Shown: piece after piece, positions 1 through 32,905 of the stretch
Layout: every line of letters starts with the position of its first letter
Numbering within the stretch: the first letter of the stretch is position 1
The notes under the pieces: model-generated
The model's database searches: none
What the model saw: the letters and a program-made list of their open reading frames with translations, nothing else
What the model was told of the DNA's origin: nothing
Virus record (IMG/VR): IMGVR_UViG_3300045988_058951
Coordinates: 1 to 32,905 of that record
Origin: a virus
DNA: 32,905 nucleotides
Reading direction: 5' to 3' (one strand)
Made by a program: the position numbers and the translations under genes

Positions 1-49
1 TGCTGGAGCTGCTAACCGGGCTTGAACCGGTGACCTCGTCCTTACCAAG
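1..49. repeat. attL core (direct repeat, identical to 32857-32905)
   Basis: The sequence tgctggagctgctaaccgggcttgaaccggtgacctcgtccttaccaag occurs exactly at both ends. The identity could extend beyond the window edges. Confidence 0.9.
4..49 (-). tRNA. Displaced 3' fragment of tRNA-Thr(GGU), partial copy at attL
   Basis: The reverse complement reads anticodon loop T-T-GGT-A-A, anticodon-stem 3' strand GGACG and variable loop AGGTC. It continues with T-arm ACCGG/TTCAAGC/CCGGT, acceptor 3' strand TAGCAGC, discriminator T and CCA. Phage DNA right of position 49 cannot complete the anticodon stem, so this is a fragment. Confidence 0.75.
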
Positions 50-97
50 TAATCAAGAAAGCTCTATTTTCCTAGCTTTGCGCTTGATTACAACACT

Positions 98-121
98 AAT
101 ACAACCCTTATTTTGTGTGAT
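98..121. repeat. Putative integrase/accessory arm-type sites, left arm
   Basis: ACAACCCT at 101-108 matches the tandem ACACAACCCT motifs of the right arm. Bases 111-121 (ttttgtgtgat) are the exact inverted copy of ATCACACAAAA at 32799-32809. Confidence 0.4.
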
Positions 122-129
122 TGCTCGTG

Positions 130-1299
130 CTATTTTACCAGCTTTTTCATCTCGTTGGACAGCTCTGCCCAGTTCTGACCTGAGTGATTATATATGTCAG
201 CGGTCGTTTCATACTTGGCATGACCAATGATTTTTTGAAGCTTCTCAGGCTGCATACCGCAGTCCGCTGAAAGGGTGGCGAAAGTGTGACGGCAGCAGTG
301 TGGCGTTATCTCTGTGTCATACTTTTCAGTGTTCCTGCCGCTTTTCTGTTTTGTAACAGTTGGCGGTGGAATTATGCCGCATTCAGCAAGTGCAGGATAG
401 AAATTGCGCTTGCGAAAATTATTTGTGTCGCCATTAAGTAAGAACTGCGTCTGGCTTTCGTTATACCAGCTTTCGACAAAGCTTTTTATTTCAGGTATCT
501 GCGGCGGCAGAGGAACTATTCTGTCCTTTCCAGCTTCAGTCTTGATACCGCCGATTATGTAACCCTCGTCAAGATGTACGTTCTCTTTCTGTATACTGAA
601 AACCTCACCAATGCGAAATCCTGTATATATCATGAACAGTATGACCTGAACGGATCTGTCAGAGGAATGCGCCCATAGTTTATCACGTTCTTCACTCGTG
701 AAGATACGGCGTTCTTTCTTGACTTCTTTTGGCAGGACGATAAAGCTTGCATAGTTCTTGTCGATAATATCATTTTGTTCTGCGTACTTGCAGAGCTGAG
801 AACATAGCTGCTTGATTTTCGCACACTGTGAGCGGCTGAAAGCTTTTGCACAGTCATCTATACAGCGCTGGTAATCTGCTGTTTTAAGGTCTGCTATCTT
901 TCTGCCTGCGATACTGTCAAGATATCTCCAAGCCGTCTTGTAGCCCTGCTCGCCGCTTTTGGTGAGGTTTTCAAAGTGCTTTTCACTCCATTTTTGGTAA
1001 ACCTGAGCAACTGTCAGAGTACCATATGGAATTTGTGTGCTGTTGAAATATTTGTCGATAGCACCCTGAGCCTGCGTTCGTGTTTCGTATGCGCCAAGAT
1101 ATCTTCCCCCTGCTCCCGATATGGTTTTAGGGGCATAAGCAAGATAGTGGCGCAGTCCGTTTCTTTGGTCAAATCTTATCGTGCCTGTTCCTCTTGCTCT
1201 GCGGCGTGTTTTCCTTTTTGTGGTTTCCTGTTTCTTACCGCAGTGGTTACAAAACGGGGACCCCTCTGGAATTTCCCTGTGACATTTCTTACATAGCAT
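130..1299 (-). CDS. int: Tyrosine-type phage integrase with N-terminal zinc ribbon
   Basis: 389 aa. The N-terminus is CKKCHREIPEGSPFCNHCG (CxxC...CxxC). Tyrosine recombinase signature: R in YTGFRIGEV, HxxR in HCCRHTFAT, and H...Y in GHAKYETTADIYNH. GGAGG lies 8 nt upstream of the ATG. The gene is adjacent to attL. Confidence 0.92.
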   Translation of the reverse strand: MLCKKCHREIPEGSPFCNHCGKKQETTKRKTRRRARGTGTIRFDQRNGLRHYLAYAPKTISGAGGRYLGAYETRTQAQGAIDKYFNSTQIPYGTLTVAQVYQKWSEKHFENLTKSGEQGYKTAWRYLDSIAGRKIADLKTADYQRCIDDCAKAFSRSQCAKIKQLCSQLCKYAEQNDIIDKNYASFIVLPKEVKKERRIFTSEERDKLWAHSSDRSVQVILFMIYTGFRIGEVFSIQKENVHLDEGYIIGGIKTEAGKDRIVPLPPQIPEIKSFVESWYNESQTQFLLNGDTNNFRKRNFYPALAECGIIPPPTVTKQKSGRNTEKYDTEITPHCCRHTFATLSADCGMQPEKLQKIIGHAKYETTADIYNHSGQNWAELSNEMKKLVK

Positions 1300-1319
1300 A
1301 AAATATTCCTCCTATTTTC

Positions 1320-1348
1320 TTGACATATCTAAAAATATGCAGTATAAT
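1320..1348 (+). promoter_or_regulatory. Perfect sigma-A/sigma-70 consensus promoter (TTGACA-17-TATAAT), plus strand
   Basis: TTGACA at 1320-1325, a 17-nt spacer, and TATAAT at 1343-1348. It points away from int, on the strand opposite all lysogeny genes. Confidence 0.65.
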
Positions 1349-1354
1349 AAAAGG

Positions 1355-1463
1355 GCAAAATTCGCCCTTTCTTAATGGGTTAGTGTGAATTTTAATCAAG
1401 CTGATACTGTCAATATCAGCTCACCGTCCTCTGAGTGTTTGCGGCACTCAGAGGATTTTTTTT
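1355..1463 (+). ncRNA. Candidate small RNA 1 (about 110 nt, promoter-to-terminator unit)
   Basis: It starts about 7 nt after the -10 box. It contains an 8-bp hairpin at 1399-1421 (AGCTGATA/TATCAGCT). It ends in a 10-bp hairpin at 1428-1454 plus T8. There is no ORF with an RBS. Confidence 0.45.
1428..1463 (+). terminator. Intrinsic terminator, plus orientation only
   Basis: Stem CCTCTGAGTG/CACTCAGAGG, loop TTTGCGG, then A plus T8. On the minus strand the hairpin is followed by ACGGTGAGC, which is not U-rich. Confidence 0.75.
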
Positions 1464-1466
1464 ATT

Positions 1467-2096
1467 TTAAAGCTGTATAATTATAGTTTCAGTATCAAAG
1501 CCGTCAGACCAATCATCGGAATTAAAGATATGAAAACTGAATTCAAAAGTTTGCATATCGTCTTCGGATATAGAATTTTCCTCTAATGACCAACTATTAA
1601 TTCCTATTGAATCATTTGCTTTTTTACCTGCATTGACATCCGCAGACATTGTTGTGTCAACCATAAAGCCGTTCGCAGAAAAATCACGAACCTGAACTGT
1701 ATAATTTGTGCTCGTGCTATTTTCAATCAGTACTTTGATTTCTGGACCAAATATACTGCTTGTATAATCCATACCAGTAAAGGTAATCTTAATTCCGTTA
1801 TTATCAAACAAAACTTGATCTTTGGGTTCTTCAGCAGTAGTTGTTGTAGTGGTGGTAGTAGCTTTAGTGGTCGTAGTAGTCGTTGTTGTGGTAGGCTTTT
1901 CCGTCGTTGTTGTCATTTCTTCCGTCGTAGTCGTAGTCTCCGCTGTGGTTGTCGTCGTTGTGGTTTCCTCTGATGTTGTAGTAGTGGTAGTTGTTGCAGT
2001 AGTGTTTTCACTTGAAGATGAGCTGTCACCACTTCCACAAGCGGACATTCCGCAAACGAGCGATAATGCAATTACTCCAGCTATAAACTTCTTCAT
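1467..2096 (-). CDS. Prophage lipoprotein with Thr-rich linker (moron; possible superinfection-exclusion or surface protein)
   Basis: 209 aa. It has a signal peptide with lipobox (LVCGMSAC), a Thr/Glu/Ala low-complexity linker of about 70 aa, and a beta-rich C-terminal domain of about 120 aa. GGAGG lies 9 nt upstream of the ATG. The gene sits between int and the repressor operon. Confidence 0.8.
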   Translation of the reverse strand: MKKFIAGVIALSLVCGMSACGSGDSSSSSENTTATTTTTTTSEETTTTTTTAETTTTTEEMTTTTEKPTTTTTTTTTKATTTTTTTTAEEPKDQVLFDNNGIKITFTGMDYTSSIFGPEIKVLIENSTSTNYTVQVRDFSANGFMVDTTMSADVNAGKKANDSIGINSWSLEENSISEDDMQTFEFSFHIFNSDDWSDGFDTETIIIQL

Positions 2097-2157
2097 AAAA
2101 AACTTCCTCCTTGTAATTCAATAATTTCCGACATTTGTAAACAATTTATTGAAATCA

Positions 2158-2186
2158 TTTACAATGTCTTAAATTGGTGATATAAT
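2158..2186 (+). promoter_or_regulatory. Near-consensus extended -10 promoter (TTTACA-17-TGaTATAAT), plus strand
   Basis: TTTACA at 2158-2163, a 17-nt spacer ending in TGa, and TATAAT at 2181-2186. Confidence 0.6.
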
Positions 2187-2192
2187 GTATTT

Positions 2193-2262
2193 GTAATCAT
2201 GCAGGAGAAAATTCTGTGTGCTATCCCTGTCAGTATTTGCGGTACTGACGGGGACTTTTTTT
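2193..2262 (+). ncRNA. Candidate small RNA 2 (about 70 nt, promoter-to-terminator unit)
   Basis: It runs from the predicted TSS near 2193 to the terminator at 2225-2262. It is convergent with the 3' end of the ImmA-like gene. The only ORF inside is 26 codons with no RBS and runs through the terminator. Confidence 0.45.
2225..2262 (+). terminator. Intrinsic terminator, plus orientation only
   Basis: Stem CCCTGTCAGTA/TACTGACGGGG (one G-U pair), loop TTTGCGG, then AC plus T7. The T-run overlaps the ImmA stop codon. The minus-strand reading lacks a U-run after the stem. Confidence 0.75.
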
Positions 2263-2674
2263 ATATCACCCTGTTATAGTATCCATACAATTCACAGACC
2301 TTGACCATAAAATCTTCGGTCACATCGAAAAACTCGGCAAGCTCCCATATTTCAAGGATGCCATTTTCAAAAGCCTCTATCAGCTCGTCCTCTGTGACGA
2401 GCTTTTTTATTGCCCATTTGTCCGCACGAAACTCCATTCGAGAACGAAGTTCCAAAGTCTTTTCATTATAAAATGCACCTGTTTCACAATGCCCCAGCTC
2501 GTGAGCCATTATGACAGTTTCTTCTGCTCTCGTGGCGATTTTCTTAGTGTCTACCACAATCGCACATTGCCCTCTATCGCTAATGGATATGGACTTCTGC
2601 TCATTTCTTAATTTTCCGTCGATAACTATAATGTCCCTGTCCTCCGCAAAGCTGCGTAGTTCAGCACTATCCAT
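2261..2674 (-). CDS. immA: ImmA/IrrE-family zinc metallopeptidase (anti-repressor protease)
   Basis: 137 aa with HEXXH in MAHELGHCETG. It lies immediately downstream of, and is co-oriented with, the XRE repressor, as in ImmR/ImmA pairs. AGAGG lies 8 nt upstream. Confidence 0.85.
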   Translation of the reverse strand: MDSAELRSFAEDRDIIVIDGKLRNEQKSISISDRGQCAIVVDTKKIATRAEETVIMAHELGHCETGAFYNEKTLELRSRMEFRADKWAIKKLVTEDELIEAFENGILEIWELAEFFDVTEDFMVKVCELYGYYNRVI

Positions 2675-2685
2675 ATGTACCGCCT

Positions 2686-3018
2686 CTATTCTTTGTTCTT
2701 TTTATCCTCTCTCATCTGACGTGCTATCTGAGCGTAATGTTTTACATCTGCCAACACATCATCATCAACGTCTGATGTTCCCCATAGGGCGAACTTGATG
2801 TTATCGTCGGTATCGTCTTCGGTCTTTTCACCCCTGAGAATATAATCGGTGGAAACGTCAAAATATTCACCTAATTTCAATAATGTTTCAAAATCAGGCT
2901 CTCGCTTTCCTAATTCATACAAACTGTATGCCTGTTTAGTGATATTAAGATAATCAGCTACAACCTGTTGAGATACTCCTTTTTCGTTTCTTAGCTGTCT
3001 TAATATATCGTTATACAT
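2686..3018 (-). CDS. XRE-family HTH repressor (CI/ImmR-like)
   Basis: HTH sequence VSQQVVADYLNITKQAYSLYELGKREP. The ORF-track TTG at 3027 abuts the GGAG (3028-3031). ATG at 3018 has a 9-nt spacing, so I moved the start there. Confidence 0.88.
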   Translation of the reverse strand: MYNDILRQLRNEKGVSQQVVADYLNITKQAYSLYELGKREPDFETLLKLGEYFDVSTDYILRGEKTEDDTDDNIKFALWGTSDVDDDVLADVKHYAQIARQMREDKKNKE

Positions 3019-3045
3019 ATTTTTCAACTCCTTGTCATTGATTAA

Positions 3046-3074
3046 ATTATATCAACTTTCTGTTGACTTGTCAA
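3046..3074 (-). promoter_or_regulatory. Perfect consensus promoter for the repressor operon (minus strand)
   Basis: On the minus strand, TTGACA is the reverse complement of 3069-3074, followed by a 17-nt spacer and TATAAT as the reverse complement of 3046-3051. The -35 box sits inside the palindrome TTGACTTGTCAA (3063-3074). Confidence 0.7.
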
Positions 3075-3183
3075 TAGTGTCATCAAATTGTTGTCTGAAT
3101 TTATTGAAAACTCACAAATTTATTTAATTTAGCAACAAAGTGTTGACATTTGAGTTTTTATATGTTATTATATAGACAACAAA
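3061..3183. promoter_or_regulatory. Putative operator set of the genetic switch
   Basis: TGTTGAC occurs at 3061-3067 and 3141-3147, each overlapping a -35 box. Palindromes: TGTTGACTTGTCAATA (3061-3076) and CAACAaagTGTTG (3133-3145). CAACAA words occur at 3133 (+), 3177 (+) and 3088-3093 (reverse complement). Confidence 0.45.
3143..3171 (+). promoter_or_regulatory. Early rightward promoter (TTGACA-17-TATTAT with TG extension)
   Basis: TTGACA at 3143-3148, TG at 3163-3164, and TATTAT at 3166-3171. It lies upstream of the cro-like gene. Confidence 0.7.
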
Positions 3184-3206
3184 ACGTTTACAAGGAGGTG
3201 AAATAA

Positions 3207-3482
3207 ATGAGAGAATGGTTAAAAACTCTCCGTGAAAACAAGCAGCTTACTCAACAGAATGTTGCCGATATGCTTGGAATATCAAAACAGTATTACCAAC
3301 TAATCGAAGCTCATGAAAGACAAAAGAAAATGGACATAACGCTTATGACAAAGTTATCTGACATTTTTGGAGTGTCTTTCAATGAGATCGTACAGCAGGA
3401 GAAAGCACTTACAGACAAGATTGCGTATAATGAATCTCTTGACATTAATTATACTCAGAATGTCGAAAATGTCAACAGCTAA
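3207..3482 (+). CDS. Cro-like XRE-family HTH regulator
   Basis: 91 aa with HTH LTQQNVADMLGISKQYYQLIEAHERQ. AGGAGG RBS. It is the first gene of the rightward operon, divergent from the repressor. Confidence 0.85.
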   Translation: MREWLKTLRENKQLTQQNVADMLGISKQYYQLIEAHERQKKMDITLMTKLSDIFGVSFNEIVQQEKALTDKIAYNESLDINYTQNVENVNS

Positions 3483-3512
3483 CAGTCCGATTGAATGGAC
3501 AGAAAATGAGGG

Positions 3513-4400
3513 GTGAAACATACGGACATACAAAAAGAGAAAAAGGCGATAGCTCGTTTGAAAGCTTTTGAGCCTGCTGACGGCTATAGACTTGCTTACA
3601 GTGGTGGAAAAGACAGTGATTGTATCAAGATATTAGCACAGCTTGCAGGAGTTAAATTTGAAGCGGTACACAATTTGACAACTGTTGATGCACCCGAAAC
3701 TATGAGATACATAAAATCACAGCCCGACATTCGCATAGAAAAAGCCTATGACAATGACGGTAATCACATTACAATGTGGAACCTGATCGTTAAAAAGCTA
3801 ATGCCGCCAACACGTCTTTTGAGATACTGTTGTGATGAACTCAAAGAACGTTCGGGTAGCGGCAAGGTGCTGATAACTGGTGTTCGCTGGGCTGAAAGTT
3901 CTAATCGTAAAAACAATTCAGGTGTCGTTCAGGTACTCAACAAGCCAAAGCATACGCAAAAATTTGCGGACAAGATAGGTGCTGAATATCATGTTTCACC
4001 AAAAGGCGGTATCATCTTGAACAATGATAACGACAATGCCAGACGTTTGGTCGAACACTGCTATGCAAAGCAGAAAACGATGATAAACCCGATAGTGGAT
4101 TGGGATGACAATGATGTATGGGATTTTCTTCATCACTACGGCTGCGAAATTAATCCGCTATATAGCTGTGGATTTAATCGTGTAGGCTGCATCGGCTGCC
4201 CTATTGCGGCAAGACATCAGCATGCAGAGTTTCAACGGTACCCGAAGTACAAGCAAGCATATATACGAGCGTTTGACAAAATGGTTGAACGGAGAGTAGC
4301 AATGGGAAAACCAACGTCTTGGAAAACAGGAACAGATGTATTTAAGTGGTGGGTTGGTGAAGATACTGCACAAATAAGCTTTGAAGATTTGGAGGCATAA
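3513..4400 (+). CDS. PAPS-reductase-fold / PP-loop ATPase family protein (IbrA/DndC-like, orphan)
   Basis: 295 aa with PP-loop LAYSGGKDSDCI and C-terminal Cys cluster CGFNRVGCIGCP. GTG is the first in-frame start after the stop at 3507-3509. The GAGGG directly abuts it, so the start is uncertain. Confidence 0.8.
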   Translation: MKHTDIQKEKKAIARLKAFEPADGYRLAYSGGKDSDCIKILAQLAGVKFEAVHNLTTVDAPETMRYIKSQPDIRIEKAYDNDGNHITMWNLIVKKLMPPTRLLRYCCDELKERSGSGKVLITGVRWAESSNRKNNSGVVQVLNKPKHTQKFADKIGAEYHVSPKGGIILNNDNDNARRLVEHCYAKQKTMINPIVDWDDNDVWDFLHHYGCEINPLYSCGFNRVGCIGCPIAARHQHAEFQRYPKYKQAYIRAFDKMVERRVAMGKPTSWKTGTDVFKWWVGEDTAQISFEDLEA

Positions 4401-4403
4401 ACG

Positions 4404-4742
4404 TTGAATTTGAAAAAGATAGCGTACTATCTCGGTATTGCGTTGTGTCTAGCAAGTCCGCTTGCATTCGGTATATGTATGCTAATAGGGCTTGACAACA
4501 CAGTTCCGCTGTCGCTTATGATAACTAGCAATGTTTGCCGGATATGTTCGTTGGAAGCAGAAATGACAGAAAACACAATGAGGAGGTACAAAGGTATGAA
4601 ACTGTACAAAGTCACAACAATAGACCAGTATCACTATAAAAGGGTGTTCACAGTAGCTGCAAAGAGTCAGTACGAGGCTCTGAAAAAGGCAAGTGTTATT
4701 TGTCCTCATGAGAATGTTTTGACTATCGAGGAGGTGGACTAA
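4404..4742 (+). CDS. Hypothetical early protein with N-terminal transmembrane segment
   Basis: 112 aa. TTG start lies 8 nt after GGAGG (4391-4395). The hydrophobic segment is IAYYLGIALCLASPLAFGICMLIGL. An internal AGGAGG plus ATG at 4596 could instead give a 48-aa product. Confidence 0.55.
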   Translation: MNLKKIAYYLGIALCLASPLAFGICMLIGLDNTVPLSLMITSNVCRICSLEAEMTENTMRRYKGMKLYKVTTIDQYHYKRVFTVAAKSQYEALKKASVICPHENVLTIEEVD

Positions 4743-4943
4743 ATGCTCAGAGTAATATCATCGGTAGAAGCGGTGGAACGGCTGAAAGCCGCAGGCTTCA
4801 ACACAAACGTGAACAGGCTGAACGCAGGGCTCAGACAGGGCGTGTATCCTTTTGGGTGCGCCATTAAGCTTAACGAATATGTGTACGAGATATACTCAAC
4901 TCTGCTTGACAAGTGGATAGCAGAGAGATCAGAAAGGACGTGA
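4743..4943 (+). CDS. Hypothetical small protein, possibly excisionase/MerR-like HTH
   Basis: 66 aa with GAGGAGG RBS. The pattern AVERLKAAGF....LNAGLRQGVYPFG......Y.I....LDKWI loosely resembles small Xis/AlpA-type DNA binders. This is weak. Confidence 0.5.
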   Translation: MLRVISSVEAVERLKAAGFNTNVNRLNAGLRQGVYPFGCAIKLNEYVYEIYSTLLDKWIAERSERT

Positions 4944-4947
4944 GAAA

Positions 4948-5157
4948 ATGAACAACATGATAGCAACGCTGGAGATCATCAGATATGCGTCAGCCATAGC
5001 ACTGTGCGTGGCGCTGTTTGCACTGGCAATCTATGGACTATATCGAAATGTTAAAGAAACCGCCGAAACCGCAATCCGTGAGGAACTGGAGAAGGCAATC
5101 AAGGAAGCTTCAAAGCCTGTTGTCAAGGTTGAGATACAGACGAAAGGAAAGTGGTAA
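4948..5157 (+). CDS. Hypothetical small membrane protein (single TM plus charged tail)
   Basis: 69 aa. TM segment ASAIALCVALFALAIYGLY is followed by a Lys/Glu-rich helix. Confidence 0.6.
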   Translation: MNNMIATLEIIRYASAIALCVALFALAIYGLYRNVKETAETAIREELEKAIKEASKPVVKVEIQTKGKW

Positions 5158-5158
5158 A

Positions 5159-5329
5159 GTGTCAGAGGGTATGTTTATAGCCGCAATAATCGGCGCAACA
5201 ATCGTGATACTAACAGTTTTCTACGCTGTAATACTGTTCATAGCATGTATCATAGACCAGCACAAATGGGAACATAAATGTAGCTGTGATGATGACAGTC
5301 ACGATGAAAAAAGCGACGGCAGAGTTTAG
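5159..5329 (+). CDS. Hypothetical small membrane protein
   Basis: TM segment FIAAIIGATIVILTVFYAVILFIACII plus a Cys/His/Asp tail. GTG at 5159 (AAAGGA 9 nt upstream) is preferred over ATG at 5171. The long ORF-track version starting at 5018 overlaps the previous gene and is unlikely. Confidence 0.5.
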   Translation: MSEGMFIAAIIGATIVILTVFYAVILFIACIIDQHKWEHKCSCDDDSHDEKSDGRV

Positions 5330-5331
5330 AT

Positions 5332-5760
5332 TCGCAATGCAACGGATTTGCTATGAATAGCATTGGCTACGGCAAAGAGAACCTGTGAACGACTGCGAAA
5401 TGCGAAGGCGCTGTTTTGCATAGCATGGAGCAACGGCATAGCAAGGCGAAGCACCGCGCTGGAATAGCATTGAAAGGCAAGGCAGAGGCATGGATTGGTC
5501 TAGCAAGGACTGGCAGAGCAACGGCCTAGCGTCGATAAGCAACGGCAAAGCTGTGAGGTGAGGAGCTAGGGCTAGGTATGCACAGCACCGCTTTGATAGG
5601 CAAAGGCGAAGCTAAACTGAGTTTCGATAAGCAATGGTGAAGCTAGGTTTTGACACGCAACGAAAGGCTAGGGCATAGCAGGGTGCAGATTGGCGATATT
5701 ACGCAGAGCAATGGAATAGCATCGCATCGATTGGCTACGGCACTGAGAAGCATAGAGACG
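5332..5760 (+). repeat. Non-coding purine-rich tract of degenerate interspersed repeats (AGCA-rich)
   Basis: All three plus frames are closed repeatedly. I count 15 AGCA. Recurring words:
- GAATAGCAT at 5355, 5462 and 5714.
- TGGCTACGGCA at 5364 and 5732.
- CGATAAGCAA(C/T)GG at 5533 and 5625.
- GCAGAGCAA(C/T)GG at 5513 and 5703.
- GCTAGG at 5565, 5571, 5642 and 5667. Confidence 0.8.
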
Positions 5761-5799
5761 CAAGGGAAAAAAATTAACATTTAACGGAGGTCAAAAGAC

Positions 5800-6405
5800 A
5801 TGAGCATGAAAAAAATCAAAGTAAAGTTGACGTTCACCGAAGAGATTTTGGGAACGGCAAACGCAACAACCACAATCCACGATGAGTATATCGCATCGAA
5901 AGCACCTGACGCAAAGAGCCGTGAGGAAGAGATAGCCGCACTTGGTGTAGCGGAAGTGGTCGAGAAGTCCGTGACAGTATTTCCAACATTGGAAGACGGC
6001 ACACCATTTCTCTGGGACTATCAGGTAAAAGGCTTCTTCAAAGACGCTTGCGGCGTTCTGAAAAAGGTATCAGGCACGGCAAGCTCCAAAATTAAGGCGT
6101 ACAAGAAAGAGATTGACGGACTTATCTTCGTCGAGGAGCGCAAGATACCATACGAATTCAAAGGCGGCATGGGCGAATGTCAACGGCCATTGAGGGCAAG
6201 CACGCCACAGGGCGAACGTGTTGCACTGGCACACTCTGAAACAGTACCTGCAGGAGCGACAGTTGAGTTCACAATCCAGATTCTGAAAGACGATATGGAA
6301 ACAGCCGTAAGAGAGTGGTTGGACTACGGCAAGCTGAGAGGTATCGGTCAGTGGCGTAACAGCGGCAAAGGTCGCTTTGAGTGGGAGGAAATTGAGAATG
6401 GATAA
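5800..6405 (+). CDS. Hypothetical protein, first gene of recombination/replication module; possible RRM/RAMP-like fold
   Basis: 201 aa with GGAGG 9 nt upstream. The C-terminus GIGQWRNSGKGRFEW fits G-h-G-x5-G-x-G followed by a terminal beta strand. The DGTPFLWDYQVKGFFKDA segment resembles the P-x7-KG segment of type III Cas7 proteins. This is pattern recognition only. Confidence 0.7.
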   Translation: MSMKKIKVKLTFTEEILGTANATTTIHDEYIASKAPDAKSREEEIAALGVAEVVEKSVTVFPTLEDGTPFLWDYQVKGFFKDACGVLKKVSGTASSKIKAYKKEIDGLIFVEERKIPYEFKGGMGECQRPLRASTPQGERVALAHSETVPAGATVEFTIQILKDDMETAVREWLDYGKLRGIGQWRNSGKGRFEWEEIENG

Positions 6406-6790
6406 GAAACTCACGAGCGAAGATATCATAAAGGTGGCTAAATGCTGTATAGTAGACAACTGTGGACCATGCCCACTTATGGGTACGGATAATTGCATCA
6501 CTGATTTCATGAAGCATATTCTCGAATACATGAAAAACGAGCCTGCACCTGCGGCAACAGGCACAAGCTCGGAGGTATCAAAAGATACCAGTTCAATATT
6601 ACACCTTGATGATAGCACAAAAGCAGCGATTTGTCAAGCATATGATACCGTAGACGAAGCCTGTACAGATATAATCGGTATCTATGAAGTAATGTCTGAG
6701 CGAGAACATAGAGCCTTTGACATTGGCGAGGCGTATGGAAAGATATGCAGCACAAGGGATAAGCTTGAAAATATGAGAGGAGAGAACTAA
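6398..6790 (+). CDS. Hypothetical protein with N-terminal Cys cluster
   Basis: ATG at 6398 lies 9 nt after GGGAGG and overlaps the previous stop (ATGGATAA). Cys cluster CCIVDNCGPCPLMGTDNC. The ORF-track TTG at 6377 is less likely. Confidence 0.65.
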   Translation: MDKKLTSEDIIKVAKCCIVDNCGPCPLMGTDNCITDFMKHILEYMKNEPAPAATGTSSEVSKDTSSILHLDDSTKAAICQAYDTVDEACTDIIGIYEVMSEREHRAFDIGEAYGKICSTRDKLENMRGEN

Positions 6791-6791
6791 A

Positions 6792-8063
6792 ATGTCAGTA
6801 AAAATAAACTCACTTGAATTTGAGAACGTAAAGAAGATAAAAGCCGTGCAGCTTGAGCCTGCAAAGAACGGGCTTACTGTTATCGGCGGTAAGAACAGGC
6901 AGGGCAAGACCTCTGTCCTTGACGCTATCGCTTGGGCGCTTGGTGGTGACAAGTATAAGCCGTCCTCTCCTCAGCGTGAGGGGTCTGTTGTCGAACCGCA
7001 CTTGAAGATCACCCTCGACAACGGTATAGTAGTGGAGCGTTCGGGTAAGAACAGCTCCCTCAAAGTCACCGACAGCACAGGCAAAAAAGGCGGTCAGCAG
7101 CTTTTGAACAGCTTTGTTGAGCAGTTCGCCCTTGACCTGCCGAAGTTCATCAATCAGTCAAGCAAGGAAAAAGCTTCAACTCTGCTGAAAATAATAGGAG
7201 TGGGCGATACGCTCTATCAGTTGGAGCATAAGGAACATTCACTCTATGACCAGCGTACCGCTATCGGCAGGATAGCTGACCAGAAGTCTAAGTTTGCAAA
7301 GGAAATGCCTGTGTATGCAAACGTCCCTGCCGAGCCTGTTTCAGCTTCGGAGCTTATCAGACGGCAGCAGGATATACTTGCTCGCAACGGTGAAAATCAG
7401 CGTAAGCGTGATCAGAAAGAATACTACGAAAAGCAGTTGGAGCTTGCTAAGTCTGCCTATGAGCGTGCAAAAGCAAGCTATGAAGCGGCAGTGAACAACT
7501 TCAAGCTTGCAAGCCTTGACGCACAAGACCTTGTGGACGAAAGCACAGCGGAGCTTGAAAAGAATATCTCAGATATCGAGGAGCTGAACAAGAAGATAAG
7601 AGCAAATCTCGACAGGGAGAAAGCTGAGATAGACGCTGAGGACTACCGTTCACAGTATACATATCTCACTGAGCAGATAGAGGACGTAAGACAGGCTAAA
7701 ACTGACCTACTCAAAAATGCCGACCTGCCCCTTGAGGGGCTTTCAGTTGAGGACGGAGAACTGCTGTATAACGGGCATAAGTGGGACAGTATAAGCGGTG
7801 CTGAACAGCTTATCGTCGCTACCTCTATCGTAAGAAAACTCAATCCTGACTGCGGTTTTGTCCTGCTGGACAAGCTTGAACAAATGGATACCGACACCCT
7901 TGAAGACTTCGGGAAGTGGCTTGAAGCACAGGGCTTGCAGGCGATAGCCACAAGAGTTTCTACAGGTGACGAGTGCAGTATCATTATCGAGGACGGCAGG
8001 TCAATGGACAATGACAAGGAAGAAAACACAGAAACGAAAACTTGGAAAGCAGGTGCATTTTAA
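6792..8063 (+). CDS. SMC/RecF/SbcC-like AAA ATPase (AAA_23-type)
   Basis: 423 aa with Walker A GGKNRQGKTS, a long coiled-coil middle and Walker B GFVLLDKLEQMD. It ends in WKAGAF. Confidence 0.8.
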   Translation: MSVKINSLEFENVKKIKAVQLEPAKNGLTVIGGKNRQGKTSVLDAIAWALGGDKYKPSSPQREGSVVEPHLKITLDNGIVVERSGKNSSLKVTDSTGKKGGQQLLNSFVEQFALDLPKFINQSSKEKASTLLKIIGVGDTLYQLEHKEHSLYDQRTAIGRIADQKSKFAKEMPVYANVPAEPVSASELIRRQQDILARNGENQRKRDQKEYYEKQLELAKSAYERAKASYEAAVNNFKLASLDAQDLVDESTAELEKNISDIEELNKKIRANLDREKAEIDAEDYRSQYTYLTEQIEDVRQAKTDLLKNADLPLEGLSVEDGELLYNGHKWDSISGAEQLIVATSIVRKLNPDCGFVLLDKLEQMDTDTLEDFGKWLEAQGLQAIATRVSTGDECSIIIEDGRSMDNDKEENTETKTWKAGAF

Positions 8064-9205
8064 TGTATGAGATAACATCAGGAGTTGTAAGCTCCGCACA
8101 GAAAGTTGTGATATATGGTCCTGAGGGCATAGGCAAATCCACCTTTGCGGCTCAGTTCCCCGACCCTGTATTTATTGATACAGAGGGCAGTACAAAGAAG
8201 CTGAACATCAGACGTTTCCCTAAGCCAACAAGTTGGGAAATGCTCAAAAACGAGGTAAAGGAAGCTATGAACGGCAGGCTCTGCAAGACCCTTGTCATTG
8301 ATACATTTGATTGGGCTGAACAGCTTTGCATTGAAACGATCTGCTCGGCACATCAGAAGAAAGGCATTGAAGATTTCGGCTACGGCAATGGCTATGTTTA
8401 CGAAAAAGAGGAGATAGGCAAGTTTCTTAATCTCTTGCAGGAGGTAGTTGACAGCGGTATCAACGTTGTGCTTACGGCTCACGCTCAGATGAGAAAGTTT
8501 GAACAGCCTGACGAGCTTGGTGCTTATGACCGTTGGGAGTTAAAGCTCGGCAAGAAAACTTCTTCTCAGATATCGCCTCTTGTGAAAGAATGGGCAGATA
8601 TGGTGTTGTTTGCAAACTACAAAACATATGCAGTAGCTGTGGATAAGGACGGTAAGAAGTTCAAGGCTCAGGGCGGTGACCGTGTAATGTACACCACACA
8701 TCACCCCTGCTGGGACGCTAAAAATCGTGACGGACTTCCGTCTGAAATGCCTTTTGAGTATAGTGGTATAGCTCACCTGTTTGCGTATACACAGCCTGCT
8801 GAAATGCCTAAGCCTGTGCCGATGCCAAGACGTGTGCAGGAGCAGCTTGCACAGCCGAAAGCAGCACCGCAGCCACCTCATAAGACATCAAACGCAGTGA
8901 CATTGCAGCAGGCTCAGCCGACAGCTGCACCAAAGGCAGAAGAACCCCTTACAGACCTCAGCGGCTTTGAGGATGTTGCACCACCTATCGTTATCCCTGA
9001 GGGCATACCGAAAGCGCTTGCAGACCTTATGAGAGCCAACAACGTAAGCGAATCGGATATACGTCTTGTGGTATCTCAGAGAAACTATTTCCCTTATGAT
9101 ACTCCTATCACAAACTACCCTGACGACTTCGTGCAGGGCTGTCTGATAGGTGCTTGGGAGCAAATGCTGCCGCTTATCAGAGAAAATCAGAAAGTACCAT
9201 TTTAA
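8063..9205 (+). CDS. AAA_24/Sak4-like RecA-fold ATPase with C-terminal extension
   Basis: ATG at 8063 overlaps the upstream TAA (TAATG). Walker A is GPEGIGKST. A core of about 230 aa is followed by a Pro/Gln/Ala-rich linker and a domain of about 90 aa ending in VPF. Confidence 0.8.
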   Translation: MYEITSGVVSSAQKVVIYGPEGIGKSTFAAQFPDPVFIDTEGSTKKLNIRRFPKPTSWEMLKNEVKEAMNGRLCKTLVIDTFDWAEQLCIETICSAHQKKGIEDFGYGNGYVYEKEEIGKFLNLLQEVVDSGINVVLTAHAQMRKFEQPDELGAYDRWELKLGKKTSSQISPLVKEWADMVLFANYKTYAVAVDKDGKKFKAQGGDRVMYTTHHPCWDAKNRDGLPSEMPFEYSGIAHLFAYTQPAEMPKPVPMPRRVQEQLAQPKAAPQPPHKTSNAVTLQQAQPTAAPKAEEPLTDLSGFEDVAPPIVIPEGIPKALADLMRANNVSESDIRLVVSQRNYFPYDTPITNYPDDFVQGCLIGAWEQMLPLIRENQKVPF

Positions 9206-9220
9206 AAGGAGGACAACACT

Positions 9221-9727
9221 ATGGATAAATTTATGGAATACGGCTGGGAAGATGAGATAGTCAACGAGGGTGGGGACTTTGTCCCGCTCCCTGAGGGGGA
9301 CTATGACTTCACCGTTGCAAAGTACGAACGTGCAAGACACGAGGGGTCGGCAAAAGTACCGCCCTGCAATATGGCAAAGGTCACATTCACCATTTGGGGT
9401 GCAGAGGACAGCGTGGAGATAACAGAGAACTTCTTCCTTTGTAACAAGTTTGAGTGGAAGCTCTCAGCACTTTTCTTGGCTCTCGGGCTAAAAAAGCATG
9501 GCGAGCCGTTGAAAATGAACTGGAACGCTATCACAGGCAAAAAGGGCAAGTGTCACGTCTACGTTGACAACTACAAGAACAAGGACGGTGAGGACAGGCA
9601 GTCCAACAAGATAAAGAAGCTCTATGCCTATGACGAGAATGTGACTACCGTTCAGCCTGCTCAGACGCAGACACCGCAGTATAGTCAACCTGCTCAGACA
9701 GGTGGTTGGAAAGCCGGTGCGTTCTGA
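9221..9727 (+). CDS. DUF669-like protein (SSB-like accessory of AAA_24 modules)
   Basis: 168 aa with AGGAGG RBS. The N-terminal pattern GGDFVPLPEGDYDFTV and its position right after the AAA_24 gene fit DUF669. It has a Gln/Thr/Pro-rich tail ending in WKAGAF. Confidence 0.65.
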   Translation: MDKFMEYGWEDEIVNEGGDFVPLPEGDYDFTVAKYERARHEGSAKVPPCNMAKVTFTIWGAEDSVEITENFFLCNKFEWKLSALFLALGLKKHGEPLKMNWNAITGKKGKCHVYVDNYKNKDGEDRQSNKIKKLYAYDENVTTVQPAQTQTPQYSQPAQTGGWKAGAF

Positions 9728-11316
9728 TGATGAATTTAAGACCATATCAAAACGAGGCTAAGCTTGCTATACTCGAACAATGGTCTGAGGGAATAAATAA
9801 GGTCCTTGCAGTTCTGCCCACAGGAACGGGAAAGACAATACTTTTCTCGGCTGTTACGGAAGAATGCGTGCGGCAGGGTAAGCGTGTGCTTATCCTTGCC
9901 CACAGAGGCGAGCTGCTCGACCAGGCGGCGGACAAGCTTATGAAGTCAACAGGGCTTGGCTGTGCCACCGAGAAAGCAGAGCAAAGTTGTTTAGGCTCTT
10001 GGTATCGTGTAGTAGTAGGCTCAGTTCAGACCCTTATGCGTGAGAAAAGGCTCAAAGGCTTTTCGGAAAATTACTTCGATACCATTATCATTGACGAGGC
10101 TCATCACGCTATCTCAGACGGCTATCAGAGAGTGCTTGACCATTTTCCTGAAGCTCAGGTACTTGGGGTAACGGCTACACCTGACAGGGGCGATATGAAG
10201 AACTTAGGCTCGGTGTTTGACAGCCTTGCATATGAATACACCCTGCCGCAGGCTATCAAAGAGGGCTATCTTTCACCGATCAAGGCTATCACCATACCGC
10301 TGAAACTTGACCTTTCAGGAGTATCAACTCAGGCAGGAGATTTCAAGGCAAGTGATATCGACACGGCACTTGACCCATATCTTTATCAGATAGCTGATGA
10401 AATGCTCAAATACTGCAAGGAGCGCAAGACAGTTGTGTTCCTGCCGCTTGTCAAGACCTCTCAGAAGTTCCGTGATATCCTTATCAGCAAGGGCTTTAAC
10501 GCCGCTGAGGTCAACGGAGAAAGCACAAACAGAGCGGAGATATTAGAAGCTTTCGACAAGGGCGAATACAACGTGCTGTGCAACTCAATGCTCCTCACAG
10601 AGGGCTGGGACTGTCCGTCAGTTGACTGCGTTATCGTACTAAGACCAACAAAAGTGCGTGGACTTTACTGTCAAATGGTAGGCAGAGGCACAAGACTTTG
10701 CGAGGGAAAGACAGAGCTTTTGCTGCTTGATTTCCTGTGGCACACAGAACGCCACGAGCTTTGCAGACCTGCACACCTTATCTGTCAGAATGAAGAGGTC
10801 GCTGAGAAAATGACCGAAAACCTTGCCAATGAGGCAGGCTGTGCAGTAGATATCGAAGAGGCAGAAAAACAGGCAAGTGAGGACGTTGTGGCACAGCGTG
10901 AAGAGTCTTTGGCAAAGCAGCTCAAAGAAATGAAAACACGCAAGCGAAAGCTCGTTGACCCTTTGCAGTATGAAATGTCAATACAGGCTGAGGACTTGTC
11001 CTCTTACGTTCCTGCTTTTGGCTGGGAGTGTGCTCCTGCTACCGACAAGCAGAAGGCAAAGCTTGAAAAGCTGGGCATTTTCCCTGACGATATAGACAAC
11101 GCAGGCAAGGCAAAGCTTATCCTTGACCGGCTTGAAAAGCGCCGCAATGCAGGACTTACCACTCCAAAGCAAATAAGGCTGCTTGAAAGCAAGGGCTTTG
11201 AGCACGTTGGCTCTTGGAGCTTTGACAGTGCAAGCAAAATGATAGCCCGTATCTCTGCCAACGGCTGGAGAGTGCCGAGAGATATCGACCCGAAGACATA
11301 CACACCTGAGAACTAA
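9727..11316 (+). CDS. Superfamily-2 DEAD/DEAH-box DNA helicase
   Basis: ATG at 9727 overlaps the upstream TGA (TGATG). Motif I LPTGTGKT, motif II IIIDEAHH, motif VI QMVGRGTR. The C-terminus carries two tandem repeats of about 35 aa. Confidence 0.88.
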   Translation: MMNLRPYQNEAKLAILEQWSEGINKVLAVLPTGTGKTILFSAVTEECVRQGKRVLILAHRGELLDQAADKLMKSTGLGCATEKAEQSCLGSWYRVVVGSVQTLMREKRLKGFSENYFDTIIIDEAHHAISDGYQRVLDHFPEAQVLGVTATPDRGDMKNLGSVFDSLAYEYTLPQAIKEGYLSPIKAITIPLKLDLSGVSTQAGDFKASDIDTALDPYLYQIADEMLKYCKERKTVVFLPLVKTSQKFRDILISKGFNAAEVNGESTNRAEILEAFDKGEYNVLCNSMLLTEGWDCPSVDCVIVLRPTKVRGLYCQMVGRGTRLCEGKTELLLLDFLWHTERHELCRPAHLICQNEEVAEKMTENLANEAGCAVDIEEAEKQASEDVVAQREESLAKQLKEMKTRKRKLVDPLQYEMSIQAEDLSSYVPAFGWECAPATDKQKAKLEKLGIFPDDIDNAGKAKLILDRLEKRRNAGLTTPKQIRLLESKGFEHVGSWSFDSASKMIARISANGWRVPRDIDPKTYTPEN

Positions 11317-11326
11317 GGAGAAGTGA

Positions 11327-13534
11327 ATGGATAACACAAATTTGCTTAAAATGCTTGAATACATAGACCCTGCAAGCTGTGATTATCAAGAATGGGTCAA
11401 TGTGGGAATGGCTCTCAAGCACGAGGGCTATTCCGTGAACGATTGGGACAGTTGGTCAAGGTCAGACAGCCGTTATCACAGCGGTGAGTGTGAACACAAG
11501 TGGCAAGGCTTTAACGGCAATGCTCAGCCCGTGACCGCAGGAACTATCGTGCAAATGGCAAAGGAAAGAGGATACAGCCCACATGAGTTTAAGGCATACG
11601 ATTGGGACGGCGAGATAGTTGCAGAAGAAAGCAGCCCCCTTGTAAACGGCGGTGAGGGCATACCGATCACCGAGCCTGCCCAATGGGATCCTGTCAAGGA
11701 AATAGTCACATATCTTGAAACACTCTTTGAAGCAGGAGAGAACGTGGGCTATGTTACGCAAACGTGGGAAACAGAGAAGGACGGCAAGACCAAGTATCTG
11801 CCTACAAAGGGCTGCTGTGACAGGACGGCAGGGGAGCTTATCAAGAGGCTTGGCGAATGTAACGGCGACATTGGTGCGGTGTTTGGCGACTACAAGGAAG
11901 AAGCCGGAGCGTGGATCCGCTTCAATCCTCTTGACGGCAAGGGCGTAAAGAACGAGAATGTAACAGACTACCGCTATGCTCTTGTTGAAAGCGACAGTAT
12001 GCCTATAGAACAGCAGAATGCTGTGATGAGAGAGCTTGAACTTCCTATCGCTGTGCTTGTATACAGCGGTGGAAAGAGCGTTCACGCTATCGTCAAGATA
12101 GACGCTCCCAACTATGATGAATACCGCAGGCGTGTTGATTTTCTTTACAAGGTCTGCAAGGAAAGTGGTCTTGACATAGATAAACAAAACCGCAATCCCT
12201 CACGTCTTAGCCGTATGCCAGGCGTTATGAGAAACGGCAAGAAACAGTTCATCATTGACAAGAACATAGGAAAGGAGAGTTTTTCGGAATGGAAAGATTA
12301 CATAGAGAGTATCAATGATGATCTCCCCGACCCTGAGAGCCTGAGTGCTGAGTGGGACAACCTGCCTGAGCTTGCTCCGCCACTTATTGACGGCGTCCTC
12401 AGACAGGGCCACAAAATGCTCATTGCAGGTCCGTCAAAGGCAGGCAAGTCTTATGCACTTATCGAAATGTGCGTGGCGATAGCTGAGGGGGTCAAGTGGT
12501 TTGGCTGGCAATGCACCAAGGGGAAGATACTATACGTCAACCTGGAGCTTGACAGAGCATCTTGTCTGCACCGTTTCAAGGACGTGTACACCGCAATGCA
12601 CCTAGAACCTGATAACCTCAACAGCATAGACATATGGAACTTGCGAGGTCACAGCGTACCAATGGACAAGCTTGCACCAAAGCTTATACGCCGAGCAAGC
12701 AAGAAGAATTACATTGCCGTGATAATAGACCCTATCTACAAGGTCATAACAGGTGATGAGAACTCAGCAGACCAAATGGCGCACTTCTGCAACCAGTTTG
12801 ACAAGGTATGCACAGAGCTTGGCTGTGCGGTCATATACTGCCACCACCACTCAAAGGGAGCGCAGGGCGGTAAGCGTTCAATGGACAGAGCCAGCGGTTC
12901 AGGAGTATTCGCCCGTGACCCTGACGCACTTCTTGACCTTTCAGAGCTTGACATTTCAGACAGCCTTTACAAGCAGCAGGAGGACGAAACTGTTTGCCGT
13001 ATCTGTGAGGACTGGATGAGGAGATTTTACAGAAATACTGATGACCTTTGTTCACAAGACGATCTTGTTACGCCGTCAAAAATGCTGGAGATAACCCACA
13101 AGTATCTGCACCCGAACTCATACAAGCTTATGATGACCGACATAGACAAGGCTAAGCTTGCAGTAAGAAACCGCACGGCATGGCGTATAGAGGGTACTCT
13201 GAGAGAGTTCCCGAAATTTGCTCCACTCAATATGTGGTTTGATTATCCTGTTCACAGAGAGGATACTGTGGGCGTGCTTAAAGACTGCGAGGTAGAGGAC
13301 ATCTCACCGAATTGGAAAAAGAATTTCAGCAAGAAGAAGACCAATGAAGACCGCAGCAAGGAGCGCAAGGAGAGCATTGAAACAGCTTTCAGCGGTGTGC
13401 AGGAGAACGGCAAGTGCCGCATTTCTGAGCTGGCGGAGTACATAGGAAAGAGCGAAAAGACCGTTGGAAGATACCTCAAAGAGCATGGTGGCTTTTGGAT
13501 AGAAGAGGGAGAATGCGGCTTAAAAGCTCAGTAG
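11327..13534 (+). CDS. Primase-polymerase fused to RecA/DnaB-like (AAA_25-type) ATPase
   Basis: 735 aa. PriCT-2-like N-terminus (QEWVNVGMALKHEGYSVNDWDSWS). AEP-type motifs ALVESD and YSGGKSVHAIV. Walker A AGPSKAGKSY and Walker B-like AVIIDPIYK. HTH-like C-terminal tail. Confidence 0.8.
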   Translation: MDNTNLLKMLEYIDPASCDYQEWVNVGMALKHEGYSVNDWDSWSRSDSRYHSGECEHKWQGFNGNAQPVTAGTIVQMAKERGYSPHEFKAYDWDGEIVAEESSPLVNGGEGIPITEPAQWDPVKEIVTYLETLFEAGENVGYVTQTWETEKDGKTKYLPTKGCCDRTAGELIKRLGECNGDIGAVFGDYKEEAGAWIRFNPLDGKGVKNENVTDYRYALVESDSMPIEQQNAVMRELELPIAVLVYSGGKSVHAIVKIDAPNYDEYRRRVDFLYKVCKESGLDIDKQNRNPSRLSRMPGVMRNGKKQFIIDKNIGKESFSEWKDYIESINDDLPDPESLSAEWDNLPELAPPLIDGVLRQGHKMLIAGPSKAGKSYALIEMCVAIAEGVKWFGWQCTKGKILYVNLELDRASCLHRFKDVYTAMHLEPDNLNSIDIWNLRGHSVPMDKLAPKLIRRASKKNYIAVIIDPIYKVITGDENSADQMAHFCNQFDKVCTELGCAVIYCHHHSKGAQGGKRSMDRASGSGVFARDPDALLDLSELDISDSLYKQQEDETVCRICEDWMRRFYRNTDDLCSQDDLVTPSKMLEITHKYLHPNSYKLMMTDIDKAKLAVRNRTAWRIEGTLREFPKFAPLNMWFDYPVHREDTVGVLKDCEVEDISPNWKKNFSKKKTNEDRSKERKESIETAFSGVQENGKCRISELAEYIGKSEKTVGRYLKEHGGFWIEEGECGLKAQ

Positions 13535-13720
13535 ACAGACAAGACAAAATCGAATTTTTGAACTTTAGACAGACAGGAAAAAATCGAAAAAGTGTCAGGA
13601 CAAAATCGAACTTTTTTTTTGTCGGACAATATCGAAAATTACCGAGTTTGTCGGACGGACAGACAAATCTATTATTATAAACAATACTTTTTGTCGGGGG
13701 CTTGAAACTGCCCCGACGAA
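13533..13720. repeat. Putative origin of replication (iterons plus A/T tract plus hairpin)
   Basis: AGACAGACA(A/G)GA(C/A)AAAATCGAA at 13533-13554 and 13567-13588. Related GTC(A/G)GACAA(A/T)ATCGAA at 13594-13610 and 13621-13636. Core A(A/T)ATCGAA occurs four times. There is a T9 run at 13612-13620, an A/T-rich stretch at 13671-13692 and a GC hairpin at 13692-13718. The region lies immediately after the primase gene. Confidence 0.55.
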
Positions 13721-13761
13721 AAAGTAATCAGAATAATGACGCACGAGAGGAGCACACGCAG

Positions 13762-14016
13762 ATGAAAGCAACAAGAAGTAAGGCAAGACAAGACGTTGTT
13801 AATGCAGCTAAGAAAATGCCACCGCTTTTTCATAAGCTGCCTAATGAAGATTTCGACTATCGAAAATCACGCACGCTTTGGTGGCTCGTGAAACAGCCGC
13901 AGGTACTCAAATACATTTGGGATATGGTCAAACAGTCGGGAGCATTGGTGTATGATGACAAGTCACACAAGTGGCACGGAGTAGATTTCAAATGCGAGGA
14001 GGAAGATGATGACTGA
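13762..14016 (+). CDS. Hypothetical protein
   Basis: 84 aa from ATG 13762, with GAGAGGAG upstream. The ORF-track TTG at 13702 lies inside the hairpin and is unlikely. Confidence 0.6.
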   Translation: MKATRSKARQDVVNAAKKMPPLFHKLPNEDFDYRKSRTLWWLVKQPQVLKYIWDMVKQSGALVYDDKSHKWHGVDFKCEEEDDD

Positions 14017-14401
14017 ATTTTTTATGGCGATGATACCGCCGACGGCTACGGCACAGGAGCACAAGGTGGCAGTGAGAAACGGCAAGCCGATATTTTATGA
14101 CCCACCCGAAGTAAAGGCGGCAAAGGAAAAGCTAATAGCAAATCTTTCTAAGTATAGCCTTAACACTCCATACCGTGAGGGCGTACGGCTGATAACAAAG
14201 TGGCTGTTCCCAAATGACGGCAAACACAAGAACGGAGAGTACAAGATCAGCAAGCCTGACACAGACAACCTGCAGAAGATGTTCAAGGACTGCATGACAC
14301 TATGCGGCTTTTGGACTGACGACCAGCTTGTGGCGAGTGAGATATGCGAGAAGTTTTGGGCGGACATACCTGGCATTTATGTGAGGATAGAGGAGCTATG
14401 A
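14006..14401 (+). CDS. rusA: RusA-family Holliday junction resolvase
   Basis: 131 aa with KPDTDNLQKMFKDCM and W.DD motifs typical of RusA. GAGGAGG RBS. Confidence 0.85.
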   Translation: MMTEFFMAMIPPTATAQEHKVAVRNGKPIFYDPPEVKAAKEKLIANLSKYSLNTPYREGVRLITKWLFPNDGKHKNGEYKISKPDTDNLQKMFKDCMTLCGFWTDDQLVASEICEKFWADIPGIYVRIEEL

Positions 14402-14604
14402 CGATACACGAAGTAAAGAAAAGTCTCGGACGCAGGGTGAGCTACAACGGCTCTGATTGCTACGAGCTGACAGGGTGCATTATCCGCAAGAGCAGTAAGA
14501 CAGGTCAGTTCTTCTATCAGGCAGAGATCGCTGACAAGACTTGCGGCAATACGTTGGTGTATTGTAGGCTGGAAGAGTTGAGGTGTGAGGAGGCAAAAGA
14601 ATGA
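14398..14604 (+). CDS. Hypothetical protein
   Basis: 68 aa. The ATG overlaps the rusA stop (ATGA) and GAGGAG lies upstream. Confidence 0.6.
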   Translation: MTIHEVKKSLGRRVSYNGSDCYELTGCIIRKSSKTGQFFYQAEIADKTCGNTLVYCRLEELRCEEAKE

Positions 14605-14948
14605 AAACACATAATCTGAAACTTAGCATAGAATTTTGTGACGCTGTTCTGAGAGGTGAGAAAACTTTCGAGGTCAGAAAGAATGACAGAGGTTTTCAGA
14701 CAGGAGATCTGATAAGATTTATACCGACTGACGGAACGTCTTATCACAGCTCAGACGGCACAATAAGAGAACACGCACAACATGAGATATCAGGGCATAC
14801 ATACAAGATAATATATATCCTCAACGGCTGGGGAATAAAGAATGGGTATGTTGTGCTGGGAATAAGAGAGGAGAGATCCTATGGAAAGAAACGACCCAAT
14901 GACCATGTCACGCCTGAAAGCCTACCGCAGGAACGCCTCAGCCATTGA
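14601..14948 (+). CDS. DUF3850 / ASCH-like domain protein
   Basis: MKTHNLKLSIEFCDAVLRGEKTFEVRKNDRGFQTGDLIRF matches the DUF3850 N-terminal pattern. ATGA overlap with the previous gene. Confidence 0.75.
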   Translation: MKTHNLKLSIEFCDAVLRGEKTFEVRKNDRGFQTGDLIRFIPTDGTSYHSSDGTIREHAQHEISGHTYKIIYILNGWGIKNGYVVLGIREERSYGKKRPNDHVTPESLPQERLSH

Positions 14949-15273
14949 GGATATCGAGGCGGAGCTTTCAGGCAAATACGTTGCCGACAGTATCAGCGTA
15001 TGCACTCCGCCGTCCTACACACCACACAGCACACGCATAGACGGTTTCTTGCCAAGCGGCGATACACTTTCATTGCTGTGCGAGCAGGCACGACTTGAAG
15101 CCGAGCAGAGGGCTATTGAGGAGTTTATCAAGGGGATAGAGGATAGACAAATGAGGAAGATATTTGTACTCAGGTTTGTAAAAGGCTTTACTTGGATACA
15201 GATAGGACACAAGGTCGGAGGTACAGCGGACGGCTGTAGAATGGCGGTCAAAAGATTTTTGCAAAATGCTTAA
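14881..15273 (+). CDS. Sigma-70 region-4-like late transcriptional activator (RinA/ArpU/DUF1492-type); alternatively a small terminase
   Basis: 130 aa with C-terminal HTH RKIFVLRFVKGFTWIQIGHKVGGTADGCRMAVKRFL. GAGAGGAGAG RBS. It is the last gene before the packaging block. Confidence 0.6.
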   Translation: MERNDPMTMSRLKAYRRNASAIEDIEAELSGKYVADSISVCTPPSYTPHSTRIDGFLPSGDTLSLLCEQARLEAEQRAIEEFIKGIEDRQMRKIFVLRFVKGFTWIQIGHKVGGTADGCRMAVKRFLQNA

Positions 15274-15300
15274 ACTTGTTCGCTCTGTTCGTTTTACCTA

Positions 15301-15309
15301 TGTTATAAT
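15301..15309 (+). promoter_or_regulatory. Extended -10 element (TGtTATAAT) without a good -35; candidate activator-dependent late promoter
   Basis: TG at 15301-15302 and TATAAT at 15304-15309. There is no TTGACA-like hexamer at 16-18 nt. Confidence 0.45.
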
Positions 15310-15315
15310 TTAAAC

Positions 15316-15607
15316 TGAGGAAAGTGTAGATGTACCTCAGACTTGTACTTTCATTGAAGTCACCTCCAATTTTTTTAAGCCCCGTAAGGGGCTTATGCAG
15401 AACGTGAGTGCATGAGCTTACGTTCTGTTCCATACGGTCAGTTGGTTGCCCGTAAAAGCCAACACATAATATTTGAACCGCCGCCAAGCTTTCGGGCTTC
15501 GGGCGGTGTATGCAGGTCGAGAGCGAGCCACCGCTCAGATCTGCTCCACCATTTACAAAACTCCTTAAATTATTTTCACAAGAGGCACTCCGAAAGGGGT
15601 GTCTTTT
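15316..15607 (+). ncRNA. Structured late leader / candidate ncRNA of about 290 nt
   Basis: A chain of hairpins:
- 15315-15340.
- 15377-15394 (7 bp, GTAA loop).
- 15398-15427 (8 bp).
- 15441-15463.
- 15477-15507 (TTCG-type loop).
- 15512-15544.
- 15584-15603 (8 bp, GAAA loop) followed by TTTT.
The overlapping ORFs translate to implausible Arg/Ser/His-rich sequence. Confidence 0.45.
15584..15607 (+). terminator. Terminator-like hairpin just upstream of the HNH RBS
   Basis: Stem GGCACTCC/GGGGTGTC (two G-U pairs), loop GAAA, then TTTTGCGTT. It ends about 10 nt before the GGAGG of the HNH gene. Confidence 0.5.
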
Positions 15608-15627
15608 GCGTTGCACGGAGGTATACA

Positions 15628-15963
15628 ATGCCAGTACCACGCCCCGACCGAAACGGCTCACATCAAACACAGTTCCGCATCAACAAGAAGAAAATCTATG
15701 CTACCCAAACAGTCTGCGGTATCTGCGGTAAACCTGTTGATTTTTCACTAAAGTATCCGCACCCACTGTCAGCTTGCATAGATCATATCATACCCATAGC
15801 AAAAGGCGGTCACCCCTCAGCCCTTGAAAACCTACAGCTTGCTCATTGGTGTTGCAATCGTCAGAAATCTGATAAATTGGTAGAAAAACAGGTGTTTGAC
15901 CAAAAGGTTGAAGCCGTATCCAACCGTGTTTTACCGCAAACTTTTGATTGGAAGTCGATTTAA
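15628..15963 (+). CDS. HNH endonuclease (packaging-associated)
   Basis: 111 aa from ATG 15628, with GGAGG 6 nt upstream. Motifs CGICGKPVD...DHIIPIAKGGHPSALENLQLAHWCCNRQKSDK. The upstream in-frame extension from 15412 is non-protein-like. Confidence 0.88.
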   Translation: MPVPRPDRNGSHQTQFRINKKKIYATQTVCGICGKPVDFSLKYPHPLSACIDHIIPIAKGGHPSALENLQLAHWCCNRQKSDKLVEKQVFDQKVEAVSNRVLPQTFDWKSI

Positions 15964-16092
15964 GCACGAATTTTCACGAAGTTTCCAAATTTTTGAGTAT
16001 ATGTGGGGCATACCACCCCCTTTGAGGGGCAATTTCACGTTCACGCCTTCATTGTGTAAATATCTCGCAGAATTTTAAACAGGAGCAAAAAT

Positions 16093-17319
16093 ATGACAAA
16101 CGAAATATACGGAATTGACTATCTGCGACGCAGACTTGCCGATAAACAAACACGAGTGCTATTGAGATATAAGTACTACGAAATGAAAAATAACACACAG
16201 GACTTTTCAAGCCTTGCTCCCGAAAAATTCAAGGGGCTAAAGGAAACTGTCGGTTGGTGTGCGAAAGCAGTCGATAGCCTTGCTGACCGCTTGCAGTTCG
16301 ATGAATTTCAAAATGATGAATTTGATCTGAGCGAAATATTCTTGTCAAACAATCAGGATATACTCATTGACTCTGCGGTGCTTTCGGCTCTTATCTCAGC
16401 GTGTTCTTTCGTCTATATCCGAGAAGATAACGGCTATCCTCGCCTGCAGGTAATTGACGGCTCAAATGCTACCGGTATCATTGACCCTGTGACAAATCTG
16501 CTTACCGAGGGTTATGCAGTGCTTGAGCGTGACAGCATGGGTGTTGTAAAGACAGAGGCTTATTTCATGGCAGGCATGACGGAAATATACTCCCATGGTG
16601 TGCTTGTTCAGCGTATACCAAACGCTGCACCATATGCACTGCTCGTGCCAATAATATATCGTCCTGACGCAAAGCGTCCGTTCGGTCACAGCCGTATTTC
16701 AAGAGCCTGCATTGCCTATACGCAGACAGCTCTCAGAACTATAAAACGCTCTGAGGTGTCGGCTGAATTTTACAGCTTTCCTCAAAAATATGTGCTTGGA
16801 TTATCTGAGGACGCAGAGTTCAATAACCGCCTTGCTACGATATCCTCTTTTCTGAACTTCACAAAAGACGGCGACGGCGATCACCCCATTGTAGGACAGT
16901 TTCAACAGCAATCAATGACGCCATATACTGAACAGCTGAGAACGCTTGCAAGCCTGTTCGCAGGAGAAACAGGGCTGACCCTTGATGACTTGGGCTTTGC
17001 CACCGAAAACCCCTCCAGCGCAGAGGCTATCAAGGCAGGTCATGAAAACCTACGATTAACGGCACGCAAGGCGCAGAGGACGTTCGGAACAGGTCTGCTC
17101 AATGTGGGCTATCTTGCCGTTTGTATCCGTGACAGATACGCATATCAAAGAGATGCGTTCAGAGATACAAAAGTCGCATGGTTGCCTATCTTCGAGCCTG
17201 ACGCTGCGGCACTCTCGGGTGTGGGCGACGCTATCTTGAAGATAAACCAGGCTGTGCCTGACTATCTTGGTGCAAGAAACATAAAGGCTCTCACAGGTAT
17301 GGAGAGTGACGGCAAATGA
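16093..17319 (+). CDS. Portal protein (SPP1 Gp6-like)
   Basis: 408 aa. Size, sequence pattern (for example RPFGHSRISRA) and its position directly before a MuF/gp7-type gene support the call. Confidence 0.8.
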   Translation: MTNEIYGIDYLRRRLADKQTRVLLRYKYYEMKNNTQDFSSLAPEKFKGLKETVGWCAKAVDSLADRLQFDEFQNDEFDLSEIFLSNNQDILIDSAVLSALISACSFVYIREDNGYPRLQVIDGSNATGIIDPVTNLLTEGYAVLERDSMGVVKTEAYFMAGMTEIYSHGVLVQRIPNAAPYALLVPIIYRPDAKRPFGHSRISRACIAYTQTALRTIKRSEVSAEFYSFPQKYVLGLSEDAEFNNRLATISSFLNFTKDGDGDHPIVGQFQQQSMTPYTEQLRTLASLFAGETGLTLDDLGFATENPSSAEAIKAGHENLRLTARKAQRTFGTGLLNVGYLAVCIRDRYAYQRDAFRDTKVAWLPIFEPDAAALSGVGDAILKINQAVPDYLGARNIKALTGMESDGK

Positions 17320-18506
17320 GCGCACTTTCAGACAAAATAAAAAGCGACCTTGTCAAGCTTTCAAAGAGCAACGGGCACTTGCAGAGCATTATAAAAAGGC
17401 TTGAAAGCGGTAACGCAAACCTCGCTGATGTTGATGACTTTGCACAGGCAACAGGAGCTGTGCTGAAAAAAGTCTTTGAGAAAAGCATAACCGAAAGCCC
17501 AAAGGCTTTTACAGATGAACAGCTTATTGCTGAGATACTCGGTGATATATTCGGTGATAATTACGAACTTATAAACTCTGTGGCTGAGAATATCCAAAAG
17601 CAGCTTGATAAGGCGGCAGGCATAGGCATAAAGCCGCAAAGAGCAGATTTTCCCTCTGAGAGGATAGAAAATCTTGCAAAAGTAACTGCTCAAAAGGACC
17701 TTACCGACAAGACGTCGCTCAGCGAGTTCACTGCGTCAGTTGAGAACATAAACGGCTCGATTTTCACCGATTATGTCAAAACAAATGCTGACTTTCGCAG
17801 TAAGGCAGGACTTAAAGTCTACGTTATCCGTTCAGACCACAGCAAGTGCTGCGCATGGTGTTCAAAGCTTGTAGGAAAGTACGTCTATCCTGATGTTCCA
17901 AAGGACGTGTGGCGGCGGCATAAGCGCTGCACCTGTGAGATAACCTACGTCAATGAAAAGGCAGGCACATATGATCAAATAAGCTATTCAGACGTTCAAA
18001 ACGGCAAAGAGATCGAAACACGCAAGCAGGTCACAAGGCTCACACCTGAGCAGGCGAGAGCTAAGGAAAAAGAAGTGCTTAGCAGGATTGACAAATCGAA
18101 AAAAAGTGGTATAATGAAATCAGGAAGAAACCTTGAACGAAAAGAGCAAAACATAGGTGCGTTCTCAACGTTGACAGTGCCAATGCAGAAAAGAGAAATT
18201 CTGAACATATGTAGAAAATATTCTATTGATACTAGCGGAATAACCTTTAAGATTCAGCGTTCTGAAAAACTCCTTGCACTTCCTTTTTATGGCTCAACAG
18301 ACTATAATAACATAGGAAGAATAGACTTGTTCCCAAGTGCATTTTCTTCTGAAGAGGAATTAGTAAAAACCATATTGCATGAAAAGTGCCACGTTTTACA
18401 GCTAAAGAAACATGGCAAAGCATATGCTCAGCAAAACTTAGATTTAATGGAAAAACAAGCTTATAGGTTTGAACGATTATTTTATAGCTTGGTTACAAAG
18501 AGGTGA
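17316..18506 (+). CDS. MuF / SPP1 gp7-family head morphogenesis protein with C-terminal HExxH (zincin-like) extension
   Basis: 396 aa. The MuF core motif is HSKCCAWCSKLVGKYVYPDVPKDVWRRHKRCTCEITYV. A C-terminal extension of about 180 aa ends with ILHEKCHVLQ (HEKCH at nt 18378-18392) and a Glu 20 residues later. The extension is visibly more A/T-rich than the N-terminal part. Confidence 0.8.
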   Translation: MSALSDKIKSDLVKLSKSNGHLQSIIKRLESGNANLADVDDFAQATGAVLKKVFEKSITESPKAFTDEQLIAEILGDIFGDNYELINSVAENIQKQLDKAAGIGIKPQRADFPSERIENLAKVTAQKDLTDKTSLSEFTASVENINGSIFTDYVKTNADFRSKAGLKVYVIRSDHSKCCAWCSKLVGKYVYPDVPKDVWRRHKRCTCEITYVNEKAGTYDQISYSDVQNGKEIETRKQVTRLTPEQARAKEKEVLSRIDKSKKSGIMKSGRNLERKEQNIGAFSTLTVPMQKREILNICRKYSIDTSGITFKIQRSEKLLALPFYGSTDYNNIGRIDLFPSAFSSEEELVKTILHEKCHVLQLKKHGKAYAQQNLDLMEKQAYRFERLFYSLVTKR

Positions 18507-18510
18507 TAGT

Positions 18511-18738
18511 ATGAAATGGCTTGACAATCTAGCGAGTATAAAGCAGCTCCATAAGGCAGGCAAATGCCCATATTGCGGACAAGAAAATACAGATTACAGA
18601 TTGCTTGAAATAAGCAGTGGTAAAGGATATGGAGATGTTTGGTGCAATGACTGTAAAAAAGCTTTTCATATTTCTCGTATAGAAGTATCAGAGACAGACA
18701 TTCGAGAAAAGCAGTTACCTCCTGAACTCAAATATTAG
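18511..18738 (+). CDS. Small zinc-ribbon protein (candidate immunity/partner of the MuF C-terminal domain)
   Basis: 75 aa from ATG 18511, with AGAGG 7 nt upstream. It carries CPYCG...CNDC. It is A/T-rich like the preceding MuF extension. Confidence 0.6.
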   Translation: MKWLDNLASIKQLHKAGKCPYCGQENTDYRLLEISSGKGYGDVWCNDCKKAFHISRIEVSETDIREKQLPPELKY

Positions 18739-18744
18739 TTAATA

Positions 18745-18774
18745 ACCGCTCCGCTACGGCGAGGCGGTATTTTT
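18745..18774 (+). terminator. Intrinsic terminator-like hairpin
   Basis: Imperfect stem ACCGCTCCG...CGAGGCGGT followed by ATTTTTA. Confidence 0.5.
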
Positions 18775-18803
18775 ATACCCAAAATCAGAAAGGACGGATA
18801 AAT

Positions 18804-19058
18804 ATGAATTTTGGACAGGCAATTGAAGAAGCAAAGAGAGGTAAGAAAATAGCAAGAAAAGGCTGGAACGGCAAAGGACAGTATGTTGAGCTTGCCACTA
18901 ATGTTAGTTATAAATCCCCCAATGGTACTGTGACAAATGTAAACCATAAGGATATGGGCAATAAAGCATTAGCGTTTGTGGGAACTTCGGGTGTACAACT
19001 TGGGTGGCTTGCAAGTCAAGCAGATATGCTGTCGGAAGATTGGCAGACAATAGACTAA
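18804..19058 (+). CDS. DUF2829-family protein (family of Thoeris anti-defence Tad2)
   Basis: 84 aa. The N-terminus MNFGQAIEEAKRGKKIARKGWNGKGQYV and the C-terminus GWLASQADMLSEDWQTID match the DUF2829 pattern as I remember it. The gene is flanked by terminator hairpins. Confidence 0.75.
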   Translation: MNFGQAIEEAKRGKKIARKGWNGKGQYVELATNVSYKSPNGTVTNVNHKDMGNKALAFVGTSGVQLGWLASQADMLSEDWQTID

Positions 19059-19073
19059 TCAAACATCGGAACT

Positions 19074-19097
19074 AAGCACCTTAACGGGTGCTTTTTT
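19074..19097 (+). terminator. Intrinsic terminator
   Basis: Stem AAGCACC/GGTGCTT, 6-nt loop, T6 run. Confidence 0.7.
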
Positions 19098-19122
19098 CAC
19101 ACCCAAAAGGAGGTAATTCCCT

Positions 19123-20544
19123 ATTGAGGATAAGAGAGTCGGCAGGCAGACCCCCACCACAGCCCTTGTCCTGCCTTATGAGCAGACTAAGGGCAACGAG
19201 GCTGTAGAGTTATATAACAGCACAGGCAGAACTGCTCAGGAATGGCAGGAAATACAGCTATATGACATAATGGCGACCAATGACGAGGGATTGTGGACGC
19301 ATATGAAATACGGCTACAGCGTGCCAAGACGTAACGGAAAATCTGAAATACTTATAATGCGTGCTCTCTGGGGACTTATCCACGGAGAGCGTGTTCTTTA
19401 TACGGCACACAGAACGACCACCTCTCACAACGCATGGGAAAAGGTCATTGAACGTCTTGCAAAGGCAGGATATACCGAAAAAGAGGATTTCAAGAGCACA
19501 AAACAGTTTGGCCTTGAACGTATCGAGTGGCTCAAAGATAATGACGGAGGTCTTATCAACTTCCGTACACGTTCATCAAAAGGCGGACTTGGTGAGGGCT
19601 ATGACCTGCTCGTTATAGATGAGGCTCAGGAGTACACGGCTGACCAAGAAAGTGCATTGAAATACGTTGTTACCGATTCTGCAAACCCTCAGACACTGAT
19701 GTGCGGCACTCCTCCTACTGCGGTATCATCTGGAACTGTGTTCTATCAGTATCGCCGTGATACGCTTAGCGGTACTAACGTTGACAGCGGCTGGGCAGAG
19801 TGGAGCATACCTGAAATGGCTGACGCACATGACCCTGAACTTTGGTATGAAACAAATCCCTCACTCGGTACGATACTGACCGAGCGTAAGATACGTTCAG
19901 AGCTTGGCAAAGACCAGACAGACGATAATATTCAGCGTTTAGGTCTGTGGTTAAGATACAATCAGAAGTCCGCTATAAGCCGGGAGGAATGGCATAACTA
20001 TCAGCTTGATACAGCACCAAAACTTTCAGGCACGCCTGAACTGTTCTTCGGTGTTAAGTATGCAAGATATACGGCAAATGTTTCTCTTGCAGTTGCTGTT
20101 AAAACTTCTGACGGCAAAATATTCGTTGAAGCTATCGACTGCCGCCCTGTGCGAGAGGGGAACGGCTGGATAATCTCATATCTCAGAAATCCTCACGCAA
20201 GGCAAGTGACCATAGACGGTGCAAACGGACAGGCTGTGCTTGAAAGTGATATGAAAGATGCAGGAGTTAAGTGCAAGGCTGTGCTGCCAAAGGTTGCTGA
20301 GGTGGTGCAGGCGTCAGCTCAGTTTGAGCAAAGTCTGTTTGCTGATAAGATATGCCACGCAGAACAACCTGCACTTGAGCAGGCTGTTTCAAATTGCGAA
20401 CACAGAGCCATAGGCTCAGGCGGAGGTTTTGGTTACAGCTCTATTATGGAGGGTGCTGACATTTCGCTGTTAGAGTCGGTGGTGCTTGCACATTGGAGCT
20501 GTGCGAACGCTAAAGAAAAGAAAAAGCAAAAGATAAGCTACTGA
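19123..20544 (+). CDS. terL: Terminase large subunit, probable non-canonical ATT start
   Basis: Walker A VPRRNGKSE, Walker B LLVIDEAQE, and a C-terminal nuclease half. The frame is open back to TAA at 19114-19116. The strong SD AAAGGAGGT (19106-19114) lies 9 nt before ATT at 19123. The ORF-track ATG at 19270 has no SD. Confidence 0.85.
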   Translation: MEDKRVGRQTPTTALVLPYEQTKGNEAVELYNSTGRTAQEWQEIQLYDIMATNDEGLWTHMKYGYSVPRRNGKSEILIMRALWGLIHGERVLYTAHRTTTSHNAWEKVIERLAKAGYTEKEDFKSTKQFGLERIEWLKDNDGGLINFRTRSSKGGLGEGYDLLVIDEAQEYTADQESALKYVVTDSANPQTLMCGTPPTAVSSGTVFYQYRRDTLSGTNVDSGWAEWSIPEMADAHDPELWYETNPSLGTILTERKIRSELGKDQTDDNIQRLGLWLRYNQKSAISREEWHNYQLDTAPKLSGTPELFFGVKYARYTANVSLAVAVKTSDGKIFVEAIDCRPVREGNGWIISYLRNPHARQVTIDGANGQAVLESDMKDAGVKCKAVLPKVAEVVQASAQFEQSLFADKICHAEQPALEQAVSNCEHRAIGSGGGFGYSSIMEGADISLLESVVLAHWSCANAKEKKKQKISY

Positions 20545-20564
20545 TATTTGAAAGGAATGATATT

Positions 20565-20984
20565 ATGACAGAAGAATTTGAGCCTGTCACGACGCAGGAA
20601 CAGCTTGACAAGATAGTAAATGCCAAGCTTGAGGAAAACACAAATGCTGTCACAAAGCAGTTTGAGGGATATGTTTCCCCTGCTGATATGGCAGAAAAGG
20701 TCAAGGGCTATGAAACCACTATAGCAGACCTTACGGCAAAGGGCAAGGCGGCTGAACAGAGCCTTTTCAGGGTGAGAGCCGCACAGGAGTATGGACTTCC
20801 TGCGGAGCTTTCCGACAGGCTCAGCGGTGAGGACGAGAAGTCTATAAGAGCCGATGCAGAAAAGATGTCAAAATATTTCAAGACATCACACAATGCCCCT
20901 GATTTCAGAGCAGAGGGCGACCCAAGCAAAAGCAGTGCGGAAAACGTACTTAGAAAAACACTTGAAAAGCTGAAAGGAGAATAA
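20565..20984 (+). CDS. Scaffolding protein
   Basis: 139 aa, helical and charged, immediately upstream of the major capsid gene. Confidence 0.7.
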   Translation: MTEEFEPVTTQEQLDKIVNAKLEENTNAVTKQFEGYVSPADMAEKVKGYETTIADLTAKGKAAEQSLFRVRAAQEYGLPAELSDRLSGEDEKSIRADAEKMSKYFKTSHNAPDFRAEGDPSKSSAENVLRKTLEKLKGE

Positions 20985-20986
20985 TC

Positions 20987-21886
20987 ATGGCAGAAACAAT
21001 TAAGAGAGGCACACTTCTTGAGCCTGAAACAGTAACAAGCATTTTTTCAACAGTAAAGGGTCATTCCACCCTTGCAAAGCTCAGTGGCAGAAATCCTGTA
21101 TCTTTTAACGGCAACGACTATTTCGTTTTCTCTATGGACGATGAGGCGGACGTTATCGGTGAAAGCGAGGCTAAATCCGCAGGCAGTGCGAAGCTCGGAA
21201 AGGTGACGATGAGACCGCTCAAAATCGAATACGGCGCACGCTTCAGTGACGAGTTCATCTATGGAACAGACGAGAAAAAGCTTGAGGTCATGAAAGCATT
21301 TGTAGAGGGTGCGGCAATAAAGTTTGCCCGTGCTATTGACATTCTTGGTTTTCACGGAATCAATCCGAGAAAGAAAACTGTTGTCGCTGCTCTCGATAAT
21401 AACTATATCGACAAGGCGGTAGCTGACAATAGTGCAAAGGTCGATTTTGACAGCACAGACCCTGAGGGCAATCTTGAAGACGCTATTGCTCTGCTTGGCG
21501 ACTACGAGGCAACAGGCTTTGCACTTTCAAAGGACTTTGCCTCTGCACTTGCAAAGCTCAAGGTCAACGGCGTAAAGCAGTATCCTGAGTTTGGTCTTGG
21601 TGCAAATCCAGGCAATCTCAATGGCACGGCTTGTGACGTCAACTCCACTGTAAACTTCAATAAAGGTACAGACAGAGCTATCGTCGGCGACTTTGCGAGA
21701 GCCTTTAAGTGGGGCTATGCTAAGGAACTTCCTTTGGAGGTTATTCCTTATGGCGACCCTGATAACTCAGGCAGAGATCTGAAAGGACACAATGAGGTGT
21801 ATCTCAGAACAGAGGCTTATATCGGCTTTGCTATCCTTGACCCTAAGGCGTTTGCAGCCGTTCAGGCCGTTCAGGCAACAGAATGA
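20987..21886 (+). CDS. Major capsid protein
   Basis: 299 aa with a strong AAAGGAG RBS, positioned after the scaffold gene. Confidence 0.8.
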   Translation: MAETIKRGTLLEPETVTSIFSTVKGHSTLAKLSGRNPVSFNGNDYFVFSMDDEADVIGESEAKSAGSAKLGKVTMRPLKIEYGARFSDEFIYGTDEKKLEVMKAFVEGAAIKFARAIDILGFHGINPRKKTVVAALDNNYIDKAVADNSAKVDFDSTDPEGNLEDAIALLGDYEATGFALSKDFASALAKLKVNGVKQYPEFGLGANPGNLNGTACDVNSTVNFNKGTDRAIVGDFARAFKWGYAKELPLEVIPYGDPDNSGRDLKGHNEVYLRTEAYIGFAILDPKAFAAVQAVQATE

Positions 21887-22314
21887 GCAGCGTTTATGCC
21901 ACTATCGACGACATAGCAGTATACGGACGAAAGCTTACATCACAGGAGCAGCAGGCGGCGGATAGTCTTATCGAGACCGCCTGCGCAAAGCTCCGTGTTA
22001 TAGGCAAGCGTTACGGCGTTGATGTCAATGCCCTTGTGACAAGTGATGAAGACTATGCGTTGACAGTAAAGGCGATAATCTCAAAGGCTGTTGTGAGAAG
22101 TCTTGACTGTTCGGCTGATAATGCACCACCTGCTGTGCAGGCGTCGCAGGCAGCTATGGGCTATTCGGTGTCAATGACTTATCTCAATTCAGGACAATCT
22201 TTATATTTTCTCAAAAACGAATTGAAAGAGCTTGGTATCATTCGTCAGAGGTGGGGAGCTATGGAGGTATATGACTATGAGAACAATGATAAAGGGAATT
22301 TCGGTGAAGCTTAA
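21883..22314 (+). CDS. Head-tail connector (gp6-like) protein
   Basis: 143 aa, ATGA overlap with the capsid gene, and position. Confidence 0.6.
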   Translation: MSSVYATIDDIAVYGRKLTSQEQQAADSLIETACAKLRVIGKRYGVDVNALVTSDEDYALTVKAIISKAVVRSLDCSADNAPPAVQASQAAMGYSVSMTYLNSGQSLYFLKNELKELGIIRQRWGAMEVYDYENNDKGNFGEA

Positions 22315-22618
22315 AGTGCAAACGCAGACAGGCGTTGACGGCTTTGGCAGACCAACTTATGAGGATAGCTGGGAGCTTGTTGACAATGTTCTTGTAGGCG
22401 AGCCGTCGTCTGATGATGTTATAAGCGAGCTTAACTTATCGGGCAAGCGAATAGCTTACACCCTTGCAATTCCAAAAGGAGATACACACGTTTGGGAAAA
22501 CACAGAGGTCGAGTTCTTCGGCAGGAAATTTTGTACCATAGGTTTCCCGATAGAGGGTATCGAAGAAAATCTGCCTCTTAGCTGGAACAAGAAAGTCAAG
22601 GTGGAACGCTATGGATAA
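22277..22618 (+). CDS. Head closure / head-tail adaptor protein
   Basis: ATG at 22277 lies 9 nt after GGAGG (22263-22267). About 113 aa. Called from position. Confidence 0.6.
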   Translation: MRTMIKGISVKLKVQTQTGVDGFGRPTYEDSWELVDNVLVGEPSSDDVISELNLSGKRIAYTLAIPKGDTHVWENTEVEFFGRKFCTIGFPIEGIEENLPLSWNKKVKVERYG

Positions 22619-22853
22619 GGTAAAGATAGTTCTTGACCGCAAGGCAGTAAGGCAAATGCTGCGTTCAAAAGAGGCTGAGAACATATGCCGTGAGTTTGCC
22701 GACAAAGCGGCACAGCGGCTGGGTGACGGCTACGAGGTGTCCACCTATTCAGGTAAAAAGCGTGTGAACGCAAGCATAAAGGCTGTGACCTACAAGGCGA
22801 GAAAGGAAACAAAGCAGAACAATGCTATCTTAAAGGCGGTGCTGAACAAGTGA
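22611..22853 (+). CDS. HK97 gp10-like neck/tail-completion protein
   Basis: 80 aa, overlapping junctions, and position. Confidence 0.55.
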   Translation: MDKVKIVLDRKAVRQMLRSKEAENICREFADKAAQRLGDGYEVSTYSGKKRVNASIKAVTYKARKETKQNNAILKAVLNK

Positions 22854-23197
22854 TAGAAGAAATTATACTGAACTATCTCGGTGAAACCTTAGATGTTCCT
22901 GTTCTTACGGAAGAAGCCCTGGCAACTACGGAAACCTTCGTGTTGCTTGAAAAGATAGGCTCGTCTGAAAGCAATGGGATATCTTCGGCGACATTTGCAG
23001 TGCAATCATACGCTAAAAGCCTTTACGAGGCGGCAAGGCTCAATCACACCGTCAAGACAGCTATGCGTGACGCTGTGACTCTTGATGACGTCATATCCTG
23101 CAAGCTGAACAGCGACTACAACTACACCGATGAGGAAACAAAGCGATACCGCTATCAGGCAGTATTCGACATACGATATTACGAAAAGGAGAGATAA
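22850..23197 (+). CDS. Tail terminator / tail-completion protein
   Basis: 115 aa. The GTG start overlaps the upstream stop (GTGA). It lies directly before the major tail gene. Confidence 0.55.
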   Translation: MIEEIILNYLGETLDVPVLTEEALATTETFVLLEKIGSSESNGISSATFAVQSYAKSLYEAARLNHTVKTAMRDAVTLDDVISCKLNSDYNYTDEETKRYRYQAVFDIRYYEKER

Positions 23198-23199
23198 CA

Positions 23200-23769
23200 A
23201 TGTCAAACACCAACAATGCAAACAACGTTACCGCAGGCAAGCCTAAGATAGGCGGTGCGGTATATCGTGCACCTAAAGGCACAACGCTGCCGACAGACGC
23301 AACATCGGCTCTTGCAGCGGAGTTCAAGTGCCTTGGCTATTGCTCAGAGGACGGACTTTCAAACGGCAATGACCGCTCAAACAGCAACGTAGCAGCCTGG
23401 GGCGGAGATGTAGTGCTCAATATGACCAACGCAGGCAGTGACACATTCACGCTGACGCTCATCGAAACGCTCAACGAGGAAGTGCTCAAAACTGTCTACG
23501 GCTCTGATAACGTCACAACTGCACTTGAGGGCAAGGACATAACAGTTGCCGTGAACGGCGGCTCTGACGAGGAGAGCGTGTATGTTTTCGAGCTTATCCT
23601 CAAGGACGGAGCTTTAAAGCGTATCGTAGTCCCTTGTGCCTCTGTAACGGCTCTGGGCGAGATCAAGTATATGGACACTGACGCAGTGGGCTATAACATC
23701 ACGCTGACAGCCGTCAACGACAGCAAGGGCAACTCACACTATGAGTACATTCACCTGAAATCTGAGTAA
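23200..23769 (+). CDS. Major tail protein
   Basis: 189 aa with an AAAGGAG RBS. It precedes the chaperone and tape-measure genes. Confidence 0.75.
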   Translation: MSNTNNANNVTAGKPKIGGAVYRAPKGTTLPTDATSALAAEFKCLGYCSEDGLSNGNDRSNSNVAAWGGDVVLNMTNAGSDTFTLTLIETLNEEVLKTVYGSDNVTTALEGKDITVAVNGGSDEESVYVFELILKDGALKRIVVPCASVTALGEIKYMDTDAVGYNITLTAVNDSKGNSHYEYIHLKSE

Positions 23770-23784
23770 CAGGAGGAAGATCAT

Positions 23785-24066
23785 ATGCTTAAAGGTATCA
23801 CAAAAAGCGGTTTTGACTATGAGATAGAGGATAAGGCTCTTGACAACTGGGAGCTGCTTGAATCACTTGTGGCGATAGATGAGGGCGACACTGCCGCTGT
23901 CATCAAGGTGGCAAGACAGCTCCTTTCCAAGGCACAGCTCGACAGCCTCAAAGAGCATTGCAGAGATATAGACACAGGAATAGTGTCAAGAAACAAGATG
24001 CTTGCAGAGATCGCCGATATACTGAAAGGCGAAGGCTCAGAGGGCGACAAAACAAAAAACGCCTGA
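23785..24066 (+). CDS. Tail assembly chaperone (G-like)
   Basis: 93 aa with an AGGAGG RBS. It ends just after the slippery heptamer. Confidence 0.75.
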   Translation: MLKGITKSGFDYEIEDKALDNWELLESLVAIDEGDTAAVIKVARQLLSKAQLDSLKEHCRDIDTGIVSRNKMLAEIADILKGEGSEGDKTKNA

Positions 24067-24452
24067 GGGCTGTCTGCGGACTTGCCCATATGATATGCCG
24101 TGATGAGATGTCGCTTGCCTGCGATCTCGCAGAGGTCTATCACATATACGACTACAAAACGCTGCCGCTTTCCTCAGTGGCGGCGTTTTTTATGGGTCTG
24201 CGTCCCGACAGCCGATGCAAGATGCTGCTCTCGGGGGATAAGGTCACTCTTGACACGCTCCTTGCTGCAATGATATATGACAAGCTTGCGTGGCTGCAAT
24301 GGGCTAAAACGAAAGACGGTGCAAGAGGTGTGAACATACCCGAAACTGTTGTTTCAAAGCTTTTAGGCGACAGTGAGAGCAAGACACGAGGATTTACAAG
24401 TATCGAAGAATTTGAAAAAGCAAGGCAAGAACTGATAGGAGGTGAAACGTAA
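23785..24452 (+). CDS. Tail assembly chaperone frameshift fusion (GT-like, -1 PRF)
   Basis: The -1 frame is open from the slippery site to TAA at 24450-24452. The junction reads ...GDKTKK RLRAVCGLAHM... Confidence 0.65.
24054..24060 (+). promoter_or_regulatory. -1 programmed ribosomal frameshift slippery heptamer A AAA AAC
   Basis: The zero-frame codons are ACA AAA AAC, giving the X XXY YYZ pattern. It sits 4 nt before the G stop, in the canonical position between the major tail and tape-measure genes. Confidence 0.7.
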
Positions 24453-27265
24453 TGGCGGAAGGAACTAAGCTTGCGGACGCATATGTGCAGATAATACCTA
24501 TCTCAGAGGGCATAACAGGCAGAATAAAAGACCTGTTCAAAGACCTGCCCGACGAGGGCGACAAGGCAGGCGACAAAACAGGCAGCTCCTTTGCCTCAAA
24601 GCTCAAAAAAGCTGTTGCGGCGGCAGGTGTGGGAGTGGCTATAAGCAAGGTCGTCACCTCTGCATTCACTGAGGGTGCGGCACTTGAACAATCTCTTGGC
24701 GGTGTTGAAACGCTCTTTAAAAAGCACGCTGATATCGTCAAGAAGAACGCACAGGATGCCTACAAGACCGCAGGAGTAAGTGCAAACGAGTATATGGAGA
24801 ACGTCACGAGCTTTTCTGCGTCGTTGCTTTCATCTCTTGGCGGTGACACTCAAAAGGCTGCAAATGTCGCCCACACTGCTATGGTGGATATGTCCGACAA
24901 CGCCAACAAATTCGGCTCGGATATGCAGTCTATACAAAACGCTTATCAAGGTTTCGCAAAGCAGAACTACACAATGCTTGACAACCTCAAGCTTGGCTAC
25001 GGTGGAACAAAGTCTGAAATGGAAAGGCTTTTGCAGGACGCTCAGAAGCTCAGCGGAGTTGAATACAACATTGATAATCTGAGTGACGTATACAACGCTA
25101 TCCACACAATTCAGCAAAACCTTGATATCACAGGCACAACAGCCAAAGAGGCAAGCACCACCTTTTCAGGCTCCTTTGCAAGCATGAAAGCTGCCGCCAA
25201 GAACTTTCTTGGTGTGCTTACATCAGGTGGTGATGCTGACAAGGCTTTCAATGACCTGATAGGTTCGACAGAAACATTTTTCGGTAACGTAAAGCGACTT
25301 GCAAAGAGCTTTGTATCTCAAACGGCAAAGGTATTTGATTCAGCAGTTGGTCAGCTTTTTGAGAAAATGGGCGTTGACGCAGAAAATATAGAGGGTGTTA
25401 TAGAGGGTGTTCACAACGCCCTTAAATCCATAACAGCGGCAATTGTGACATTCATTGCGGTGTCAAAGGTGTCTGCGGTCACAAAGTCCTTTGAGGGGCT
25501 TACTCTGCAAATGATACAAGGCAAGGCTATGGCAACAGCCATGAATGCCGAAATGGCTATAACTCAAAATCTTGCGGCAGGTATCGCCGCAGGTGTTGCA
25601 CTCATAGGCAGTGCGATCATAAATCATTTTGCCAATGAGATAGACGTCACAGAAAGCAGTATAGTGAATTTGTCCGAGAGCGTCAAACAGTTTTCGGACA
25701 AATGTCTTTCCACCAAGAGTGCCGTTGAAAGTCTTCACGAAGAACTTGCCGACAGCACAGACAGTAATAAAAAGCAGGCTGACTCTTATCGTGCACTCAA
25801 TGACAGGCTCAAAGAGCTGAATGAAACTGAAAATAAAAGTGCTGATGAAAAAGCCGAAATGCAATCCATTATAGATCAGCTCAACGGCGATATAGACGGA
25901 CTTAATCTGACCATTGACGAGCAGACAGGCAGCCTTAAAAACAACGCAGCAGCGGTGAGCAATATGCTTGACGCTTATGCGGATATGCAGGACACGAAAG
26001 AGCTGCAGGACAAGCTTGCGGAGGCTCTGAGAAACCAAGCGGCGGCTCAGAACGAGTATGATGAAGCACTTGAACGATACAAGCAGGCTAAGGCTGACGG
26101 CTTGACAGGTGATGATTTTGACGCACTTGCACTGTCGCTGAACACAGCCCACGGCGCACTTCTTACCGCTAATAGCGACCTCTCGACAGTAAGACAATCC
26201 ATAGAGGACGCAAGCACAGCTCAGAAAGAATTTGCAGACGCTTATGCTCTTACCACAGGCTCGATAGCAGAACTCTCGGAAGAAACGCTGTCGCAGATAA
26301 ATGACATCTGCGGCAAGTATGCAGACGCATACAAAACCCAGCACGATCTTGTGTTCGGACAGATAGATCTTCTTGACGAGTTCTGTGGAAAGTCAGATGT
26401 GACCGCCGAACAGCTTATCGCAAATCTTGACGATAACATAAACGGCTTTACCGACTGGGAAAACAACCTTGCTAAGCTGAAGAAAAAGGTCGCAGACGGC
26501 ATTATCTCACAGGACTTTTACAATAATCTTGAAGAAATGGGTCCAAAGGGCGCAGGCTACGCAAAGGCGTTTGTTGATATGTCAGATAAGGAACTCAAGA
26601 AATACTCTGTAAAGAGCAAGGGCATTTTTGACGAAATGAATGACTACGTTGACAGAAGTATGAGCAAGATGAAAGATTCTTCTGCAAAGCTACTTGATGA
26701 GCTTGTGGGAATGGCAGGTCAGCGAAACTTTGAAATGAGAGCGGCATACGAGGTCTTAGGACAGTATGCCGCAGACGGCTATGCGGACGGCATAAAAGGC
26801 AGAATGCCCATAGTAAATGCCACAGTAAGTGAAATGATACGAAACGGCATAACCGCCGCAAGGCTTGCTCAGGATTCACATTCTCCGTCAAGAGTTTTCC
26901 GTACACTTGGCGGATATGTGGGAGAGGGATATGCTCTTGGTGTGGCTGATGAAACGTATCTCGCAGTGCAGGCTTCTGAAAACATGGTCAGATCTGCTAT
27001 ACAAAGTGCCAGCAGTGTTGACAGCAGGATAGATGTATCTTCACTGAGAGAGCAGACAGCTACACAAACTGTGCCTGATACGTCAAACATGGGTATGCGG
27101 TCGGCTATACTCAACGCCCTTGCAGAGTATGCCTCTGTTTACGGCAAAAGCGCCAAACAGCCTATCAATGTAACTGTGGAGATAGACAAGCGAGCTGTTG
27201 GCAAGGCTGTGGTAGAAGATATAAACTCGCTGACAAAGCTTAATGGCAAGTCACCGCTTGTATAG
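24452..27265 (+). CDS. Tape measure protein
   Basis: 937 aa, Ala/Lys/Glu-rich and helical, with a hydrophobic central segment. TAATG overlap with the chaperone frame. Confidence 0.9.
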   Translation: MAEGTKLADAYVQIIPISEGITGRIKDLFKDLPDEGDKAGDKTGSSFASKLKKAVAAAGVGVAISKVVTSAFTEGAALEQSLGGVETLFKKHADIVKKNAQDAYKTAGVSANEYMENVTSFSASLLSSLGGDTQKAANVAHTAMVDMSDNANKFGSDMQSIQNAYQGFAKQNYTMLDNLKLGYGGTKSEMERLLQDAQKLSGVEYNIDNLSDVYNAIHTIQQNLDITGTTAKEASTTFSGSFASMKAAAKNFLGVLTSGGDADKAFNDLIGSTETFFGNVKRLAKSFVSQTAKVFDSAVGQLFEKMGVDAENIEGVIEGVHNALKSITAAIVTFIAVSKVSAVTKSFEGLTLQMIQGKAMATAMNAEMAITQNLAAGIAAGVALIGSAIINHFANEIDVTESSIVNLSESVKQFSDKCLSTKSAVESLHEELADSTDSNKKQADSYRALNDRLKELNETENKSADEKAEMQSIIDQLNGDIDGLNLTIDEQTGSLKNNAAAVSNMLDAYADMQDTKELQDKLAEALRNQAAAQNEYDEALERYKQAKADGLTGDDFDALALSLNTAHGALLTANSDLSTVRQSIEDASTAQKEFADAYALTTGSIAELSEETLSQINDICGKYADAYKTQHDLVFGQIDLLDEFCGKSDVTAEQLIANLDDNINGFTDWENNLAKLKKKVADGIISQDFYNNLEEMGPKGAGYAKAFVDMSDKELKKYSVKSKGIFDEMNDYVDRSMSKMKDSSAKLLDELVGMAGQRNFEMRAAYEVLGQYAADGYADGIKGRMPIVNATVSEMIRNGITAARLAQDSHSPSRVFRTLGGYVGEGYALGVADETYLAVQASENMVRSAIQSASSVDSRIDVSSLREQTATQTVPDTSNMGMRSAILNALAEYASVYGKSAKQPINVTVEIDKRAVGKAVVEDINSLTKLNGKSPLV

Positions 27266-27276
27266 GAGGTAATGCA

Positions 27277-27660
27277 ATGGAATATCTTAAATTTGGTGAT
27301 ACTGAAATAGCTGTGCCGACAACGTTCACAATAGATAAGAAAAAAATAATGTCCGATAATGCAGGGCTTTCCTCGACCTGCAAATATGTGGGTGACGTAA
27401 AGGGGCTACAGACCACGCTTCACATAGAGTGGGCAAATCTTAAACCGCAGGAAGTAGCAATTATAAATGAGTATGTTCTGAATGTGCAGGACGCTGATTT
27501 TCCTGTTACCTACCTTGATGAAACGTTCAACATGGTCACGGTACGTTTTAGGGCAGAGGGTACAACATACGAGCAGTGGGGTTGGGATAAGAAAAGACAG
27601 CTTTGCAAGGTGCTTTCCCTTGACCTTTATGCCTATTCCGGTACAGGTGAGGTGACATAA
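27277..27660 (+). CDS. Small tail protein (distal-tail-like position)
   Basis: 127 aa with an AGGAGG RBS, first gene after the tape measure. Confidence 0.5.
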   Translation: MEYLKFGDTEIAVPTTFTIDKKKIMSDNAGLSSTCKYVGDVKGLQTTLHIEWANLKPQEVAIINEYVLNVQDADFPVTYLDETFNMVTVRFRAEGTTYEQWGWDKKRQLCKVLSLDLYAYSGTGEVT

Positions 27661-28740
27661 ATGTACACAGTAAGCGACATTGTATCATCAAAGATAGAGA
27701 GCTATTGCAGAACGTGGAGAATGGAGCTTGAAGACACAAACAGCATACTTACAGGCGACAAGATAGTATCTGCAAGCAGTACAGCTCAAAGCACGTCCTT
27801 GTCTGATGACATCGAGCTGGGCGCAGTGTGTTCACAATCGTGGAACATGACCATAAGTGACACTGAAACAGCGTTTCTCGGCAAAGAGTATGACACATAT
27901 CTATACCTCATAGACTACGAAACTAGCGGCATACTTGCAGGTGAAAAGATACCAATGGGGCGTTTCACCTGCGTAAAATCAAAGAAATCGGGCGGCAGTG
28001 TCCAGCTGACAATGGCGGACAGGCTGTACTTTTCGGATAAGTCATATGTACCTCACATACCTATGCCGAACTGGAATAAAGCCGTTGAAGACGACATATG
28101 CAGACAGCTTGGTTTGCAGAATGGAAATGATTACACAGAGGTGCGACTACTGCGTGACAAGAACGGCAGAAGGTTGATAGATAAGAACGGCAAGGTGCTG
28201 TACTCAAAATACTTTTACTTCAAGGTCAGCTCAGTACCGAAAGACGTGACCATGCGCCAAATGTTGTCCTATCTGGCTTCTGCTCAGGGCGAGTTTGGGT
28301 ATGTTGACAGGTACGGAAAGTACGTCCGAAAGTGGTATGGCAAGAGTGTGAAAACATTGGATAACAACACAATAGATCTGCCTACTCTTAGCGAACGACA
28401 AAACGTTATCGTGGGCATTATCTGCAAAGTGAGTGATGATGAAACGTTGTCGCTTGGCGTGACGGACACAACACAGGGTAGAGTTTTGGAGTTTGAAAAT
28501 CCGTACATGACAGAGTCTTTGCTACAATCTCTGTGGCGCAGGATAGGAGGCTTTTCGTGGTATACTACAGAATTGTATCACAGATTAGGCGATCCACGTT
28601 TCGACATAGGTGACGTGGTGACCTACACCAACGGTACAGACAGCTATGATATACCGATAACAAATTTAGGATTTACCTTTGACGGCGGACTGAGTGCTGA
28701 TATTTCGGCGGTAGGTTTGAGCGTTGAAGAACAGCTTTAA
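27661..28740 (+). CDS. Tail tip / baseplate-hub-like protein
   Basis: 359 aa, second gene after the tape measure. The family was not determined. Confidence 0.5.
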   Translation: MYTVSDIVSSKIESYCRTWRMELEDTNSILTGDKIVSASSTAQSTSLSDDIELGAVCSQSWNMTISDTETAFLGKEYDTYLYLIDYETSGILAGEKIPMGRFTCVKSKKSGGSVQLTMADRLYFSDKSYVPHIPMPNWNKAVEDDICRQLGLQNGNDYTEVRLLRDKNGRRLIDKNGKVLYSKYFYFKVSSVPKDVTMRQMLSYLASAQGEFGYVDRYGKYVRKWYGKSVKTLDNNTIDLPTLSERQNVIVGIICKVSDDETLSLGVTDTTQGRVLEFENPYMTESLLQSLWRRIGGFSWYTTELYHRLGDPRFDIGDVVTYTNGTDSYDIPITNLGFTFDGGLSADISAVGLSVEEQL

Positions 28741-28753
28741 GGGGGGCGAGATA

Positions 28754-29125
28754 ATGGCTGATGAAAATTTGACATTGTCGCAGGATATCACCGAAAACGA
28801 TTATCCTATGCAACACGCAGGTGAGGAAATCGATGAGATATTGAGCCGAGCCGGCAAGATACACTATGGCACTGTGGAACACAAGATGACGGGAGCAAAT
28901 GCGCTGATGCGGATACCGCTTGGACTGACCTTTGCACCTAAACAGGTCATAGCAACGCTACGGCAGACAGACACACCAACACCATACAAGACGTTCTGCA
29001 CTCATGTGAATGGGTCGGGAAAGTCGTACTATCTGAACGTCTGCATGGGATCTAATAACGGGTCAACAGTGGAAAACGTTCCTGTTGGCACGTACTATGT
29101 TGACTACATTGCAATAGAGGGGTGA
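28754..29125 (+). CDS. Hypothetical tail-associated protein
   Basis: 124 aa from ATG 28754, with a G-rich RBS upstream. Confidence 0.5.
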   Translation: MADENLTLSQDITENDYPMQHAGEEIDEILSRAGKIHYGTVEHKMTGANALMRIPLGLTFAPKQVIATLRQTDTPTPYKTFCTHVNGSGKSYYLNVCMGSNNGSTVENVPVGTYYVDYIAIEG

Positions 29126-31239
29126 TTAAATTGACAATAACACTAAACACAGACTACGACGTAGCCCTAAGCACAGCCCTACTGGGCTATGTCGGTGAAA
29201 CAAATGCTAGACCCGTGTCGGTTGAAGGGCTGACAGTAGACGGCGCAGACCGCTATGTGTTGACTATCGACTATGGCGATGGCGTGACGTATGAGGTGGA
29301 TATCACAGGTGGCACATGGACACCTACGGCTGATATACTGCGGTCAGCGCAGACAGTCAGCTGTCAGATAGCGGCGAAGAAGCTGTCAGGCGATGAGTAT
29401 ATTTTAGTTAAAAAATCACGCATTTTCCGTCTGAGAATAGGTGCGGCTATCGGTGATAATGCCGTGCCGTCACCTGATGTGGCGATGGACGCACTAGACC
29501 GCATAGACGCCATAGGTAAACAGGCGCACGCAGATATGCAGACAGCCGTCACCGCCGCAGAAACAGCGACAACGTCTGCTGAGGACGCAAAGAAATCTGC
29601 CACAGCCGCAGGAGTATCAGCCGATACGGCAACGCAGGCGGCAAGCCGTGCTGAGACCGCAAAGGCGGCGGCTGAAACGTCCGCAACACAGGCAGACACC
29701 GCCATGCAGGGTGCAGAAATCGCACGTCAGCAGGCGGTCACTGCACAGAACGCCGCAAAGATATCCGCAGCCCAAGCATCAACGGCGGCACAGCAAACCA
29801 CAGCTGATAAGAATATAACAGCAGGCTACGCTAAAACTGCTAAGACCAATGCTGACAGCACTGCGGCAGACAGACAGGCGGTGCAGGAAATGGCGGAACA
29901 GGTCACGGTTGACAAGGCGACAGTGGCAGAAAATGCCGCTAAGGTCGCAGAAGACAGAACAGCCGCTGAAACCGCTGCGCAGACAGCACAGGCGGTGGCT
30001 GACAGTTTGCCTGATGATTATGTGACGGCTGTCGGGAAGATAGCCGAGAATACAGCTGAAATAGCTAACGTAAAGCTGACGGATAAAGAGTTGCAAAGGC
30101 GTGTGGACGCACTGTATTCCATCGGTCAGGGTGTGACCCATAAATTTGAAACGGACAGCGAAACGGCGTATCAGAAAGCAGTGCCTACAGGTGGTAAGCT
30201 GATGAGCGTGAAGTCAATAGGCGGTCATTCTGAGGTCATTGACGGGGAAATTGTTAGTGCTGGGGTGACAGAGGTTGTGGAGCAGGGACGAAATTTGTTT
30301 GATGTTGAAAAATGTGCAGCATTAGGTCTGTATTACGGTTTTGAAATTGACACAAATAAAACACTACAAATAGCCCTGAAAGACGAAAAAACGTGTCCGA
30401 CAAATGTGTCGTTTGGAATTGTGTATGTTCATGGCAACACAATGGCAAACTGGCTGATTACATCGAATGGTGTCAGAGAAACTATAACAAATTCTAGGGA
30501 TATGACCGATTCAACACAAATTATGGTGGCATGTTATCCAGGTAACAAAGAAACCATGCAATCAATAGCTGACGCATTTGATATAATGCTTGTGGATGGT
30601 ATATACAAATCAGATACCATGCCAGCCTACGCCCCCTACCACAGCAACGTTTACCCAATCCCAGAAACCATTAGGGCACTGCCTGGCTACGGTTGGAGTG
30701 CAGGAACGGCACGAAACTACGTTGATTATGAGAATAAACGATACGTTCAGTGTGTTGGGAATATGGATTTGGGAACGCTGGATTGGGAATTTAATACGAC
30801 TTCCAGTGTTGGAAATCATTTCTATGCGTACGTGAAACATCTCAATTTTAAATATCTAGGTGTATTTGGAACAACCGTTTATAATGTATTGTGCAGTAAA
30901 TATGTGACAGTTGCGAGAAGTTCCAATGTATTTGTCGATAAAACACTCACGCTAGACGGAGGTAGTACCACAGTTTCGCAAATTCAGGTCAAAGACACCA
31001 CCTACACCGACGCAGCCGCATTTAAACAGGCAATGCAGGGTGTTATCCTGTATTACGAACTAGCGAACCCTATCGTAACCGATATTTCAAACCTGATTGA
31101 TGATGATTTCCTGCGAAATATCGAAGTCGAAGCAGGCGGTTCAATCACGTTCAAAAACGGCAATGACAGCTATCTGATACCAGTTCAAAATGAAGAAGAA
31201 TATATCGTGAAGCTGAGTGAAGTGGGAGGTACAACATGA
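29122..31239 (+). CDS. Tail fibre / receptor-binding protein with Ala/Thr/Gln-rich coiled stalk
   Basis: 705 aa. The GTG start overlaps the upstream TGA. The central low-complexity helical stalk reads TAAETATTSAEDAKKSATAAG...AAETAAQTAQAVADS. The C-terminal half is globular. Confidence 0.7.
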   Translation: MIKLTITLNTDYDVALSTALLGYVGETNARPVSVEGLTVDGADRYVLTIDYGDGVTYEVDITGGTWTPTADILRSAQTVSCQIAAKKLSGDEYILVKKSRIFRLRIGAAIGDNAVPSPDVAMDALDRIDAIGKQAHADMQTAVTAAETATTSAEDAKKSATAAGVSADTATQAASRAETAKAAAETSATQADTAMQGAEIARQQAVTAQNAAKISAAQASTAAQQTTADKNITAGYAKTAKTNADSTAADRQAVQEMAEQVTVDKATVAENAAKVAEDRTAAETAAQTAQAVADSLPDDYVTAVGKIAENTAEIANVKLTDKELQRRVDALYSIGQGVTHKFETDSETAYQKAVPTGGKLMSVKSIGGHSEVIDGEIVSAGVTEVVEQGRNLFDVEKCAALGLYYGFEIDTNKTLQIALKDEKTCPTNVSFGIVYVHGNTMANWLITSNGVRETITNSRDMTDSTQIMVACYPGNKETMQSIADAFDIMLVDGIYKSDTMPAYAPYHSNVYPIPETIRALPGYGWSAGTARNYVDYENKRYVQCVGNMDLGTLDWEFNTTSSVGNHFYAYVKHLNFKYLGVFGTTVYNVLCSKYVTVARSSNVFVDKTLTLDGGSTTVSQIQVKDTTYTDAAAFKQAMQGVILYYELANPIVTDISNLIDDDFLRNIEVEAGGSITFKNGNDSYLIPVQNEEEYIVKLSEVGGTT

Positions 31240-31394
31240 CAGAGTTGCAGAAAAAGATGGTTGAGAAGTTAGGATTATCACAAGAAGACTTCCAACCAAA
31301 GAAGGCTACAAAGGTTGATGAGTTGGAAGCTCAGGTGCTATATACTGCACTGATGACTGATACTCTAATTGGAGAGGAAGAGGAAGATGTATAG
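31236..31394 (+). CDS. Small hypothetical protein (below the ORF-track cutoff)
   Basis: 52 aa: MTELQKKMVEKLGLSQEDFQPKKATKVDELEAQVLYTALMTDTLIGEEEEDV. ATGA overlap with the fibre gene and GGGAGG upstream. Confidence 0.5.
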   Translation: MTELQKKMVEKLGLSQEDFQPKKATKVDELEAQVLYTALMTDTLIGEEEEDV

Positions 31395-31527
31395 AAAAGT
31401 CAAGAGGTTGTATGATTTAGGTTTGTACACTGCTGAGCAGGTCAAGGATTTTGCCGACAGGGGAAAAATAACCCCTGAGCAGTATGAGAAAATCACAGGA
31501 CAGAAATATGAAAGTGAGGAGCAGTAA
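31387..31527 (+). CDS. XkdX-like small protein
   Basis: 46 aa: MYRKVKRLYDLGLYTAEQVKDFADRGKITPEQYEKITGQKYESEEQ. The G.IT.E.Y..ITG pattern fits the XkdX family. Its stop overlaps the holin ATG (TAATG). Confidence 0.6.
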   Translation: MYRKVKRLYDLGLYTAEQVKDFADRGKITPEQYEKITGQKYESEEQ

Positions 31528-31982
31528 TGAAAGAAAACACAACAAAAATAATAATATCAGCAATAGCCGCAGGGCTGTCAGCGTATTTCCGTGTTATGGC
31601 GATACCTATAGTCATTCTGGTACTTGTGATGATCATTGACTACATTACAGGAATGTGGAAAGCATGGAATAGGGGCGAGCTGTCAAGCCGTGTCGGTCTT
31701 AAAGGGCTTTTTAAAAAGGTCGGCTACATATTTGTGGTGGCGGTGTCAGGCGTACTTGATTGGCTCTTTATCTCAGGACTTTCACAGATAGGCATTGAGG
31801 TAAACGTCAGCTTTTACTTCGGTCTTATCGTAACGATATGGTTTATCATCAACGAGTGTATTTCTATCTTGGAAAATCTTGCGGTGATAGGTATACCATT
31901 GCCGTCATTCTTGGTGAAAATCGTACACAAACTGAAAATCACAGTTGAAAACAAAGTGGATACAAACGAAAGCGAGGAATAG
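31527..31982 (+). CDS. Holin (Phage_holin_4_1 / TcdE-like family)
   Basis: 151 aa with several TM segments and the IIDYITGMWKAW motif. It lies directly upstream of the endolysin. Confidence 0.85.
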   Translation: MKENTTKIIISAIAAGLSAYFRVMAIPIVILVLVMIIDYITGMWKAWNRGELSSRVGLKGLFKKVGYIFVVAVSGVLDWLFISGLSQIGIEVNVSFYFGLIVTIWFIINECISILENLAVIGIPLPSFLVKIVHKLKITVENKVDTNESEE

Positions 31983-31985
31983 AAA

Positions 31986-32666
31986 ATGACATATGATGAG
32001 TTTATCAAGAAGCACAATGGTGTAGCTGTTAACTATGACGGCGCAGCAGGCAAACAGTGTGTAGACCTTGCAACGGCATATTTCAACGAGGTCTTCAGCT
32101 CAGGCATCAAGAATTTCTGGTATGATGCACATCACTTTTGGGATTTGTTTGACAAAAATACTTGGCTGAAAGCGAATTTCATAAAGGTAAAGAACACGCC
32201 AAGTTTCGTGCCGAAAAAGGGTGATGTAGCGATATGGTCAGGCACGCTGAATGGCGGCTGGGGTCACATAGCAATCTGCACCGGTGAGGGCAACACGAGT
32301 TATTTTTATTCGTATGACCAAAACTGGAGCGGAAAAGCTTGCACTAAGGTCAAGCATACTTACGACCACATTGCAGGCTTCCTGAGACCAAAGAACCAGA
32401 GCAAGATAAGTGCGAAAGTGCTTGACAAGACAGGCTACAAGCAGGGCAACAAAACAAACGGTGTGCTTGCACTCAAGGAACTGCTGCTTCTTGCAAAGGC
32501 GGTCAAGCTTCACAGTGTGGGCATGGACAAGAACGGTACATACGGAAAAGGTACTGCAAAGGCAGTTAATACCCTGCTGAAAAAGTGGGGATATTATGAG
32601 AACGGTATCGCAGGCGTGAACTTCATCAAGAAGCTCAGCGACGAGATTACAAAGAAGATAAAGTAG
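31986..32666 (+). CDS. Endolysin: N-terminal CHAP amidase/peptidase plus C-terminal peptidoglycan-binding domain
   Basis: 226 aa. Catalytic Cys context GKQCVDLATAYF and His context GWGHIAIC. The PG_binding_1-like C-terminus reads LALKELLLLAKAVKL...GTYGKGTAKAVNTLLKKWGY. Confidence 0.85.
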   Translation: MTYDEFIKKHNGVAVNYDGAAGKQCVDLATAYFNEVFSSGIKNFWYDAHHFWDLFDKNTWLKANFIKVKNTPSFVPKKGDVAIWSGTLNGGWGHIAICTGEGNTSYFYSYDQNWSGKACTKVKHTYDHIAGFLRPKNQSKISAKVLDKTGYKQGNKTNGVLALKELLLLAKAVKLHSVGMDKNGTYGKGTAKAVNTLLKKWGYYENGIAGVNFIKKLSDEITKKIK

Positions 32667-32675
32667 GTAGAATTT

Positions 32676-32714
32676 CAGCCGTCTCGGAGTGATCTGAGGC
32701 GGCTGATTTTTTTT
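32676..32714 (+). terminator. Intrinsic terminator of the late/lysis operon
   Basis: 10-bp stem CAGCCGTCTC/GAGGCGGCTG (one G-U pair), then A plus T8. Confidence 0.85.
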
Positions 32715-32744
32715 GCTTGCTGAAATCCAAGCGACCGCAAGTTT

Positions 32745-32809
32745 CAACACAACCCTAAACACAACCCTATCGCAAAAATTCACAGCATATCACAGAACAT
32801 CACACAAAA
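32745..32809. repeat. Putative arm-type recombinase/accessory binding sites, right arm
   Basis: ACACAACCCT at 32747-32756 and 32759-32768. TCACAG, TCACAG and TCACAC at 32780, 32790 and 32800, with 10-bp phasing. ATCACACAAAA at 32799-32809 is inverted at 111-121. Confidence 0.45.
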
Positions 32810-32856
32810 CAAAAACAGCTATCAAACCACGCATTTACGCAATTTAATAGCTGTTT
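32801..32856 (-). terminator. Possible phage-supplied terminator for the tRNA-Thr gene
   Basis: On the minus strand, right after the CCA end, there is a 9-bp stem AACAGCTAT/ATAGCTGTT (32814-32822 / 32847-32855) with a large 24-nt loop. A T-rich run TTTGTTTTGTGTG follows. The large loop makes it a weak candidate. Confidence 0.3.
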
Positions 32857-32905
32857 TGCTGGAGCTGCTAACCGGGCTTGAACCGGTGACCTCGTCCTTA
32901 CCAAG
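32857..32905. repeat. attR core (direct repeat, identical to 1-49)
   Basis: Exact 49-nt identity with the first 49 nt of the window. Confidence 0.9.
32860..32905 (-). tRNA. 3' portion of tRNA-Thr(GGU); probably the intact gene continuing beyond the right edge
   Basis: It has the same elements as 4-49. For a minus-strand gene the 5' half would lie to the right of the window, so it cannot be verified here. Confidence 0.6.

What the first reader, a model, noticed from the sequence alone, without database searches (positions are those of the whole stretch)
5332..5760. A non-coding, purine-rich tract of about 430 bp with degenerate interspersed repeats in the middle of the early operon
In a genome where genes otherwise touch or overlap, this stretch has no credible ORF. 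Stops I located by hand:
- TAG at 5358, 5421, 5439, 5465, 5501, 5527, 5567, 5573, 5597, 5644, 5669, 5676, 5717 and 5753.
- TGA at 5354, 5386, 5471, 5554, 5559, 5594, 5618, 5638, 5651 and 5744.
- TAA at 5536, 5613 and 5628.
These are spread over all three frames.

The plus strand is strongly A+G-rich, and AGCA occurs 15 times. Longer words recur:
- GAATAGCAT three times.
- TGGCTACGGCA twice. The first and last copies form an imperfect direct repeat of about 27 nt bracketing the tract (5355-5381 versus 5714-5749, the latter with a 9-nt insertion).
- CGATAAGCAA(C/T)GG twice, 92 nt apart.
- GCAGAGCAA(C/T)GG twice.
- GCTAGG four times, two of them in tandem.
- Local runs with 6-nt periodicity (GGCAAA GGCGAA GCTAAA, and GCTAGG GCTAGG).

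The tract has no strong promoter or terminator, so it should be transcribed within the early mRNA. It ends at the RBS of the unknown 201-aa gene.

Possible roles:
- A protein-binding RNA or DNA array (sponge, assembly platform or second origin).
- A substrate for the downstream protein.
- A decayed repeat-containing gene. Fragments such as WNSI...GYG recur in different frames.
Basis: partly seen in the sequence, partly recalled or inferred. Interest (0 to 1): 0.7.

Follow-up and report, generated by a model that had tools for sequence, protein, structure and literature searches.

The report
Phage VIPR guide-RNA repeat array
The "non-coding purine-rich tract" is a chain of about 87 five- or six-base repeats next to a small Cas7-like protein gene, which together match a VIPR system, a phage RNA-guided DNA-binding system related to CRISPR that was first described in 2026, so this is a new example of a very recently known kind.

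Summary
Window 5305-5765 has no ORF, is A+G rich and is full of AGCA/GGCA words. The repeats are not loosely interspersed. The whole tract parses into 72 pentamers and 15 hexamers, and about 95% of these units end in G (z = 12 against dinucleotide shuffles). The mean period is 5.15-5.2 nt, and there is no 3-nt coding signal.

The 201-aa gene immediately downstream (5800-6405) folds as a minimal Cas7-type RAMP with a conserved G-loop, GIGQWRNSGKGRF. About 90% of 80 independent genomic relatives, mostly gut Clostridia, carry the same kind of array within 1.5 kb of this gene, upstream or downstream.

This pairing of a RAMP gene with a pentamer-repeat RNA array matches VIPR systems (bioRxiv 10.64898/2026.04.26.720920 and .720927). 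There, Vipr protomers polymerise one per pentamer on a vrRNA and use the variable bases to bind DNA of competing phages.

Differences from the characterised SUSP1 type:
- The unit is YNN(R)G rather than YNNGG.
- A CNANGG hexamer occurs every 4-6 pentamers, giving a 31-nt super-period.
- The array is long and continuous, with no recognisable tail.

Expression, processing and targets are untested, and my target searches were inconclusive.

Verdict: new member of a known kind. The origin and pseudogene readings are rejected.

The parts
5305..5765 (+). Candidate vrRNA array: 72 pentamers with consensus Y-N-N-R-G (written from the G: R-G-C-A-N), 15 hexamers and 2 irregular units. Mean period is 5.17 nt. 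The first-stage finding (5332-5760) lies inside it.
   Evidence: Unit parse (z = 12.1 against shuffles). Periodicity. It is the only place in the window with this signal. As RNA it is less structured than shuffles, z = +1.78. No Rfam match.
5314..5740 (+). Hexamer 'punctuation' units C-N-N-N-G-G. They start at 5314, 5340, 5361, 5367, 5403, 5431, 5457, 5483, 5519, 5540, 5601, 5632, 5668, 5709 and 5735, and are mostly CAAYGG, CTACGG or CAAAGG. Spacing is 21-41 nt (61 once, and two adjacent hexamers at 5361 and 5367). They produce the 26/31/36-nt super-period.
   Evidence: Clade-wide hexamer profile is C67 A61 A67 N G75 G97 (%), with a mode of 4-5 pentamers between hexamers. This is far from a geometric distribution.
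5786..5790 (+). Ribosome-binding site (GGAGG) of the RAMP gene, 9 nt before its ATG.
   Evidence: Read from the sequence.
5800..6405 (+). vipr candidate: a 201-aa minimal Cas7-like RAMP with G-loop G181-I-G-Q184-W185-R186-N-S-G-K-G-R-F193.
   Evidence: AF2 model, pLDDT 74.6, pTM 0.72. Foldseek against PDB gives 140 hits at E <= 1e-3, and the top 50 listed are Cas7-type chains or complexes: type VII Cas7, Csm3, Cas7-11, III-D, IV-A. Profile against PDB sequences hits type VII Cas7 at E = 3.5e-6. hhalign to the SUSP1 Vipr gives E = 1.6e-4, colinear over the full length.
6398..6790 (+). 130-aa Cys-rich ORF whose start overlaps the vipr stop (ATGGATAA). It is only a weak candidate for a vipr-accessory (vap) gene.
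   Evidence: Present directly after vipr in close relatives, but only 38-76% identical there, and absent from distant relatives. No Pfam, PHROG, PADLOC or NCBIfam hit.
5159..5329 (+). Upstream 56-aa membrane-protein ORF. Its last ~25 nt already belong to the repeat chain.
3143..3171 (+). Nearest strong sigma-70-like promoter on the + strand (TTGACA-17-TATTAT), the probable start of the early transcript that would carry the array and vipr. This is inferred.
   Evidence: No promoter-like or terminator-like site lies on the + strand between 3775 and 6765.

Best explanation
The tract is the guide-RNA (vrRNA) array of a VIPR system (Viral Interference Programmable Repeat). The 201-aa gene that follows it encodes the Vipr protein, a minimal Cas7-like RAMP.

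**Shown here**
- The tract is a strand-specific chain of about 87 units of 5 or 6 nt with an almost invariant G.
- The adjacent protein has a Cas7/RAMP fold and a conserved G-loop.
- The two features stay physically linked across a large family of gut-Clostridia prophages.
- The array turns over faster than the gene.

**Inferred from the published SUSP1 system**
- The array is transcribed, here probably as part of the early operon.
- Vipr protomers polymerise along the RNA, one per unit. They sequester the conserved G-pyrimidine positions and display the variable bases.
- The resulting helical filament binds double-stranded DNA of competing phages or prophages through gapped base pairing and silences it.

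**Open for this clade**
- Which positions are read.
- How the regularly spaced hexamers are accommodated.
- Where individual vrRNAs begin and end.
For: 1. **Repeat anatomy.** Over 5305-5765 there are 72 pentamers and 15 hexamers. In 5332-5765, 78 of 82 units end in G, and z = 12.1 against dinucleotide shuffles. The period is 5.15-5.2 nt in the window and in 11 of 12 divergent relatives, with no 3-nt signal. The words occur on one strand only. The RNA is less folded than shuffles.
2. **Protein.** The AF2 model matches Cas7-family chains only: 8z4j_J at 2.2e-7, then Csm3, Cas7-11 and Csf2, with 140 hits at E <= 1e-3. Sequence-level hits fall on the G-loop region: type VII Cas7 at 3.5e-6, PADLOC Cas7_IIId at 1.4e-3 and TIGR01903 at 0.023.
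3. **Link to a bona fide Vipr.** The SUSP1 vipr gene was located at KT454805 28474-29061(-) from the residues named in the structural paper. hhalign of a 60-sequence profile of the window family against it gives E = 1.6e-4 over 166 colinear columns. The G-loop aligns as GIGQWRNSGKGRF / GVGDWRPRFGRF. W178 and R179, which contact G2 and Y3 in SUSP1, are conserved as W185 and R186. D177, which contacts G1, is Q184. This fits an array in which G2 is about 92-95% conserved while position 1 is relaxed.
4. **Linkage.** Every tract-containing viral relative examined has the array next to the gene. It lies upstream in most of them and downstream in L066, L071, L073, L076 and L077. In 80 independent genome loci at 53-71% aa identity, 72 have a 5.05-5.25-nt periodic array within 1.5 kb: 57 downstream, 11 upstream and 4 on both sides. 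The gene itself never shows the signal.
5. **Turnover.** Among 61 relatives, the array has a median 82.5% identity over 85% coverage (range 14-100%), with module-sized indels of about 70-97 nt. The vipr gene has 90.9% identity over 99% coverage.
6. **Context.** The window is a temperate phage with no CRISPR repeats or other cas genes.
7. **Literature.** The published definition of VIPR is a phage RAMP flanked by intergenic YNNGG pentamer-repeat RNAs, with NNNGG, YNNNG and NNNNG variants and continuous 'staggered' arrays in other types.
Against: - There are no expression or processing data.
- I could not recognise a conserved structured 3' tail or pseudoknot like that of SUSP1 vrRNAs, and there are no hammerheads.
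- The unit deviates from GGY/NN. Position 1 is R/N rather than G, and the first 'variable' base is A in 47-66% of units.
- Between close relatives only G2 is clearly more conserved (13% of positions vary). Y3, N4, N5 and R1 vary at 31-41%. The 'conserved GGY / hypervariable NN' contrast is therefore weak here.
- Similarity to the SUSP1 Vipr is remote (hhalign probability 50%).
- The candidate accessory gene is not conserved.
- No convincing natural target was found. Four 20-base gapped patterns and one 18-base pattern against IMG/VR gave one hit extending to 22/22 bases (L082). Its skipped base is not at the codon wobble position, and roughly 0.03-0.5 such hits are expected by chance. One further 18/18 hit did not extend.
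- A local scan showed no excess for any skip rule.
Confidence: 0.85

Rival explanations
1. The array is bound by the Cas7-like protein, but it is not a set of programmable guides. On this reading the RNA is a long scaffold or sponge on which the protein forms a filament of about 90 protomers, with some other role such as sequestering the protein, protecting the early mRNA, or acting as a decoy for host type III/I CRISPR RAMPs.
For: - Arrays are continuous and 200-1100 nt long, with no recognisable tails or unit boundaries.
- N4 is A-biased, and the variable positions are not clearly more variable than Y3.
- No natural targets were found.
Against: - Arrays turn over by module gain and loss and by substitution while the G register is kept. 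This is what is expected of specificity-bearing sequence.
- The published VIPR types include continuous 'staggered' arrays and relaxed YNNNG/NNNNG units that are still treated as guides.
- My target search was shallow: exact matches only, one pairing model and a small local database.
Confidence: 0.1
2. The tract is a DNA element: an origin of replication or iteron array (or another protein-binding site array) recognised as double-stranded DNA by the phage replication proteins encoded downstream. GC steps would fall every half helical turn (5.17 bp = 31 bp / 3 turns / 2).
For: - The tract lies just upstream of a replication/recombination module: AAA_23 ATPase, Sak4-like protein, ResIII helicase and PriCT_2/AAA_25 primase-helicase.
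- The mean period of 5.17 equals half of a 10.3-bp turn.
Against: - The tract travels with the RAMP gene, not with the replication genes. Relatives have quite different downstream modules (ERF/SSB-type, other helicases) yet keep the array next to the RAMP gene, on either side of it.
- The array is strictly strand-asymmetric and G+C-richer than its flanks. It has no AT-rich unwinding element.
- The pentamer array plus RAMP pairing is already explained by a characterised RNA-level mechanism.
Confidence: 0.03
3. The tract is a decayed gene for a repeat-containing protein (a pseudogene), or a gene read in an alternative genetic code.
For: Some relatives show 50-76-aa ORFs inside the tract.
Against: - Fourier power is 0.01 at 3.0 nt against 2.14 at 5.15 nt.
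- All three stop codons occur in all three frames, so no single recoding rescues a frame (positions from the finding, checked).
- The same ORF-free architecture is maintained in more than 150 loci at 53-99% protein identity. This is incompatible with decay.
- The short ORFs in relatives are frame accidents of the same repeat. ORFs that abut the RAMP gene in other relatives are unrelated genes.
Confidence: 0.01

Closest known systems
VIPR systems (Vipr RAMP + vrRNA). Characterised examples are type II of Escherichia phage SUSP1 and a Pseudomonas fulva prophage (bioRxiv 10.64898/2026.04.26.720920 and 10.64898/2026.04.26.720927).
   Same: - It is phage-encoded.
- It has a single small RAMP of about 200 aa, with an RRM core, a G-loop carrying W-R, and a hairpin thumb.
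- There is no CRISPR array and there are no other cas genes.
- The intergenic flank of the gene carries a same-strand array of pentanucleotide repeats with a conserved G-pyrimidine core and variable bases.
- The array can lie upstream or downstream of the gene.
- The array varies between close relatives.
   Different: - The unit is Y-N-N-R/N-G: only the second G is near-invariant, and the first variable base is mostly A. SUSP1 has Y-N-N-G-G.
- A C-N-A-N-G-G hexamer occurs every 4-6 pentamers, giving a mean period of 5.17 nt and a 31-nt super-period. My parse of the SUSP1 vrRNAs gave runs of 12-16 pure pentamers.
- The array is one continuous chain of 460 nt (up to 1.1 kb in relatives). SUSP1 has discrete ~100-nt vrRNAs, each with a ~40-nt structured tail.
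- The G-loop reads Q-W-R instead of D-W-R.
- No conserved vap gene is present.
- The hosts are gut Clostridia.
- Which of the seven published types it belongs to could not be determined, because the figures and data files are not held.
Class 1 CRISPR effector backbones (Cas7/Csm3/Cmr4 filaments on crRNA).
   Same: The protein has the same fold family and G-loop. Protomers polymerise along a single-stranded RNA at a fixed register and flip out bases at regular intervals.
   Different: - The register is 5 nt (occasionally 6) rather than 6.
- The RNA itself is a short-period repeat rather than a unique spacer flanked by repeat handles.
- There is no Cas5, Cas6, Cas10, Cas8 or Cas11, no adaptation genes and no CRISPR array.
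TRAP (trp RNA-binding attenuation protein) binding sites: (G/U)AG triplets separated by 2-3 nt (from my own knowledge).
   Same: An RNA made of a conserved 2-3-nt core repeated every 5-6 nt, read by an oligomer with one subunit per repeat.
   Different: The protein fold is unrelated. TRAP has 11 repeats wrapped around a closed ring, and its function is attenuation of host operons. No TRAP-like gene is present here.

Membership tests
VIPR system | A stand-alone minimal RAMP protein (single RRM core, glycine-rich loop, thumb hairpin), about 20 kDa. | tested here: met
   - The protein is 201 aa.
- The AF2 model matches Cas7-type RAMPs only.
- The G-loop GxGxWRNxGxGRF is nearly invariant across 60 divergent homologues.
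- The beta-hairpin 125-149 and the helical insert 25-56 have moderate to low confidence.
VIPR system | Homology of the protein to established Vipr proteins. | tested here: inconclusive
   hhalign of a 60-sequence profile against the SUSP1 Vipr gives E = 1.6e-4, probability 50%, colinear over the full length, with G-loop W-R aligned. Pairwise BLASTP gives E = 0.62. The published seed sequences and phylogeny were not available to me.
VIPR system | Tandem pentanucleotide repeats (YNNGG, or the published variants NNNGG, YNNNG, NNNNG; at least 4 units) in the intergenic flank of the RAMP gene, on the same strand. | tested here: met
   - Over 5305-5765 there are 72 pentamers and 15 hexamers.
- Of the 82 five- and six-nt units in 5332-5765, 78 end in G, 53 in RG, and 59 start with Y.
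- z = 12.1 against shuffles.
- The array ends 35 nt before the gene and is on the same strand.
- It fits the YNNNG variant rather than strict YNNGG.
VIPR system | Conserved repeat core versus hypervariable NN positions between related loci. | tested here: inconclusive
   Between close relatives G2 varies at 13% of positions. Y3 and N4 vary at 31%, N5 at 38% and R1 at 41%. In hexamers GG varies at 8% and the fourth base at 77%. Only the G is clearly protected. N4 is A-biased.
VIPR system | A conserved structured 3' tail capping each vrRNA (type II), or the alternative published architectures (staggered arrays, hammerhead-interspersed arrays, single vrRNA). | tested here: inconclusive
   - No tail-like conserved structured element was recognised.
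- The RNA fold is weaker than shuffles.
- There is no hammerhead or any other Rfam match.
- The continuous chain resembles the 'staggered array' class as worded in the preprint, but that figure is not held.
VIPR system | Absence of CRISPR arrays and of other cas genes, with a two-gene locus (vipr + vap). | tested here: met
   No direct repeats of 22 nt or more within 150 nt anywhere in the window. The neighbouring genes are phage regulatory and replication genes. The vap part is weak: the 130-aa gene after vipr is not conserved beyond close relatives.
VIPR system | Viral or proviral location. | tested here: met
   The window carries an integrase, ImmA/HTH regulators, portal, large terminase, tape measure and endolysin. 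There are 196 confirmed relatives in IMG/VR. Genomic relatives are mostly in gut Clostridia MAGs.
VIPR system | vrRNAs are expressed, are about 100 nt long and co-purify with Vipr. | not testable with these tools
   This needs sRNA-seq and a protein pull-down.
VIPR system | The variable dinucleotides match DNA of competing mobile elements under the one-nucleotide-skip rule. | tested here: inconclusive
   - Five IMG/VR scans were run (four 10-unit and one 9-unit window, exact match). One hit extended to 22/22 bases over 11 units, at L082 11370-11401. It is not in wobble register and is near chance expectation.
- One further 18/18 hit did not extend, and three scans were empty.
- A local scan of 1500 nine-unit windows under two pairing models and four skip rules showed no excess.
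CRISPR-Cas (class 1) | A repeat-spacer array with 20-50-nt repeats, plus multi-subunit effector genes. | tested here: not met
   No such repeats. The RAMP gene is the only cas-like gene.
Phage replication origin / iterons | Co-inheritance with the cognate initiator gene, and an AT-rich unwinding region. | tested here: not met
   The array stays with the RAMP gene while the replication modules differ. The tract is 50-55% G+C against 41-47% in its flanks.

The most novel reading that the evidence does not exclude
This gut-Clostridia clade may be a distinct architectural variant of VIPR whose code differs from the published one. At least 1953 protein clusters at 50% identity belong to the clade.
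- Arrays are continuous chains of up to about 200 units.
- Only one G per unit is fixed.
- A C-N-A-N-G-G hexamer is inserted every 4-6 pentamers, so the sequence super-period is 31 nt, or six units.
- That super-period equals one turn of the six-protomer-per-turn Vipr-vrRNA filament seen for SUSP1.

If so, the extra nucleotide would be a once-per-turn structural adaptation or a unit boundary. It would allow very long filaments or short 5-6-unit guides, and the target-reading rule (which bases pair, and what happens at hexamers) would have to be worked out afresh.
Probability: 0.3. Interest if true: 0.7.

Novelty: new member of a known kind. Interest (0 to 1): 0.5.

Why it matters
VIPR was described only in 2026, as an RNA-guided DNA-recognition system that uses a gapped code and may predate CRISPR. 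This locus shows that a very large family of temperate phages of human and animal gut Clostridia carries such systems in their early operons, with long arrays. They could therefore be a major, still unannotated layer of phage-phage interference in the gut.

The locus also offers a natural variant for testing how general the published code and filament geometry are. It has a relaxed repeat core, regularly spaced hexamers, and Q instead of D at the G1-contacting G-loop position.

In practice, genome annotators should stop treating such purine-rich ORF-free tracts as pseudogenes or origins. A 5.1-5.2-nt G periodicity next to a ~200-aa protein ending in GxGQWRNxGxGRF identifies them.

Tried and rejected
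- **Structured ncRNA.** Rfam at gathering and at E-value thresholds found nothing. There are no tRNA or tmRNA genes. The RNA fold is weaker than shuffles.
- **Classical tandem repeat.** TRF found nothing.
- **CsrA-type sponge.** Dropped on a hand count only (no tool run): GGA occurs about 6 times in the sequence read, against roughly 15 expected from base composition.
- **Stop-codon recoding.** Rejected, because all three stop codons occur in every frame.
- **Homology of the tract in GenBank phages.** There was no blastn hit.
- **DNA half-turn phasing or origin.** Considered because 5.17 x 2 = 10.3, and rejected on the linkage evidence.
- **Naming the protein from family libraries.** PHROGs and Pfam found nothing. 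Only weak C-terminal RAMP hits came from PADLOC, NCBIfam and PDB sequences, which led to the structure prediction.
- **Accessory gene.** No accessory gene is conserved across the clade.
- **Target hunting.**
  - Exact 7-unit matches in 1.3 Mb of related phage DNA gave only low-complexity hits.
  - A nine-unit scan tolerating mismatches, under two pairing models and four skip rules, gave no differential signal.
  - Five IMG/VR pattern scans gave one borderline hit, one non-extending hit and three empty results.
- **VIPR type assignment from the preprint.** This failed because the supplementary files and figures are not held.
Full report
**1. The observation**

The window is a temperate phage or prophage.
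- On the minus strand it carries an integrase (130-1299), an ImmA-like protease (2261-2674) and an HTH repressor (2686-3027).
- A + strand early operon follows, and then portal, large terminase, tape measure and endolysin genes.
- Between a 56-aa membrane-protein ORF (5159-5329) and a 201-aa ORF (5800-6405) there is no credible ORF on either strand.

The tract is 62% purine. AGCA occurs 15 times against 7.5 expected, and ATAGCA 6 times against 0.5 expected. These words are almost absent in reverse complement.

**2. What the repeats really are**

Distances between GC dinucleotides in the tract are sharply quantised at 5, 10/11, 15/16, 21, 26, 31, 36 nt and so on. The pattern stays coherent beyond 120 nt, in the window and in 12 divergent relatives.
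- Fourier analysis gives a best period of 5.15-5.20 nt in 12 of 13 tracts.
- Power at 3.0 nt is essentially zero, so the tract is not coding and is not a decayed gene.

A dynamic-programming parse splits 5305-5765 into 72 pentamers, 15 hexamers and 2 irregular units.
- In 5332-5765, 78 of 82 units end in G, 53 end in RG and 59 start with a pyrimidine.
- The parse score lies 12 standard deviations above dinucleotide-preserving shuffles.
- The seven strongest 200-nt windows for this periodicity in the whole 32.9-kb window all fall in 5301-5800.

The unit is Y-N-N-R-G. Written from the G it is R-G-C-A-N, with A in about two thirds of units at the fourth position.

The hexamers are C-N-N-N-G-G, mostly CAAYGG. 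In 76 arrays from independent genomes they recur every 4-6 pentamers, which is far from the geometric spacing expected by chance. This produces the 26/31/36-nt super-period and the non-integer mean period.

Tandem Repeats Finder sees nothing here, because only about two of five positions are constrained. As RNA the tract folds less well than shuffles, z = +1.78. It matches no Rfam family.

**3. The neighbouring gene**

The 201-aa protein has no Pfam or PHROG match. Its C-terminal GIGQWRNSGKGRF looked like a RAMP glycine-rich loop, and three libraries gave weak hits there:
- Csm4, E = 0.26
- PADLOC Cas7_IIId, E = 1.4e-3
- TIGR01903, E = 0.023

An AlphaFold2 model built from 32 homologues has pLDDT 74.6 and pTM 0.72. 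Against PDB it matched only Cas7-type chains: type VII Cas7 (8z4j_J, E = 2.2e-7, TM 0.58), Csm3, Cas7-11, type III-D and IV-A backbones. There were 140 hits at E <= 1e-3.

The family is very large. It has more than 7875 clusters at 90% identity and 1953 clusters at 50% identity with E <= 1e-3. A 60-sequence profile hits the type VII Cas7 sequence at E = 3.5e-6.

**4. Linkage of tract and gene**

The protein retrieved 196 IMG/VR contigs.
- Relatives with 96-99% identical protein all have the tract, but with different lengths and content.
- Relatives at 59-71% identity have unalignable tracts of 400-1000 nt made of the same words.
- Where another gene abuts the RAMP gene upstream, the array lies downstream instead.

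An independent set of 80 loci came from a collection with one genome per species. They are mostly gut Oscillospiraceae, Ruminococcaceae and Lachnospiraceae MAGs, at 53-71% identity.
- 72 of the 80 have a strong 5.05-5.25-nt G periodicity within 1.5 kb of the gene: 57 downstream, 11 upstream and 4 on both sides.
- The gene itself never shows the signal.

The genes beyond the pair are mosaic, with different replication and recombination modules. The 130-aa ORF after the RAMP gene is poorly conserved or absent. The conserved unit is therefore the RAMP gene plus the array.

Among 61 close relatives the array has a median 82.5% identity over 85% coverage (range 14-100%), with indels of about 70-97 nt. 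The gene has 90.9% identity over 99% coverage.

**5. Identification**

A literature search found bioRxiv 10.64898/2026.04.26.720920 and its structural companion 10.64898/2026.04.26.720927. They define VIPR systems as follows.
- A phage-encoded minimal RAMP (Vipr) is flanked by intergenic vrRNAs made of 9-16 YNNGG pentamers.
- Variants NNNGG, YNNNG and NNNNG exist, as do 'staggered' continuous arrays and hammerhead-interspersed arrays in other types.
- Vipr protomers bind one per repeat. They sequester G-G-Y and display N-N.
- The displayed bases pair with double-stranded DNA while skipping every third target base, and this silences competing phages.

As a positive control I located the SUSP1 locus. 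It is KT454805 28474-29061(-), 195 aa, and residues H17, K33, E71, M72, R138, C173, D177, W178 and R179 match the paper's numbering. My parser returns its vrRNAs as runs of 12-16 pure pentamers followed by a tail.

The window family's profile aligns to the SUSP1 Vipr over its full length, with E = 1.6e-4 and probability 50%. The G-loop aligns as GIGQWRNSGKGRF / GVGDWRPRFGRF.
- In SUSP1, W178 and R179 contact G2 and Y3. They are conserved here as W185 and R186.
- D177 contacts G1 and is Q184 here.
- This fits an array in which the second G is 92-95% conserved while the first position is relaxed. This correlation is an inference.

There are no CRISPR-type repeats or other cas genes in the window.

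I conclude that 5305-5765 is the vrRNA array and 5800-6405 the vipr gene of a VIPR system.

**6. How it most likely works here**

Shown: the repeat register, the RAMP fold, the linkage and the turnover.

Inferred from SUSP1:
- The array is transcribed. There is no promoter-like or terminator-like site between 3775 and 6765 on the + strand, so it is probably part of the early transcript starting near 3143-3216.
- Vipr polymerises on the RNA, one protomer per unit.
- The filament binds DNA of competing phages through the variable bases.

Unknown: the vrRNA boundaries, the role of the hexamers and the pairing rule.

One speculative point: the 31-nt super-period equals six units, and the SUSP1 binary filament has six protomers per turn.

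**7. Tests that did not support the guide model**

- Between close relatives only the G is clearly protected. It varies at 13% of positions, against 31-41% at the other four.
- Gapped target searches were inconclusive.
  - Four 20-base patterns and one 18-base pattern under the published rule were run against IMG/VR.
  - One match extended to 22/22 bases over 11 units, at L082 11370-11401, in codons of a 174-aa gene in a head module. Its skipped base is at codon position 2. I estimate 0.03-0.5 such hits by chance.
  - One 18/18 match did not extend, and three scans found nothing.
  - Local scans showed no excess for any skip rule.
- These searches were shallow and assume a rule that may not hold for this clade.

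**8. Rivals**

- An origin or iteron array is contradicted by the linkage data, the strand asymmetry and the G+C content.
- A pseudogene is contradicted by the periodicity and by conservation of the ORF-free state in about 160 loci.
- A non-guide scaffold or sponge bound by the same protein remains possible, at about 10%.

**9. Novelty**

The kind has been known since April 2026. This locus is a new member from a very large gut-Clostridia prophage clade.

Three features differ from the characterised type II system: the relaxed YNN(R)G unit, the regularly spaced hexamers, and long continuous arrays without a recognisable tail. They may or may not already be covered by the seven published types, whose figures I could not see. 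I therefore file it as a new member of a known kind and give about 0.3 probability that it is a genuinely distinct variant.

Noticed in passing
L072 (IMGVR_UViG_3300021399_000937) 2337-3500: A second RAMP gene of a different type lies about 900 nt upstream of the window-type vipr (4001). It encodes 247 aa, and its G-loop CGIGEWRP resembles the SUSP1 Vipr CGVGDWRP (BLASTP 2e-8). It is followed by a G/T-rich GGY/NN pentamer tract with an exact 5-nt period. This looks like two VIPR systems of different types in tandem on one viral contig.
   Followed up: partly
window 6538-6637, minus strand: A strong sigma-70-like promoter (TTGACA-17-TATCAT with TG, 6637-6609) is followed by a 15-bp-stem terminator with a T-run (6571-6538). 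Both are antisense to the 130-aa ORF after vipr. This could be a ~60-nt antisense small RNA.
   Followed up: no
L023, L036, L060 (about 3510-3760): In some close relatives a 68-aa ORF (MQSKFYTEQKH...) sits inside the repeat array and splits it in two.
   Followed up: no
L164 = Hydrogenobaculum phage 1 (KP282676) 15454-16224 and downstream: The only named phage with a weak match to the protein (29.5% identity over 138 aa, E = 0.2). It encodes a 256-aa protein with a G-loop-like GHSGWRTARYGRY. A ~700-nt G/A/T-rich ORF-poor region follows, with weak 5.0-5.2-nt G periodicity (power up to 2.1). It may be a distant VIPR.
   Followed up: partly
window 5323-5335 and 5606-5618: A 13-nt inverted repeat, 92% complementary and 270 nt apart, lies within the array (AGTTTAGATTCGC / GCGAAGCTAAACT). 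Its significance is unknown and it may be chance.
   Followed up: no
L089 (Faecousia MAG), about 2650-2700: Where the array lies downstream of vipr, it ends at a clear intrinsic terminator (AAAAAGAGCCCCGGCACCCCGCGGCTCTTTTTTG). This suggests that vipr plus the array form one transcription unit in that arrangement.
   Followed up: no
window 11051-11250: The next-strongest 5.2-nt periodic signal in the window (power 0.84, against 2.0 for the array) lies inside the ResIII helicase gene. It is probably a coincidence of coding sequence.
   Followed up: no
L082 (IMGVR_UViG_3300012020_000201) 11370-11401: A 22/22 gapped match (11 units, one-base skip) to array units 5483-5539, at codons 11-22 of a 174-aa gene in a head-morphogenesis module of a 37% G+C phage. 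The register is not wobble-phased, and the match is close to chance expectation.
   Followed up: partly
window 3513-4400: A PAPS-reductase-like gene (phrog_424, E = 4e-38) is the second gene of the early operon, upstream of the VIPR locus.
   Followed up: no
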